DNA of 62,514 nt, counting the filler, from Deltaproteobacteria bacterium (GTDB lineage: Bacteria > JAEEML01): the NCBI GenBank assembly GCA_016283195.1. It is 3 parts of 3 records of this genome, joined end to end, with 100 filler letters (N's around TTAATTAATTAA, not from the genome) between each part and the next. Parts side by side here need not be neighbours in the genome. Positions count along the whole stretch, not along the records: positions 33,976 to 62,514 come from JAEEML010000076.1; 2 more parts are not named here. The stretch is one strand, 5' to 3'. A program made the translations under genes and the position numbers. Shown in pieces: positions 1 through 62,514 of this stretch. Every line of letters starts with the position of its first letter. The first letter of the stretch is position 1. The notes under the pieces are model-generated. The model searched no databases. It saw only the letters and a program-made list of their open reading frames with translations, and was not told where the DNA came from.

Positions 1-126
1 ATTGATAACCATAATATAAGCCGCTGTTTTTAAAGCTAAAATTATTATAATGAGTCCCAAAATACTTAGAGAGCGCCAAACTTTTTTTAAAGCTGATTTC
101 TCTTTGGCGGCGCTGACTGTTTTCAT
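1..126 (-). CDS. 5' end of a membrane or secreted protein (partial, runs off the window)
   Basis: Minus-strand ATG at 126 with GAGG upstream; frame open to position 1: MKTVSAAKEKSALKKVWRSLSILGLIIIILALKTAAYIMVIN (basic N-terminus followed by a hydrophobic helix). Not in the ORF track. Confidence 0.6.
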   Translation of the reverse strand, partial: MKTVSAAKEKSALKKVWRSLSILGLIIIILALKTAAYIMVIN

Positions 127-194
127 GTTTGCCTCAAGTGTGGCTAAAGCCGGGTGGCGTTAAAGCACACTAAGCTAGCATAATGCAAGAGAAA

Positions 195-281
195 GAAAAG
201 TAGTAGTACTGTTTTTTGGGGTGGCATGGGCGAGTGCAGCTTGCAACTATTTGCTAAAGCGGGTAACATAGCGGGCCGGTG
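195..281. repeat. ~90-bp imperfect direct repeat, copy 1
   Basis: GAAAAGTAGTAG...GGTGGCATGGGCGAG...AACTATTTGCTAAAGCGGGTAACATAGCGGGCCGGTG aligns with 1606-1696. Confidence 0.9.
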
Positions 282-304
282 GGTTTAGAGACTAGGTGAG
301 CACA

Positions 305-1546
305 TTATATTTCGTCGCTTTTTAAAAAGTCTTCCAAAGAGATGATGTATATTCCGTTATCATTATAGTGGGGAATGGCTTTTTCTTTTTGCACTATTAT
401 TTTTCTAAAGCTGTCATTTATGCGTAAAAGGGAGTTTTCTTCCTGGGCTTTTTTCTTTGCGCCGGAAATATTTAGGGCCGATTGCAGGTAGATTTTTTTG
501 TTTCCGGAGCTGGCGATAAAATCACATTCGAGTTGGTTTTTTTTGTTCTTCCCATTATCCTTTGAAGTGTATTCGATAATTCCAACATCCACATCGTAGC
601 CACGAATTTTAAGCTCGTTGTAAATTGCGTTTTCCATAATATGCGTTTCTTCGAGCTGGCGAAAATTTAGCCGCGCGTTTCTCAGGCCTAAGTCGGTAAA
701 ATAATATTTTTTGCCAGCGCCGATATACTTTCGGCCTTTTATGTCAAACCGTTCGGCTATTTGCAGCAAAAAAGCGTCTTCGAGATAGCCGAGATATGCA
801 GAAATTGTTTTATTTGTAATCGTTGATTTTTCTTTTGACCTGAAGGTGTTTTGCAGTTTAACCGGATTCGTCAGCGAGCCGATTGCCGAAGCAACCACAT
901 TAATCAGCTCCTCAAAATTGCCTTTATGGCGGATATTGTAGCGGTCAATTACATCGGTAAGATATACTTTTGAAAAGAGATTTCTGAGATAGTCGGATTT
1001 TTCTTTATGCGTTCTCATGGAAGCCACGAGCGGCAATCCGCCATAAGTATAATAATCTGTCCAGGCCGCAGCAAAATCATCACTACGATTTTCACAAAAC
1101 TCTTTAAAGGAAAGCGGATATACTCTGATTTCATCTCCGCGCCCACGGAACTCGGTAATGACATCCTTAACGAGAAAGCGCGAATTGCTTCCAGTTACAT
1201 ATACATCTATGTTTTGAATGTGTAGCAAAGAATTGAGAAGCTCTTCAAAGCCTGGTACCAGTTGTATTTCATCCAAAAGGCAATAATATTGCTCATTATC
1301 CTTTATTTGCGCTTTTATGAATTTATAAAGGCTCATTTTTTCGCGCAGGTCGATATATTCCAGATCATCAAGGGGAATTCTTATAATGTGCGATTCGTTG
1401 GTACCTTCTGAAAGGAGCTTTTCATAAAAGAGCTTGAAAAGAAGATATGATTTTCCGCTTCGCCTGAGGCCGGTAACGGTTTTAATCATTCCGTTGTGTC
1501 GCTTTTGGAAAAGCTGTTTTATATACGAGGTGCGTGAGAAAATCAT
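305..1546 (-). CDS. AAA+ ATPase, AAA_14/DUF4143 family
   Basis: Walker A GLRRSGKS, Walker B LLDEIQ, VTGSNS, GGLP, KYYFTDLGLRN, ENAIYNEL and C-terminal ECDF motifs; GGAGG RBS upstream. Confidence 0.9.
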   Translation of the reverse strand: MIFSRTSYIKQLFQKRHNGMIKTVTGLRRSGKSYLLFKLFYEKLLSEGTNESHIIRIPLDDLEYIDLREKMSLYKFIKAQIKDNEQYYCLLDEIQLVPGFEELLNSLLHIQNIDVYVTGSNSRFLVKDVITEFRGRGDEIRVYPLSFKEFCENRSDDFAAAWTDYYTYGGLPLVASMRTHKEKSDYLRNLFSKVYLTDVIDRYNIRHKGNFEELINVVASAIGSLTNPVKLQNTFRSKEKSTITNKTISAYLGYLEDAFLLQIAERFDIKGRKYIGAGKKYYFTDLGLRNARLNFRQLEETHIMENAIYNELKIRGYDVDVGIIEYTSKDNGKNKKNQLECDFIASSGNKKIYLQSALNISGAKKKAQEENSLLRINDSFRKIIVQKEKAIPHYNDNGIYIISLEDFLKSDEI

Positions 1547-1558
1547 GAGTCCTCCTAA

Positions 1559-1592
1559 TCCCTAAAAAGTAGTATAGCCACCTTTTTAGGGA
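1559..1592. promoter_or_regulatory. Perfect 11-bp inverted repeat next to the RBS of the AAA+ gene (possible operator or hairpin)
   Basis: TCCCTAAAAAG (1559-1569), 12-nt spacer, CTTTTTAGGGA (1582-1592). Confidence 0.45.
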
Positions 1593-1605
1593 ATAGCAAG
1601 CTGGG

Positions 1606-1696
1606 GAAAAGTAATAGCACTCTTTTTTTGTGGTGGCATGGGCGAGCTATGTAGGTTGTAACTATTTGGTAAAGCGGGTAACATAGCGGGCCGGTG
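1606..1696. repeat. ~90-bp imperfect direct repeat, copy 2
   Basis: GAAAAGTAATAG...GGTGGCATGGGCGAG...AACTATTTGGTAAAGCGGGTAACATAGCGGGCCGGTG; the 3' 27 nt are identical to copy 1. Confidence 0.9.
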
Positions 1697-1723
1697 AACC
1701 TAGATTGCAAAGGAGCTGACCGG

Positions 1724-3142
1724 ATGGGGATTGATGATAACACCTCCAAAGCTGATAATCTTAAAGAATTGCTTTTGAATAGCCACAACCTCATCCTGCA
1801 CGGCGCGCCGGGCACCGGCAAAACTTATCTGGCTAAGAAAATTGCGAAAGCCATGGGCTGCCAGGATGATGAAATCGGTTTTGTCCAATTTCATCAATCT
1901 TATGATTATACCGATTTTGTGGAGGGCCTGCGGCCGGTTGATGATGGCGCGGGGAGAATTGGTTTCGCGCGGAAGGATGGCGTGTTTAAAGCATTTTGTG
2001 CTAAGGCGCTCATAAAACAGGCGGCTGCTCCAGCCATAACCGATAAGCTGAATGAAAATCCAGTTGTCTGGAAAGTTTCGTTAGGTGGTTCAGGCGATAA
2101 TGAAATCAGAAAAAACTGTTTTAAAAACGGCTATATAAGAATCGGTTGGGATGAATACGGTGATGTTGCAGACTTTAGCGAGTTTGACAATTACACAGAA
2201 CATGGTGGTAAAAACGTACTTAGCGCTTTTCAAAATCAAATGAAAGAGGGCGATATTGTTGCTTCGTGTTTTTCGGCCAGCGAGGTTGATGCTATTGGTG
2301 TAATAACAGGAGGTTATGAATTTCATGCTGAATTTGAAGAATATAAAAGAGTTAGAAAAGTAGAGTGGTTGATTAAAGATATCAAGGAAGATATTATAGC
2401 ACTAAATAACAACAAAAAATTTACGGCGGCCACTATCTATAAATCGAATATTACAGCAGAGAACGCCTTAAAAATTGTTACCGCGCATAATGAATCAAAT
2501 ATTGAAAGTCGGCCTTTTGTCTTCATCATCGACGAGATCAACCGTGGCGAATTGTCAAAAATTTTCGGCGAATTATTCTTTTCCATCGACCCAGGCTATC
2601 GCGGCAAAGTCGGGAAAATAAAGACGCAATATCAAAACCTTATAGAAGAGGGCGACACATTTTATGATGGCTTCTTCGTCCCCGAAAATGTCTATATCAT
2701 CGGCACCATGAACGACATCGACCGCAGCGTGGAGAGCATGGATTTGGCTATGCGGCGGCGCTTTGCTTTTAAAGAGGTGACAGCAGATGACCAGAAAGAA
2801 ATGCTTGCTGAACTTGATAAGGTTAGGGAAGGTTTGGCAAAAGAAGCAATAAACCGTATGACTAATTTAAATAAAGTTATTGAAGATATTCCCGGACTTT
2901 CGCGCGCTTATCACATCGGCCCGGCATATTTCCTCAAATTGGAAAAATATAAAGGAGATTTTGAACAGCTTTGGAAATATCATCTTCAAGGCCTTTTGCG
3001 GGAATACCTGCGCGGCATGGAAAAAGCGGATAATTTATTAGATGAGAAGTTAAAGACAGCATATGATGATGACAAAGACCATACACAACAAAAGGATGCA
3101 TCGAGCTCAAATTCTGATGCAAGTGCAAGTTCCCAAGCGTAG
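1724..3142 (+). CDS. mcrB: McrB-family AAA+ GTPase with an internal inserted domain
   Basis: GAPGTGKT, VQFHQSYDYTDFVEG, FIIDEINRG, McrB signature MNDIDRS and RRRF; AAGGAG RBS before ATG 1724; followed by an McrC-like gene. Confidence 0.88.
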   Translation: MGIDDNTSKADNLKELLLNSHNLILHGAPGTGKTYLAKKIAKAMGCQDDEIGFVQFHQSYDYTDFVEGLRPVDDGAGRIGFARKDGVFKAFCAKALIKQAAAPAITDKLNENPVVWKVSLGGSGDNEIRKNCFKNGYIRIGWDEYGDVADFSEFDNYTEHGGKNVLSAFQNQMKEGDIVASCFSASEVDAIGVITGGYEFHAEFEEYKRVRKVEWLIKDIKEDIIALNNNKKFTAATIYKSNITAENALKIVTAHNESNIESRPFVFIIDEINRGELSKIFGELFFSIDPGYRGKVGKIKTQYQNLIEEGDTFYDGFFVPENVYIIGTMNDIDRSVESMDLAMRRRFAFKEVTADDQKEMLAELDKVREGLAKEAINRMTNLNKVIEDIPGLSRAYHIGPAYFLKLEKYKGDFEQLWKYHLQGLLREYLRGMEKADNLLDEKLKTAYDDDKDHTQQKDASSSNSDASASSQA

Positions 3143-3144
3143 CC

Positions 3145-4617
3145 ATGATTATCAATTTAAAAGATAATCAATATGAGCCTGTTCCTTGGGAAAAGGCCGC
3201 ATCGCCGAATGAGGCTCCCGATCAACGCCAGTTGGATTTATTGCGCGAATTTGCCGGAGTTTCCCTCAAAGAACTCGCCGGGCGCGGCAATTTTTTAATT
3301 TTCCCCTCTAAAGCGGCCGAATCCGAGCTGGCGGATCAAAAATATATCTATAAATTAACCAATAAAGATAGTGATTCTCCGGCTTTGCAAACCGGCAATA
3401 TCATGGGCTTTATCAGCCTGGGTGAAGATTTGCAAATGCGCATTACTTCCCGCTTTGACCAAGGCAAAAAGAATTACTTTTTGCACTATATGCTACAAAA
3501 GGTTTGCAATGTGGCCCCTACCAAGGAGCCCACAAGCTCCGGCGATGATGAGTTTTATGACTTTTTGTATTACCTCTTTCCCTATTACTTAAATGCCTCC
3601 TGTGCCCAGGGGATTTACCGCGCCTATGTGCGGCGTGAATATAACGATGCCAATGTGCGCGGCCCCATTGATGTGGGGCGGCATATCCGCTTTAATATCC
3701 CCTTTAACGGCAAAATTGCTTATCTTGCGCGCGAATACGCCACCGATAATAATGTTACCCAGCTGATTCGCCACACTATTGAATATATCCGTAGCCAAAA
3801 CCTGGGCGGCGCTATATTGGAGCATGATAGCCAGATCCGCGATAATGTCAAAGCCATGGTGGCCGCCACGCCGAGCTATAAAAAGGAGCTAAGAGCTCAG
3901 GTCATCGCCGGCAATTTGCGCCCGAAAGTTCATTCTTATTACACCGCTTATGAGCCTTTAAGGCAAATATGCCTGGCCATTTTGCGCCGCAAAAAGATAG
4001 GTTACGGCGACAATAAGCGGCAAAATATCAGCGGCATTCTCTTTGACGGCGCAGCTTTGTGGGAAGAATACCTAGCCAGGGTTTTTGCGGAATATGATGC
4101 TAAGGCTGCTACACCAAATAAGTTAAACCTCATTCATGCCAATAATCGTTTAAATAAAAACGGTATTCCTCTTTTTGAAAATGGGGGAAGTTATTACCCG
4201 GATTTTTACCGCAAAAATTTTAGCGAAAAACTGGAGCAACTCTCTGATTACAAAGGTCTTGTTTTAGATGCCAAATATAAACGGCTGGCTAAAAGTTCGG
4301 CCTCTATTGGGGAAGAAGATTTTTGCGCCCAAGGTCAAAAGGTTAGTATTGGCCGCGAAGATTTATTTCAGATGCTGGCTTATATGCATTGCCTGCCGGC
4401 TACTAGGGCTATTCTTTTGTTTCCGTGGGAGAAAGAAAAAGCGGAGGAAAAATCGCCATTTGTCTCTGAGGCTAAAAGCGCGCGGGGCTTTGGTGGCGAG
4501 ATATTGGCTATGGGGCTGCCAATAGCCCAAGGGCAAGAAAATTTTCAAGAATTTGCTCAAAAGATGCAGAAACAAGAAGAATTATTTTGTGAGAAAATAA
4601 TGGATAAGTCAGCCTAA
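3145..4617 (+). CDS. mcrC: McrC-family PD-(D/E)xK restriction nuclease subunit
   Basis: LFDGAALWEEYL, YYPDF, LDAKYK and REDLFQMLAY motifs; starts 3 nt after mcrB. Confidence 0.85.
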   Translation: MIINLKDNQYEPVPWEKAASPNEAPDQRQLDLLREFAGVSLKELAGRGNFLIFPSKAAESELADQKYIYKLTNKDSDSPALQTGNIMGFISLGEDLQMRITSRFDQGKKNYFLHYMLQKVCNVAPTKEPTSSGDDEFYDFLYYLFPYYLNASCAQGIYRAYVRREYNDANVRGPIDVGRHIRFNIPFNGKIAYLAREYATDNNVTQLIRHTIEYIRSQNLGGAILEHDSQIRDNVKAMVAATPSYKKELRAQVIAGNLRPKVHSYYTAYEPLRQICLAILRRKKIGYGDNKRQNISGILFDGAALWEEYLARVFAEYDAKAATPNKLNLIHANNRLNKNGIPLFENGGSYYPDFYRKNFSEKLEQLSDYKGLVLDAKYKRLAKSSASIGEEDFCAQGQKVSIGREDLFQMLAYMHCLPATRAILLFPWEKEKAEEKSPFVSEAKSARGFGGEILAMGLPIAQGQENFQEFAQKMQKQEELFCEKIMDKSA

Positions 4618-4690
4618 ACAGCCGGCTTAACAGGGCACAGCCGGCATTAGAAAACAGAAAATATAGAGGTGTTTTAGTTATCGGCAGCTC

Positions 4691-5803
4691 TTAATCATCA
4701 ACGTTATACACCCAAATGCAGCGGACAGAATAAGCGTTCTCCCTACTGGTTTGAGAGACTAATGCCGAACCGCTAAGCGACATATAGTGTGAAGATTTGG
4801 TATCTCCGGAGTTATAATACTCGTATTTATCTTGGCTCCAGAAATAAGCAGTGTCACCTTCACCCATGCCACCAAAATTTATGTAGCGGCCATCTGAAGT
4901 CCTATAACCGGCGGGAAGAGCCGAAAATCCGGTAGTGTTGGTGCCTCCCCAACTTGTATCTTTTAAACTTTTAATTTTTTCAATATTTGATAGATAAGAC
5001 TCTGTTCCGCCTAAATATTTTAGCAGGTTTTCAAAATCTTCTTTTTTTGGTAAACGCCAGCCGCGAGGGCACACATCTATAGCATCAGCCCATGTATATA
5101 AGCAGCCGTATTTCTTAAAAGTTTCTTCGTTTCTGTAATGGCAGGTTATGGGTTCTCTTATTAAGTATGAAGGGTGGGCGGTGGTATTTTGATTCTTAAC
5201 AGCCCACTTGGTGCCATTTATGTCAACATAATTTGGTTGGTCGCAATTATCTCCTTTTTTCAAAACATCTTTACACTCATCGCAATTTTCGCCGGTCATA
5301 AGTGAGTTCTTGCACTCGTCGCAATTTTCGCCGGTCATAAGTGAGTTCTTGCACTCATCGCAATTATCACCAGTCCAGATATCACTATCACATGAGCACT
5401 CGCCAGTGCCATCTTTGCCATCATTACAAGTGCCGTGCTTGCAGGTGCAGGGCTTACACTCGGCACCAAAGTGATTAGCCAAACACTCTTTGGGCTGATC
5501 TTCATCGCTTGCAGCATCACTTTTGCCATCAGTATCGCTTTTAGCATCGCTCTGGCTGTCGTGCTGGTCGCTGGCGGCATCGCTATTGGCATCAGTGCCA
5601 CTTTTAGCATCACTCTGGCTGTCACCATCGCTACTGGCGTCTTTGTCTTTACCTTTGTCTTTGTCCTCGCCTGTTTGGCTGTCACTCGGCTTTTGTTGCT
5701 CATTGCCTGGTGTAGCCGGTTTTTCCTCATTGTGATTACCGCAGCCGATGGCCAAAAAGGTGGCCAGCCCGGCAATGAGTAAGAGATTTTTACATTTTTT
5801 CAT
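4691..5803 (-). CDS. Lipoprotein with S/D-rich linker, EGF-like Cys repeats and C-terminal FISUMP (Fibrobacter succinogenes major paralogous) domain
   Basis: Lipobox LAIG-C; YGCLYTW, CPRGWRLP, GFSALPAGYR, AYFWS and YSVRC motifs. Confidence 0.85.
   Translation of the reverse strand: MKKCKNLLLIAGLATFLAIGCGNHNEEKPATPGNEQQKPSDSQTGEDKDKGKDKDASSDGDSQSDAKSGTDANSDAASDQHDSQSDAKSDTDGKSDAASDEDQPKECLANHFGAECKPCTCKHGTCNDGKDGTGECSCDSDIWTGDNCDECKNSLMTGENCDECKNSLMTGENCDECKDVLKKGDNCDQPNYVDINGTKWAVKNQNTTAHPSYLIREPITCHYRNEETFKKYGCLYTWADAIDVCPRGWRLPKKEDFENLLKYLGGTESYLSNIEKIKSLKDTSWGGTNTTGFSALPAGYRTSDGRYINFGGMGEGDTAYFWSQDKYEYYNSGDTKSSHYMSLSGSALVSQTSRENAYSVRCIWVYNVDD
5274..5365. repeat. 39-bp coding tandem repeat (2+ copies, DECKNSLMTGENC)
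   Basis: CACTC(A/G)TCGCAATT recurs at 5274, 5313 and 5352. Confidence 0.9.
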
Positions 5804-5920
5804 TATATTTCTCCACCGCGCATAAGCGCATAATGCACCGCTATTGGTGCAAAATTATTAGAAAATTTAGGATTTATGGATTGTTTAAAATTTGGATATG
5901 TGCTAAAATTAAATAAAGCG

Positions 5921-5937
5921 ACTGAACTGAACTGAAC
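5921..5937. repeat. (ACTGA)3 microsatellite inside a putative minus-strand leader ORF
   Basis: ACTGAACTGAACTGAAC lies immediately after a minus-strand ATG at 5939 that has AGGAG 10 nt upstream. Confidence 0.7.
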
Positions 5938-6105
5938 ATGATGTATATGCTCCTAATAGCCAAACAACAACGCGGGCAAAGTACTACAGCTTTTGAGTTC
6001 TTGACAATGGGGAAAATATGAGCCGCATGCCGGGAAATATGCGGGCGGTTATAGCGGCATTATGGTGAAGAGGACTCTGGCCGGCGCCATGGTGCGGGAA
6101 CTTGG

Positions 6106-6714
6106 TTAGCGCCGCCGTTTACTTGCCCCGGAAGAGCTATTATTTTTTGGCTTATCGGTAGCGGCCTGGACGGCTTCCTGAGAGGGAATTTCTTTTCCTT
6201 TACAGGTATTTAAGGCCTTAACCGCAGTGCGATTGACCAAAACATCACTGCTCTCGGCATCGTGTTGCATGGCCGCCATGGCCTCGGGAGTACAGCGCGT
6301 GGTGAGGGCCTCTAGCAGTTTGCAATGCTCATCTGTATCGGTTAAGCGCTCCAGAGCGGAGAGAACCAGCGGCTCATCTTCGGCCGGACCGATTTTCACT
6401 AAAGCCACAGCAACATTAGCGAGAGCTTCCTGGCTCAGATATTCATCACTCAGCCGTTTTTTGAGTGCCGGCAAAACGCGGGTTTCTTTAATAGTGGCGT
6501 TTAGAGAATTGTTCATTTTCAGGCGCACCAGGTAATCGGCGCCATCGGCCACCAGCCAGGGCTCCTTGGCTGATTCCACCGCTTTGCAAATGGTTTCCGC
6601 ATCGCGCTTATTATAAGCTTTATTTAGGCGCTTGATGGGAGTGGAGCAGGCGCCGGCTAATAGCATATTGGCAACCAGAGTAATATTTAGTGCGAATAAT
6701 AAAGGCTTTTTCAT
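6106..6714 (-). CDS. Lipoprotein, probably HEAT-repeat-like helical protein
   Basis: Lipobox LAGA-C; amphipathic repeats such as ALANVAVALVKIG and VNRTAVKAL. Confidence 0.65.
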   Translation of the reverse strand: MKKPLLFALNITLVANMLLAGACSTPIKRLNKAYNKRDAETICKAVESAKEPWLVADGADYLVRLKMNNSLNATIKETRVLPALKKRLSDEYLSQEALANVAVALVKIGPAEDEPLVLSALERLTDTDEHCKLLEALTTRCTPEAMAAMQHDAESSDVLVNRTAVKALNTCKGKEIPSQEAVQAATDKPKNNSSSGASKRRR

Positions 6715-6728
6715 AAAACCTCCTATGG

Positions 6729-7199
6729 TTAAGTCTTGTTAATGAGAGCCAGAAGTGCCTGGCTTTCCTGATTACCGGGATCTGATTCTAGCGCTAAACC
6801 AAGCATTTGCCTAGCTGCTTCTAGCTTTAAAGTGTCATTATTTGCTGTGCCCTCCATAATAAATATTTTGGCCAGCAAAATATAAGCCTCAGCAGATTTT
6901 GTGTCCAAATCGGTGGCTTTTTGCAAAAGTTCCCGCGCTGCATCATAGCGGCCGCGTAAATAATGATTATGGGCCTCAAGATAGAGTTCATGGGCTTTAT
7001 GCTGTCTTTCCAGTTCTTCCGGGGAGGGGGCAGGGGGAGCGGGCTCCTCAATCTCCGGCGCTTTTTCCGCCTCCTTAGCGGGCTCACCAGAAGCCTTGGA
7101 ATCCTGTACTACTGCCGGGGCAGCCGTTTGCGGCAGAACGATGGCCGGGCGCGGGGAGCAGGCGGGAAGGAGGAGGAAAAGCAGGAAAAAGTAGCGCAT
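6729..7199 (-). CDS. TPR lipoprotein
   Basis: Lipobox LPA-C; TPR patterns YDAARELLQKATDLD, AEAYILLAKI and ALESDPGNQE. Confidence 0.75.
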   Translation of the reverse strand: MRYFFLLFLLLPACSPRPAIVLPQTAAPAVVQDSKASGEPAKEAEKAPEIEEPAPPAPSPEELERQHKAHELYLEAHNHYLRGRYDAARELLQKATDLDTKSAEAYILLAKIFIMEGTANNDTLKLEAARQMLGLALESDPGNQESQALLALINKT

Positions 7200-7218
7200 G
7201 GATTAGTTATAATGAATA

Positions 7219-10200
7219 TCAGGTGCAGTGACCGTTAATGCACTCGCCACTTAAGCAATCTGTCGGATTATCGCATGATGAGCCTGAAGGCAGTCTTAAA
7301 GCGCACTTATTGCTTTCACAATAAAAATTGGTGTAATTGGTGCAATCACTACAATCAACCGGTGTGCAAGTAGTGTTACATGAATTGGAAAGACAGTATT
7401 CATTGCCTGGACATGCAACATTAGTACTGTTTTTTTGTCTGCATGTGTTTGCATCACAATAGAAGCCAGGCATACAGTCATCATCATTGCCACAAGAACC
7501 GGTTTTGCAACTTGAGCTATCGGCACAGGCCATGTTATCAGTGCAGACAGTATAAGTGGAGAAGCAACTTCCGGCGTTACATCCTCTCATATTTAATACG
7601 CCGTTCGAGCAAGTAGTAGTGCCGCAGTCAGTGGCTGCCGGCCAACAATTGCCCTTGTGAGTATCGTCGGCATTACAAGAGTAGGTTACTTGCAGACTTG
7701 AAGTCCCGCTACACTCGGCATTAGGACAACTGGCGGAACTGCAGCAGACGCCGTCTACACAGTTACTGCTTTGACATACAGTACCAGCTCCGTCGGAACC
7801 GTTTCTTAAGTCGCTGTCACTACAAGATGCCCCTAGAGCTTTTTGGGCTACGCAACTTCGTGAGCTATTGCAATAGTAACCAGTTGCACAATCATTATTT
7901 GAGGAACAATTTGTTTTGCATCCGTTATTATCGCACTTGTAATTCTGGCAATCTACAGATAAAGCTGTACATATTCCACTATGGCCTGTGGTATTGCACT
8001 TAAATGATATAGCTAAGTTACCTGAACAACTTGGCTGAGTGTTGCAAGCAGAGTTACAGCAGACGCCATTTGCACAGTAACCGCTTTCGCATATAGCATT
8101 TATATTGTCTGTTGGTTCTTTGAGTAATGAGCTTGAGCAAGATATCCCAATACCTTCTTTGGGTGAGCATACACCGTTAGAACCAGACTTCTTACAATAG
8201 TAACCGTCTGCACATTGGCTGTTGCTCGAACAAGATGTGTTGCAAGTAGAGCTATTCATGCATGTATAGCCACTGCAATCATCGGTTGAAGTTATGCAAT
8301 TACCACCCGAACAAGTATGAGAAGTCAAAGTATTATTTGAGCAGCTATTGGTTCCGCACGACACAGTGGAGGTGCTACAGGTTCCTCCGGTACAGATGGG
8401 AACAACCTGACTATTACCACTACATGTCGGAGCATCGTTACAAGCCGTTGCACAACAAATGCCACCAACCAAAAATCCACTGGCACAGTCCGAAGCATTG
8501 CTGGCAGTTTGGCCATTGGCGTTCTTGCAAGCACCGGCGCCATCACATACCTTTCCGCTGGTATTACAATTTCTACCTTGCTGCCCGCTTGTTACATTGG
8601 AGCAGGTTCCGGAATTATTGCCTACCTGGCAGGTTCCACAATCAGTATCGGTACAATAGCCATCACTGCACTTACCACTCAGGCAATCGTTGCCATTTGT
8701 ACATCCCGATTGCCCGTTTATTTTCTTGCAAGCACCGTTGCCGTCACACAGAGAACCTGTGCTACAACCATTATTGAAACCAGAAGGAGTATTGGTACAA
8801 CCGCTTGAACTACCTTGTTTACACTTGCCGCAGGCCGAAGCTACACAATAGCCATGGTCACAGTGCCCGCTAGAACAATCTCCATCTACTGAACATTGTT
8901 GATTATTCGGAAGGAGGCAATTTCCGCTTGCGTTGCATTTTCTGGGAGCGACACAGGTATCGTCTGTATTGTTTTTAACTTGGGTACATGTACCTAGATC
9001 GCATGAGTAACAGGTTGTGTTGCAGGCTGTATTACAACAATAACCATCAACACAGTGCCCGTCTTTGCATATAGAGTCTATACCGTCAGCTTGGTTTTTA
9101 AGCATATTTACTGCGCATTGTTTTGAGGCGCTGGAAGCTAGTTTTTGGACACATTTGCCAGATGCATTGCAATAGTAACCATTTGCACATTCACTATTTT
9201 TCGTGCACTTTGTTGTTGCCGTGATACATGCTGTTGAATCAGCATTACAGGTATATGGTGAGCAGTCCGTTTCCTGGCTGTTGCAGTAACCGCTGGCTGT
9301 ACAAGTACTGGTTGTTTGTTTACCGCCGGTGCAGCTGTCAGGGCAAGTAGTGGCACAGCAGAAATCATCTTCGCATATTCCACTGGCGCACAGTTCATTG
9401 GAACCGTTGCAGCCCTCACCGTTAGCCAGTTTACACGCACCGTCTTTGCATATTTGATTTTCCTGACAAGTGTTTGAATGGGTATAATCAGCCACCTGAG
9501 TACAGGTGCCGCTCGCACAGGTGTGACACTCTCCACAGGCGGTGGCACAACAGTAGCCATCGGCTGATACATTATTGTGCTGACACATATCATTTGTGGC
9601 CCCAATGCCAACAAATACGCCATCAGGACGTTTTGAAGTGCATTGGCTATCTGAACAATAGTAACCGCCCGCACAGTCGCTATCATACTCGCAATTGGTA
9701 CGGCAAGACTCGGTGTCCTGGCAAGCATAGCCGTTACAAGATTGCGGCCTTTGTTCTGTGCAAACGCCGCTATTATTGCAAACATATTGCGTCAGTTCTC
9801 CATTAACACAGCTATCTTTCTGGTTGCATGCAGTTTTACAGCATACACCATCTACGCAGAAAGAGTTGCTTGGACACTCATTAGCGGCTTCACATCTATC
9901 ACCAAATGATTTTAGTTTCACGCATTTGCTTGATTTACAATAATAACCGTCAACACAATCAGTGTCAGCTCTACAGGATGGCAAGCAATCAGAAGCATCG
10001 GTTTTACATTTCAGGTTATCGGGGCAAGGATTGGATGTGCTATTTACGCATGTGCCGCCTTCGCCTGTGCAACTTTGGTGCTGGAGTGTGGAACCAACAC
10101 ATTGAGTCGGACAACTTGCTTGTTGGCAACAATGGTTATTCAAGCAATTTCCAGAGAGACATGTAGTAGGTGATGAACACTCACTACCATTATCGGTTAC

Positions 10201-10707
10201 ACACTTACCGGTCCCATCACATAATGTGGTACAGGTGCCATTGGCATCATCTGGTAGCCCTGAATCTATCGGTGAACAGGTTCCGCTTTGGCAAGTCATG
10301 CATTGACCGGTGCAGGTTGTATTACAGCAGTGACCTAAAACACAATAGTGATTGTCTAAGCACATTGAACTCTCAGAGTCATTAGTGTTCTTTAAATAGG
10401 ATTTACTGCATTCAGCACCGTCATTTTCTTTAGGTAAACACTTTCCTGAAGAAGCACAATAATACCCATTAATGCAATCATTGTTTTCAACGCAGCTATC
10501 CTTAAAGGCATTATGGGCACTATTACATTTAAGATGATTTGGAGAATCAGTTGTGTGGCTAACTTCACAGCTACCGTCACTTCCGGTGCACTTAAAGATG
10601 GTTAGTGTTGAAGTATCCTGGCCGTCAGCACAAGTGTTAGTACAACTTTCTGTTGCACAACAATGGCTATCTACACAGTATCCGCTTAGACATTGTGTGC
10701 CTGAAGT
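7219..10707 (-). CDS. Giant Cys-rich repeat surface protein (5'-partial, over 1160 aa)
   Basis: The frame stays open upstream of the ORF-track start (10365) up to the gap (TSGTQCLSGYCVDSHCC...); repeated CxDGYYC and CxSGxCVDGVCC modules. Confidence 0.85.
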   Translation of the reverse strand, partial: TSGTQCLSGYCVDSHCCATESCTNTCADGQDTSTLTIFKCTGSDGSCEVSHTTDSPNHLKCNSAHNAFKDSCVENNDCINGYYCASSGKCLPKENDGAECSKSYLKNTNDSESSMCLDNHYCVLGHCCNTTCTGQCMTCQSGTCSPIDSGLPDDANGTCTTLCDGTGKCVTDNGSECSSPTTCLSGNCLNNHCCQQASCPTQCVGSTLQHQSCTGEGGTCVNSTSNPCPDNLKCKTDASDCLPSCRADTDCVDGYYCKSSKCVKLKSFGDRCEAANECPSNSFCVDGVCCKTACNQKDSCVNGELTQYVCNNSGVCTEQRPQSCNGYACQDTESCRTNCEYDSDCAGGYYCSDSQCTSKRPDGVFVGIGATNDMCQHNNVSADGYCCATACGECHTCASGTCTQVADYTHSNTCQENQICKDGACKLANGEGCNGSNELCASGICEDDFCCATTCPDSCTGGKQTTSTCTASGYCNSQETDCSPYTCNADSTACITATTKCTKNSECANGYYCNASGKCVQKLASSASKQCAVNMLKNQADGIDSICKDGHCVDGYCCNTACNTTCYSCDLGTCTQVKNNTDDTCVAPRKCNASGNCLLPNNQQCSVDGDCSSGHCDHGYCVASACGKCKQGSSSGCTNTPSGFNNGCSTGSLCDGNGACKKINGQSGCTNGNDCLSGKCSDGYCTDTDCGTCQVGNNSGTCSNVTSGQQGRNCNTSGKVCDGAGACKNANGQTASNASDCASGFLVGGICCATACNDAPTCSGNSQVVPICTGGTCSTSTVSCGTNSCSNNTLTSHTCSGGNCITSTDDCSGYTCMNSSTCNTSCSSNSQCADGYYCKKSGSNGVCSPKEGIGISCSSSLLKEPTDNINAICESGYCANGVCCNSACNTQPSCSGNLAISFKCNTTGHSGICTALSVDCQNYKCDNNGCKTNCSSNNDCATGYYCNSSRSCVAQKALGASCSDSDLRNGSDGAGTVCQSSNCVDGVCCSSASCPNAECSGTSSLQVTYSCNADDTHKGNCWPAATDCGTTTCSNGVLNMRGCNAGSCFSTYTVCTDNMACADSSSCKTGSCGNDDDCMPGFYCDANTCRQKNSTNVACPGNEYCLSNSCNTTCTPVDCSDCTNYTNFYCESNKCALRLPSGSSCDNPTDCLSGECINGHCT

Positions 10708-10708
10708 G

Positions 10709-10808
10709 NNNNNNNNNNNNNNNNNNNNNNNNNNNNNNNNNNNNNNNNNNNNTTAATTAATTAANNNNNNNNNNNNNNNNNNNNNNNNNNNNNNNNNNNN
10801 NNNNNNNN
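10709..10808. other. Artificial contig spacer
   Basis: N44 + TTAATTAATTAA (stop codons in all six frames) + N44. Confidence 0.97.
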
Positions 10809-11216
10809 AGCGGCCTGGCTATTTCGCTGGCCTGTGAAGAATATGTGGAGCATTTAGAGGAAATAGAGCAATACATAAAGATGAAAATTCCGGTTGCTTT
10901 TGCCGAAGATGAGCTCTATCTAACTGATATTACAGCCGGAAAGAGTGCACCGCCCAAACCTTTTGACAACCACCGCACTCATGGTCCGCGTCATTCAGAG
11001 CGAAAAGTTCACCACCTGCCCAAAGGGCCTAAAAAAGCGCAGGCAGAAACTGAATTGCCGGTTCAAAATAGTGAAAATACCGAGAAAAATGCTAAGCCAT
11101 CTAAGGCAAAGAATCGTTATTTGCGGCACCGCCGCCCGCCAACTGCCGGAGAGCGCATGGCAGCTATCCGCAAGCATCAGCAAAAAAAACATGACACTCT
11201 ATCAACTGGGGCCTGA
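10809..11216 (+). CDS. rhlB: C-terminal end of an RhlB-like DEAD-box RNA helicase (5'-partial)
   Basis: In-frame [29 protein letters not shown] resembles the RhlB C-terminal motif ISLACEEY; basic disordered tail follows. Confidence 0.7.
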
Positions 11217-11913
11217 GCCTTTTTTCCCACCGGCTACCCTGGCCGATAAAAACGGGCTTTTAGCCATAGGCGGCGATCTCTCGCCTGAGCGGCTGATAAT
11301 AGCCTATATGAATGGCATTTTTCCCTGGTTTTCCGAGGGTGATCCGCTGCTCTGGTGGGCACCAAATCCGCGTTTTGTGCTTTTTACAAAAGAGCTGCAT
11401 ATCAGCAAATCACTAGCCAAAGTTTTGCGACATGAGCTCTATGATGTAACCTTTGACAAGGCTTTTCCGCAAGTTATTGCCGCTTGTGCTGCCACTCCCC
11501 GTCCCGGCCAAGATGGGACTTGGATTACCCCTGAGATGCAAAAGGCCTATATCAACCTGCACCACCTGGGCATTGCCCACAGTGCGGAAAGCTGGCAAAA
11601 CGGCCAACTGCTGGGCGGGCTTTACGGCTTGCAACTGGGCAAAGTTTTCTTTGGTGAATCCATGTTTTCGCACGCGCCAAATAGCTCAAAGGCGGCTTTT
11701 GCCACCTTGGTACCGCTTTTACGCGAGCAAGGGGTGCAACTCATCGACTGTCAGATGGAAACTGCCTACCTGGCCTCATTTGGCGCCAAAATGATTTCTA
11801 TCAAAGAATTTCTCGCCTATTTGCAAAGCGCTGTCCGGCCATATATGGCTGGTATTGCCAACTACTCTTGGCCTCATCTCGATAATCTTGATAAAAAAGC
11901 TACCCACAATTAA
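11191..11913 (+). CDS. aat: Leucyl/phenylalanyl-tRNA--protein transferase
   Basis: [47 protein letters not shown] and LIDCQ motifs. Confidence 0.93.
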
Positions 11914-12000
11914 GGCTTTTAGTGTATAAGAAGCGAGGCTCTTTGGAGCCTGGTTTTTCTTGTGTTAAGGTTTTAAAACTTTTACATAAAGGAGTAAAAA

Positions 12001-12513
12001 ATGGCCGACACCACAGTATCAAAAGTTCAAGGAAGACAAGGCGTTAGCAACGACTATGATTTCACCAAAGAAATGGAAGGAGCTAAAGCCGGCGAGGTTC
12101 GCGGTTTTGAAAATCCCGACGGCACCAAAGCTTATGTCCTCCGCACTGATGGCAACACATCGTGCAAAGACTTTGCCGATTACGTCTTCAACAAGCGTGA
12201 AGGCGGCGAACTTGATGGCAATCAGCTGCGCAATGTAGCCATTGCGCTGGCCAAACAAAATGGCCTGGGCAATATCGACCCTGATGACCATGTGCCGGCT
12301 AATCGCGACCTCGTTTGCCAATTGCGCGATTTTGCCAAACTGGTAAACAGCAATGCCGATGCCAAAGCCGAAATCCGCAGCTCCGGGCGCTCTTCTTCCG
12401 GCAGCGGCTTTGGGGCTATCTCCGGCGGCGGCAATATGGATGTCGGCACTAAAAAAGTGCTCGGCTATGCTCCTCCCTCCGGCGGCATGGGCGGTGGCCT
12501 CGACATCGACTAA
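12001..12513 (+). CDS. Hypothetical protein, possibly with a degenerate LysM-like segment
   Basis: Strong AAGGAG RBS; ALAKQNGLGNIDPDDHVPANRDL loosely resembles LysM; Gly/Ser-rich tail. Confidence 0.6.
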   Translation: MADTTVSKVQGRQGVSNDYDFTKEMEGAKAGEVRGFENPDGTKAYVLRTDGNTSCKDFADYVFNKREGGELDGNQLRNVAIALAKQNGLGNIDPDDHVPANRDLVCQLRDFAKLVNSNADAKAEIRSSGRSSSGSGFGAISGGGNMDVGTKKVLGYAPPSGGMGGGLDID

Positions 12514-12582
12514 GCACAAAACATCCCTCTACTTCCGTTGTCACTCAGTTCCAAAAAAACGTATGAAAACTCAAACAGATTG

Positions 12583-12647
12583 GCTCTCTCTATTTATGAA
12601 AATGGAGAGGGCGATATGCCATAATTTCCGCTACTTGTGGGGTGAGG
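12583..12647 (+). repeat. REP-like palindromic element, copy A
   Basis: 65-bp ungapped match (10 mismatches by hand) to the reverse complement of 61737-61801; contains a CTCTCTATTT/AAATGGAGAG hairpin. Confidence 0.85.
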
Positions 12648-12659
12648 TGTAAGCTAAAT

Positions 12660-13613
12660 TTATTTAAGAACTTTGCCGGTTATATCTTGGCGCATACCAG
12701 CAAGAAACATCCCAGCGGAAACACTGTTGCGCCCTTCCCTTTGCAACTCTTTTATCTCTAAAAAGCCGTCGCCAGTTGCCACATAGAGATGGCGATTTTC
12801 CGTAAAAAGCGCCCCGGGAATACGCGGCCAATTGCGCGCTTCGCTCATAGGAAGCACTTGGTGAATCATAAGGCGGGCGCCTTCAAACATGGCAAAAGTG
12901 CCCGGCCAACTGGCAAGTGCCCGCACCTGACGCATAATATAAGCAGAGTTTTGCGTAAAATCGATATGGCCATCGGCCTTAGTGAGCATAGCGGCATAAG
13001 TAACTTGGCTTTCATCCTGCTTGGTCCAGCTGGCCGAACCGGCTATTATCTCTTTAATGGCGGTAAGCGCAAGGCGGGCACCCATTTCTGCTAGCCTGGC
13101 CGTCAAAACCGGCAAGGTATCTTCCGCGGAAATAGGTGTTTTCTCTTGCAACATATAATCGCCGGCATCAAGGGCCTTTACTACTTTCATAATTGAAACG
13201 CCCGTCTCCTCATCACCGGCCCAAATAGAGCGGGCTATAGGTGCCGCCCCGCGCCATCTGGGCAAAAGCGAGGCATGGACATTTATTGTCTCATATTTGG
13301 CTATGGCAATAAGTGAAGGCGGGATTATCTGCCCATAAGCAGCCACCACCGATATATCTGGCTCAAGAGCCGTCAGTGCTTCCCGGAGTTCTATATTTTT
13401 GCGCACATGTTCCGGCTGAAAAATAGCTTTTACGCCATGATTTAAAGCCAAAACTTTCACCGGCGGCGGAGTAAGCTTTTTGCCGCGCCCGGCCATTTTA
13501 TCAGGCTGGGTGACCACCCCGACAACCGTAATATTTTCGGATGCGATTAAGGCTTCCAAAACCGGCACGGCAAAATCCGGCGTACCCCAAAAAAGGACTT
13601 TTACGCTACTCAT
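12660..13613 (-). CDS. fmt: Methionyl-tRNA formyltransferase
   Basis: GTPDFAV, VVTQPD, VAAYGQII, NVHASLLPRWRGAAPI and LDAGD motifs. Confidence 0.96.
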   Translation of the reverse strand: MSSVKVLFWGTPDFAVPVLEALIASENITVVGVVTQPDKMAGRGKKLTPPPVKVLALNHGVKAIFQPEHVRKNIELREALTALEPDISVVAAYGQIIPPSLIAIAKYETINVHASLLPRWRGAAPIARSIWAGDEETGVSIMKVVKALDAGDYMLQEKTPISAEDTLPVLTARLAEMGARLALTAIKEIIAGSASWTKQDESQVTYAAMLTKADGHIDFTQNSAYIMRQVRALASWPGTFAMFEGARLMIHQVLPMSEARNWPRIPGALFTENRHLYVATGDGFLEIKELQREGRNSVSAGMFLAGMRQDITGKVLK

Positions 13614-13639
13614 ATTGCACCATAATTTAAGGAAATATT

Positions 13640-14191
13640 TTATTCTTCTGCTTTACGTTTACGCAGACGGCGAATAACAGCCGCCATCTTTAAACGGGGC
13701 ATATAATTAACCAAGGTAAGCCCTTTTAAATGATCGAGTTCATGCTGAATACAAACGGCAAAAAACCCGGTGGCGTCAATGGTTATCGGCTCACCCTCAA
13801 CATTTTGGGCTTTTACCAAGACATGCTCTGCCCGTTTTACTTCCCAAGAAACACCGGGCAAAGAAAGACAGCCTTCTTCAAAAGAAATAGCGCCGCTCTT
13901 TTCCACTATTTGCGGATTCACTAAAACAAGCGGGCCGGTATAACCGCCGGCTTTTTGCTCTTCAAACCATTCCTTGTCTTCATCGCTTTTAATTCCGCCG
14001 GGAAAAAGGTCAATAACTACAAGCTGTTTGCTAACACCAACCTGCGGAGCCGCCAAACCGACACCGGGAGCAGCATAGAGCGTCTCAAACATATCAGAGA
14101 CCATTTCTTTCAGCTTTTCATCAAAGACAGTCACTGGCTCGGCCTGAGCAGAAAGGACAGGATCCGGCAAAGTTACAATATTAAGCAGCAT
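13640..14191 (-). CDS. def: Peptide deformylase
   Basis: GVGLAAPQVG, EGCLS and QHELDHLKG motifs; upstream of fmt. Confidence 0.96.
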   Translation of the reverse strand: MLLNIVTLPDPVLSAQAEPVTVFDEKLKEMVSDMFETLYAAPGVGLAAPQVGVSKQLVVIDLFPGGIKSDEDKEWFEEQKAGGYTGPLVLVNPQIVEKSGAISFEEGCLSLPGVSWEVKRAEHVLVKAQNVEGEPITIDATGFFAVCIQHELDHLKGLTLVNYMPRLKMAAVIRRLRKRKAEE

Positions 14192-14229
14192 AATTATCCT
14201 CTGGCAAGGTTATTAAATGTGGAGAGCTA

Positions 14230-14571
14230 TTAAGTGGTGCTATCGGTATTGCCGTCTGTTTCATAGCAATATGTCGCGTCTCCACCCTTGGGACTGGCCT
14301 TACAAGCATAACCGTATGAGCAATCATTGGCCGCTTTGCAAGGTTTGCGGCAGAGTCCGATACGCTGATTACCGGCTTGCAAAGGCTCTTTGCTCTTGGA
14401 GCCAACGGTACTGGATGGAGTATATACTGTTTCTTCCAAGCAGACATAACCATCGTAGCAATCCGGCTTATCGGATTCAACTTCGCAATAATAGGCCACA
14501 TTTTCGTTGCAACCGGTGGCAAACGTCATGGTTCCGGCCAAAATTCCCATTAAAAACAACGCACGTTTCAT
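14230..14571 (-). CDS. Small Cys-rich lipoprotein
   Basis: Lipobox FATG-C; eight further Cys; GGAG RBS. Confidence 0.7.
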   Translation of the reverse strand: MKRALFLMGILAGTMTFATGCNENVAYYCEVESDKPDCYDGYVCLEETVYTPSSTVGSKSKEPLQAGNQRIGLCRKPCKAANDCSYGYACKASPKGGDATYCYETDGNTDSTT

Positions 14572-14651
14572 TTAAGCTCCTTTCAGAACAACTGCGTTCA
14601 GAAAAGCAACGGCCACATCTTAATGGAAAGCCGCGTCAATTTCAAATAATA

Positions 14652-16736
14652 TCAATCAAAGAAATAATAGTTTATCGTAGCAGCCAAAGCACTGCTCTCA
14701 AAACTGGGCATAATCATTAGCCCGGGAGCACTTTGAGCCCCTGAGCCGCTGTATAAAAGCAACATAGCCGGCCGCGTAACAGATTTCGCCTCGCCATTAG
14801 GTATATCCAAAAGCGTACCAACCTCCAATTTTACCGGCCGCGTACCCACAGTTGGCAGGCTGGTTGTATTAAAATAGGCGGCCTGCATAGGCGTATAATA
14901 ATCAAATACTGAGAATAATTGGCTTTCACCGCGAGCACAAGAATCGTTTTGGCAAGCAGACTTTTTAACGGCAAAACGAATTCCTGCCCCTTTGGCTGCC
15001 GTTCCGCCCGGGCCGAAAGTATCACCGGCTCTAAGACGCGCCTGCCTTGTGGGGTCGGAAATAGAAGCGGCCGGTTTGGCCAAAACCAAGAAAGAATCCT
15101 TGGCTCTTATTTCAAAATCAAAGCCTTTGACGGCGTCAAAACAGGCGCCGTTTATGGGGGGCTCGGTAACAAAATGGCCTTTCTGCTCCTCCGAAACCAG
15201 GGTAAAAGTCCGCTTACCATATTCTGTCGCCCCGCCGTAAAGAGCCCGGCATTCGGCCGGGTTACCGTCCGGCTGAGTTAAAATCACCACTTCATCGCCG
15301 GCCCAACCTTTATCGGCTTTGGTTCGCACCATGTAACTGCTGCTGCTGAAGGCGGCATAGTCCACCCAAAAACGGCCGTTCTCATCAACCTGGCCCCGGC
15401 CCAAAGCACCGCTGCCTAAAGTGACATCGGCTTCATAAATAATTTCATATTCGGTATTTGCGCTAATATTGCGGTAACCGTGAAAAACCCGGACACCGGT
15501 ATCGTTATAGCAAATACCCAATTTATCTTCGTCAGAGCAGCTATCGAGCCACCAAGAAGTTCCATCAATATTTTCGGATATTTTGGTGGAAGAACGCGGA
15601 TAACAGAAGTTAACATCAACCATTTTATAGGCAATTTCACCATCGCTGGCCGCATCATCCTGCACATAATAGTAGGTCGAGCCCTTCAAAGTAGCGGCAA
15701 CCAGGTAATTTTTATATCCTTTAGTTACTGTTACGCCATTTGAGGTTTCGCCGAGACAATTAACTTGCAAAGTCGGCTCGCTGACGAAAGTAAGCCGCCA
15801 GGGAATATCGCGCATAAAAAGATCAACTGTATCACTGCCGGCATCCGGCGCTTGGTATATATCGTGATTTTTTACATGAGCGGGATTTAAAGTTGCGGCA
15901 TCGCTATAAACGGCAATGCGCCGCCTAGCAGCATGAGCAACAAAAAGCAAATTACCATCTGGGGAAAGCGCTATATCCTGCTGGCTCTCGCCAACATCAA
16001 AGTAGTTAATTTCACCACTTTCAAGGTCAAGACGCAAAAGTTCGGTGCCACTGTTTTGCGCCACCCAAAGCTGCCTTTGGGCCGGCACATAATGGCCATG
16101 CACAGGAGCCGGGCCGGCCGGATAAACATTCTCTATAGTAATCTCCGGATGCTCAATTTTGTCATCGGCCGAAAGTACATAGTGCAAGCTAAAATAAACT
16201 AAAGACTTAGATGTTAAAGCCATAAAAGTATCGCAGTGCAGGCCGCAACTATCTATCGGCAAGAGCTGAAAGAGAGCGCTGTCGGCGGCAGCTATTCTAA
16301 AAGCCATTAGGGCCTCAGGATTATTGCTGTCCGGCACCATTTCCAGCTCTGCCGTATCCAGTAACTGAATAGAACCAAGCTCCGCCGAGGCCACCAGGAG
16401 TAAACGTCCATCGCTGCTGGTGGCCAGAGCCACCGGGGCCGGGCCGGCTGGAATCATAATAGGAAAATAAAAAACCGGGCTCCAGACATACTCAATATCG
16501 TTATATGGGCGGGCGGTATCAAGAGCTGTCACAAAATCCCGGGCCGAATCGGCGATAAAAAGATATTCCGGTTTGCCGGCAGGTAAGCCCGGGCCGCTTT
16601 GCACAAAATCACTCGGCCGCTGCAAAGTGGTGGTATTGGGTTTGGTATCGTCGCAAGCTTCCGCCAAAAATCCAAGCAGCAGCAGAGCAAAAAGCTGCTT
16701 AATTATCACGTTTGGCAATTTTATGCGTGCCATCAT
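14652..16736 (-). CDS. Lipoprotein, probable YncE-like beta-propeller plus C-terminal domain
   Basis: Lipobox LAEA-C; blade-like motifs PVALATSSDGRLLLVA and DIALSPDGNLLFVA. Confidence 0.65.
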   Translation of the reverse strand: MMARIKLPNVIIKQLFALLLLGFLAEACDDTKPNTTTLQRPSDFVQSGPGLPAGKPEYLFIADSARDFVTALDTARPYNDIEYVWSPVFYFPIMIPAGPAPVALATSSDGRLLLVASAELGSIQLLDTAELEMVPDSNNPEALMAFRIAAADSALFQLLPIDSCGLHCDTFMALTSKSLVYFSLHYVLSADDKIEHPEITIENVYPAGPAPVHGHYVPAQRQLWVAQNSGTELLRLDLESGEINYFDVGESQQDIALSPDGNLLFVAHAARRRIAVYSDAATLNPAHVKNHDIYQAPDAGSDTVDLFMRDIPWRLTFVSEPTLQVNCLGETSNGVTVTKGYKNYLVAATLKGSTYYYVQDDAASDGEIAYKMVDVNFCYPRSSTKISENIDGTSWWLDSCSDEDKLGICYNDTGVRVFHGYRNISANTEYEIIYEADVTLGSGALGRGQVDENGRFWVDYAAFSSSSYMVRTKADKGWAGDEVVILTQPDGNPAECRALYGGATEYGKRTFTLVSEEQKGHFVTEPPINGACFDAVKGFDFEIRAKDSFLVLAKPAASISDPTRQARLRAGDTFGPGGTAAKGAGIRFAVKKSACQNDSCARGESQLFSVFDYYTPMQAAYFNTTSLPTVGTRPVKLEVGTLLDIPNGEAKSVTRPAMLLLYSGSGAQSAPGLMIMPSFESSALAATINYYFFD

Positions 16737-17937
16737 TTAACCTCTGTTTTAAAGAAAATTCGCTGACAGAATCGGCAGAAAGGTCATAAATAGCCAGTCC
16801 ATGACTATAGAACTCGGTGACCAAAAGCCAATCGGTACCATCGCCACCTTTGACAAGAGCCATGGAAAACGGGCCGCCTTCGGTAGGAATACGCCCCAGC
16901 AAAAGACCGGTAGAAACCGAAAAAACTTCAATTATATCGGTATCAATAATAGAAACCAAAGCCAGTTTGCCCAGGAGCTTATGATCGTAAATCACCAAAT
17001 CGGCAGATTCACCTTCAAGAGCGGTACTCCAACGCACAGCGCCGTATGGTCTATCGCGATCTTTAATATCCAAATCAACAAGCACCAAAGTATGGGGGAA
17101 AGTATTGCTTAAAAGCAAGGTTTTATCATCTACTTTAGCCATGGCATTGATTGAAGACCCGGCAAATTGTGTATAAATATCAATATATTTTAGAGATAGC
17201 GGTGGTTTTATTGTTGAAGTTACAAAAAGACGCGAGCTGTAACCGTCACTATATTGGCTGGCGCCGATAAGTTGTGAGGTGCCATCAAGCCACATGAGCT
17301 CGGCTATCCCGCCTTTGGGGCCATGATAGCCACTTCCGGCTGTAAGCTCAAAAGTATCTTTCGGCCATGTTAGCGGCAACAGGGAAGAATAGCCCAAAGT
17401 ACCTAAAATGAGGTGGTCGGCATCATCATCCCCGGGGACAAAAGAAAGAGCAAAAAAATCATCTAAATCAGCCACATCAACATCAGGCAGAGAAAATTTT
17501 TCCGGCAAAAATTTCTGCGATTTTTCCAAACAATCCTGCCCAGGCACTTTGCAGGAAAGCTTTTTGCCATCGGCCGACACTTCAATGGGCAAAAGAGAGG
17601 CGGCACCGCGAATAGGTAAAACTGCCCGTCGGCCATCAGGGCGCATACTGAATTGCCCGCCAAAACTATCAACACGGAGAGAACCGTCCTCATAAATAGC
17701 GGCTTTGCCATCACCGTCTTTGCTTAGCTTAGTGAGGTCGATAACCAAAAGGCTACCGGAAGTATATTGCAAATCAAAGTTGGCATTAACCAAATATGCC
17801 AGCCCGCGATTTTGCGGATCGGCAAGTACATAAGCCGGATAATAAACAGTATTCAGGGGTATCTTAACACCTGCTGTCTCGTTGCAGGCAGTAAGCCCCG
17901 CCAAGAGAAATAAAAAGGTCATATATTTTAAACGCAC
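16699..17937 (-). CDS. Lipoprotein, probable beta-propeller
   Basis: GGAGG RBS with GTG start; lipobox LTA-C; YLVNANFDLQYTSGSL and IPTEGGPFSMAL blade motifs; overlaps the next gene. Confidence 0.65.
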   Translation of the reverse strand: MRLKYMTFLFLLAGLTACNETAGVKIPLNTVYYPAYVLADPQNRGLAYLVNANFDLQYTSGSLLVIDLTKLSKDGDGKAAIYEDGSLRVDSFGGQFSMRPDGRRAVLPIRGAASLLPIEVSADGKKLSCKVPGQDCLEKSQKFLPEKFSLPDVDVADLDDFFALSFVPGDDDADHLILGTLGYSSLLPLTWPKDTFELTAGSGYHGPKGGIAELMWLDGTSQLIGASQYSDGYSSRLFVTSTIKPPLSLKYIDIYTQFAGSSINAMAKVDDKTLLLSNTFPHTLVLVDLDIKDRDRPYGAVRWSTALEGESADLVIYDHKLLGKLALVSIIDTDIIEVFSVSTGLLLGRIPTEGGPFSMALVKGGDGTDWLLVTEFYSHGLAIYDLSADSVSEFSLKQRLNDGTHKIAKRDN

Positions 17938-18089
17938 AAAAGCCTCCAAAGTAATCAGGCTCAAAAGCCGCGGCTAAATTATTTTAAAGTGCGGGGCGCG
18001 TCAATGGTTCCATTGAAAAGTGATTGAACTTTTCTTCTAACTTCAATTATAAAAGAAGCTGGGTTTGCATTCTGCTAGAGGAGGTAAAG

Positions 18090-20642
18090 ATGCAACGCAC
18101 AGGATTTGTTCTCGCACTGTTAATGGCCTTTTCGCTAGTCGCTTGTACTCATAACGAGGAGCCGATTCCCCAAAAGCCAAGCACTAACAACAATGGCAAT
18201 GGCAAAGGCAATAACAACAATCAGCCGGTGCCCGGGGCTTGCTCTGATAGTTGTACCGATGGCACGACCTGCTGTGGTGGCAAATGCGTAAATATCACCA
18301 TAGATTCAGACAATTGCGGTAAATGCGATAACAAATGCAGTGATCTGGGCAGCGACCTTGTCTGCAGAAATAATGAGTGTGTCAAAGTTATTTGTGACGA
18401 AGGCGCTGTGCGTTGCAATGTAGCTAACCTGGAGATTTGTCGTAACAATACTTGGGAAATCCACACACCGTGCAAAGACAATACTCCTGTCTGCAGTGAA
18501 GAGCAGAAAAAATGCATTCCCAAACCAGCCAATTGTCAGGAAGGTGTGGGCCGTTGCACAAACAACAAATTGGAAATTTGTGCCGACGGTGATTATGAAG
18601 AAGTAAAAACCTGCGACAACGACAGAGAAATTTGCGATGCCGAGGGCAAAACTTGCAAACTAAAACCAGGTGTCATTTGCGAGGATGATGCTAAAAAATG
18701 TGAAGATAACAAGGTTTGGAGCTGCAGTAACAACACTTGGAGCGTTGTCAAAACCTGCACCGACCAAATGTGCGATGATAAAGCCAAAGATTGTGTTGAC
18801 ATCGTCTGTACAGATGGCGAAAAAGCCTGCCGCGACGGCGATGTTTATGTTTGCGACAGCAATGCTTATACCTTGGATAAAAATTGCGACGACACCACCC
18901 AATTATGTAAAAATAATGAGTGTATTACCAAAGTTTGCTCCGAAGGCGATTTCCGCTGCAATGACAGCGAAAACCGCATGGAATTCTGCAGTAACAATGA
19001 GTGGGTGGGCTCCACACCATGTCGGGATAACGAATACTGCGACAAAGGCGCTACAATCACCGAAACAGTTTGCCGCCCGCTTTGCGGCAATGGCAAAGTT
19101 GATACAGAAAAAGGCGAACTTTGTGATGGCAGCAACCTCGGTGACGGTACCTGTGCCAGTGCCACCGGCGATAGCTCTGCCACCGGCAACGTCACCTGCA
19201 ATGGTAATTGCAAAGGCTTTGTCACTACAGGTTGCCAATATTGCGGCGACGGCGTGAAAAACGGCACCGAAGTTTGTGACGGCTCCGATTTCGGCCCTGC
19301 CACCTGTGCTTCCGTTAAAGATAATGAGTATTCCTCCGGTCTTTTGAAATGCAGCAAAAATTGCCAATCAATTTCCACTGAAAGCTGTACTAATCCCGAG
19401 TGTAGCCCAAAAGATAATTTTGCCTGCAACCAAACCAACACAGTTCTTTCGATGTGCGACCAAGGTACCTGGAAACCTATACAAACATGTACCAAAGAGA
19501 ATCCCATCTGCAAAGCCGATTCTCATAACGGCTGTATTGCCATGGAAGGAGCCTGCGAAGAGAGTAGCATTATTTGTAACGGCAATATAATGCTGGGCTG
19601 TGACAACGGCGAATGGATTCACATGGCGACCTGCTCTGGCGATAAGCCGTACTGCGACCAAGATCTGGTGCAATGTCTGGCTGCCGCTCCGCAATGTACC
19701 AAAGAAGGCGATCTCAAATGCCAAGGCAACACAGTAATGAGATGTTCAAATTATCAATGGGTAACTGATGCAGATTGCACCAAAAAAGATTCCGGTGTGA
19801 ATCCGGTCTGTCTCGATGGTGCCTGTGTGTACAGCACCGAACCATGTACCGGCGATGCCCTCTCCTGTGACAGCAAAGGCGAATCCGTTATCTCCTGTTA
19901 TGAAGGTCACCTCTACTGGAGCTTTAATTGTAAACAATCCACCAACAATACCAAGCCCTATTGCGTAAACAACGGCGAGTGTGCCGCTTCGGCGAATGCC
20001 TGTGCCACCGGCGCAGTTCGTTGTAATGGCCAAAGTTATGAAGAATGCGATGCAGAAGAGTGGGTTCAATTAAGCAATTGCGCCGAAAATGTGCTCAACC
20101 CCACTTGCAATGTATCTGCCAGCCCAAGTGATTACTGTACAGCCGGGTGTTCCAAAGACCATTCAATCTGCCACAATAACAGCGTTTATATGTGCGATGA
20201 AAATCAAGCTTGGATAAATATGGAATCCGATTGCGGTCTATTTACTTGGTGTAATCTCCAGTGGGCTAATGCTGGTAACGCCGGTGGGCGCATTTTACCG
20301 GCAAACGGTAAAGACCAAAACAATTATGAAGGCCGCCTCGTTTGCACTAAAGACGTAAATACCCCGCTTAAAGATTGGGTTTCTGCTGGCGCTGGTACAT
20401 ACAACAGTGGTTGTGATCCTAATAGCTGCGGCAGCAATAAGGAATTCATGAATTCTACCATTACTTTAAACCCCGGCACCTGGTATTGCACATATCAGTT
20501 TAGGGATAAAGAATATGATAACTGGTATGCCTGTCTGCCCAACTTCAAAGAGAACAACGGCCCCGACGGTGGTGCCCCCATTGAGATTCTGCCTACTACC
20601 AAACTAGATATGGGCAAAATCTTCACCATCAATATACAATAA
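18090..20642 (+). CDS. Cys-rich repeat lipoprotein with myxobacterial-type disulfide repeats
   Basis: GAGGAGG RBS; lipobox LVA-C; CGNGKVD..ELCDG and CGDGVKN..EVCDG motifs plus many CxEGxxRC...W repeats. Confidence 0.85.
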   Translation: MQRTGFVLALLMAFSLVACTHNEEPIPQKPSTNNNGNGKGNNNNQPVPGACSDSCTDGTTCCGGKCVNITIDSDNCGKCDNKCSDLGSDLVCRNNECVKVICDEGAVRCNVANLEICRNNTWEIHTPCKDNTPVCSEEQKKCIPKPANCQEGVGRCTNNKLEICADGDYEEVKTCDNDREICDAEGKTCKLKPGVICEDDAKKCEDNKVWSCSNNTWSVVKTCTDQMCDDKAKDCVDIVCTDGEKACRDGDVYVCDSNAYTLDKNCDDTTQLCKNNECITKVCSEGDFRCNDSENRMEFCSNNEWVGSTPCRDNEYCDKGATITETVCRPLCGNGKVDTEKGELCDGSNLGDGTCASATGDSSATGNVTCNGNCKGFVTTGCQYCGDGVKNGTEVCDGSDFGPATCASVKDNEYSSGLLKCSKNCQSISTESCTNPECSPKDNFACNQTNTVLSMCDQGTWKPIQTCTKENPICKADSHNGCIAMEGACEESSIICNGNIMLGCDNGEWIHMATCSGDKPYCDQDLVQCLAAAPQCTKEGDLKCQGNTVMRCSNYQWVTDADCTKKDSGVNPVCLDGACVYSTEPCTGDALSCDSKGESVISCYEGHLYWSFNCKQSTNNTKPYCVNNGECAASANACATGAVRCNGQSYEECDAEEWVQLSNCAENVLNPTCNVSASPSDYCTAGCSKDHSICHNNSVYMCDENQAWINMESDCGLFTWCNLQWANAGNAGGRILPANGKDQNNYEGRLVCTKDVNTPLKDWVSAGAGTYNSGCDPNSCGSNKEFMNSTITLNPGTWYCTYQFRDKEYDNWYACLPNFKENNGPDGGAPIEILPTTKLDMGKIFTINIQ

Positions 20643-20644
20643 TT

Positions 20645-22240
20645 TCAATCTCTAAATACCTTCAATAATTTTTTAAAAAACGGCACCTTGCGAGCCAAAA
20701 CTCCAATGACATCGGCCAGTTCATCACAGCGCAAAATATAAGCCATAACGGCAAATATTAGCACCCCGCCGCCGATTAAGAGGGCGAGAATCAGAATATT
20801 GTAAAAGCTGGTGCCCTCCTGCCAGTGACCCAACATAGCGCCAAAATAGAGGCCTAAAGACATCACCAAAGCGGCAATTAGCGAGCGGGCGCCGGAAAAA
20901 ATAATCTCCTTCCAGTGCAAAAAGCCCACGCGCCGATAAAGGAGTATTTGCAAGACAGTAAACTGCGTCCAAGAGGCAATGCCCAGGCTAAGCGCCAGGC
21001 CGGCATAGGAGAGCGGACCCATTAAAATGAGGGCGGAAGTTATATAAACAGCCAGGGAAAGCCCGGAACACAAAACCGGCGTCTTTGTGTCCTTTAAGGC
21101 AAAAAAGGCCTGGGTAGTCATACGGTTTTGGGCCACGGCACCAAGACCAACCGTGAAGAAGAGGAGCGCAAAAGCCGTTTTTTCGGCCATAAGGGCATTA
21201 AAAGCGCCATGCTGAAAAACGGTGGCAATAATGGGCCGGGCCAAAACCACGAGAGCCAGCGAAGATGGGATGATAATAAAATTGGCAAGTCTTAGAGCAT
21301 AAGACAAAAGTTTCTTAAATTCCGCAAAGTTATTATCAGCGGCAAAACCAGCCAGGCGCGGCAGAGCGGCACTGGCAATGGCCACACCAAAAACGCCCAG
21401 CGGCAGCTGAGTAAAGCGGTCGGCGTTATAAAGATATGTCACACTGCCCTGCTCCAAAAAGCTGGCTAAATAGCGCTGGAGCATAATATTGAGCTCATAA
21501 ATAGAAGTGCCGATGAGTGTTGGCGCCATTAGTAAAAGGATTTTGCGCACTTCCGGCGTCATTTTAAAGCGCGGGCGCGGTAGCATTTTGGCTCGCTTTA
21601 GAGCTATTATCTGCAAGAGCACCTGCGCAAAACCGCCGGCAAGCACACCGGCCACCAGAGCCCAAATTTCTTTGTTATAAAGATTACAATAGAGCACGCT
21701 CACCACAATTATAGTGGCGTTAAAAAGCGCCGGGGCAATGGCCGGGGCCAAAAAGCGGCGCAGAGAGTTCAAAATACCCATGCTAAGGGCCACCATGGCG
21801 GCGCACCAGAGATAGGGAAAGAGCCAGCGGGTAAGTGTCACCGTGAGCTCGAATTTGCCGGGGATTTGCTTAAAACCGCTGGCAAAAAGCGTGGTGATGG
21901 GCCCGGCGGCGAGGACGCCCAAGGCCACCAAAATGGCCACAATGGTGGGAAAGACGCCCAGCGAGGCGGCCACCAGCTTTTTGGCCTCTTCCGGCCCTTT
22001 CTTTTTGTAAGCCTCGGTAAATACAGGCAAAAATGCAATAGTGAGTGAGCCTTCGGCCACCAGTTGGCGCAAAGTATTGGGAATAGTAAAGGCCATGTTG
22101 AAGGCGTCGGTAAAAAGCCCGGCGCCAAAAAGGTGGCTCACCACCACATCGCGAATAAGGCCCAGAACGCGGCTTGCCATAGTGGCAAGACCCACCAGGC
22201 CGGCATCTTTGGCCATAGAAACTGATTCTTCGTTGCTCAC
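20645..22240 (-). CDS. murJ: Lipid II flippase MurJ
   Basis: SRVLGLIRD, AFTIPNTLRQLVAEG, ADRFTQLPLGVFG and FFALKDTKTP motifs. Confidence 0.95.
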   Translation of the reverse strand: MSNEESVSMAKDAGLVGLATMASRVLGLIRDVVVSHLFGAGLFTDAFNMAFTIPNTLRQLVAEGSLTIAFLPVFTEAYKKKGPEEAKKLVAASLGVFPTIVAILVALGVLAAGPITTLFASGFKQIPGKFELTVTLTRWLFPYLWCAAMVALSMGILNSLRRFLAPAIAPALFNATIIVVSVLYCNLYNKEIWALVAGVLAGGFAQVLLQIIALKRAKMLPRPRFKMTPEVRKILLLMAPTLIGTSIYELNIMLQRYLASFLEQGSVTYLYNADRFTQLPLGVFGVAIASAALPRLAGFAADNNFAEFKKLLSYALRLANFIIIPSSLALVVLARPIIATVFQHGAFNALMAEKTAFALLFFTVGLGAVAQNRMTTQAFFALKDTKTPVLCSGLSLAVYITSALILMGPLSYAGLALSLGIASWTQFTVLQILLYRRVGFLHWKEIIFSGARSLIAALVMSLGLYFGAMLGHWQEGTSFYNILILALLIGGGVLIFAVMAYILRCDELADVIGVLARKVPFFKKLLKVFRD

Positions 22241-23523
22241 TGTTTTTCTGCCTTTTTGGCGCTTTTACCTATTGGCCAACCGCCGCCTCTTTTGACATTT
22301 TGCGGCCAAAGGTTAATCTTTTCGCCGGCTAAAATGGCGTTAATACCGCCGGTAGGACAACATTTATCCTGCGCCCGGCATTCATCAGTACAACGGTGCT
22401 CGCTTATAGCCAAATTTTCGGGCTCATTATAGGCGCAAATAAGGCCCTCAAAGTTGCGGAAGAGCACTTTGCCGGGAGCCATGGAGATGAGATAATTAGG
22501 CTCCAAAAAGACTTTGCCGCCGCCGTCTGGCAGATCAACCGCATAAGTCGGCACGGCCATGCCGGAGGTGTGCCCGCGCAAAAGTTCCATAATTTCAACA
22601 CCTTTGGCAATAGAAGTGCGAAAATGGCTGTTACCTTTGGCCAGATCACATTGAAAAAGATAATATGGGCGCACCCTATTTTTTACCAGCTCATGGCAGA
22701 GCTTTTTGATGGTATAGGGGCAATCGTTGACACCGCGCAAAAGCACTGTCTGGTTATTGATGGGAATACCGTGATCCACCAGAGTAGCGCAGGCCGCCCT
22801 AGCCTCTTTAGTGAGCTCATTAGGGTGATTAAAATGCGTATGGCAATAAAGCGGCGCATAACGGCGCAGCATAGTGGCCAGCTCCTCGGTAATACGCTGC
22901 GGGCAGACCACCGGCATGCGGGTGCAGAGGCGGATAACTTCCAAATGCTCTATGGCTCTAAGGCGCTTTAAAATTGGTTCCAGCCGCTCATCTTCCAAAG
23001 TGAGCGGGTCGCCGCCACTAACTAGAACATCGCGTATTTGCTCGGTTTTTTCCAAATACTCAAAGGCAGGTTCCAGCTCATTTAGGGGCACCGGGTGGTC
23101 CACATGGCCGGCATAGCGGCGGCGCGTACAATGGCGGCAATACATAGCGCATTGGTCGGTCACCAAAAGAAGCGCCCTATCCGGGTAGCGATGCGTCAAA
23201 TAAGGCGCTGGCGAATCGCGCTCTTCACCGAGCGGGTCGATAAAACCGGCCGCATCCTCCGCCAGCTCTTCCACTCTGGGCACCGCTTGCAATCTAATGG
23301 GATCCTGCGGATCGTCTTTTTTTATCAGCGCGGCATAATAAGGCGTAATGGCCATTCTGAGAGAGCTCAGGCACTTTTCTATCCCGGCTGCCTCTTCTGG
23401 CGAAATGCCAAGAAATTCCACTAGCTGCGCCGTTGTGGTCAGGCGGTTTTTCAGCTGCCAGTGCCAATCGTTCCATTCGGCGGGGGAAGCGGAAAATATC
23501 GATGGTGTTGGTTTAGTGGTCAT
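22237..23523 (-). CDS. kamA: Lysine 2,3-aminomutase (radical SAM)
   Basis: WNDWHWQL, THRYPDR, CAMYCRHCTR, SGGDPL, NQTVLLRGVND, LRGHTSG, GGGK and RNFEG motifs; 428 aa. Confidence 0.9.
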   Translation of the reverse strand: MTTKPTPSIFSASPAEWNDWHWQLKNRLTTTAQLVEFLGISPEEAAGIEKCLSSLRMAITPYYAALIKKDDPQDPIRLQAVPRVEELAEDAAGFIDPLGEERDSPAPYLTHRYPDRALLLVTDQCAMYCRHCTRRRYAGHVDHPVPLNELEPAFEYLEKTEQIRDVLVSGGDPLTLEDERLEPILKRLRAIEHLEVIRLCTRMPVVCPQRITEELATMLRRYAPLYCHTHFNHPNELTKEARAACATLVDHGIPINNQTVLLRGVNDCPYTIKKLCHELVKNRVRPYYLFQCDLAKGNSHFRTSIAKGVEIMELLRGHTSGMAVPTYAVDLPDGGGKVFLEPNYLISMAPGKVLFRNFEGLICAYNEPENLAISEHRCTDECRAQDKCCPTGGINAILAGEKINLWPQNVKRGGGWPIGKSAKKAEKQ

Positions 23524-23720
23524 GTTTTTTGGTCCTTAAAAATCTCTTTGTTGTCCTGCACAATTTCTCATCCTTTAGCTCTCCCGCCAAGGCTTTTTTC
23601 AAAGCTGCTGCACAGTGCCGGGCTGCTTTGGGCTTTGGATTGTGGGCTGTGTTTTTTCCGGTTTGTTTCCCCTTAAAGTACCCCTCAGTTCATTTGGGCT
23701 TAAGGATGCTTATAATTTAT

Positions 23721-26360
23721 TTAAAATAATTCTCTATACTGACTAGATTTTTCCTCATCTTGCAAATACGGTAGTACAGCATTCAAAATTTTCTCACTCC
23801 ATTCGGCATGAAATTTTGCCATACGTGGCCAATCAGCCTCATTCTTTATACTAACTCCTGACAAGCTAATGGAAATACTAGAAGCCTTGCAATCATTTGC
23901 ACGTTCCCAATTGAGAAGTACATCAAGAGCTTTTTCAATTTGGGTTTTATGGCGATACAAACAATCGAAAGCGGATTTATTTTTGGCTTGTACGCTATTA
24001 CCAAACCATAAATCAACTCTAGCCATATCATAAAGGGCCACACAATTAATTGAGAAACCGCTAATACCAAAATGACCACTCTCATAATGTGAGATTCTTG
24101 GAGTACACTTATTAAATGTTTCGCGCTCCATATTTTGTTTTTGTATTATGGGCAATGCATATTCCCAATAACGCCTACGTATTTCAAAGCGAGCTGTCTC
24201 TGAGTTTTTTGACTTTTCCATATCTTCCAAAAAGAAGAGTAAATCCATCGGATCAGCACCATATAATTGAAATAACCTGCGTAGAATAGTAAGTTTTAGT
24301 GAGGTATTGCTATTTAGTTCTATGTAAATATTATTCGCTATTTTAAGTGGAGTTCTAAGAGAACTTTCTGTATTTGTAATATACCTGGCAAGATAGGCTG
24401 TAGAATTTTGTCCATAGGCCAACCTTGTCAATGCTGCCTTTCTAGCTGGAGAGAGCTCATTACAGTTATTTTGGTTATAAGCCAAGTTAAGAAGTACACT
24501 TTGATCTTTTGAATGCAACATTCTGATGATTTGTTCAAACATATCCCGCCAACTGTCAACTGGTCGTTCAATATTTTGATAACTATACTTCACAATAGCT
24601 CGCCCACTGAGATCGATATTCTCATCATCTAGTGTACAAGTATCATTTTCTTTTTTCAGCGGTTCAAAAGAGGTTTTTGGGTATGCCCAAATCTTTATTG
24701 CTAAATCAAGCATATTTTTATTGCGTTCTTCTAATTCCAACAGGCCCCATGATTCCTTGCTGGCAATCTTTTGACTCATTCTAAGCCCACTGGCTTTATA
24801 GCCACTTTCCTCAGCGTCACGCTTTTCTTTAAAAGTTTTATCGCTTAAACTTGGATTATACCCGCTAAGAGTAAGATTGGCCAAGCGATGCAACCAAATA
24901 TGATGAATTTCTACAGCATTTGGGCCAAGGGCTGCAGCCCAAGCTGGAGTTAAATGCTGCGGCATTATATGTTCGATGGTATATACATTGTTGTCGAGAT
25001 GAGTATAAACGTCCTTGGTTTCAATAGTGCCATAATTTTCAAAGCGTTCAAACAAATAAGCCTTATATTTACCACGCATCAAATAAATCTGTTTTTCAGC
25101 CAGAGTCTCCGTAAACTCTTTATCATCTGGAAAACGTCCGCTTTCTTTCTTAGTCACAAGAGCATATATAAGTTTTGGCACATAGTTATTAGCTGTATTA
25201 TCGTACCGCAAAATTTCCCTGTTTAAATTAACAAATATTTTGTTTAGAGCATTGGTTGGCACTTCACAAATATTTCTTCTAAATAGATAATTTTCCGTAA
25301 TTTCAAAAGTTTGCAATACATCATCAGTGGATATTCTGCCTTCTTGATTGAGCCTGAATACTTCCATTAAAAATGGGCGGGTAACAGTTATCTCCAAACG
25401 CATCATTCGGTAAAGACAGTCATCAAGTTTTTGACTTTTTAATCCACTTTGGCAGTTCAACAATTTTTCATAAAAACGAGCATATTTGCGCAAATCTTCC
25501 AATAAGCTTTCTATTGATTCATGAGTGTTAGCGGCATATTCTTTAAAAGCACGGTAAACATTACTAATATTAGGTGTAACCAGCTGTTTTATGCTGAGAT
25601 AATCACGGACGAAACCGCTGACATCATTTTTAGTACATTTCTCGATAGTTAACCAATAGGTATTATAGAACCTGCTTTGCTCTTTGGCAGGTTGCCCCAT
25701 AAGTATGTAGTTCCTTATCTTATCACCTTCAGTTAAAGCAAGCCCAGTCGAGTTTAAACTCTCAAAAATAAGCTGTGCATTATCACCAGGTTCAAGAGTT
25801 ATACTAATAATTTCTAATTTTCCAATAGCATTATACAAATCGTCAATTGTTACTTCCTCTTTTAGAAGCTGCTCATAGAAAAAACGGTAGTTCAGTGTAA
25901 GATTTGAAGCTTGGTCATAATCTTCTTCTTCACAAAAAAGTTTGCTGAGAGAATTTCGGTCATTTTCTACTGGCTTCAACTTGATTTTGTCACCATCACT
26001 TGCCCAAGGAGAAATCAGAAAACGCTGTTTAATTTGTTCATTTAGTTTTTCCTGTTTGGAACTGATTTTTCCTTGACCAATGATATTGCTTATAGCAAGC
26101 AACAAAAGCGTCACCGTAGTGAGACGCTGCTGTCCATCTATGATATGATATTCAACTTTATTACCATTCGGTATAACTGAAGATACAATACTGCCAAAAA
26201 AGTGGTTGTCACGTTTGTCTTGAATTATTTTTTTTAGGTCTTCATAAAGCTGTGCACAATTTTCCTGCTTCCAGTCATATTTTCGCTGATAAACAGGTAT
26301 AATGTAGCGTTTATCGGCACCTTCCATAAAAGCTGTCATTTTCGCTTCAGAACCTTTCAT
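23721..26360 (-). CDS. GmrSD-like type IV restriction protein (DUF262 + DUF1524/HNH + accessory domains, C-terminal DUF4268-like)
   Basis: IPVYQRKYDW, IIDGQQRLTT and IFESLNSTG (DUF262); TIEHIMPQ and LANLTL (DUF1524); C-terminal RRRYWE...LNWER...WPRMAKF; AT-rich relative to its flanks. Confidence 0.85.
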   Translation of the reverse strand: MKGSEAKMTAFMEGADKRYIIPVYQRKYDWKQENCAQLYEDLKKIIQDKRDNHFFGSIVSSVIPNGNKVEYHIIDGQQRLTTVTLLLLAISNIIGQGKISSKQEKLNEQIKQRFLISPWASDGDKIKLKPVENDRNSLSKLFCEEEDYDQASNLTLNYRFFYEQLLKEEVTIDDLYNAIGKLEIISITLEPGDNAQLIFESLNSTGLALTEGDKIRNYILMGQPAKEQSRFYNTYWLTIEKCTKNDVSGFVRDYLSIKQLVTPNISNVYRAFKEYAANTHESIESLLEDLRKYARFYEKLLNCQSGLKSQKLDDCLYRMMRLEITVTRPFLMEVFRLNQEGRISTDDVLQTFEITENYLFRRNICEVPTNALNKIFVNLNREILRYDNTANNYVPKLIYALVTKKESGRFPDDKEFTETLAEKQIYLMRGKYKAYLFERFENYGTIETKDVYTHLDNNVYTIEHIMPQHLTPAWAAALGPNAVEIHHIWLHRLANLTLSGYNPSLSDKTFKEKRDAEESGYKASGLRMSQKIASKESWGLLELEERNKNMLDLAIKIWAYPKTSFEPLKKENDTCTLDDENIDLSGRAIVKYSYQNIERPVDSWRDMFEQIIRMLHSKDQSVLLNLAYNQNNCNELSPARKAALTRLAYGQNSTAYLARYITNTESSLRTPLKIANNIYIELNSNTSLKLTILRRLFQLYGADPMDLLFFLEDMEKSKNSETARFEIRRRYWEYALPIIQKQNMERETFNKCTPRISHYESGHFGISGFSINCVALYDMARVDLWFGNSVQAKNKSAFDCLYRHKTQIEKALDVLLNWERANDCKASSISISLSGVSIKNEADWPRMAKFHAEWSEKILNAVLPYLQDEEKSSQYRELF

Positions 26361-26522
26361 TTTTAATACTCCCGTACTCAAAGTACATCTACTGGTGTTC
26401 TTTCCAAAGAAAACCCTGCCATTTTCAGAATCTTCACTCTTCCAACTTTTGCCAATCTATTGGCCTCCATCGTTAGTTGCCAATCACAAAAACCAATTTC
26501 ATTTATCGGCCTTCTTTTTGTT

Positions 26523-27095
26523 TTAAAGCAGCTGGTACATAAATATACAGCCTTCATCGTATTTGGGCTTCACATGCTGATGCACAAATTTCTCATCCTC
26601 TGGCTCAAATCGGTTAAAGCCCATCACCTTGTAATGCTCGATGAGCTTGTCATGGGGCAGCGCATAGATGTAAATTGCTTGAATACCTACAAAGGTCCTT
26701 ATGTATTTTACAAGCGGAAGCACAAAGTCGGCAAACACGACCGAACCGAGATTTTTTGCATTGGGGTGATTCTGCCTGTAAGAGAAATTAACGGCAAAAT
26801 TGGAAAGCTCCACCGCTGAAATAGAATAAAAATAGCCGTTGCCAGCATCGATTGTGAAAAGCCCAGTTTTCAGCGAGAAATAGGCAGCAAGTTCATGAGT
26901 GAATTTGTCTTTCACAAGATACGTCCTGGCAGATCCGTCTTTCTCGTCAGACTGGGCAAGTTCCTTCAAATAGCGTTCCAGACCGTAACCAGAAGTGTTT
27001 GCCACGCAAAAATCATAAATAAGCTTTTGATTGTCGGAGGAATCAAAAAGATGCTCGTAGTAGAAAAGGTCTGTTTCAAGCGGCAGAAAAATCAT
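26523..27095 (-). CDS. GNAT-family acetyltransferase, toxin-like
   Basis: LERYLK..A, ARTYLV, AAYFSL, AVELSNFAVN, LG, and LIEHYKVMGF patterns typical of AtaT/TacT-like GNATs. Confidence 0.7.
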   Translation of the reverse strand: MIFLPLETDLFYYEHLFDSSDNQKLIYDFCVANTSGYGLERYLKELAQSDEKDGSARTYLVKDKFTHELAAYFSLKTGLFTIDAGNGYFYSISAVELSNFAVNFSYRQNHPNAKNLGSVVFADFVLPLVKYIRTFVGIQAIYIYALPHDKLIEHYKVMGFNRFEPEDEKFVHQHVKPKYDEGCIFMYQLL

Positions 27096-27273
27096 TACTT
27101 TGCTCCTTACCCTCCGCCCGCATCATTTCTAAGGCCGTTTTCTCATACTCATCAGCAATTTTACGCAACTTCGGAAAGTCTGCCTTCGGGGAATTGAGAA
27201 TCTTCAAAAGCACATCTTTTCCTTTGCTGGCCGGAATGTCATTTATTGTCTGAAAACGACCGATTGAAGCCAT
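27076..27273 (-). CDS. Small protein overlapping the GNAT gene, putative antitoxin
   Basis: 65 aa; GGAGG RBS; overlaps the GNAT start by 20 nt. Confidence 0.6.
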   Translation of the reverse strand: MASIGRFQTINDIPASKGKDVLLKILNSPKADFPKLRKIADEYEKTALEMMRAEGKEQSNDFSAA

Positions 27274-27385
27274 AACACACCTCCGTTATTTTATTGAACA
27301 AGTTCGGAAAACAATGGGCCTTCCGAATACGTCAATTATAGCATAATTGTAGAAAAAACGCTTCTATCCATCAGACATTTTGCCA

Positions 27386-27583
27386 TCACTCCGGCAATAT
27401 CTTCAAATAGCTGTCCAAGCGCGCATTGATATACCTCGCAAATAGGCTTTCCATCGCCGAAAGCTCGTGTTTAACGTAGTAGTCATCGAAAGCGTTATAA
27501 TATGCCATCCTATCCGTAAATTTTATATCAATGGGCGGATATTCCGCTTTCATCAGTTTCAAATTCACCAGCAGCCGGCCTGT
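27386..27583 (-). pseudogene. 3' remnant of a Fic-family gene
   Basis: TGRLLVNLKLMKAEYPPIDIKFTDRMAYY matches the region following the Fic motif HPFxDGNGRTGR; the motif and N-terminus are absent. Confidence 0.75.
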
Positions 27584-27743
27584 CCACGCGCTCTGATTCT
27601 CCTATCAGAAATGCCCCATTTGGCTGCTACCTCTTTTACTGTTATATACATAGGTCCTCACCTCAAAGCTGATGCAGAATAGACCATATTAGCGGAATAA
27701 TAGCAAGCTCGGCGGAATAATATTTGGCCAGTTGGCGGAACTA

Positions 27744-29441
27744 TTACCTAAGCTCTTCGACGAGGAATTCCACGCGGCGGTTTTTGCTGCGGCCTTCCGG
27801 AGTTTTATTGGAAGCAATGGGATTCTCTTCGCCCATACCGACGGCCACCAGGCGCTCGCGCCCTACCCCGCAGCTCACGAGATAAGCCATGACAGCTTCG
27901 GCCCGTTTTTGGCTCAAAACCAGGTTGCTGTAAGCGGAGCCGATATCATCGGTGTAGCCTTCGATGCGCACCAGAGCAATTTCCGGATGGGCCAAAATCT
28001 GGCGGGCCACCTGGTCGAGCACGGTCTTGGATTCCGGCTTGATAATGGCCAGGCCGGTCTCAAAGTGGATATTGGCAATGGTCTCGATTTGCTGTTTATC
28101 GCGGTAAACAGTGTCGGGAGTACCATCATCCGGGCAGCCGTCATCATCCTGATAACCGTTAATTGTCTCTTCTTCGTTGGGACATTTATCCTTGTCATCG
28201 GGCACGGAGTCGTTGTCGTTATCTTCTTCCGGGCAACCATCGCTATCTTCAAAGCCGTCGAAATCTTCGGCATCATCGGGGCAGAAGTCGATATTATCGG
28301 GAATACCGTCGCCGTCTCTATCCGGCCCCATATCGTCCGGGCAGCCGTCCTGGTCTTGATAATTGTTGTAATTTTCAGCTAATTCCGGGCAGTTATCCTC
28401 TTCATCGGGAATACCGTCCAAGTCGCCGTCATCCTCTGGGCAGCCATCTTCATCAAATATGCCGTCGAAATCTTCTTTTAAGAGCGGGCAGCGATCTTTG
28501 CTATCGGGGATGCCGTCGTTATCGGTATCTTTATCGGCTGCCAGGCGGGTTATACCGGTAACAATGCGGAAATCGGGGTTGCCGTAGCCATGGGTGAGCC
28601 CCACACCAAAACCGGCTTCAAAACGCAGGGATTTGGTCATTAAGTAGTCCATATTGCTCATAAGTTCCAAGGTGGTGCGCGAAGAGAGCGACTTTTCACC
28701 CACTACCACGGCTTCGCCCATTAGAGCCACAGCAATGCCCAGTTCGTGGCTGCCAATGGGAATGGGATAGCGCACGCCGGCATCAAAAGTAATGCTATCA
28801 TCCACAATAAGGGTGGCCACTTCGGCCTTTTTCATTACCCGGTAGCCAAAATCAAAATTAAGATCAAAGCGCCAAATAGGCCAAGTAACCGAAGCTACCG
28901 GCCAAAAAACCACGCTATTGGCTCCGGAAAAGGCCACCCGGCGTCCGGTGGGAAAAGCAAAATCTAGGCGCAAGGCAAATTCCAGGCCGTCATCATCCCA
29001 GGGGCGCCAGGAGGTGCGCAGCGCCAGGCGAATATCGCCCAGAGCCACATGGCCGAGATCTCCCAGGCCGGTATTGTCTGCCATTATTTGATAGAGCACC
29101 ACCGGCACAATGGCTTGAAGTTCCAGCCAAGGGAGCGGTGAGTAAGCAAAAGCCCCCTTCAGGCTAAAGCGCCCGCGCACCAGCGGCCACTGGCGACCAT
29201 CATCACTGCGCCACACCAGCGGGTTGTGCATATATTCCAGCCAAACGCCGTAGGCGATGGTATTGACATAGATAGAGGAAGCACCAGAAGCGCCAAAACT
29301 GCCGCGGCGGCTGAGATAAGGACGATAAAGGTCGATATCAACGCTGTCAAAAGAATAATCGGCAGCTTGCGCCGGAAAGGCAGAAGAAAGCAGTACGGCC
29401 AGTGATAAAAATAATGAGCTCCAAAAATAGCGTCCGTACAC
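27744..29441 (-). CDS. OmpA-family protein: N-terminal beta-barrel, TSP3 (Ca-binding) repeats, OmpA_C peptidoglycan-binding domain
   Basis: Signal peptide ending AQA; repeated DxDxDGIPDxxDxCP/EDxDGxxDxDGCP; IEGYTD, LSQKRAEAV and NRRVEF motifs. Confidence 0.9.
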   Translation of the reverse strand: MYGRYFWSSLFLSLAVLLSSAFPAQAADYSFDSVDIDLYRPYLSRRGSFGASGASSIYVNTIAYGVWLEYMHNPLVWRSDDGRQWPLVRGRFSLKGAFAYSPLPWLELQAIVPVVLYQIMADNTGLGDLGHVALGDIRLALRTSWRPWDDDGLEFALRLDFAFPTGRRVAFSGANSVVFWPVASVTWPIWRFDLNFDFGYRVMKKAEVATLIVDDSITFDAGVRYPIPIGSHELGIAVALMGEAVVVGEKSLSSRTTLELMSNMDYLMTKSLRFEAGFGVGLTHGYGNPDFRIVTGITRLAADKDTDNDGIPDSKDRCPLLKEDFDGIFDEDGCPEDDGDLDGIPDEEDNCPELAENYNNYQDQDGCPDDMGPDRDGDGIPDNIDFCPDDAEDFDGFEDSDGCPEEDNDNDSVPDDKDKCPNEEETINGYQDDDGCPDDGTPDTVYRDKQQIETIANIHFETGLAIIKPESKTVLDQVARQILAHPEIALVRIEGYTDDIGSAYSNLVLSQKRAEAVMAYLVSCGVGRERLVAVGMGEENPIASNKTPEGRSKNRRVEFLVEELR

Positions 29442-29634
29442 CTCTTTCCTCCAACATTCCGCAGGCTGCCACGGCGGCGCCATTCTAGCTTTAATGGAGA
29501 CAAAATGCTATACTATAAAGCAATATTTCTCTATTCCTGGCCCAGAATGTTCCGGAGTGTACGCGTTGACATAATTCGGCAGGCAAGTTAAATTTATCAC
29601 TAAACCGCCAAAGCGCGGTTACGGAGGATTTTTC

Positions 29635-31287
29635 ATGAAAAAATACGCCTTACTAGCCAATATATTGGCCATTTTTCTTATAAGTTGCACCACCCCGGAT
29701 AAGAATTTGCCGCAAAAGGGCAATTCGACAACAAAGAGCGATAGCAACAATACTAAAAATTCTTGTAACAACGGCCAATTAAATTACGGCGAGGAGTGCG
29801 ATGGCGAACATTTTGGCACAGCCAAATGCACCACTTTGGGCAAAGGTTACACCGGCGGTAATTTAAAATGCACCGCAAATTGTAAAATCGACGATTCGGA
29901 ATGTACAGCGGCCATTCCGCAAAACTGCGGCGACGGGAAAGTCGGCAAAGGCGAAGATTGCGACGGAGAAAATTTAAACGGCAAGAGCTGCACCAGTTTT
30001 CCCGGCTATAAGGGCGGCGTACTTGGCTGCTTTGCCACCTGTCGCTTTGACAAAAACAATTGCATTCCAGTGGATTCCACCACCGATGCTGGTAGCGATA
30101 CCCCTTCTCCTTGTGTCGGGCCGGAAACTTATGCCGTTAATGATGTTCCCGATGGCCAGCCCTGCCGCTTCGACAGTGATTGTGCCGGTGCTTCAAGCAG
30201 CTGCCTTGAATACGGCTTCATGATGCAAATTTGCGCCGGCACCGAAATCTCAGCGGAAGCAGCTTTTGACGCTTACATTGCCTCAGAATATGTTGTGCCC
30301 AATTATCATCCCTGCCTGGATGATCGCGATTGTGCGCAAAAAGGGAGCTATTGCGCTTACGGCATAGATATTGATCTTTGTCTGCCAACTTGCTCAATTG
30401 AAAATTCGCTAAACAATGAAGGCATGTATGCCTGCAACTATGCGCACTATGGCCATTCGCAGGTTGATTACGGCTGTATGCTTGCCGGTAACAGTGCCAA
30501 AAAGTTGGGGGACACTTGCCAAATAACCGAATATGACTGTCCGCCGGAGGCCCTCTGCCTGAATAATGTTTGCGCTACTGCTTGCCTGAAAAACGCCGAC
30601 TGCGGCAATGGCTTTTCTTGTTTGCCGCTGGTTAGCACCGGGAGCGGCTACTGTTTTAACAACATCCTTTTGAACAAAACGCCCCTTGGTAGCGGCTGCT
30701 TTTCCAGCGCTCTTTGTCAAAGCGGCCTTTACTGCGCCGATGATACATTTGTTTGCAGCAAGAATCCGGCCAATGTCACTTCGCACTACTCGGTAAGTGA
30801 TTTGGCCGACGGCAAGCCCTGCAACCAAAATTTTGATTGCCGCTCTGCCATCTGCTCCAGCTACTATTGGGATGATGAAGATAACGAAGGCGATATTTTT
30901 GATTATATTTGTGGGGCTTATAACGAGGATGCGTATGATACCTACCTTAGCTCCGGTGCCGTTAGCAAGCTCTACACTCCCTGCAATTACCAGGAAGATT
31001 GCATGACCGATGAAATCGAATCCGTGGCCTGCTGGTGGTCGGATGACTCTTTTGGCATCAGTTTATGCGTACCAACTTGCACCGCAAGCAACAAAACCTG
31101 CCCAGACGGCTATAGCTGCGCCGCCTTTAGCTCTGCTGATACAGGCTATGTTTGTGCTCCCAATCAGGGCTCCGGCATTGCCGATGAGGATTGCCGCATC
31201 AGCTACTGGGACTGCGCTATAGGTTTTTCCTGTAACTCTCTAAGCCTTACCTGCCAGCCCGATAAAGAAGATATTACCACTCCTTAA
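29635..31287 (+). CDS. Cys-rich lipoprotein
   Basis: GGAGG RBS; lipobox LIS-C; CGDGKV..GEDCDG repeats and an internally duplicated module. Confidence 0.8.
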   Translation: MKKYALLANILAIFLISCTTPDKNLPQKGNSTTKSDSNNTKNSCNNGQLNYGEECDGEHFGTAKCTTLGKGYTGGNLKCTANCKIDDSECTAAIPQNCGDGKVGKGEDCDGENLNGKSCTSFPGYKGGVLGCFATCRFDKNNCIPVDSTTDAGSDTPSPCVGPETYAVNDVPDGQPCRFDSDCAGASSSCLEYGFMMQICAGTEISAEAAFDAYIASEYVVPNYHPCLDDRDCAQKGSYCAYGIDIDLCLPTCSIENSLNNEGMYACNYAHYGHSQVDYGCMLAGNSAKKLGDTCQITEYDCPPEALCLNNVCATACLKNADCGNGFSCLPLVSTGSGYCFNNILLNKTPLGSGCFSSALCQSGLYCADDTFVCSKNPANVTSHYSVSDLADGKPCNQNFDCRSAICSSYYWDDEDNEGDIFDYICGAYNEDAYDTYLSSGAVSKLYTPCNYQEDCMTDEIESVACWWSDDSFGISLCVPTCTASNKTCPDGYSCAAFSSADTGYVCAPNQGSGIADEDCRISYWDCAIGFSCNSLSLTCQPDKEDITTP

Positions 31288-32069
31288 GACTCAAAATAGG
31301 CCGGCCGGCCGATAAGCTCATCCAAAGGAACTATTTGATAGCCGGCAGCCGTAAGCTCGGTAAAGAGCTGCTTAAGCGCCGTTAAAAGCACCTTGGTATC
31401 GCGCTCAGAATCATGCAAAATTATGATATCGCCGTTTTTTAGATTAGCCATAATGCGGCCGGCCAGATGAGCACCATCTTTTTCGGCGCGGTCATAGCGT
31501 CCATTGGAAAAGCCAATACAGAAAAGGTCGAGCTTTTTGAGCACCCTGAAAAGTATGTTATTGGCAAGCCCCACCGGCGGGCGAAAAAAGCGGCATTTTT
31601 TGCCGCAAGCAGCATAAATAGCGGCATTTGCTGCACTTATTTCTGCCGTAAGGCGGCGCTCGCTCATGAGATTTGTCCACCAAAGGTGGTGCATGGTGTG
31701 ATTGCCGACTATATGCCCAGCAGCAACCATTTGCTCTAAAATTTGCGGATATTTTGCCGCCCGCTCCCCGGTCACAAAAAAGGCGGCGCGGCATTTTTGC
31801 TCGCCTAAAAACTCCAGTAACTGCCCGGTGCAAGCGGCATCCGGCCCGTCGTCAAAAGTGAGCGCCACTTTTTTGCCCATTGCGCGCTGATGGCAAAAAG
31901 CGAGGCCAAAAAAATTCCAGGCCAGGCGGGTAACCCCAAAATAAAGAATAATATTTAACAAAATAAAGATGGCACCCAAAGCTACCCAAAATTTAAAGCC
32001 GCTAAAGAGAAAAAATGAGCTAAGAGCGAGCAAAAATGCGGCTAATATGCTGATATGAAACGGGCGCAC
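31284..32069 (-). CDS. Membrane-anchored polysaccharide deacetylase (CE4/NodB)
   Basis: VALTFDDGP, GNHTMHH, FFRPP and IIILHD motifs; N-terminal hydrophobic helices; GTG start inferred. Confidence 0.88.
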   Translation of the reverse strand: MRPFHISILAAFLLALSSFFLFSGFKFWVALGAIFILLNIILYFGVTRLAWNFFGLAFCHQRAMGKKVALTFDDGPDAACTGQLLEFLGEQKCRAAFFVTGERAAKYPQILEQMVAAGHIVGNHTMHHLWWTNLMSERRLTAEISAANAAIYAACGKKCRFFRPPVGLANNILFRVLKKLDLFCIGFSNGRYDRAEKDGAHLAGRIMANLKNGDIIILHDSERDTKVLLTALKQLFTELTAAGYQIVPLDELIGRPAYFES

Positions 32070-32073
32070 CGCT

Positions 32074-32979
32074 TCACTCTCCCCAAAAAGAGAAAAAATT
32101 AAACCACTGATAAGGATAGCGGCGCATCCATGCTTCCAAAGTGGCGGCATATTCGCCAACCCAACGGGCCAAATCGGCCTGCCGCGCCGCCCGGCTGGTA
32201 AATTTAAAGTGGAGCGGGCTGCTGGCCCAAGTGCGATATTGCCAAAGTCCTTCCCGCGCTGAGAGCGTATAAACCAGTGGCGCGCCAGTGGTAGCGGCAA
32301 TAATAAAGGGCCCAGGCGGAAAAGCCGCCTCCTGCCCCAAAAATGGCACTTTTATTCCCTGCCCGGCCAGAGAGCGATCACCATGAATAGCCACAATTTC
32401 TCCGCGCGTAAGGGCGGCATTAATGGCCAGACTATCCTGTGGCCCGCCGGTAATGGCAATAATATTAAATTTGCCCTTTTGCGCCGCATCGCTCATTTTT
32501 TGGATATTCTCAGCTTCATTGCGAAACATCACCACATTGACAACCGGCATTTTACCGCCCAAAAGGCGGGCCATAGATTCCCAGGCGCCAACATGAGCCG
32601 AAAGCATAACAAGACCGCGTCCATCAGCCAAGGCAGCGGAAATATTGTCCAGCCCTTCTTGAGTGAGCTTTAATTTTTGCGGCTTTAAGCTAATGGCAAA
32701 GCGGTCTAAAAGCACTTGGCCAAAAGTAAAGAAATGGCGAAAAGAGTGCCGAAGGCCAAAATGGCTATCTATTTTGCGCAAATACTCCAGAGAGGCCCGG
32801 CGAGCTTTTCCCATCACCAGGACAAAGTAAGCCGCTATGGGGTAGAGGAGCAGATAAGCTGCTCTAATGCCAAAAATCGATACTACTTTGAGCAAAAACC
32901 AATTACCAAAATATCCGCCCCGGCTTTTGCCGCTCCAAGCACGCTTGCTCGGCACTATGGGCTCATCTCGGTTCGTCAT
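32074..32979 (-). CDS. LpxL/LpxP-like lysophospholipid acyltransferase
   Basis: LSAHVGAWE, AIHGDR, VPFLG and YPYQWFNFF motifs; N-terminal WSGKSRG. Confidence 0.85.
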   Translation of the reverse strand: MTNRDEPIVPSKRAWSGKSRGGYFGNWFLLKVVSIFGIRAAYLLLYPIAAYFVLVMGKARRASLEYLRKIDSHFGLRHSFRHFFTFGQVLLDRFAISLKPQKLKLTQEGLDNISAALADGRGLVMLSAHVGAWESMARLLGGKMPVVNVVMFRNEAENIQKMSDAAQKGKFNIIAITGGPQDSLAINAALTRGEIVAIHGDRSLAGQGIKVPFLGQEAAFPPGPFIIAATTGAPLVYTLSAREGLWQYRTWASSPLHFKFTSRAARQADLARWVGEYAATLEAWMRRYPYQWFNFFSFWGE

Positions 32980-32982
32980 TGT

Positions 32983-33228
32983 TTATTTATTTTGAGCACT
33001 TACGATAAAATCATAAACTTGTTGCAGGTTGGTCATAGCTCGGGCCTCTTCTTCGGCAATTTTGCAACCAAAGCGCTTTTCCAAAGCCACCATGAGGTCA
33101 AGAGCATCAAGGCTATCTATATCCAAATCATCGCGCAGCACGGCAGAGCCCTGTAATTTGTTCTCATCTAAATCAAAATCATCCACCAAAATTTCATTAA
33201 CCGCCGAAATAACTTCTTCTTTGGTCAT
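32983..33228 (-). CDS. Acyl carrier protein
   Basis: DLDIDSLD phosphopantetheine site; acidic, 81 aa; GGAGG RBS. Confidence 0.9.
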   Translation of the reverse strand: MTKEEVISAVNEILVDDFDLDENKLQGSAVLRDDLDIDSLDALDLMVALEKRFGCKIAEEEARAMTNLQQVYDFIVSAQNK

Positions 33229-33246
33229 AATATTATCCTCCAAAAT

Positions 33247-33837
33247 TTAAGCGGGCTTTTTTTCTGCCTTTTCTTCTTTGCTGAAAAAGAAGCCATCAAT
33301 AAGAATTACTGCAATACCGACAGTCACCGCAATGTCGGCCACATTGTAAATCGGCCAGGGATGAAATGGCCAAAAGCCAAAATCATTACTAATAAAATCA
33401 ATAACATAAGTAAGCCGGAAGCGATCAATCCAATTGCCGACGGCCCCGCCTATAATCGAGGCCAGGCAGATACGCCAAATGAGCTTATCCGGGTCGCTTT
33501 TGAGGTACATAAAAATCATAAGGCCAATGGCTAAAATAACAATTGTCAGCAAAAGCGGGCGCCGCACGGAATCGCTAAGGCGGGTAAATATGCCAAAAGC
33601 CGCCCCATTATTTTCCACATAATGAAAAGAAAGGGCCGGCCCGAGCAAAACTTTCGGTGGACGAGCAGCGGGATGCGGACAGCTCCAAAAGCGTTCAAAA
33701 CTGCCGGTGCACTGACTATCACCGTAAGGAGCACTAGTGAGATTGGCTACTACGGCATATTTTGTTACCTGGTCAAAAATCAGCCAAAAAAGAGCCACCA
33801 GCACCAAGAGTACATATTTATTTTTAAAAAGGGACAT
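33247..33837 (-). CDS. lspA: Lipoprotein signal peptidase II
   Basis: DQVTK, NNGAAFG, GAVGNWIDR, VIDFI and YNVAD motifs. Confidence 0.95.
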   Translation of the reverse strand: MSLFKNKYVLLVLVALFWLIFDQVTKYAVVANLTSAPYGDSQCTGSFERFWSCPHPAARPPKVLLGPALSFHYVENNGAAFGIFTRLSDSVRRPLLLTIVILAIGLMIFMYLKSDPDKLIWRICLASIIGGAVGNWIDRFRLTYVIDFISNDFGFWPFHPWPIYNVADIAVTVGIAVILIDGFFFSKEEKAEKKPA

Positions 33838-33875
33838 GATTTACCTCATCCAAGCAGGCGCTCAAAACAAGCTCC

Positions 33876-33975
33876 NNNNNNNNNNNNNNNNNNNNNNNNN
33901 NNNNNNNNNNNNNNNNNNNTTAATTAATTAANNNNNNNNNNNNNNNNNNNNNNNNNNNNNNNNNNNNNNNNNNNN
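33876..33975. other. Artificial contig spacer
   Basis: Same N44-TTAATTAATTAA-N44 structure as at 10709. Confidence 0.97.
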
Positions 33976-34662
33976 CAGGCGAGCGACTTTTATATTGTGG
34001 AGCGCGAGGCGCCGGAGGCGGCACAGCAGGCTTTACTGGAGCTTATTTGCAAGCGCATACCGGCCAAGTTTGGCTTTGACCCGCTGGAAGATGTGCAGCT
34101 ACTTACTCTGATGCGCCGGGGGCTCTTGGGGGTTACCGCTCTCAATGAGCTCTTGCAAAAGAGCTTAAATAAAAACGCCAAAGGGCACGGCTATGCCATT
34201 GGCGATAAGGTGATGCAGCTCAAAAACAATTACGAAAAAGATGTGTTTAACGGCGATATCGGGCGCATTGTGCGCATAAAAGGCGGCGAAAAGGCGGCGC
34301 TTGATGTGGATTTTGACGGCCATATAGTGAATTATCCGGCCGATAATCTTGATGAACTTACCCTGGCTTATGCCACAACCATCCATAAATCACAGGGTAG
34401 CGAATATCCGGCGGTGGTGATTGTTTTACACAGCCAGCACACCATAATGCTGCAGCGCAATTTGCTTTATACGGCAGTAACAAGAGGTAAAAAACTGGTG
34501 ATGATTGTCGGCACCAAAAGAGCCATCAGCCAGGCCATAAGAACCGATAGAGCGCCGCTCAGGCAGACCAAATTTGCCGGCAGGCTTGCGCATTCTCCTG
34601 CTTTCGCCACGCATCGTCCAGATGGGGCTAGAACAGGGCTAGATGGTGAGCGCCAGCGCTAG
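33976..34662 (+). CDS. recD2: RecD2-like SF1 helicase, C-terminal part (5'-partial)
   Basis: GDKVMQLKNNY, VFNGDIG, LAYATTIHKSQGSEY and RNLLYTAVTRGK motifs. Confidence 0.9.
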   Translation, partial: QASDFYIVEREAPEAAQQALLELICKRIPAKFGFDPLEDVQLLTLMRRGLLGVTALNELLQKSLNKNAKGHGYAIGDKVMQLKNNYEKDVFNGDIGRIVRIKGGEKAALDVDFDGHIVNYPADNLDELTLAYATTIHKSQGSEYPAVVIVLHSQHTIMLQRNLLYTAVTRGKKLVMIVGTKRAISQAIRTDRAPLRQTKFAGRLAHSPAFATHRPDGARTGLDGERQR

Positions 34663-35001
34663 TTAGGCATCGCTTTTGGCATCAGAGGCGCCATCAGACG
34701 AGCTATCGGAGTAGTTGTTCCCATGCCTGTCAGGACATTCTTCTTTTTCCGGAACATATGTAATAGTCTTTTCAGCCCAGTCACTGTAGCACCTTTTATA
34801 GCCTGGATATTCACAGTAGCCGCCTTTTTCGCCGGCGCTGTCTTTACCATCTTGTAGCTCGCATTTTCCATCAGGGAATTGGCGGCAATGATGGTCGTTT
34901 TGGCAACTATAGTAAAAGGGAGCCGGCCCGTAACAGGCAGATAAAAAGGCAATGGGCGTACCAAGAACCAGCGAAGCAATTTTTCCTTTTAAGTATTTCA
35001 T
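34663..35001 (-). CDS. Small Cys-rich lipoprotein
   Basis: GAGGAG RBS; lipobox LSA-CYGP; six further Cys; S/D-rich tail. Confidence 0.65.
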   Translation of the reverse strand: MKYLKGKIASLVLGTPIAFLSACYGPAPFYYSCQNDHHCRQFPDGKCELQDGKDSAGEKGGYCEYPGYKRCYSDWAEKTITYVPEKEECPDRHGNNYSDSSSDGASDAKSDA

Positions 35002-35116
35002 GGCTTTCTCCTCTATACTTTAACCAGGCCACGATGACCCGAATATTTCAATACTATTTTGAAATCCTAGTTCTTGTCAATTAGGCGGGCGGCAAATGTG
35101 CTGAAAATCTTGAATA

Positions 35117-36391
35117 CTAAGAAATAGCCACTGCGAGAGTGGCATCAGCATCGCGGGAAAGCCCAGCAAAATCACTGGCTTTTAGAGTAAAGGTAATCAT
35201 CTCTGAGGGCTGAATGCGCCGCTCTTTTATTGTTTTTATCACCTGATTGTTCCAAGTGACAGTAACCAGGCCGTCTCTCTTTTGCACCATTGAGCGCAGA
35301 GAAAAAACAGTATCGCGATCCGGCGAAAAGCTAAAGGGCAGCACATAGCGGCAGTTAGCGCCGCTTTTCACCCGATATTGGGGAGCTTGGTTCTCGGTGT
35401 CGGCCATTATATAGCGGGCGGCCGCTTCCCCGGCTCTTATGGCCTCACTGGTGGCGTGATCAACCAAATCGTGGACATGGAGCACATTGCCGCAAGCAAA
35501 GATGCCGGGGACGGAGGTCATCAGGTTACCATCGACCAGCGGGCCGTTTGTCTCCGGAGTGATGGTGATGCCCGCCGCCTTGGAGAGCTCGTTCTCCGGC
35601 ACCAGGCCGACGGAAAGCAGCAAGGTGTCGCAATCGAGGTGAAATTTTTTATCAGAGCGAGGTACGCCGTTTTCCAACGGAGCCACATCAACGCCGGTGA
35701 TGCGCTTTTCGCCATATATCTTGTCGATAACATGGCTTAAATAAAGAGGAATATTAAATTCGTTCAGGCATTGCACAATGTTGCGGGTGAGGCCGGAGGG
35801 GTAGGGCATTATTTCAATAACGGCCTTTACCTGGCAGCCTACCAGCGAGAGGCGGCGGGCCATAATGAGGCCGATATCGCCGCTGCCCACAATAACCACT
35901 TCGTGGCCGGGAATGTGGCCTTCAATATTTACCAGGCGCTGGGCCAGGCCGGCAGTAAAGATGCCTGCCGGGCGTGAGCCGGGGATATTGACATTGCCCC
36001 GGTTGCGTTCACGGCAGCCCATAGCTAAAATCACCGCTTTGGCGCGGCAGGTAAAAACGCCATCTATGGGAGAATAGCAGATGACTTCATGGCGCGGGGT
36101 GGGTGCGCTACCCGGCTCGATATTCATCACGGTTGTTTGTGAAAAAGTGTGAATATTAGGCGTGCTATGTAATTTATCAATAAAGCGCTGGGCATACTCC
36201 GGGCCGGTCAGCTCCTCTTTGAAATAGTGCAGGCCAAAGCCGTTGTGAATGCACTGATCCAAAACGCCGCCCAGGTGGTCTTCGCGGTCGATAAGGGCAA
36301 CATTATGTTTATATTCGGCAATTTTAAGGGCAGCAGCCATGCCGGCCGCGCCGCCGCCAATAACAACAGCGTCAAAGTCTTGGTATTTCAT
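35117..36391 (-). CDS. FAD/NAD(P)-dependent oxidoreductase (pyridine nucleotide-disulfide family)
   Basis: GGGAAG, QCIHNGFG, MGCRER, GSGDIG and GNVLHVHDLVD motifs. Confidence 0.88.
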   Translation of the reverse strand: MKYQDFDAVVIGGGAAGMAAALKIAEYKHNVALIDREDHLGGVLDQCIHNGFGLHYFKEELTGPEYAQRFIDKLHSTPNIHTFSQTTVMNIEPGSAPTPRHEVICYSPIDGVFTCRAKAVILAMGCRERNRGNVNIPGSRPAGIFTAGLAQRLVNIEGHIPGHEVVIVGSGDIGLIMARRLSLVGCQVKAVIEIMPYPSGLTRNIVQCLNEFNIPLYLSHVIDKIYGEKRITGVDVAPLENGVPRSDKKFHLDCDTLLLSVGLVPENELSKAAGITITPETNGPLVDGNLMTSVPGIFACGNVLHVHDLVDHATSEAIRAGEAAARYIMADTENQAPQYRVKSGANCRYVLPFSFSPDRDTVFSLRSMVQKRDGLVTVTWNNQVIKTIKERRIQPSEMITFTLKASDFAGLSRDADATLAVAIS

Positions 36392-37821
36392 AATTCACCC
36401 TTTATCAGTTCGCTACCCGGCCCTTTTTTAGTGACTTCTTCCGGTGAGAGGCCGGTTTCGCGGCAGATAATGTCGATAATGCGCGAGGTGCAAAAGCCGC
36501 CCTGGCAACGCCCCATTTGGGCCCGGGTGTAAAATTTGATGCCGTCCAGCGTGCTGTGGCCGTGGTGGATAGCTTCTACTATCTCAGCTTCGCTCACCTT
36601 TTCGCAGCGACAGACAATGCGCCCATAGGCCGGATCTTTTTCCACAAGAGCCGCTGCTTCTTCGGCGCTCAGCTGGCGGATGCGCTTATGCTTTGGCAAA
36701 TACGGATCGTAATCCGGGCGCTCCACCAGAGTGAGGCCGGCCTCTTTTAAGAGGTCTTTGACATATTCACCAATAGCCGGCGAAGCGGTGAGCCCCGGCG
36801 ACTGAATACCGGCTACCTGTATGAAATTTTTGGCTTTTTCAGATATTTTGATGAAAAAGTCGCTATTGCCAACCATTACCGGCCTGAGGCCGGAAAAGGC
36901 CGTGATAATATCGCGCTCGCTCACCGTCGGCACCATAGAGGCGGCCGATTCCAATACCGCTTTGAGTTCGGCGCGGCTGGTGGAGAGGTCGCTTTTATCT
37001 TCCTGCTCGATGGCATCTGGCCCCAAAAGCACGGTGCCCTCGCAGGTGGGGATAACCAGCATACCTTTGGAAACAGCAGTAGGCACGGGGAAGATAACTC
37101 GCTTGGGTGCCGCTTTGGAGAGGCGATCCAGGAGGTAATACTGCCCCTTTCTGGGAATTATTTTGAATTCCTCGGCTTTAAAAATAGCTGAAATTTCATC
37201 AGCATAGAGGCCGGCGGCATTGATGACATACTCCGCCGTGACTGTGCGCCCGTCCGCAGCGTGGATTTTGTAGCCGCCTTCGGCCAGCGGCTCTGCAGCG
37301 CATACTTTGAAATTTGTCTTTAATACTGCGTGGTTGTGCACAGCAGACTCAATAAGAGCAAAAACTAAGCGGTAAGGTTCCACAATGCCGCCGCCGGGTG
37401 CGTAAAGGCCGCCGATTACATCATGGGTGAGCTTGGGCTCCAGCTCCAGCATGCGCTCACGTGAGCACATTTCCAGGCCGATAGCGTCGTTTTCGAGCCC
37501 TTGCTGATAGAGATGCTCCACCTGCTGTAGTTGCTCTTCTGAGGTGGCAGCCACCAAAATACCGCAGCGCTGGAAGGGAATATCCAGCTCGCGGCGCAGC
37601 TGGTCAAACATCAGGTTGCCTTTGCTCTCCAGCCGCGCCTTTAAGTATTTAGGCGAATGGTGAAAGCCGCCGTGAATAATGCCGGAATTGGCTTTGGAAG
37701 TGCCAAAGGCCACATCGGCCTCTTTTTCCAAAATGACAGTATCCACCTTGTAGCGGCTGATGGTGCGGGCAATCGAGGCCCCGCTGACTCCGCTGCCGAT
37801 AATGGCCACCGTAAAATCCAT
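36388..37821 (-). CDS. FAD-dependent oxidoreductase with C-terminal BFD-like [2Fe-2S] domain (GlpA/LhgO-like)
   Basis: GSGVSG, TSKANSGIIH, GIQSPGLT, VCRCE and MGRCQGGFC motifs. Confidence 0.88.
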   Translation of the reverse strand: MDFTVAIIGSGVSGASIARTISRYKVDTVILEKEADVAFGTSKANSGIIHGGFHHSPKYLKARLESKGNLMFDQLRRELDIPFQRCGILVAATSEEQLQQVEHLYQQGLENDAIGLEMCSRERMLELEPKLTHDVIGGLYAPGGGIVEPYRLVFALIESAVHNHAVLKTNFKVCAAEPLAEGGYKIHAADGRTVTAEYVINAAGLYADEISAIFKAEEFKIIPRKGQYYLLDRLSKAAPKRVIFPVPTAVSKGMLVIPTCEGTVLLGPDAIEQEDKSDLSTSRAELKAVLESAASMVPTVSERDIITAFSGLRPVMVGNSDFFIKISEKAKNFIQVAGIQSPGLTASPAIGEYVKDLLKEAGLTLVERPDYDPYLPKHKRIRQLSAEEAAALVEKDPAYGRIVCRCEKVSEAEIVEAIHHGHSTLDGIKFYTRAQMGRCQGGFCTSRIIDIICRETGLSPEEVTKKGPGSELIKGEL

Positions 37822-38073
37822 CAAAAACCTCCCTCGTCCATTGCCAAAAGGCGGAGTGAGTATAGAACAGCGGCTATGGGCACTCAAGAGCTAATTGAGG
37901 GGAAGAAGTACTAATTGGTTTAAAGTGTCGTACTATTTAAGGCTGTTTGTTAGAAAATCAAAATTTTTCTTGACTTTCGGTATAAATGTTTTGCAAAATT
38001 TAATGGTATTTCTTCAAATGAAGTATATAAGGGACTGTGTTGGATATTTCAAAAAAATGGCTGGGAAAATAAT

Positions 38074-38715
38074 ATGAACAACCTTTTAGTTATATTAGCC
38101 TTCTGTTTTTGCGCTATTAGCTTTACAGCTTGCGAATCACAAGCCGATGAGTTTCGAAATGCCTTCTCAGCCAATATGGCAGAAAATGCTGGAGAGACTG
38201 TTGGATATTCGAAATTTTTTGACGATTACAGACGTCTTTGGGCAGGTGAGGCTGTTGATCTTGATGATGATGGTTTTGCTGAGGCTACACTTCACAAAAA
38301 TTTTTTGGGAGTTGTTACATATCAACGGATACATCCCGATGGTGTTATATTTTATAAATCGATAAACTATCCCAATGGTAGTGAGGATGTTTTTGAAGAC
38401 AAAAACTTTGATGGAAAAATAGATTATATTTCAAATGATATAGAGAGATTTGTTTATCACATAAGAATTGTCAAAATAGATCGGAATTTTGATGGCTATT
38501 TTGAGGAACGTACCACCAGAAGAAGTTATTTGACCAGCTTAAAATCAGGTATTGACGAATACACAGTAGAAAAAGATTTGCGTGGTGATGGTACATATAT
38601 CCCTGTGGAAATAGAAATTGAAAAAGTTTCCCGTGCTGGGAGGGAAAAGATTAAATCATGGAAATTAAACAGAGACGGGCCAATGAGCGATAAACCTATG
38701 GAGGAAAAACAATGA
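38074..38715 (+). CDS. Hypothetical lipoprotein with Dx[DN]xDG-type Ca-binding-like motifs
   Basis: Lipobox FTA-C; DLDDDG, DKNFDG, DRNFDG and DLRGDG; AT-rich. Confidence 0.7.
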   Translation: MNNLLVILAFCFCAISFTACESQADEFRNAFSANMAENAGETVGYSKFFDDYRRLWAGEAVDLDDDGFAEATLHKNFLGVVTYQRIHPDGVIFYKSINYPNGSEDVFEDKNFDGKIDYISNDIERFVYHIRIVKIDRNFDGYFEERTTRRSYLTSLKSGIDEYTVEKDLRGDGTYIPVEIEIEKVSRAGREKIKSWKLNRDGPMSDKPMEEKQ

Positions 38716-39079
38716 AGCGTTTAGTATTACTTGCTACTTGCTTTTGGTTATAAATGTAGCTGGTTGTCACCAAAAGCTTGAGTGTGGTTACAAAGAAGTA
38801 CTGGTGGAAGAAAACTGTCAAGAGGACTTCAATGTCTGCCATGCTGGACTCAAATGTATTTCCGGCCCATGTGAAAGCTGTAAAAACATCCGTAGGGCTA
38901 CCTGTGCTGAGGAATATTTAGGACAGGAAGCGGAATATGGAAGTGCCCACAGTAAATTTGTCTGTTGTGCTTCTTGCCCATCATCCTGTAATAAATCAAA
39001 TGATTTTCCGTGCAAGGAAAACACTACACCAAATCTAACAAACGCGTGTTTTGACCAACTGCCAATGTGTCAAAACTGA
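38712..39079 (+). pseudogene. Cys-rich lipoprotein gene frameshifted in its signal peptide
   Basis: GAGGA RBS and ATGA overlap give MKRLVLLAT, which stops after 13 codons; LLLVINVAG-C and the Cys-rich body are in another frame; (TACTTGC)2 lies at the shift. Confidence 0.7.
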
Positions 39080-39280
39080 ATTAAAATGTGGATGAAAAGC
39101 TCTCAATATCCATCTCTGAATATTTTTGAACGGCGCGCTGTAATGGAAGCTGATAACTTTTCATTAAAACTTCACAGGCTATTTCGCATAAAGCTGTTTT
39201 CCCTTGAAATATTAGCTTTTATTGGCTAAAATACACGCTTGGGTTTTTATGGCCCAAATATGTGCCTTTTGGAGTTATAT

Positions 39281-40306
39281 TTGCGTAGTTCAGTTGAGGT
39301 CAGGGTGGGGCTTTTTGTGGTGGCCACCGTGGCTATATTTATTGTTTTTCTCTTTCTTTTGGGCGATTACCGCTTTGGTAAAGGCCTGAAAATTTACACT
39401 GATTTTCACTTTTCCGGCTCTCTCTCGGCCGGAGCGCCGGTTAAAATCAGCGGCGTGCGCATCGGTAAAGTCACGGAAGTGCGCTATGTGGGCGCCACTA
39501 AAAATGTGGATCCGCCTCTCTACCCCGAGCCGCCGGAGCGCGCTATTCAGGTGCGGGCTACCGTGCTCATAGATGAAGCTTACGTTGATGCCATTAACAG
39601 CAATAGCACCTTTCTGATAAATCAAGGCCTCTTTGGTGAGTCATATCTGGAATTTAGGCGGGCTGATAATGGTGCCCCGGTGGTAAATGGTGCTATCTTT
39701 CGCGGCCGTGATGCCCAAAGCCTCGATTCTTTAATTTCTACAATAAGTAGAACAGTTTCCGATTTAAAGCTTGATCAAATTGACTTAAAAGCAGTAGGCA
39801 CTCTTTTAAAAGACGGCTCTTCGCTGGCTAATACCATGCAACGCATTTTGGCCACCGCCGAACCGGAAGTGCCGGTTTTGCTTAGCAATGCCAACGGCGC
39901 GGTCTTGTCTTTTAAAGAGCTGGCCGATGGCGGCAAAAAACTAATTTCCACTAATGGTGATTTAGCTAAAACACTAAATAATACCAAACAATTAAGCGGC
40001 ACTTTAGCCGGCGGCGGCGAGTCGCTTATGAATGAGGCTTTTAATGCTTTGGCCGCCATTAAAAAGCTGGATGCCATTTTGAGTGCCATTCCGCCGGAAA
40101 AGGTTGGTAGAATTATTGACAATGCCGATATTACCATGAATAACTTGCAAGGCGGTTCGCGAGATTTGGCCGCCGTTATGGGCAAAGTTCGGAGCGGCCA
40201 GAGTACAGTGGGCGCTCTTTTGATGAGCCAAGAATTATATAATGATATCAAGGAGCTTGTTAAAGATATAAAACGGCATCCCTGGAAGGTGCTTTGGAGG
40301 AAGTAA
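39281..40306 (+). CDS. mlaD: MlaD/MCE-domain protein
   Basis: EVRVGLFV TM helix, GAPVKISGVRIGKV, QGLFGESYLE, coiled coil and terminal DIKRHPWK. Confidence 0.88.
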   Translation: MRSSVEVRVGLFVVATVAIFIVFLFLLGDYRFGKGLKIYTDFHFSGSLSAGAPVKISGVRIGKVTEVRYVGATKNVDPPLYPEPPERAIQVRATVLIDEAYVDAINSNSTFLINQGLFGESYLEFRRADNGAPVVNGAIFRGRDAQSLDSLISTISRTVSDLKLDQIDLKAVGTLLKDGSSLANTMQRILATAEPEVPVLLSNANGAVLSFKELADGGKKLISTNGDLAKTLNNTKQLSGTLAGGGESLMNEAFNALAAIKKLDAILSAIPPEKVGRIIDNADITMNNLQGGSRDLAAVMGKVRSGQSTVGALLMSQELYNDIKELVKDIKRHPWKVLWRK

Positions 40307-40309
40307 AGA

Positions 40310-40756
40310 ATGAAGGATACCTTAAAGCAGACGCCCCGCGTGATTTTGCAAAAGTCCCACAAAGTTGAATATGGTGAATTGCGCCGTTTTGCGGCTGCTA
40401 CCGGCAATGATAATCCTATCTTTCAAAATCAAGATGCCGCCAAAGAAGCCGGTTACCGAGATATTTTGGCAGTTCCTACTTTTCCTGATTTTTTCAATTA
40501 TATTGAAGAAATATGTAGTATTCTTGACCTTGAATTACCGCGTCTTACTCTTTGCTCACAAAATATTGATTGGTTTAGGCCGCTTTATGCCGCCGAGGAT
40601 TTGGACATTAAAGTTACCTTGGCCAGCAGTACCGAGCAGCGCAATGCCAATATGAGATTGGTTTGGCTCACTATTGATACCGAAGCTCAAACAAAACGCG
40701 GTATTCCGATTTTTAAGAGCAGTCGCACCTTTATTTACACCACTACCGTCCGCTGA
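40310..40756 (+). CDS. MaoC-like (HadA/FAS1-type) hotdog dehydratase subunit
   Basis: LRRFAAATGNDNP, AKEAGY, AVPTF and WFRPLYA patterns. Confidence 0.8.
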   Translation: MKDTLKQTPRVILQKSHKVEYGELRRFAAATGNDNPIFQNQDAAKEAGYRDILAVPTFPDFFNYIEEICSILDLELPRLTLCSQNIDWFRPLYAAEDLDIKVTLASSTEQRNANMRLVWLTIDTEAQTKRGIPIFKSSRTFIYTTTVR

Positions 40757-40771
40757 AAAGAGGAGTTTTAG

Positions 40772-41902
40772 ATGGCTATTGTTTATTTTTCTGAATTGGA
40801 AAAAGGCAGTAAATTGCCGGCTACCGAGGTTGGCCCTATTTCGCGTCGCGAGATTGTGCGCTATGTGGCGGCCAGCGGCGATTTTAACCAGCGTTATTAT
40901 GACGATGATTATGCTCAGGATAAGCGCGGGGTTATTGTCCCGGCGATGTTGGTAATGAGTTATTTTACCAAAATGCTGTCCAAATGGTCCTCAAGTAGTG
41001 TCCTGCGCACTTTTTCCTTTAATTTATCGAAATTTGTGCGTCCAGAAGATTCGCTTATTTTGCAAGGAATTGTGATTGAGCAGCACCCACAGCAAAGCCA
41101 GGTTAAAGTAGAGCTTTGGGCCGAAAACCAAAACGGTGAAAAGGTAGCTACTGCTCAGGCGGTTATTGTGCTGCCCATGGCTCCGGATAAGCCAATCAGC
41201 AAAAAGAGTCAGGAAAGCGGCCTTTATATTAGTGCAGTGCCGGAAAAATCTAATAAGCCGGAGAATGTAATTGCCCAAAAAACTGAAGAAATTCATCAGA
41301 ATATAACTAATATTCTGGCTGAAGCTGCCGAAGTTGGCAACAAACTGAAAGAAGAAATCAGCAAAAAAATAGATGCTGTCAAAGAAGCGGCCCAAAAAGA
41401 TGACAAAAAGGCTATAGCTGAGGCTGCCCCCAAAGCCAAAGCCGCACCGGCTAAAGAGACCGTCAAAAAAGATGACAAAAAGGCTAAAGCCGCAGTGGCC
41501 CCCAAAGCCGCCCAGGCCAAAGAAGTAGCCAAAAAAGATGACAAAAAAGCTAAAGCTGCGGTAGCCCCCAAAGCCGCTCCGGCCAAAGAAGCAGCAAAAA
41601 AAGATGACAAAAAAGCCAAAGCTGCGGTAGCCCCCAAAGCCGCCCCGGCTAAAGAAGCAGCCAAAAAAGATGACAAAAAGGCTAAAGCTGCGGTAGCCCC
41701 CAAAGCCGCTCCGGCCAAAGAGGCCGCCAAAAAAGATGATAAAAAGGCTAAAGCCGCAGTAGCCCCCAAAGCCGCACCGGCTAAAGAAGCAGCCAAAAAA
41801 GATGACAAAAAAGCTAAAGCCGAAGCGGTTTCTAAAGCACCGGCTAAAGCTCCGGCAACAAAAGCGCCAGCCAAAAAAGAGCAGGGCAAGGGTAAAAAGT
41901 AA
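40772..41902 (+). CDS. MaoC-like dehydratase fused to a Lys/Ala/Pro-rich histone-H1-like tail
   Basis: YVAASGDFN and FVRPED hotdog motifs; C-terminal 22-aa repeats. Confidence 0.8.
   Translation: MAIVYFSELEKGSKLPATEVGPISRREIVRYVAASGDFNQRYYDDDYAQDKRGVIVPAMLVMSYFTKMLSKWSSSSVLRTFSFNLSKFVRPEDSLILQGIVIEQHPQQSQVKVELWAENQNGEKVATAQAVIVLPMAPDKPISKKSQESGLYISAVPEKSNKPENVIAQKTEEIHQNITNILAEAAEVGNKLKEEISKKIDAVKEAAQKDDKKAIAEAAPKAKAAPAKETVKKDDKKAKAAVAPKAAQAKEVAKKDDKKAKAAVAPKAAPAKEAAKKDDKKAKAAVAPKAAPAKEAAKKDDKKAKAAVAPKAAPAKEAAKKDDKKAKAAVAPKAAPAKEAAKKDDKKAKAEAVSKAPAKAPATKAPAKKEQGKGKK
41390..41830 (+). repeat. 66-bp coding tandem repeat (KKDDKKAKAAVAPKAAPAKEAA, about 6.5 copies)
   Basis: GATGA(C/T)AAAAA recurs at 41399, 41471, 41537, 41603, 41669, 41735 and 41801. 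Confidence 0.95.
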
Positions 41903-42387
41903 TGGCAAGGCCAGCAAAACCATTGAAAAAAGTGCTTTTAAAATCCACTGTGCGGCCGGAAGTAATAAAGCGTTGTACTTCTCTCATAGATAAAGAAGTC
42001 GGCAAAAAAAGCGGCCTCACAGGCTTGGCCATTAAAGGCGGTTACAAAATAGTAAAGAATCTTAAAGGCGGCAAAATGATTCCGGAAGCTGTTGATTGGC
42101 TTCTGGATGAATTTGTGGAACAAATGGAGCCTGTAGCCGCCGATTTTGTGAAAAATGGCGGCGAACTGAGCGATGAGTCGGCTTTAACTCATTGTTTTGT
42201 AACAGAAAAAAGCACTTTGGCCAATGCGCTTTTAACTGTAACCGATTCGCGAGCCCAAAAGGCCAAAAACAAAATAATGGTGGATGCTTATAAAAAACTG
42301 CGTCCCATGGCTCTCCGCGAAGTGGAAGCCGCTCTCCCCGGTGTGGCTTCCGTTATTGCCGCAACAGCCAAAGAAGTAAAAGGCTAA
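41902..42387 (+). CDS. Conserved helical hypothetical protein (DUF6918-like)
   Basis: LIDKEVGKKSGLTGLAIKGGY...ANALLTVTD...AYKKLRP pattern recalled from a myxobacterial/actinobacterial family; TAATG-coupled to the upstream gene. Confidence 0.6.
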   Translation: MARPAKPLKKVLLKSTVRPEVIKRCTSLIDKEVGKKSGLTGLAIKGGYKIVKNLKGGKMIPEAVDWLLDEFVEQMEPVAADFVKNGGELSDESALTHCFVTEKSTLANALLTVTDSRAQKAKNKIMVDAYKKLRPMALREVEAALPGVASVIAATAKEVKG

Positions 42388-42394
42388 AGGCCAG

Positions 42395-43027
42395 CTATTT
42401 TTTCTTCCATGGAGCATTTTTTTCGGCATGGCCGGCGATGATGGGGCACTCATTAAAGAGAGCATTTACGCAGTCGATGGTCAGGCGGCACTGCTTGGTG
42501 GCATTTACTAATTTTATCATATAGATAACATCATCTTTAGTCCATTTCTCGGCTTTGTAAAGAGCGCAGTATCCTTGCAGGGCGGCATCGTAATTCATTA
42601 TTTTTACAGTATTATCAATGAATGACCTAATGGCCTTGGCCTCCTCGGGAATATTGTATTTATTCTTAAATTCATTGTTGCATACACAGAGGCCAAAAGT
42701 TTCATATTGATTTTTCCAGCAGGCGAGCGACTCCTGCGCTATCGGAGAATCTGTGAGGGCGTAGCGGGTGCTGTCGAGCCTAAAGCAGGCTTCTGAAGGA
42801 TTATATTGGATTTTGGGCGATTTATCTATTTTGCTCTTGTCCAGCGGCGGAATCCGGCCTTTTTTGTCTTCATCGCTTTGGGCATCTCCGGGCTTTGCTT
42901 CCTTTGCGGCCATAGTTTTATTGGCGCCTTTTTCTTCCGGCTCCTCGTCTTTTTGACAAGCGCCCGTGAGCAGGGCGGCAATTATGAGAGGTAAAGAAAA
43001 TATTTTAAGGATTTGTGAACTGTTCAT
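42395..43027 (-). CDS. Hypothetical lipoprotein
   Basis: GGAGG RBS; lipobox LTGA-C; eight further Cys. Confidence 0.7.
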   Translation of the reverse strand: MNSSQILKIFSLPLIIAALLTGACQKDEEPEEKGANKTMAAKEAKPGDAQSDEDKKGRIPPLDKSKIDKSPKIQYNPSEACFRLDSTRYALTDSPIAQESLACWKNQYETFGLCVCNNEFKNKYNIPEEAKAIRSFIDNTVKIMNYDAALQGYCALYKAEKWTKDDVIYMIKLVNATKQCRLTIDCVNALFNECPIIAGHAEKNAPWKKK

Positions 43028-43194
43028 CGGTTCCTCCGTTTGGCGATGAGCACTGCCAACGCGCGCTAGTTTATCTGTCTATTTGACGCACTGCAAGAGG
43101 AGGGAGGAGCTTATGTTATATTTTTGCTGTTTTTCCTCCGCGTTTGCGTTATAGAGAGGCTGGGTTTCTTGTCTCGTCTCGCAAAGGAGCTCTT

Positions 43195-44232
43195 ATGGTA
43201 CTTGGTACTAAGATGACAAAGGCACTAACCATATTCAGAGAGGCTTTTTTGGTGACTTTGGGCCTGGGTTTATATGCTCTGGCCTGGAATCTCTTTATTC
43301 TGCCCAATGGTTTTGTCGGCGGCGGTTTTGGCGGTATCTGCGCCATGATTTATTACCTCTGGGGCCTGCCGATGCAGGCTTCGTACCTTATTTTCAATAT
43401 CCTCCTTTGTATAGCCGCGTACATTATTTTAGGCCAGGATTTCAGTATAAAAACCGTTTTCGGAATTTTGGGCCTGGTTTTATTTTTATGGCTTGTTCCT
43501 GTGCCGAAGAGCCCGATTTTACAAGATAAACTTCTAAATGCCATCATGGGCGGCATTATCGGCGGCTTTGGTGTGGGGACGTATCTCTTGCAAGGTGCTT
43601 CCACCGGCGGTTCCGATATTGTGGTGATGATTATCTCCAAATATAAAAACATGAGTTGGGGCAGGGTTTACCTTATTTTTGATTTGATAGTTATCAGCTC
43701 CTCTTATTTATTGCCCACGGCCACCCTGGAGACTGTGGCTTATGGTTTTGTTTTTATGGGCGTTTCCGCTTATACGGTTGATATGGTGCACAACGGCCGC
43801 CGCCAATCGGTGCAAATGTTTATTTTTACAACAAAATATAAACAAATTGCTAATCAGATTATTTATCACCATCACCGCGGTTGTACACTTTTTGATGCTG
43901 TTGGCTGGTACACCAAAACTCATCGAAAAATTGTTTATCTGGTTACGCGAAAACGCGAATCACAAGCTATTTATAAAATGGTGAAAGCCATTGATGCCGA
44001 AGCATTTATTACCGTTTCCAACGTTACTTCGGTTTTCGGCAGCGGTTTTGATGCCATAAAAGCCGGTTTTACCAAAACAGAAATTTCGGAGGAGGGCATT
44101 CCTAATGAGCCGAGCAATATTGGCCCGGTGCCGCCGGAATTAGCCATGCTAACCAAAGCTCCGCCGCCGCAGGTTGCGGCATCTGTGCCGGCCGGGGAAG
44201 CTCCGGTATCTGAGCCGAAGGCAGAGGCATAA
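43195..44232 (+). CDS. YitT/DUF2179-family membrane protein
   Basis: GGFGG, GASTGGSD, HRGCT, GWYT and IDAEAF..V.G.GF motifs. Confidence 0.88.
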   Translation: MVLGTKMTKALTIFREAFLVTLGLGLYALAWNLFILPNGFVGGGFGGICAMIYYLWGLPMQASYLIFNILLCIAAYIILGQDFSIKTVFGILGLVLFLWLVPVPKSPILQDKLLNAIMGGIIGGFGVGTYLLQGASTGGSDIVVMIISKYKNMSWGRVYLIFDLIVISSSYLLPTATLETVAYGFVFMGVSAYTVDMVHNGRRQSVQMFIFTTKYKQIANQIIYHHHRGCTLFDAVGWYTKTHRKIVYLVTRKRESQAIYKMVKAIDAEAFITVSNVTSVFGSGFDAIKAGFTKTEISEEGIPNEPSNIGPVPPELAMLTKAPPPQVAASVPAGEAPVSEPKAEA

Positions 44233-44915
44233 TGGGGCTTATTTATGATCTTCTGCCGGAGAACTGGCGCCTTTCCCTTGCTGCCGAATTAAACAAACCA
44301 TATTTAGTAACCCTTGAAGATTTTTTGCAAAATGAGCTTAAAAACTCTGTGGTTTATCCCCCTGTGCCGCTCATTTTTCGTGCTCTTAAAATTTTGCCTC
44401 CTTCGGCAGTGAAGGTGGTTATTCTGGGCCAGGATCCTTATCATGAAGCTGGGCAGGCTAATGGCCTCGCTTTTTCTGTATCGCCGGGCGTCCCGCTTCC
44501 GCCCTCGCTAAAAAATATTTTTAAGGAGCTGGAAAGCGATTTGGGAATAAAAATAAATAATAAAACTGGCGACTTAACTACTTGGGCCGAGCAGGGCGTT
44601 CTGCTGCTCAACAGCGTTTTGACGGTGCGGGCGCATGAGGCCAATGCGCATCAAAAAAAAGGCTGGGAAGAGTTTACTTCGGCGATAATATCTGCTTTGT
44701 CGGCCGGTGAAAGGCCGTTGGTTTTTGCTCTCTGGGGGCGGGCGGCGCAAAAAAAACGGGCGCTCATAAATGAAAAGCGCCATGCCATTATTGAAGCGGC
44801 TCATCCATCGCCCCTTTCGGCGCGCCTCTGGTTTGGTTCAAAGCCTTTTTCCAGGATAAATGCCGCGCTTAATAAGTTTGGTTCTGCACCGCTTGATTGG
44901 CAACTGAGAGAATAA
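44232..44915 (+). CDS. ung: Uracil-DNA glycosylase
   Basis: GQDPYH, GLAFSV, PPSLKNI, GVLLLN and HPSPLS motifs. Confidence 0.96.
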   Translation: MGLIYDLLPENWRLSLAAELNKPYLVTLEDFLQNELKNSVVYPPVPLIFRALKILPPSAVKVVILGQDPYHEAGQANGLAFSVSPGVPLPPSLKNIFKELESDLGIKINNKTGDLTTWAEQGVLLLNSVLTVRAHEANAHQKKGWEEFTSAIISALSAGERPLVFALWGRAAQKKRALINEKRHAIIEAAHPSPLSARLWFGSKPFSRINAALNKFGSAPLDWQLRE

Positions 44916-44984
44916 ACAGTGCCCATTGAATCTCGGCTATTCTCATGCTAAAAAGGAAAAAACCGGCCATGAAGGGAGCTGATT

Positions 44985-45488
44985 GTGGCGGGAAAAACAG
45001 TATTATTTGTTATTATGGCTATTTTACTGCTTTTAGGGGCACTTTGTTCCCTTAAACGCAAGCCCTGGCAGGCCGCGCTTTTGATTTTGCCGATTACTGC
45101 TCTCGCAGCTGGTATGCTCTATATGTTAGAGCGCAATCTACTGGCTATAACTCTGCTTTTTTCCGGCTGTTTTAATAGTTTGTTATTCTTTATTCTGGCC
45201 GTGCGCAGCGCAGCGGAAGTGGTGCGTCCGCGCCCCTTTAAACCCTATGGCGGAGCTCTCAGCCTTATTGTGGCGGCAATGGTGGTTTACGGACTTTTCC
45301 GCCTCTGGCAGCTTTTGCCGCCGGCAACCGACCAGGCTTCTGCTGCTCCGGCCGGGGCTATGGCTTCCGGCGCCTCGGCTATCCTGGCTGATTTTTTGCT
45401 GCAAAACAGCCTTCTCGCGGTGCTTAGCGGTATTTTTATGCTTATTGCCACTGCTTTTGTGGTAATATATAGCACAAAAGAGGAATAA
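44985..45488 (+). CDS. Divergent NuoJ-like membrane protein
   Basis: 167 aa with five hydrophobic segments; first gene of a J-K-L-M-N-sized series. Confidence 0.6.
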   Translation: MAGKTVLFVIMAILLLLGALCSLKRKPWQAALLILPITALAAGMLYMLERNLLAITLLFSGCFNSLLFFILAVRSAAEVVRPRPFKPYGGALSLIVAAMVVYGLFRLWQLLPPATDQASAAPAGAMASGASAILADFLLQNSLLAVLSGIFMLIATAFVVIYSTKEE

Positions 45489-45489
45489 T

Positions 45490-45801
45490 ATGGCTTATTT
45501 ACCCCAAATTGCCGCTATTAGTGCTCTGCTTTTGCTGGCCGGCGGTCTTGGCGCTCTTTTAATTCATCGTCACCTTTTTTTCATGCTTATCGCCCTTAAT
45601 TATGCTCTTTGCGGAGTTATTCTTTTACTGGGCGCTTTTTCCTCCTCGGCTGCCGATAGTAGGGCTGAGTACTATGGTTTACTGGTGCTTGTTGTGGGAG
45701 AAATTTCTGCACTACTGGCAACTTGTGCTTTGGCTCTTTATTTTAAAAAGCACCGTTCGCTGGATATGGCGGCGCCAAACATGGCGGAAGAGGAGATATA
45801 A
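45490..45801 (+). CDS. Divergent NuoK-like membrane protein
   Basis: 103 aa, three TMs; RHLFFMLIAL, VGEIS and YFKKHRSLD resemble NuoK. Confidence 0.7.
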   Translation: MAYLPQIAAISALLLLAGGLGALLIHRHLFFMLIALNYALCGVILLLGAFSSSAADSRAEYYGLLVLVVGEISALLATCALALYFKKHRSLDMAAPNMAEEEI

Positions 45802-47681
45802 TGACGAGCTCTTTCCTCTGGTACACTTTGGAAACGCTGGCTCTCTTTTTGCCTTTCCTCTTCTCTCTGTATTTATTCTTAACTTGTCATAATTCTTCTA
45901 AATTTTTGGAGAATACCCTGGTCATTGTCTTGGTGACGCTGAATATCGCCCTGACGCTCTCCATCTACATAATGCTGCCCGGTGAGCCGCAGCATTTAGT
46001 TTTTGGTAATTGGCTTTCAATGGGGACGGTGCGGCTTGATTTTGCCTTTCGCCTTGATGCTCTAAATACGCTTTTGCAAGCCATCGGCACATTGTTTGTG
46101 AGCATAGCCATTTTTTTCTCTCTGGGTTACATGAACCGCGACCAAACTCCGCGCCGTTTTATTGGCATACTTTTTTTACTCGATGGCTTTTTTAAATTGT
46201 TTTTCCTGGCTGATGGCTTTTTCTTAACTCTTGCCGCTCTGGTGTTTATCTTGTTTGCCTCCGGAGTGCTAACAGCTTATTATTATAGCGATTTAGGTAA
46301 AGTACAACGAGCAGGACGCGGTATGTTGCTTGACCTTTTGGGGCTTTTTACTCTGCTTGTTGCCGGCATTCTTATTATTACAGCTTATGGTGGAGACACT
46401 TACGCTTTTTTAGCTAAGGCCGCCGCAGAAGGAGGAAAGCCGGAAGTCACATTTTGGTGCACTGTGCTTTTGGCCGTGTTTTTGGTCTTTAGAGCTGCTC
46501 AAGTGCCTTTTCACACTTGGTGCCTGGAGATGTCTGCCGCCCCTAGTCCGGCAACAGCGCTTTTCCAGGGGGCTCTTAGTACCTTTGTCTTGGGACTTAT
46601 CTTTATTCGTCTGCGGCCGGTTGTAGATGTTACGCTATTTAGCTATATTTTTTGGATAATCGGCTCTATATCCATGGTTATTTCGGCCGTTATCGGTATG
46701 TTGCAATGGAATGTTAAACATATTTTGGCTTATATCTGGATGAACAGAGTGAGCTTTTTTCTTATGGCTTTGCCGCTTTTGGCTCCGGAACGCCTGGTAA
46801 ATGAAATATTTTTACTTTCGGCCGCGCTTTTTGTCCTCTTTTTGGGCACAGCTATAATCATCCGCTATTTGGGTGATGAACAGCAACTTGGTAACATTGG
46901 CCGACTATATAACCGTGTGCCGCTGGTTATGGGTACCACAGCTTTGGCTTTTTTTGCTCTTTTGCCTCTGCCGCTCTCTCCGGAACAAAACGTGGCTCAA
47001 GAGATTTTGCGGAATATGTGGCTGGCGCGGGCAACTAAACCGCTTTTGATATTACCATTAATAATGTATCTTCTGGGCGAGGGTGTGGCTGCGGCTTTGG
47101 CTGCCCGTTATTTTCTGCGACTTTTTGTGCTTAAGCCTTTGGCCGAACAGCCGGAAAATCGCCGGAGCGCCGCCGGTAAAGTTCCACTGGAGATGCCGGT
47201 GGCTCTTTTGGCAGCCCTCATTTTTCTCTTTTTTGTCTCCCATTTTGCCATATTGAGCGGGGAAAATCTGGCTAGTCTTAAATGGCAATGGCAATGGCCA
47301 TTTTTACTAATTAATATTGCGGATATTTGGCCTGTCTCTATAGCCGCGTTATTAGGCTTTTTGGCTGTATTTATATATCTTTTGCGCAGTGACCGGCGGC
47401 GTTATTTCCCCGGCCAGTATTTTGCCGGCAAATATGAATACTTGCTCCACGATGCCTATTACCGGGTAATTGCCAAGCCGGTTCTTTATATTACCGATTT
47501 GCTCTTTGGCCGCATTATTGGAGAGTTTTTACCTGATTTTATTAAAAAATCAGCTGGTTATCTGGCGGCCGGCAGCGGGTATCTGGGGAAAATGCTTTAC
47601 CGCGGCGATATTCGTTACCATGTGACGCTCTTCTTTCTTGCTTTGCTTACGCTACTCTATTTGCTGGGAGGAGAGCTATAA
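45801..47681 (+). CDS. Divergent NuoL/MrpA-like antiporter-type subunit
   Basis: WLSMG..LDFAFRLDAL, FSLGYM..D...RRF, AAQVPFHTW, APSPATAL and terminal GDIRYHV motifs. Confidence 0.8.
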   Translation: MTSSFLWYTLETLALFLPFLFSLYLFLTCHNSSKFLENTLVIVLVTLNIALTLSIYIMLPGEPQHLVFGNWLSMGTVRLDFAFRLDALNTLLQAIGTLFVSIAIFFSLGYMNRDQTPRRFIGILFLLDGFFKLFFLADGFFLTLAALVFILFASGVLTAYYYSDLGKVQRAGRGMLLDLLGLFTLLVAGILIITAYGGDTYAFLAKAAAEGGKPEVTFWCTVLLAVFLVFRAAQVPFHTWCLEMSAAPSPATALFQGALSTFVLGLIFIRLRPVVDVTLFSYIFWIIGSISMVISAVIGMLQWNVKHILAYIWMNRVSFFLMALPLLAPERLVNEIFLLSAALFVLFLGTAIIIRYLGDEQQLGNIGRLYNRVPLVMGTTALAFFALLPLPLSPEQNVAQEILRNMWLARATKPLLILPLIMYLLGEGVAAALAARYFLRLFVLKPLAEQPENRRSAAGKVPLEMPVALLAALIFLFFVSHFAILSGENLASLKWQWQWPFLLINIADIWPVSIAALLGFLAVFIYLLRSDRRRYFPGQYFAGKYEYLLHDAYYRVIAKPVLYITDLLFGRIIGEFLPDFIKKSAGYLAAGSGYLGKMLYRGDIRYHVTLFFLALLTLLYLLGGEL

Positions 47682-49435
47682 TGGAATTTATCTGGCACCA
47701 TGCTCTTCTTTTAATAATTCTTGTGCCGTTTTTGGCTTCGCTGCTGCTTTTTACTTTCCCCAAAAGTCCCGGCGGCGGGCAAAGACAATTTTCTTTAGTT
47801 GTCGCTGTAGTGATTCTGTTGGCGGCAATTGGCCTTTCTTATGGCCATTATTATCTTTTTCCTGATTGGCAACTAGGCGATTACCTTAGCCACAGCCAAT
47901 TTTTAGCTGTTAATTATCATGCCGATGCCGATAGTTTCACCCTCTTTCTTTTGCTGGTGGCGGCCATAGCTATTTTGCTTTCGGTTTTATTGGCCCCGCG
48001 GCGTTTGCCGGAATTACGCTCTTATTATGCCTTGCTATTTTTAGGCGAGTCGTTGCTGTTTTTAAATATAACTGCGCAAAATTTAATAATTTTTGTGGCT
48101 TCTTTCCTGCTTGGTACACTGCTTGGCCTTTGGCTTGGTTGGCGCTGGCTGGCGGCCGAATATGCCGGGGATTTGCGCCGTTTTGTTTTGTGGCGCCTGA
48201 GTGCCATCTTTATTTTGTTCATCGGCATTATTATGCTGGGCCAGGCTGCTTCTTCTTTTGATGTTTCACAAATTGCTGAATTTATAGCCGATTCGCCCAT
48301 AGAACCTGAGTTGCAAAAGCGCATATTTGCAGTGCTTGTGAGCGGCATACTCCTGCTTATTCCTCTTTATCCCTGGCCGCTTTTTTCCGCAGTTTGGCAA
48401 AATACCCCCCATGGTTTTATTGTGCTACGCCTATTGGAAACACTCTCTTTGCTCCATTTTCTGGTGGGGATTGTTATGCCCATACTGCCACTGGGAGTGG
48501 CAAACGCCGCGCCATTACTGGCTCTTATCACTATCTTTTCGGCTCTGGCTGCTTCGGCCCTCTCGCTGCATGAAGAAGATTTGCGCAATATCTTTTGGCG
48601 CATTCTTTGTGCTTTCAATGCCTTTTCGCTGACTGCCATTTTCAGTCTCCGGGCCGAGGGAATAAGCGGGGGACTTTTGCTGGCCTTTAGTGTGGCTGCC
48701 ATTTATGTCGGTATTAGCTGGTATCACCGGGAAATGTTGCCGCATCGCATACCATGTTTGATAGATCGCCACCAGGGATTGGCGGCACAGGCACCAAAAA
48801 CAGCGCTTATATATGCTTTTTTAGCCGCCGGATTTACTGTTTTGCCGCTTTTTGCCACTTTGGGCAGTATATTGCTAAGTTTTAGCGGTCTATGGCAGAG
48901 CCCACTGGTAGCTAGCTACATTACTTATAAAGAAATTGTTCATCTGGCGACTTTTTTAGTGCTTTTGGCCCTTTTAGTGGCCAGTATTGCGCTTGTTCCA
49001 TGGCTTCTCAAAGCACTTTACAATAACAGGATAAGTAGAGTTATTTTTGTCATTATTTTGTTCCTCTGGCTGTTGCTTTTGGGGCAATTTCTTATTGCCT
49101 CGCCAATTAGTCTCGGCCTCTGCCCGAGGCTCTATCACAGCTTTGACAGCGATGATGGACCTTTTGGACAACTATTTAATTTTATTGCTATTCTTTTCGT
49201 GGTTGGCCTTGTTTTTCAGCATATCGGAGTGGCCAGGGCGGTTATTCGCTTACTCACCGGCACGCCTTCGCTCATAGTGCAAAATCCGCCTATGGAATTT
49301 GCCGAACATAAGCGGCTGCTGGGCTGGTTTATAGTGGCACTTTTGGTCTTATTGGGTTTGGCCCAGAGCGGATATTCCAGATTTATCGAGGAGCTTGCAG
49401 TCTCGGTGGCCAAAGCGCTGGGAGTGGCATTATGA
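47681..49435 (+). CDS. Divergent NuoM-like subunit
   Basis: VNYHADADSF, QNLIIF, MPILP, GISGG and GLAAQAPK match the NuoM scaffold; extra hydrophobic segment near the C-terminus. Confidence 0.7.
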   Translation: MEFIWHHALLLIILVPFLASLLLFTFPKSPGGGQRQFSLVVAVVILLAAIGLSYGHYYLFPDWQLGDYLSHSQFLAVNYHADADSFTLFLLLVAAIAILLSVLLAPRRLPELRSYYALLFLGESLLFLNITAQNLIIFVASFLLGTLLGLWLGWRWLAAEYAGDLRRFVLWRLSAIFILFIGIIMLGQAASSFDVSQIAEFIADSPIEPELQKRIFAVLVSGILLLIPLYPWPLFSAVWQNTPHGFIVLRLLETLSLLHFLVGIVMPILPLGVANAAPLLALITIFSALAASALSLHEEDLRNIFWRILCAFNAFSLTAIFSLRAEGISGGLLLAFSVAAIYVGISWYHREMLPHRIPCLIDRHQGLAAQAPKTALIYAFLAAGFTVLPLFATLGSILLSFSGLWQSPLVASYITYKEIVHLATFLVLLALLVASIALVPWLLKALYNNRISRVIFVIILFLWLLLLGQFLIASPISLGLCPRLYHSFDSDDGPFGQLFNFIAILFVVGLVFQHIGVARAVIRLLTGTPSLIVQNPPMEFAEHKRLLGWFIVALLVLLGLAQSGYSRFIEELAVSVAKALGVAL

Positions 49436-50862
49436 CTAATTTGCTGCCGGTTTTATCACCTTTATTGCTACCACTCATAATAGCGGCTTTTTTAGTGCTT
49501 ATTGCCGGTACTGCGCTTAGCAAAAAAATACTGCGTGTCGAAGGTCAGAGAGCTTCAACGCATCTGTTTTTACTTCTTTTCGGCACGACGCTGGCCACCA
49601 TATATGTGGCGATAGGGCGCTGTATCCGGGAGGGCAGTATTGCAAATATATTGTCGCTGCTCATTATCAGCGCCACTTTTTTGCTGCTTTTTTTAGCCTT
49701 TGCATCGCCGGATATTGTAAAAAACGGTCACTCCGCCGGTGATGTCGGAGCTCTCCTGCTCCTTGCGGCGGCCGCGGCGGTTTTAGCCGTAAACAGCAAT
49801 AATTTACTTATTATGATTGTTGCGCTTTCCGGGGCTGTTACTGCCTGTTTGGCTGTGGCTAATATGGAAGGTTTGCCTGAAACAAGGCTGGTATTTACTA
49901 TGCCGGCTATTATTTATCTGATAACGGTTTTCATGATTATTATTTTGGGGGCCGTTTTGCTCTATGGCGCTGTAAATACTTTTGATCTAATTGAAATAAT
50001 TAAATATCACGAGCTTGATAAGGCGCCGGCACTTACTTTGTTTTGGACGGGAATAATCATAATCATATTGGCATTACTAACTTTTATGCCGCTCTTTCCG
50101 TTTAATTTTTTGTGGCCGGAACTTATAGCCGGCGGTAAGACAGTTGGAGTAGCGGCCTTTTTTTCCACCGTTTCTTTAACGGCAGTTGGCCTGTGGCTTA
50201 AATTTGCGCCACTTTTTGCAACTAAGCCGAAATTAATGTGGTGCCTGGCTGTTCTCGCTGTTATTACTATGTTTTTTGGCGCTCTGGTTGCTTTGCGCGA
50301 GCGGGTTTTATCGGCCTTGATAGCCGATGTGATAATTTATTTAGCTGGTGAAATGCTGCTTTTCTTTACCATAGCATTTAAGAATAGTGGCAATATTGCC
50401 CATGAAATTATAATTGCTGCCGGCCCGCATTTTATAACGATAATAGCACTTTTGGGCCTAAAGAGTATTTTACAAACCGAAAGCAATTCCTATGCCGTTA
50501 AGCCTTATAAATGCCTGACCGGACTTTGGCGCCGCTCACCGTTTTTGGCGGCCGCGCTTATTTTTATTTTGTTCTCTTTGGCCGGGATTCCGCTCACCGC
50601 CGGATTTACTCTTTCTCTTAGCCTTTTACGCGTGCTGGCGACGCTGTCTCTTACCTTTAGCATTGCTTTCGCTTTGGCCAATATTATGATGCTGTCAGCG
50701 GCTGTGCGCCTTGTTTACACCATTTGTTTTACAAAATCTGAAGCAGAAATTGTGCCAAAATTTTCTAAATATTTACTTTTTCTGTTAATGATCTCTCTCG
50801 GGCTTTTGGTGCTTTGGGGAATTATGCCCGATGTACCGCTGCTTCTGCTTGGTGGCAGATAG
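49432..50862 (+). CDS. Divergent NuoN-like subunit
   Basis: GAVLLYG, PFNFLWP, ITMFFGALVAL and GLWRRSPFLA..FSLAGIPLTAGF motifs. Confidence 0.8.
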   Translation: MTNLLPVLSPLLLPLIIAAFLVLIAGTALSKKILRVEGQRASTHLFLLLFGTTLATIYVAIGRCIREGSIANILSLLIISATFLLLFLAFASPDIVKNGHSAGDVGALLLLAAAAAVLAVNSNNLLIMIVALSGAVTACLAVANMEGLPETRLVFTMPAIIYLITVFMIIILGAVLLYGAVNTFDLIEIIKYHELDKAPALTLFWTGIIIIILALLTFMPLFPFNFLWPELIAGGKTVGVAAFFSTVSLTAVGLWLKFAPLFATKPKLMWCLAVLAVITMFFGALVALRERVLSALIADVIIYLAGEMLLFFTIAFKNSGNIAHEIIIAAGPHFITIIALLGLKSILQTESNSYAVKPYKCLTGLWRRSPFLAAALIFILFSLAGIPLTAGFTLSLSLLRVLATLSLTFSIAFALANIMMLSAAVRLVYTICFTKSEAEIVPKFSKYLLFLLMISLGLLVLWGIMPDVPLLLLGGR

Positions 50863-50890
50863 CTAATTTATTGAAAGTTGGAGGGTTTTT

Positions 50891-52690
50891 ATGGATCTTT
50901 TTTGTCAGCATTGTAACCAGCAGTATTATGCGGAAACCTATGTTGAAGGCATGGTGTGCCCGGTTTGCAACTCTGTATTGGTTATGTTGGAGCAGGTAGC
51001 AGCCCCTGCAGCTCCTGTTCAGGAATCTGTGCCGGCCGAAGCGCAGCAAGAGGCGGTAGCTCCTGTGGAAGAGGCGGTAGCTCCTGTGGAAGAGCCGGTA
51101 GCCCCTGTGGAAGAGCCGGTGGCCCCTGTGGAAGAGGCGGTAGCTCCAGTGGAAGAGGCGGTAGCTCCAGTGGAAGAGGCGGTAGCTCCAGTGGAAGAGG
51201 CGGTGGCCCCTGTGGAAGAGCCGGTGGCCCCTGTGGAAGAGGCGGTAGCCCCTGTGGAAGAGGCGGTAGCCCCTGTGGAAGAGCCGGTAGCCCCTGTGGA
51301 AGAGGCGGTAGCTCCAGTGGAAAGTGTGTCCGAAGAACCGGCGTCTATGCCGGTTTCTGCCGGTGATGCCAATAATTTTTTACCTACTTTTTCTTTTTCA
51401 TCATTTACTGGTAATGCGCCTGAAAGTACCGGCGATGCAGTCCCACCGGCAGCTGCCGAGCCGCCTATGGCGCCGGTTGACGCTGTTGCCGCTGCGAATG
51501 TGGCGCCGGAAGAGCCTGTGGAACAATCAATAGAACAGCCGCAACCGCTTGAAACGGCTGTTGCTCCCGAGACTTCAAGTGCCGCTGGCCCGGAATTGCC
51601 AAAATTCGATATTTCCTGGGATAGCCCATTGGCGGCCGGCGGAGAAGTGCCTTTATCATCAGCTCCTGTTGATAGCAGTGCTACTCCGGGCGGTTTTGAA
51701 CTGCCAAGTTTCCCTGATTTTTCTCTGCCGCCTATTGATGGCATGGATTCTTCAGCGCCTGCCGAAAATGCCGAAGCACCAAAGACTAATGAAGAAATGG
51801 CCGATGGTGTTGATGTAGCCGATGTGGCCGGCAGTGTTGATATTGCCGCCGGAGAAGCGGCCGCAGCCCCAGGTGTAGAAAGTGAAGAGCCGTCTGCACC
51901 TCTTGCTGCCGCTCCGGTGCCGCCACCGATGCCAGTGCCGCCGCCACGGCCGATGGAAAAAGAAAACTCCACGTCTGTGGCTGACCAATTAGGTTTGCCG
52001 GATCTCGGCATTGCTATTGAAAAGCCTAAAAAACCGCAAGTTGAGCTGGTGAGTGCCGAAGAAGCTAAAGAGGTGGCCGAAGCCAAAGAGGCAGTGGAAA
52101 AGCAGGGCGGTAGTAAAGCTCCGCTCATTATTCTTATTGCCATTATCATTGCTGCCGGTTTGGCTTGCCCATTTATCGACCCGGATTTGGGCTTCTTTGG
52201 CTACAAGAAAATCGGCTTGGCTGTAGGCCTTATTGAGCCACCGCCGCCGCCCAAGCCCATTGAGCCCACCCCGCGCGAAAAGGCATTGCTGGCTTATAAG
52301 AAGGCCGTTGAACTGGTGCAGGCCGGAGCCAATGACAGCGCCATAGACAAATTTAAAGAGGCTCTTACTTTTGATGCCACAATTGGCAGAATACATCGCG
52401 ACTTGGCTATTTCTTATGCCAAAGCCGGCAAAAAAGATGACTCCGTGGAGAGTTACCGGGCATATTTAAAACTTGAACCGGCTGCCGATGATGCCAAGGA
52501 TGTGCAGAAAATTATTGATGAATATGATGCCCAAAAGAAGAAAGAAGCCGAGGAAAAATTAGCTGCGGAAAAGAAAGCGGAAGAAGAGCGCATTGCAGCC
52601 GAGAAAAAGGCAGAAGCCGAGGCAGCTAAAAAAGCGGCTAAAAACAAAAAATCTTCTAAAAAATCAAAAAGTTCTAAGAAAAAACGCTAA
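50891..52690 (+). CDS. Zinc-ribbon / acidic Pro-rich linker / TM / TPR protein
   Basis: CQHC...CPVC at the N-terminus; TM LIILIAIIIAAGLA; TPR HRDLAISYAKAG..YRAYLKLEP; Lys-rich tail. Confidence 0.8.
   Translation: MDLFCQHCNQQYYAETYVEGMVCPVCNSVLVMLEQVAAPAAPVQESVPAEAQQEAVAPVEEAVAPVEEPVAPVEEPVAPVEEAVAPVEEAVAPVEEAVAPVEEAVAPVEEPVAPVEEAVAPVEEAVAPVEEPVAPVEEAVAPVESVSEEPASMPVSAGDANNFLPTFSFSSFTGNAPESTGDAVPPAAAEPPMAPVDAVAAANVAPEEPVEQSIEQPQPLETAVAPETSSAAGPELPKFDISWDSPLAAGGEVPLSSAPVDSSATPGGFELPSFPDFSLPPIDGMDSSAPAENAEAPKTNEEMADGVDVADVAGSVDIAAGEAAAAPGVESEEPSAPLAAAPVPPPMPVPPPRPMEKENSTSVADQLGLPDLGIAIEKPKKPQVELVSAEEAKEVAEAKEAVEKQGGSKAPLIILIAIIIAAGLACPFIDPDLGFFGYKKIGLAVGLIEPPPPPKPIEPTPREKALLAYKKAVELVQAGANDSAIDKFKEALTFDATIGRIHRDLAISYAKAGKKDDSVESYRAYLKLEPAADDAKDVQKIIDEYDAQKKKEAEEKLAAEKKAEEERIAAEKKAEAEAAKKAAKNKKSSKKSKSSKKKR
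51050..51322 (+). repeat. 21-bp coding tandem repeat, 13 copies (E[A/P]VAPVE)
   Basis: GAG(G/C)CGGT(A/G)GC(T/C)CC(T/A)GTGGAA units counted directly. Confidence 0.95.
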
Positions 52691-52781
52691 TTGAATCTCT
52701 CATGCCTTGGTCCAAAGCTCACCATGCGCAGTATCTCCGGCCGGTTTTATTGGAAAATCATCCATTCTGTAAGGTAACATT

Positions 52782-53957
52782 ATGAAATATCGTCTTGACC
52801 CCAAATCTGGTAATAAGCTTTCGCAGCTGGGCCTTGGTTGCATGCGCTTTCCCAAAAGCGATGCCGAAACAGAAAAAATTTTACTACGGGCCATTGAAGG
52901 CGGCATTAATTACTTTGATACTGCCTATATTTATGGCGATTCCGAGGCGCGTTTGGGCAAAATTTTGGCGGCGCACGATCTGCGTAAAAAGATTTATATT
53001 GCCACTAAGTTACCGCTTATTATGCTGCGAAAACCGGAGGATATTGAGCGCTATTTTCAAACGGAACTGGCCAGGCTGAAGACAGATTATATTGACTATT
53101 ATCTGCTCCACATGTTGCCCGATGTGGCTTATATGAACAAGCTGCGCGAGTGGGGGATTGAAAAGTGGCTTAGTGAAAAGAAGGCCGCCGGCGCTATTAG
53201 GCATGTAGGCTTTTCTTTTCATGGCACTAATCAGGCTTTTACCGAGCTGTTGGAGGATTATCCCTGGGAGTTTTGCCTTATCCAATATAATTATGTGGAT
53301 GAGTTTAACCAGGCCGGGGTAAAGGGCCTAAAGCTGGCGGCGGAGAAGGGCCTGCCGGTGATGATTATGGAGCCGCTTTTAGGCGGGCGCCTGGCCACCA
53401 GTTTGCCAGAGGCGGCTTTAAAGCTCATAAAAGCCTATGATGAGCAGCTTACTCCGGCGGCGTTTGGCCTTAACTGGCTGTGGAATCAAAAAGAGCCCAC
53501 GGTGGTGCTCTCCGGCATGAGTTCACTCACGCAGCTGGAAGAGAATCTGGCACTGGCCGATAAAGCCGAGCCGGAGATGCTCACTAAAGAAGATATTGAC
53601 CTTTATGAGGCTGTTAAAGCCGCTTTTGTCGCCGCTGATAAAATCCACTGCACCGGCTGCAATTACTGCATGCCTTGCCCGAAAAATGTAAATATTCCCT
53701 GCTGTTTTAAATCGTATAATATGTCGTATTCACAAAGCTATTATGCCGGGTTGCACAATTATATGAAGGAGGCCGGGCTCACTTCTACCACTATTAGTGC
53801 GGCCAGTAATTGTATTGGTTGCGGCAAATGTGAGCGCCACTGCCCGCAGCACATAGAAATAAGAAAAGAATTAAAGAAAGTAGAAAAGCGTTTGGAACCG
53901 TTTTGGATTAAGCTAGGATATAAAGCAGCGCGCAAGGTGCTGAAACGCGGCTCGTAA
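52782..53957 (+). CDS. Aldo/keto reductase with C-terminal 4Fe-4S domain
   Basis: LGLGCMRF, NYFDTAY, DYIDYYLLH, MEPLLGG, CTGCNYCMPCP and CIGCGKCERHCPQ motifs. Confidence 0.92.
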   Translation: MKYRLDPKSGNKLSQLGLGCMRFPKSDAETEKILLRAIEGGINYFDTAYIYGDSEARLGKILAAHDLRKKIYIATKLPLIMLRKPEDIERYFQTELARLKTDYIDYYLLHMLPDVAYMNKLREWGIEKWLSEKKAAGAIRHVGFSFHGTNQAFTELLEDYPWEFCLIQYNYVDEFNQAGVKGLKLAAEKGLPVMIMEPLLGGRLATSLPEAALKLIKAYDEQLTPAAFGLNWLWNQKEPTVVLSGMSSLTQLEENLALADKAEPEMLTKEDIDLYEAVKAAFVAADKIHCTGCNYCMPCPKNVNIPCCFKSYNMSYSQSYYAGLHNYMKEAGLTSTTISAASNCIGCGKCERHCPQHIEIRKELKKVEKRLEPFWIKLGYKAARKVLKRGS

Positions 53958-53971
53958 CAGGTGGAAAAAAT

Positions 53972-55315
53972 ATGCCAAATAAAAAGCTCGTTTATGTGGT
54001 TTCTTTAGGCTGCCCAAAAAATCTGGTGGATACCGAGACTATGCTGGGGTCGCTCGCCGATGTGGGCTATAAGCCCACAAGTGAGCCTAAAGAGGCCGAT
54101 ATTTTGCTGATAAATACTTGTGGCTTTTTGCTGAGCTCGCGCCAGGAATCCATAGATACAATTTTGGAACTGGCCGATATTAAAGCAGAAACAGGTGCTC
54201 TTTTGGTGGTGGTCGGCTGCTTGGTGGAGCATAATGAAGCCGAGCTCAAAGAGGCTCTCCCCGAAGTGGATGAATGGGTTGGAGTAGGGCGTTATAGCAA
54301 GTTGGCGGCTATTTTAGAGCCGCGCCTCAAGGGCAAAAAAGGGCGCGATAAAGCGTTGCCTTATTATGCCATCGGCCCGGATGAAGCGCGCCTTTTAAGC
54401 GGCAAAGGCTATGCGGCCTATGTGAAAATTGCCGAGGGCTGCTCCATGGATTGCGCTTTTTGCAAAATACCGCAAATCAGGGGCCGGCAAATCTCCCGCC
54501 CCATGGAGGAAATTCGCGATGAAGTAGCGCGGCTGGCGGCCAGCGGAGTCAAAGAGGTGACCATGATTGCCCAAAATCTCTCAGCCTATGGTAGCGATCT
54601 CTATGGACGCGGCAAGTTGCCGGAATTATTGAAAATGCTTGATAATTCCGCCAGCCCGCCCTGGCTGCGCCTGCTCTATCTTTACCCTCTTGGCTGCACT
54701 GTGGAACTCTTGGAAACCATTGCTGCTTCGAGCCGCATCTTGCCCTATATTGATTTGCCTTTGCAGACAATTTCCGACCATCTTTTAAAAGATATGCGCC
54801 GCCATATTGGCGAAAAGCGCACCCGCGAGCTGGTAAAGCGCATCAGAGATATTATTCCCGGGGTGACTTTGCGCTCTACTTTTATTGTCGGCCTGCCCGG
54901 AGAAACAGAAGACGATTTTAACAAACTATGCGATTTTGTTGCCGAAAGCTCCTTTGACCACCTGGGCGTTTTTGCCTTTTCCCCGGAGGAGGGCACGCTG
55001 GCTGCCACCTTGCCCAACCAGGTGCCGGCCAAAGTGGCCGAAAAGCGGGCCAAAAAGCTCATGAATTTGCAAAAAAAGCTCTCGCGGCAGAAGCTAAAAA
55101 ATTACCTGCATCAAAAGCTGGAAGTTTTGGTGGAAGGAGTGAGCGAAGAGAGCGATCTTTTGCTTTCGGCTCGCCACAAAGGGCAGGCGCCGGATGGCAT
55201 CGACGGCCTGGTTTATATTAACGAAGGCCAGGCGAATGAAGGCGATTTGCTTAATGTGGAAATAGTAAAAACCGGTGATTATGACCTGGTGGGGCGGATT
55301 GCTGATAATGACTGA
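53972..55315 (+). CDS. rimO: Ribosomal protein S12 methylthiotransferase
   Basis: SLGCPKNLVD, INTCGF, YVKIAEGCSMDCAFCKIP, WLRLLYLYP and C-terminal TRAM (QAPDGIDG..YDL). Confidence 0.93.
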   Translation: MPNKKLVYVVSLGCPKNLVDTETMLGSLADVGYKPTSEPKEADILLINTCGFLLSSRQESIDTILELADIKAETGALLVVVGCLVEHNEAELKEALPEVDEWVGVGRYSKLAAILEPRLKGKKGRDKALPYYAIGPDEARLLSGKGYAAYVKIAEGCSMDCAFCKIPQIRGRQISRPMEEIRDEVARLAASGVKEVTMIAQNLSAYGSDLYGRGKLPELLKMLDNSASPPWLRLLYLYPLGCTVELLETIAASSRILPYIDLPLQTISDHLLKDMRRHIGEKRTRELVKRIRDIIPGVTLRSTFIVGLPGETEDDFNKLCDFVAESSFDHLGVFAFSPEEGTLAATLPNQVPAKVAEKRAKKLMNLQKKLSRQKLKNYLHQKLEVLVEGVSEESDLLLSARHKGQAPDGIDGLVYINEGQANEGDLLNVEIVKTGDYDLVGRIADND

Positions 55316-55994
55316 TGGAGAGGTGAGCGCCGCGCTAAATGAGCTTTGGGCCGATTTAAGCCGCCGCCCCCTGTGGCGCCGGCCTTATACCTGGCTTTAT
55401 ATTAAGCTTATGACTAAGTATCGCCTGAAATTGCTCTCTCCCAAAGATGTAAAAATTTTGGTGCCGCGCGGCAAAGTCAATTATTGCCATGAGTGCTGTG
55501 ATAATTGCTGCCTTGGTAAGCACTCGGCTGTGCTCCTCCATTTGCAGGATATAGCCATGCTTTTGGACAAGGGCCATGAGAGCTATATTTCCCAGGAAAA
55601 ACCAACTTTTGCCAAAGAAGTGTTAAATGAACGGCCGGCTCTGGAGCGCAACCAGCGCTCTGTTTATTGGCGCGTCTTTCCCATTATTAAGCAAAATAAA
55701 TTCCATGCTTGCAGCGCTCTTGGTGTGGACGGCCTCTGCAAACTTTACCCTAATTGGCCGCTCAGCTGCGCCCGTTTTCCTTATTCTCTCCATGCCGACG
55801 ATAAGCGCATTTTTTTTAGCCCGCGCTGCCCCAGCTATCTTTTGGATGAAGTGCGCGGCGCCCGGGCGGCGGTGATGATTAAGGCCGCTGTAGAGGCTTA
55901 TAATGCCCAAATCAAGGACATTATTTTATTGCATTATGTGCCGGAAAAACTTAGCGAACTGGGGCTAATGAAGTATTTAAAGTGGCCGCTCTGA
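55308..55994 (+). CDS. YkgJ-family Cys-cluster protein
   Basis: CHECCDNCC and CSAL..DGLCKLYPNWPLSCARFPY motifs. Confidence 0.8.
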   Translation: MTDGEVSAALNELWADLSRRPLWRRPYTWLYIKLMTKYRLKLLSPKDVKILVPRGKVNYCHECCDNCCLGKHSAVLLHLQDIAMLLDKGHESYISQEKPTFAKEVLNERPALERNQRSVYWRVFPIIKQNKFHACSALGVDGLCKLYPNWPLSCARFPYSLHADDKRIFFSPRCPSYLLDEVRGARAAVMIKAAVEAYNAQIKDIILLHYVPEKLSELGLMKYLKWPL

Positions 55995-56138
55995 ATTCAT
56001 TCTTGTCACCTGGTGCGGCAATAAGCGCGGCACCTGAAATATTTAGTAATAAATAAGCTCTTGCTAAGTGTCTAGCTTGTGGTATCTTCACTGCGGTTCA
56101 GCTTTTTATGCAGTCTGGAGAGGAGATCGCTTAAACAG

Positions 56139-56561
56139 ATGAATTTTCCGCTAGATGCACCGGTGACGCCGGAAAAACTTAATGCTCTTAAAGAGCGCCT
56201 TGCCGCCCTAAAGATAGATCTCTCCCAGGTGGAGGCCAGTTATATCCGCTGCCCCGGCCCGGGCGGGCAAAAGGTTAATAAGACTTCCAGCGGAGTTTAT
56301 CTTAAATATCCGCCACTTGACATAGCTGTCAAATGGACGCGTGAACGCTCGCGGGCTCTAAATCGCTTTTTAGCTCTCCGCGAATTGGCCGATGAAATTG
56401 AGGCCCGTCTCTCGCCTGGTACTTCCCAAAGACTCACCAAAGAGCAAAAGATTGCCCGCCAGAAAGCTAGGCGCAAAAGGCGCTCAGCCAGTGCCGCGCG
56501 GGTAGTGGAATCTATGGAAATTAAAACAAATTTTCAAAAAGAGGAGGAAAATAATGAGTAG
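56139..56561 (+). CDS. Peptidyl-tRNA hydrolase of the RF-1/ArfB-like family (ribosome rescue)
   Basis: GPGGQKVNKTSS, ERSRALNR and basic tail RQKARRKRR. Confidence 0.85.
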   Translation: MNFPLDAPVTPEKLNALKERLAALKIDLSQVEASYIRCPGPGGQKVNKTSSGVYLKYPPLDIAVKWTRERSRALNRFLALRELADEIEARLSPGTSQRLTKEQKIARQKARRKRRSASAARVVESMEIKTNFQKEEENNE

Positions 56562-59500
56562 TTTGTTGCTTATTTCTCTGCTTCTGGCCACAGCGCCGGT
56601 GGTTACCGCCGAGCCGCTGGGCAAAAACGAGGTTCCGCCGGAGCTCGCTCCCTGGATTAACTGGGTGCAATATAATAACCCATCCAGAAATTGCTACAGC
56701 AGCTCTTTGGCGCGCAACGAATGCACACTTTATAATTACCTGCGCCTGGACATCAGCGACAGCGGGGCAACTTTTGAACTTTCCGGCATCAATCTCAAAA
56801 TTGGAGTGGCCAGTGTCACTTTGCCGGCGCAAGTCGGAGAGCGCTTAGCCATCACTTCCGGCGCCAAAAATGTCACCAGCGATGAGGAAAACTGGTATGC
56901 CGTTGTGCCGAGTGGCCCTTTTGTCATCAGAGGCAAAATAAGTTGGGATACTCTGCCGGAAACACTCTATGTTCCGGAAAATATTGCTATTATTAACGCT
57001 ACTTATGCCGGGCGCCAGCTTATGCCGCTGGGCGATGACCCGGAATCACTTCTCATAAAGAGCCCCGTGCCGGTTAAAGCCGAAGCTACCGCTGAGCCGG
57101 CTAATCAGCCCAAAAAACGCCAGGAAGCGCGGATGCAGGTGCGGCGCCGGATAACTATGAACCGCCCGGTGGGGGTAAGCGCTCATTATATCTTCCGTTG
57201 CCCGGTGAAAGATGAGCTTTTGACACTCCCGCTTCCTGAGGACTTTTTATTGGAACAGGTGCTGGCATCCGGCCAGCTTATCCCCGCCAGTGAGGGTGCT
57301 CTTACTTATCGCTGCCCGGCTGGCCGCTCGGTGGTGGTGCTGGAAGGGCGCCTTTTAAGCGGCAAAAATATGCTGAAAGCGCTGCCCGATACCGGTAAAA
57401 CGCCGATTTTAGAAGATGATATTGTTGTTTTTACTCCCGATCAAAGACGCTGGGAGAGTGAAGTAAGCGTGAAAAAAGGCATGCAGGTTGAGGCCGCTAA
57501 TGTTTCGGAATTGCCCATTAACTGGCGCTCCAAACTGGCTACTGTCTGGCGCCTCGAACATGATGGTGAACTCAGCTGGACTGCCAAAGAAATTCACAAC
57601 AAAAATGCCGACAAAGCGATTATCTCTCTCGAACGGAACATGGTGGTTGCCGATGGAGGAGAAAGCTTTCATGTTAAAGATACTCTCTCTTTAACCAATA
57701 ATACTCTGCCCAGCCTCGCGCTCACCGAAAAATCATTTACCGTTTTGGGTATGCGGCGTAATTCCGCCGACGCGCTTATCTTTAAAAACGAAGCCGGCCT
57801 GCCAACAGCGGCTATGGAAAACAGTTCCGAACTATTAGAAAGCACTATGTGGTGGCAGGAAAAAACTGCCGGCTGGCGTCCGCAAGTGGTAAAAATACCG
57901 GCTGCCGGTTATAGCGAAAAGGTGCATAAAGGCTCGCTCAGCCTCAAACTGTTGCCCGGTTGGGTGCCGCTCGCTGCCTGGGGTGCCGAGGATTATTCCG
58001 GTGATTATATCCGCCAGCTCTCGCTCTATAATCTCCTGCTTGGTGTTTTGGCTTTTGTGCTGGTGTATCTGGGGGCCTGGCGCATCAAACGGCGCAATAT
58101 AAAAATTCTGATAGCTCTTGGGGCCATGATAGCCACCATTACTTCGCCCTGGTTGGATGATGGGCTGATTTTGCCCTGGTTCTGGTGCCTTAGCAGCTTC
58201 CTCATCATCAGCCTTTTGGGACACCTTGGTGCAGACCATCGCAAACTTAAAAAAGTTTCCACTATTTTGCTCTCAGTTATATCTGTTCCCTTTTTGATAA
58301 TGCTTATCGTCAGCTGGATGGGCCTGGTGCGTACCGCTCTGCATCCCACTTTGCCGGGAGGACATAGCGATTCAATCTCGATTGACTATTTTTCGAATTA
58401 TAAAAATGATTCCGCTGCCCAAAGTGCGCCTAGGATGGCCAAAGCAATGGCGGCGATGGATGAAGAAATGGAGTTTGCGGAAGAAGAAGCTGCGCCGATG
58501 GCCAAAAAAGAAGCACCAAGCCACAAAATGCAAAAAGAAAGTATAAAGAGAAAAGGTGTTTTATCTTCCCTGGCTGCAGGTAGTATGAGTAGCATGGTGG
58601 CCGATAATGATGCTCTTGCCGCGTCTGCCAAGGCGCAGCAAAAGAAAATCCGCCCGGTTGGTCTCTCGGCACCAAGGGTGGCCACCGGTAATAGGATCAC
58701 CATGTATTTTAATAGTCCTTTAAAAGAAGATAGCCGTTTCAGTGTGCTATTGGTGCCACCGTTTTGGCGGGGCGTAGCGCTCTTTCTCTATATATTCTTC
58801 TCGGTTATCGCCTTTTTGTCATTCTTTGGGGTGAGCATCTCTAAGCTGAAAAAAGTGCCGGTGGCCGCGCTAATCTTTTTAGCTCTCTTGCCGAATAGTG
58901 CGCTGGCAGCGGAAGGAAATTACCCACCGGCGGAATTTTTGCGCGATTTGGAAGTGCGCACCAGGCCGGCACGTTGTGAGGGCAGTTGCCAGCAAATAAG
59001 CGATTTTAATATCACGCTGAATAACGATCTCTCTTTTACCATGACCATGACAGCCAGTAGTGTCATCGGCGATTTGTTGCCTTTGCCCGGCCCCTGGTAT
59101 CTTTGGCAAGCCAAGGAAATTACCGTGCAGGGGCGCACGGCTGCCGGTATCAAAAACGATAGTTATATCTATGTGCTGGTGCCGGCCGGTGTTTCTACTA
59201 TTACTGTGCGCGGTAAAATGGCTCCCGATGCTGCTCCGCGTATTTCTTTCCCCATTTTTACCAGCGGCATTAGCTTGAAATCCGAGCGCTGGAGCCTGGA
59301 ACATAATGAGCAATATATGGAACCCGGGGTGGCTATCTCTCTGCTCTCCGCTGTCGAAGCCGAAGATACCAAAGTGGAGGAAGATGCTGAAGAAGTAGAT
59401 GAAGACATAGTGGTGCCGGATAATCAGGTGCCACTGGCTAAACGCATTGATATTGTAAGAAGAATCAATTTTAGTGACCCCAATAGTGTTAATACTGCGG

Positions 59501-60945
59501 TGTCGGCGCGGGGCCTTAGAAACGGCGATATTGTGGATATACCGCTTTTGCCCGGCGAAGTTGTTTCGGCTTATGCCGAGCAGATAAAAGAGGGTAAATT
59601 GCGTCTTGTGGCTGATGGGCCGACGCTGAACATCAGATTTAACGGTACTTTGCCGGCCGGCGAGTCGCTAACTTTGGCTGCTCCCGATTCGGCAAATTAT
59701 ATAGAAACCTGGTTTATCACCTGTGATACTTCCCGCGCTTGTGCTTTTTCCAAAGAGCCGCGCCCGGCTACTGCTCCGCAACCGGCCCATTTTGAGCCGA
59801 ATCCCGGCGAAAAACTGGTGGTCAGTGTTAAAGAGCGGGCAGTGCTGGCCGGTAACAACAGCGAAGGTAACTTTAGGCTTTATGTAACCAGCAGCCAGGG
59901 TTCTGCTAGCTATAATATTTATGGTACAATTCGCCTGGCGGCGATGGACAAAGTTACCTTGAAAATACCCGCTGAAGCCAGGGTGCAGAGCTTTAAAATT
60001 GATGACAACGACCACCCGGCGCGCCCGGAAAACGGCGAGCTTACCTTCCTTTTGGGGCAGGGGATAAGCAGCATTGATCTTAAATATAATATCGACGGTG
60101 AGCCCAGTTTATTTACCAGATTTGCCCCGGTGAGTGCTTCCATACCGCTGGTTAATACCACTATTAGCTATAATACTCCTTCGCGGCGGGTTGTTTTGGC
60201 CTCTTTGGGCTCGGCCGAACATCACCCGGTGGTACTCTATTGGTCGGTCTTTATGGCCCATTTGCTCCTGGCACTCCTAGTCTTTTTCTTCTGCCGCTTC
60301 TTGTTGCCAGATGTGCCTATGAAGCTTTATCAGTGGATATTGCTTTTGGTGCCTCTCGCTTCCATCAGTAGCTATATGCTTTTAGCACTCATTATTCCCA
60401 TGCTGCTTTTGGCTCTGCCGCTTAAAGCCAAAGCCCAGCCGCGCTGGGGGCGCTTCTTGGGGCTCATTGCCATTTTGTTGGCTTTAATCTCTGCTTTGGT
60501 AGGAGCCAGTGGGGCGGCGCTTCTCAGCGCCCCGGATATGAGCATACATAATTCGGTTTACGGCAATGATATGACTTGGCTCATCGGCTATTTGCCGGCC
60601 GGCCAGGCTATCGAGGGTTTTGGGGCCTTCTCCATTCCGATATGGCTCTGGAAGTGTTTGCAATTTATCTGGTGCTTGTGGTTAATATGGCTCTGCAAAG
60701 GCTGGTACCCCTTGGTAGCCAGCCGCTTTGTCGCCGCCTTGCATAGAGACAAAGATGCCCCAAAGGCGGCGGCCAAAGCTGATAAACCGGCCGAAAAGAA
60801 AGCTGATGCCGAGCCCAAAGCGGCGGCAGAGTCGGCGCAGCCGGCGCCGGCTGGCGAGAAAAAGCCGGAAAAACCAGAAGAAAAGAAAGGTGATACCCAG
60901 CCCAAAAACAAGGCGCAGCAAGCACCTAAGGGCGGGAAAAAATAA
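56554..60945 (+). CDS. Large multi-domain membrane protein (two extracytoplasmic modules, each followed by a TM bundle)
   Basis: 1463-aa ORF; signal peptide; VPPELAPW and YPPAEFL module starts; TM clusters in the middle and at the C-terminus. Confidence 0.8.
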   Translation: MSSLLLISLLLATAPVVTAEPLGKNEVPPELAPWINWVQYNNPSRNCYSSSLARNECTLYNYLRLDISDSGATFELSGINLKIGVASVTLPAQVGERLAITSGAKNVTSDEENWYAVVPSGPFVIRGKISWDTLPETLYVPENIAIINATYAGRQLMPLGDDPESLLIKSPVPVKAEATAEPANQPKKRQEARMQVRRRITMNRPVGVSAHYIFRCPVKDELLTLPLPEDFLLEQVLASGQLIPASEGALTYRCPAGRSVVVLEGRLLSGKNMLKALPDTGKTPILEDDIVVFTPDQRRWESEVSVKKGMQVEAANVSELPINWRSKLATVWRLEHDGELSWTAKEIHNKNADKAIISLERNMVVADGGESFHVKDTLSLTNNTLPSLALTEKSFTVLGMRRNSADALIFKNEAGLPTAAMENSSELLESTMWWQEKTAGWRPQVVKIPAAGYSEKVHKGSLSLKLLPGWVPLAAWGAEDYSGDYIRQLSLYNLLLGVLAFVLVYLGAWRIKRRNIKILIALGAMIATITSPWLDDGLILPWFWCLSSFLIISLLGHLGADHRKLKKVSTILLSVISVPFLIMLIVSWMGLVRTALHPTLPGGHSDSISIDYFSNYKNDSAAQSAPRMAKAMAAMDEEMEFAEEEAAPMAKKEAPSHKMQKESIKRKGVLSSLAAGSMSSMVADNDALAASAKAQQKKIRPVGLSAPRVATGNRITMYFNSPLKEDSRFSVLLVPPFWRGVALFLYIFFSVIAFLSFFGVSISKLKKVPVAALIFLALLPNSALAAEGNYPPAEFLRDLEVRTRPARCEGSCQQISDFNITLNNDLSFTMTMTASSVIGDLLPLPGPWYLWQAKEITVQGRTAAGIKNDSYIYVLVPAGVSTITVRGKMAPDAAPRISFPIFTSGISLKSERWSLEHNEQYMEPGVAISLLSAVEAEDTKVEEDAEEVDEDIVVPDNQVPLAKRIDIVRRINFSDPNSVNTAVSARGLRNGDIVDIPLLPGEVVSAYAEQIKEGKLRLVADGPTLNIRFNGTLPAGESLTLAAPDSANYIETWFITCDTSRACAFSKEPRPATAPQPAHFEPNPGEKLVVSVKERAVLAGNNSEGNFRLYVTSSQGSASYNIYGTIRLAAMDKVTLKIPAEARVQSFKIDDNDHPARPENGELTFLLGQGISSIDLKYNIDGEPSLFTRFAPVSASIPLVNTTISYNTPSRRVVLASLGSAEHHPVVLYWSVFMAHLLLALLVFFFCRFLLPDVPMKLYQWILLLVPLASISSYMLLALIIPMLLLALPLKAKAQPRWGRFLGLIAILLALISALVGASGAALLSAPDMSIHNSVYGNDMTWLIGYLPAGQAIEGFGAFSIPIWLWKCLQFIWCLWLIWLCKGWYPLVASRFVAALHRDKDAPKAAAKADKPAEKKADAEPKAAAESAQPAPAGEKKPEKPEEKKGDTQPKNKAQQAPKGGKK

Positions 60946-60953
60946 AATAATTC

Positions 60954-61700
60954 ATGTCTTATACTTCTCCTTGGCTCTGGCAGCCTGTGCCTGATGCCAC
61001 AAAGTCCCCATTAATGGTTATTATCCCCTGCGCCGGCAGCGCCGCCCAGACATACCGTGCCCTGGCCCGGGCGCTCTCAGAACGCTTTGATGTAGCTATA
61101 GTGCAGCGCCCGGGCCGCATGGAGCGGCGCCAGGAAAAGGCCATCACGGCGATGCAGGATCTCCTGGCGCCGCTAGCTCAGGCGGTGAACGGACTTGCCG
61201 GGGGGCGGCCAGTGCTGCTCGGCGGCCACAGTCTCGGGGCACTTATTGCCTATGAATTGGCCGCCGGGCAGCACATCCCGGCTTTAGCCGGGATAGTGGC
61301 CATGGCCATGGCCGCCCCCAGCGCGCTCACACCTGTTACACACTCTTATAAAACCATGGACGACCGTGAGTTCGCCGCCTATATGGCCACCAATTATCAT
61401 GGCATACCGGAGCGCCTCTTGGCAGAGCCGGCTCTTTTGTCGCTCTTTTTGCCGGCTCTTAGGGCCGATATGGTGATGTTTGAGGACTACCGGCCGGAGA
61501 GCATTAAAAAGCTCTCTATTCCCATCTTGGCGCTCTCCGGCGGAGAGGACGACCTGGCGCCCGCCGCCTCTATGCGCCCCTGGGCCGAAGTGGCGGGCGC
61601 CGGCTTTAACCATGAGATTATTGCCGGTGACCACTTCTTCCCAACCAAATCTCCAGCAGAAGTTGCCGGAATTATAAAAAAATTCGCTGCTGTAACCTAA
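60954..61700 (+). CDS. Type II thioesterase (GrsT-like alpha/beta hydrolase)
   Basis: PCAGS, PGRMER, GHSLG, PALRAD and GDHFF motifs. Confidence 0.9.
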   Translation: MSYTSPWLWQPVPDATKSPLMVIIPCAGSAAQTYRALARALSERFDVAIVQRPGRMERRQEKAITAMQDLLAPLAQAVNGLAGGRPVLLGGHSLGALIAYELAAGQHIPALAGIVAMAMAAPSALTPVTHSYKTMDDREFAAYMATNYHGIPERLLAEPALLSLFLPALRADMVMFEDYRPESIKKLSIPILALSGGEDDLAPAASMRPWAEVAGAGFNHEIIAGDHFFPTKSPAEVAGIIKKFAAVT

Positions 61701-61736
61701 GCGGTGGGGCGGGGAAGGGCTATGTGATGGGGTAGC

Positions 61737-61801
61737 CCTCACCCCACGAGCAGTGGAAAACATAGCATCTCGCCCTCTCCATTTTTACAAATAGAGAGGG
61801 C
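61737..61801 (-). repeat. REP-like palindromic element, copy B
   Basis: CCTCACCCCAC...GCCCTCTCCATTT TTAC AAATAGAGAGGGC; inverted match to 12583-12647. Confidence 0.85.
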
Positions 61802-61917
61802 TCAATTATCTGAATTTATATGTGCTTCTAAAATATCACTGAGCTTTGGCTTGATGCCCGGGCTCGGTGGTTATTTGCCTTCGAGGGTGGCGATCTCTTC
61901 TGGGGCAGGCTATATCT

Positions 61918-62514
61918 TTACTTGTCATCGCCTTTTAAGTATTTCTCGGTTTGCCGGTCAAATTCCGAAATATACTCCCGATCCTGCCGGATTCTGAATT
62001 GTTCATATTCCTGATTGGCTTTGGCGATCGCCTGCTCATGGGATACGCTCCCTTTACCCTCTAAAATCTGGCGGCGGTTGTTTTTCAGAAACGTATCTGT
62101 TTGATTCACCCAATCTTGCATACTCATCAGAATGCCGTCCTCAGCCATAAGTTCGGCATAATCAATAAACATGGTCACCAATCTGTTGAGACGCTGCAAT
62201 TCTTTTTCACTTAGATAGTTTTTGGCGATGCCAACATCTTTCTTGTATATCTTTCCATCCGGCGCATCTTTCCAGGTGGTTAAGCCCATGGTTGGTTTTG
62301 AGGCATCTGCGCGGGTATAAACAATTTCTGCGGCAGTCTGCCCGGCCACGGCATAATGCAGTTTGTTCTGCACAAAAGCATAAAAATCCCGGGTGATATC
62401 GCTATTTTTATCGTAATCATAGCTGCACTGTTCAAAAATATCAGTAATTTTTTGATAGGCCCGCCGCTCACTGGCCCGGATCTCGCGGATCCGTTCCAGC
62501 AATTCATCAAAATA
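61918..62514 (-). CDS. RhuM-family protein (5'-partial)
   Basis: YFDELLERIREIRASERR, VQNKLHYA, TAAE, MGLTTW and AKNYL motifs. Confidence 0.9.
   Translation of the reverse strand, partial: YFDELLERIREIRASERRAYQKITDIFEQCSYDYDKNSDITRDFYAFVQNKLHYAVAGQTAAEIVYTRADASKPTMGLTTWKDAPDGKIYKKDVGIAKNYLSEKELQRLNRLVTMFIDYAELMAEDGILMSMQDWVNQTDTFLKNNRRQILEGKGSVSHEQAIAKANQEYEQFRIRQDREYISEFDRQTEKYLKGDDK

Follow-up and report, generated by a model that had tools for sequence, protein, structure and literature searches.

What is encoded by five coupled genes in the order nuoJ-K-L-M-N when nearly all of the residues on which proton pumping depends have been replaced? Complex I is among the most studied energy converters, with core residues that are commonly regarded as almost invariant. 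The genes lie in the window, the whole 62,514-nucleotide stretch of DNA analysed here (filler included), which comes from the genome of an uncultured gut bacterium assembled as a bin of 190 contigs and rated 100% complete with 4.18% contamination. The preliminary description had seen in them an intact operon and a repurposed membrane arm. We found the following genes:

44985..45488, + strand: nuoJ-like gene, 167 aa, with a GTG start, a Shine-Dalgarno sequence and, as read from the sequence, about five hydrophobic segments
45490..45801, + strand: nuoK-like gene, 103 aa, matching PF00420, after a 1-nt gap behind the nuoJ-like gene
45801..47681, + strand: nuoL-like gene, 626 aa, with a TAATG overlap with the nuoK-like gene; lateral helix and C-terminal anchor helix
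47681..49435, + strand: nuoM-like gene, 584 aa, with a TAATG overlap with the nuoL-like gene; the most diverged of the set
49432..50862, + strand: nuoN-like gene, 476 aa, matching PF00361, with an ATGA overlap with the nuoM-like gene
50891..52690, + strand: gene X, 599 aa, 28 nt downstream of the nuoN-like gene, with its own Shine-Dalgarno sequence; uncertain member of the set

A GGAG-type Shine-Dalgarno sequence precedes each of the five nuo-like genes, and together with the coordinates and junctions this verifies the reading of five coupled frames in the nuoJ-K-L-M-N order. The absence of nuoA-I and nuoH alongside them was likewise borne out by Pfam searches of the neighbouring genes; those upstream encode MlaD, two FAS1-like dehydratases, DUF6918, YitT and UDG. 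In the gene X protein, a zinc-ribbon-like motif with a Cys pair lies at the N-terminus and a TPR-like region at the C-terminus; the protein also has acidic Pro/Val/Glu repeats, about 15 in number, and a single hydrophobic segment, and its NCBIfam matches are only weak TPR-type ones (MamA, E 4e-6).

Profile comparison identifies the five genes as genuine homologues of the NuoJ to NuoN subunits, at extreme divergence and, for J, with weak support. Pfam recognized the nuoK-like (PF00420, 33.9 bits), nuoL-like (PF00361, 73 bits, and PF00662, 32 bits) and nuoN-like proteins (PF00361, 59.8 bits), and gave no match on the nuoJ-like and nuoM-like ones. None of these proteins reached the curated NCBIfam score of its family (NuoJ, K, L, M, N and D equivalogs): the score was 118 bits for NuoL (cut-off 556), with an alignment spanning residues 11-621, 54 for NuoM (TIGR01972; cut-off 264), 78 for NuoN (TIGR01770; cut-off 333) and 26 for NuoK (cut-off 89). 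While these scores lie far under the cut-offs, the L-, M- and N-like proteins are each closest to their own canonical subunit. In hhalign against canonical alignments, L with L gave 100% (582 columns), M with M 98.4%, N with N 99.2% and K with K 91.6%, and the nuoM-like protein was better placed with NuoM than with NuoN (84%) or NuoL (61.8%). The nuoK-like protein is also the top genome-wide match of the canonical NuoK HMM (E 3e-6).

The assignment of the 167-aa protein as NuoJ is weak. The NuoJ model NF005168 gave 15 bits against a cut-off of 154 (E 0.017, residues 1-148), and the protein was not among the top six genome-wide matches of the canonical NuoJ HMM. It is worth mentioning that hhalign gave 33.8% over 52 columns with NuoJ, as compared to at most 2.8% with H, K, L, M and N, and that 20 of 30 feature matches in the protein atlas (score 0.90) carry PF00499. 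The divergence is specific to these complex I genes, as NuoF-like genes in this genome score 342 and 323 bits against E. coli NuoF and the neighbours of the locus have ordinary Pfam scores.

The loss of pumping residues in NuoK (E36), L, M and N, which had been read by eye, was confirmed in HMMER, MAFFT and hhalign alignments. NuoK E36 is replaced by N (N37) in every alignment. The same protein has a single TM3 Glu, E71, in the motif VVGEIS, which makes the claimed retention of E72 plausible by motif; the aligners disagree, with MAFFT and hhalign placing E71 two to four residues off. In NuoL, E144 is replaced by V, K229 by R, H254 by Q and D303 by N, while H334, H338, K342, K399 and D400 are lost. 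In NuoM, K234 is replaced by L and H322 by F, and E407 is lost; the change of LLK to LLE (K265 to E253, with Glu standing in for the Lys of TM8) is less firm, being based on the motif and the TM8 of the predicted model. In NuoN, E133 and K395 are replaced by S, K217 by F and H224 by N. The charged axis of L, M and N (TM5 Glu, TM7 Lys, TM8 Lys/His and TM12 Lys/Glu) is replaced or unalignable throughout. TM5, TM8 and TM12a of the nuoL-like protein hold no charged residue, and TM7a carries only R231, at its end.

The losses are uneven among residue classes. Across L, M and N, 8 of 50 conserved charged columns and 14 of 69 polar columns are kept, as compared to 37 of 73 Gly/Pro columns. The nuoL-like protein keeps 41 of 110 columns (charged 5/17, polar 9/26, Gly/Pro 9/21, hydrophobic 18/46) and the nuoM-like protein 29 of 115 (3/20, 3/23, 13/31 and 10/41, in the same order), while the nuoN-like protein keeps no charged column at all (0/13; polar 2/20, Gly/Pro 15/21, hydrophobic 9/18).

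The predicted structures suggest that the antiporter-like fold, with its discontinuous TM7 and with the lateral helix and anchor of NuoL, is retained. The AF2 model of the nuoL-like protein (pLDDT 82.9) shows a helix at 538-600 and then a TM segment at 604-625, and that of the nuoM-like protein (pLDDT 67.8) has a broken TM7 (209-226 / 233-240). VIA-align placed the former on E. coli NuoL (7z84_L; Z 41.1, rmsd 2.9 A, 525 aligned residues) and the top Foldseek chains for the latter were NdhD, NuoM and ND4 (TM-score 0.70-0.80, normalised to the target), matches that are partly circular because canonical sequences were in the alignments for both models.

A genome search for nuoA-I and nuoH, as the preliminary description had proposed, revealed a second cluster on another contig, C172, which is as degenerate as the J-N locus. 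Its three genes, in the order nuoA-like, nuoCD-like and nuoH-like, are all open, with coupled junctions and Shine-Dalgarno sequences. The nuoCD-like protein (492 aa) matches Pfam Complex1_30kDa and Complex1_49kDa, scores 66 bits against the NCBIfam NuoD cut-off of 360, and aligns with E. coli NuoCD in hhalign at 98.2% over 475 columns. In that alignment its quinone site has lost the His-loop segment by deletion, MLPQ stands in place of HHRG, and a Leu is aligned with the Tyr. The nuoH-like protein (318 aa) is the top genome-wide match of the NuoH HMM (E 0.0021; hhalign 89.5%), with PF00146 on 24 of 30 atlas matches, and no match to PF00146 was found in the genome at Pfam level. It retains 2 of 18 charged and 7 of 10 Gly/Pro columns, and all of the E-channel acids (E157, D213, E216, E218, E220 and E228) are replaced. 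The nuoA-like protein (124 aa) is the top genome-wide NuoA match (E 0.1; hhalign 74.8%). With 190 contigs and 4.18% contamination, the two loci could in principle derive from different organisms; the tetranucleotide composition of both contigs is typical of the bin.

NuoB was not found in the genome, either with PF01058 (no match at E<=1), with an E. coli NuoB query or with the canonical NuoB HMM (best E 0.26). No NuoI gene is present at either locus, and the E. coli NuoI query matched only ORFs on other contigs, which we take as generic ferredoxin-domain matches. COX1, cytochrome bd, Rnf/Nqr and a UbiA-type quinone prenyltransferase were also not found in the genome. In this host, a fermenter unable to respire, no quinone prenyltransferase and no terminal oxidase was found, so that the complex lacks both a path for electrons and a substrate.

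The genes of the J-N locus are under purifying selection. Among the 36 listed J-N variants from four gut metagenomes, with 14 further ones beyond the listing and all from low-depth contigs (depth 2-5), 29 are synonymous and 7 non-synonymous, against an expected synonymous share of about 31% (0.31; P about 1e-9), with an omega-like ratio of about 0.11. None of the listed runs that contain the stretch is recorded as RNA. The nuoN-like gene alone has three of each among the variants listed. A search of 1.84 billion protein representatives gave a single relative with more than 106 bits, P0002, at 35% identity. At 110 canonical conserved columns, 30 are kept by both P0002 and the window's protein, and at 25 the two have the same derived residue; they also have long conserved motifs in common. 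The suggestion that the frames are selected despite residue loss is therefore upheld. Of the original interpretation, lost pumping residues together with selection stood, while a membrane arm alone is improbable in view of the A/CD/H-like cluster.

Compared with complex I (NuoA-N; E. coli 7z84 and 3rko), L, M, N and K are homologous and J weakly so, the J-K-L-M-N order and the antiporter-like fold with broken TM7, lateral helix and anchor are the same, and A/CD/H-like genes lie on the other contig. The system differs in that NuoB was not found and NuoI is absent from both loci, scores are far under curated cut-offs, replacements affect the charged axis, NuoK E36, the E-channel acids and the NuoD quinone-site His/Tyr, and the host has no detected quinone prenyltransferase or terminal oxidase. 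The 11-subunit Nuo, cyanobacterial NDH-1 and MBH/MBS/Ech-type enzymes likewise have no NuoEFG beside the membrane genes, and in the PDB the CD-like protein is closest in sequence to MBS, to its NuoD-like chain (6u8y_L, 31 bits). However, those enzymes retain NuoB/NuoI-type Fe–S subunits and the charged residues, while in this genome no NuoB was found and the residues have disappeared.

We consider it slightly better than an even bet that the J-N genes encode the surviving distal part of a respiratory complex I converted to an assembly that is catalytically dead and has no cofactors. The pattern looks like the loss of the Fe–S connecting subunits rather than the retention of an arm only, and the J-N locus is probably not a membrane arm by itself. 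Core subunits without cofactors are retained in the two loci, and no NuoB was found; what determines the fold (conserved Gly/Pro, discontinuous TM7, NuoL lateral helix and anchor) has survived, and what performs the function (the Lys/Glu/His axis, NuoK E36, the E-channel acids of the H-like protein, the NuoD His loop and Tyr) has been replaced. Eight or nine proteins may then assemble into a complex-I-shaped membrane complex, which would be incapable of redox-driven proton pumping and kept for a new role. By default, that role is most likely a structural membrane scaffold or a carrier of non-proton cargo through the remaining cavities. A bolder form, in which A, CD, H and J-N make up an "apo-complex I", a selected membrane machine with a wholly new function and without Fe–S connectors, quinone site or proton axis, in a fermenter of the gut that does not make quinone, is conceivable and, in our judgement, falls short of even chances; such a machine might use what was once the quinone tunnel to handle lipids or other hydrophobic molecules, or act as a scaffold that shapes or organises the membrane.

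An arm working alone, with the A/CD/H-like cluster a relic that is unrelated or separately used, seems improbable to us. The two clusters do lie on different contigs, and the C172 genes are tightly packed after two others, one for a TLC/MFS-HEAT transporter and one for a cyclic-nucleotide-binding protein, which suggests a context of their own. Yet both clusters have degenerated in the same pattern, and together they comprise the cofactor-free core (A, C, D, H and J to N), which is hard to ascribe to coincidence. It is unlikely, though less so, that the proteins are a very diverged, working ion transporter, either a secondary antiporter of the Mrp kind or an unusual pump for another cation, with charges at non-canonical positions and driven by a V-type ATPase gradient instead of redox chemistry; a very unusual pump had also been allowed for in the preliminary description. 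Mrp (Mnh/Pha) systems have NuoL/M/N-like and NuoK-like subunits and can work without a redox module, and the ATP-synt_ab matches in the genome resemble two V-type ATPase sets. Membrane-embedded charges are still present (K E71; M E123, R250, E253, H259 and R307; L E11, E243, K306, R316 and E427, these all conserved in P0002), and at non-canonical places they make ion handling by a non-canonical route possible; K E71, M E123 and E253, and L E243, R316 and E427 speak for transport. On the other hand, the L/M/N-like proteins fit Nuo models better than Mrp models, MrpE (PF01899) and MrpG (PF03334) were not found in the genome, and the MrpA-type extra domains PF13244 and PF20501 were not found by Pfam on the nuoL-like protein. 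None of the TM5 Glu, TM7 Lys and TM12 Lys/Glu is left, and the conserved Lys/Glu residues common to Mrp and complex I are missing. In L, the substitutes at TM7 and TM12 differ between the two family members (R versus Q); the sole conservative axis change, K229 to R231, is a Q in P0002. The few conserved polar columns kept in L, M and N argue against a hydrated path. Least probable by far is plain decay, with pseudogenes still open by chance. It would account for the extremely low scores against all family models and for a respiratory complex without visible use in the organism, but all eight frames of the two clusters, five and three, are open with coupled junctions and Shine-Dalgarno sequences. 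Purifying selection and the derived states and long motifs shared with P0002 lead us to reject simple decay and make another role reasonable.

In PMC12361115, "incomplete complex I" is counted in 2,171 species, and annotators should bear in mind that such counts may conceal dead but selected forms. If the reading of a catalytically dead assembly is true, the family would be a natural "all-sites-mutated" control, in which the architecture is selected while proton axis, quinone site and NuoB are all lost. It could then be used to probe the scaffold itself, including its assembly, its membrane organisation, the former quinone tunnel and what the lateral helix does. Loss would then not be the only fate of complex I in lineages that abandon respiration, since the complex could also be exapted.

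By sequence comparison, the five genes are homologues of NuoJ, K, L, M and N (J to N below) that have diverged extraordinarily, with J as the weakest call. They lie on one strand, between 44985 and 50862:

44985-45488, plus strand, nuoJ-like gene (J)
45490-45801, plus strand, nuoK-like gene (K)
45801-47681, plus strand, nuoL-like gene (L)
47681-49435, plus strand, nuoM-like gene (M)
49432-50862, plus strand, nuoN-like gene (N)

The junctions read in the preliminary description were matched exactly, with a 1-nt gap at J/K, TAATG overlaps at K/L and L/M and an ATGA overlap at M/N, and a GGAG-type ribosome-binding site precedes each gene. Pfam assigned K to PF00420 (33.9 bits), L to PF00361 (73 bits) and PF00662 (32 bits), and N to PF00361 (59.8 bits), and it found no family for J or M. 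In NCBIfam the top-ranked model was the correct subunit for each of L, M and N, with nearly full-length alignments, at scores of 118, 54 and 78 bits against curated cut-offs of 556, 264 and 333. Each single query was then aligned by hhalign to canonical alignments of 125 NuoL, 42 NuoM, 35 NuoN, 21 NuoK, 22 NuoJ and 26 NuoH sequences, drawn from E. coli and from genomes and proteins returned by our searches. This gave 100% for L to L, 98.4% for M to M, 99.2% for N to N and 91.6% for K to K; M also reached 61.8% with L and 84% with N, and off-family values were at most 5%. J reached just 33.8% across 52 columns. Other support for J comes from NCBIfam (NuoJ, E 0.017), from PF00499 on 20 of 30 protein-atlas feature matches and from its position, and it is absent from the best six genome-wide matches of the canonical NuoJ HMM, which makes it the weakest call. 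The top match of that HMM (E 0.0037), a 174-aa ORF at C132:31771-32295 on the minus strand (L100:3769-4293), was judged a chance match, having neither a Pfam family nor nuo-like neighbours, and a second NuoK-HMM match on contig C82 was rejected because it runs antisense inside a 1849-aa ORF.

The N spacers at 10709-10808 and 33876-33975 make the window a chain of separate contigs, and 33976-62514 (contig C115) is the sole part physically linked to J to N. The genes around the operon are unrelated to complex I on both sides:

39239-42387, plus strand, MlaD-domain protein, then two FAS1/MaoC-like dehydratase-domain proteins, then DUF6918 protein
upstream of J to N, besides these MlaD, FAS1-like dehydratase and DUF6918 genes, YitT and UDG
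50891-52690, plus strand, 599-aa protein, starting 28 nt after the N-like gene

The genes at 39239-42387 may form a lipid-related cluster upstream of J to N, at a distance of a few kb. In the 599-aa protein, a Cys-pair zinc-ribbon-like N-terminus is combined with about 15 tandem acidic Pro/Val/Glu-rich repeats, a single hydrophobic segment, a region resembling TPRs and a tail rich in Lys; the long ORFs that overlap its gene, at 50956-51366 (plus strand, other frame) and 51019-52149 (minus strand), are probably not genes. A promoter and terminator scan gave counts close to the shuffled expectation and was uninformative. The bin (G000; 3.22 Mb, 190 contigs) is rated 100% complete and 4.18% contaminated, and may thus be mixed.

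The loss of canonical pumping residues in K, L, M and N, read by eye in the preliminary description, was borne out by three methods that concur: HMMER alignments to solved structures, MAFFT --add and hhalign, all in checked E. coli numbering.

Canonical residues and their state in the nuo-like genes
NuoK: E36 to N
NuoL: E144 to V, D178 to L, K229 to R, H254 to Q, D303 to N
NuoL: H334, H338, K342, K399 and D400 lost
NuoM: K234 to L, H322 to F, E407 lost; E144, K265 and H348 unaligned (hhalign)
NuoN: E133 to S, K217 to F, H224 to N, K395 to S

The change of LLK to LLE in M, proposed in the preliminary description, is compatible with the model, in which E253 lies in the middle of the TM8 helix (244-268). 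The preliminary reading that NuoK E72 is kept is plausible, its candidate equivalent being E71 (VVGEIS) of K, which both aligners place 2 to 4 residues off. Among columns conserved to 85% or more across the canonical alignments, L keeps 41 of 110, M 29 of 115, N 26 of 72 and K 1 of 18.

Conserved columns kept in L, M and N together, by residue class
charged: 8 of 50
polar: 14 of 69
hydrophobic: 37 of 105
Gly/Pro: 37 of 73

On these alignments, structure-shaping residues are retained and hydrophilic ones preferentially lost.

An AlphaFold2 model of L, built from the query, its relative P0002 (described below) and 32 canonical NuoL sequences (alignment A3), had a pLDDT of 82.9 and a pTM of 0.82. 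It shows a β-hairpin and a broken TM7 and ends in a 63-residue helix (538-600) followed by a TM helix (604-625), which are modelled as the NuoL lateral helix and its anchor. NuoL/ND5/NdhF chains made up all of its best structural matches, such as E. coli 7z84_L (Z 41.1, rmsd 2.9 Å, 525 residues aligned). The M model, from alignment A2 with 25 canonical rows, was weaker (pLDDT 67.8, pTM 0.71, C-terminal third poor); TM7 is broken (209-226 / 233-240), and the first matches were NdhD/NuoM/ND4 chains (TM-scores normalised to the target, 0.70-0.80 in the top ten). Since canonical sequences entered both alignments, these matches indicate fold compatibility and are no independent proof. A hydropathy-only screen for buried charges was dropped as too unspecific.

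A weak PF00346 match elsewhere in the genome led to a second degenerate complex-I-like cluster on contig C172, outside the window, where five tightly spaced genes on the same strand encode products of 1027, 140, 124, 492 and 318 aa:

L013:1181-2458, further TLC/MFS gene, 425 aa
L013:3351-6853, 1027-aa TLC/MFS-type transporter fused to HEAT repeats, and 140-aa cyclic-nucleotide-binding protein
L013:6863-9705, one strand, nuoA-like, nuoCD-like and nuoH-like genes

In Pfam the 492-aa protein, a NuoCD-like fusion, matches Complex1_30kDa at 28 bits and Complex1_49kDa at 46.5 bits, and it aligns with E. coli NuoCD by hhalign at 98.2% over 475 columns; in the same alignment the quinone-site His loop segment is deleted, HHRG is replaced by MLPQ and the aligned Tyr by Leu. 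The 318-aa protein, a polytopic membrane protein, found no sequence match in Pfam, NCBIfam or PDB. Of 17,587 six-frame ORFs, it is the one that best matches the canonical NuoH HMM (E 0.0021 vs 0.73 for the next); it aligns with NuoH by hhalign at 89.5% over 234 columns (other templates at most 0.5%) and carries PF00146 on 24 of 30 atlas matches. Its conserved Gly/Pro columns are kept at 7 of 10 and its charged ones at 2 of 18, with all E-channel acids lost. The 124-aa membrane protein, with three hydrophobic segments, gives the canonical NuoA HMM its best match in the genome, a weak one (E 0.1), and reaches 74.8% with NuoA by hhalign (controls at most 0.5%). Directly upstream lie the 1027-aa and 140-aa genes (4-nt overlap, 9-nt gap), a context that may tie the cluster functionally to the transport or sensing of nucleotides. 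Both contigs have tetranucleotide profiles typical of the bin (correlation to the bin mean 0.987 for C115 and 0.986 for C172; median 0.984 over 82 contigs). A complex prediction for J, K, the A-like and the H-like proteins together scored 0.00 and gave no answer.

The genome search proposed in the preliminary description, for nuoA-I and nuoH, hydrogenase modules and a second nuoLMN, thus returned the degenerate cluster on C172 and NuoE/F/G-like triplets, and neither NuoB nor a second PF00361 set. PF00361 matches the L and N genes alone; NuoH was not found in the genome at the Pfam level, nor NuoB, the subunit of cluster N2, by Pfam (E at most 1), E. coli NuoB or the canonical NuoB HMM. NuoI-like matches fall on contigs other than C115 and C172, and neither locus has a NuoI gene. 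NuoE, F and G are present solely as separate, well-conserved triplets (C128:7170-11418 and C131:41124-44407) at ordinary scores, the NuoF-like members reaching 342 and 323 bits. As an internal control, these triplets show such extreme divergence to be peculiar to the genes of the two degenerate loci. Their layout is one that we take to be typical of soluble HydABC-type enzymes of fermenters, and they are probably soluble hydrogenase-type modules. Haem-copper oxidase, cytochrome bd and Rnf/Nqr were not found in the genome, nor was a UbiA-family prenyltransferase, for which the same search was positive in 14 of 14 control genomes. The FAD_binding_2 matches span the N-terminal dinucleotide motif alone, the five ATP-synt_ab matches look like two V-type ATPase pairs and one more, and the labels of the metagenome runs were gut and sheep, with small word shares; none of the runs listed as containing the stretch was an RNA run. 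The picture is that of a non-respiring fermenter of animal guts, without a quinone for complex I to reduce.

Plain decay, the alternative that the preliminary description itself raised, is contradicted by the variants obtained when contigs of four gut metagenome runs were aligned to the stretch with a minimum identity of 80%. Forty of 54 variant positions were listed, and 36 of those listed fall in J to N.

Variants in the nuo-like genes (among the variants listed)
J: synonymous 1, non-synonymous 0
L: synonymous 13, non-synonymous 1
M: synonymous 12, non-synonymous 3
N: synonymous 3, non-synonymous 3

Among the variants listed, 29 of 36 are synonymous and 7 non-synonymous, where a synonymous share of 0.31 is expected from the 26 transitions and 10 transversions (P about 1e-9; omega-like ratio about 0.11), and none is an indel. 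The variant contigs have low depth, so that some individual calls could be erroneous; random error, however, would shift the ratio towards non-synonymous changes, opposite to the direction observed. Decay is also refuted by P0002 (577 aa, 35% identity, 233 bits), the only specific relative of L among 1.84 billion cluster representatives searched exhaustively with HMMER (3,778 proteins at E of 0.001 or less); the runner-up, at 106 bits, is a canonical NuoL. P0002 shows the same losses as L: over the 110 canonical conserved columns both keep 30 and share the same derived residue at 25, including H254 to Q, D303 to N, D178 to L, S314 to N and Q315 to R, and the two have long family-specific motifs in common. 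The degenerate state is therefore old and itself conserved. DNA and peptide pattern searches of the genome and metagenome contigs returned just the window's own contig; word-based homologue searches returned canonical NuoM-type proteins alone for M (at most 57 bits) and no match for the CD-like protein, and 40 genomes related at domain level only gave canonical NuoL matches alone (at most 89 bits).

The main rival is a non-canonical ion transporter, which would use the few embedded charges that remain: E11, E243, K306, R316 and E427 in L, all conserved in P0002, E123, R250, E253, H259 and R307 in M, and E71 in K. Set beside this, TM5, TM8 and TM12a of the L model are without a charged residue, and TM7a has just R231 at its end, which is Q in P0002. 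Less probable is a stand-alone J to N arm to which the C172 cluster is unrelated; against it, the two clusters have degenerated in the same pattern and between them supply the cofactor-free core subunits. An Mrp reading was rejected, as NCBIfam ranks Nuo subunits first for L, M and N, and MrpE and MrpG were not found in the genome. The repurposed membrane arm without pumping residues, as first proposed, stands in its residue loss and in its selection (29:7 among the variants listed, and P0002), but its restriction to the arm probably does not, since the degenerate cluster on C172 widens the picture.

The closest known system is respiratory complex I, whose fold and gene order J to N share; unlike it, the genes of the two loci fall below the curated scores and have no charged axis, Fe-S subunits or quinone site. 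Its reduced relatives, the 11-subunit Nuo, NDH-1 and MBH/MBS, keep NuoB and NuoI, whereas here NuoB was not found in the genome and NuoI at neither locus. A survey published in 2025 puts the number of species whose complex I is "incomplete" at 2,171, and its passages on these do not discuss degeneration (PMC12361115). In the full-text literature open to search, with subscription journals outside its scope, we found no description of naturally residue-stripped complex I subunits.

Judged from sequence, the survivors are the core subunits that bind no cofactor, namely A, C/D, H, J, K, L, M and N. In these the architecture has been kept and the chemistry erased, which is why we read J to N as part of a cofactor-free complex I relic. 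Such a relic would perform neither electron transfer nor canonical proton pumping, yet it is maintained by selection. The proteins of both loci may still assemble, and their present role may be structural or may concern a non-proton cargo.
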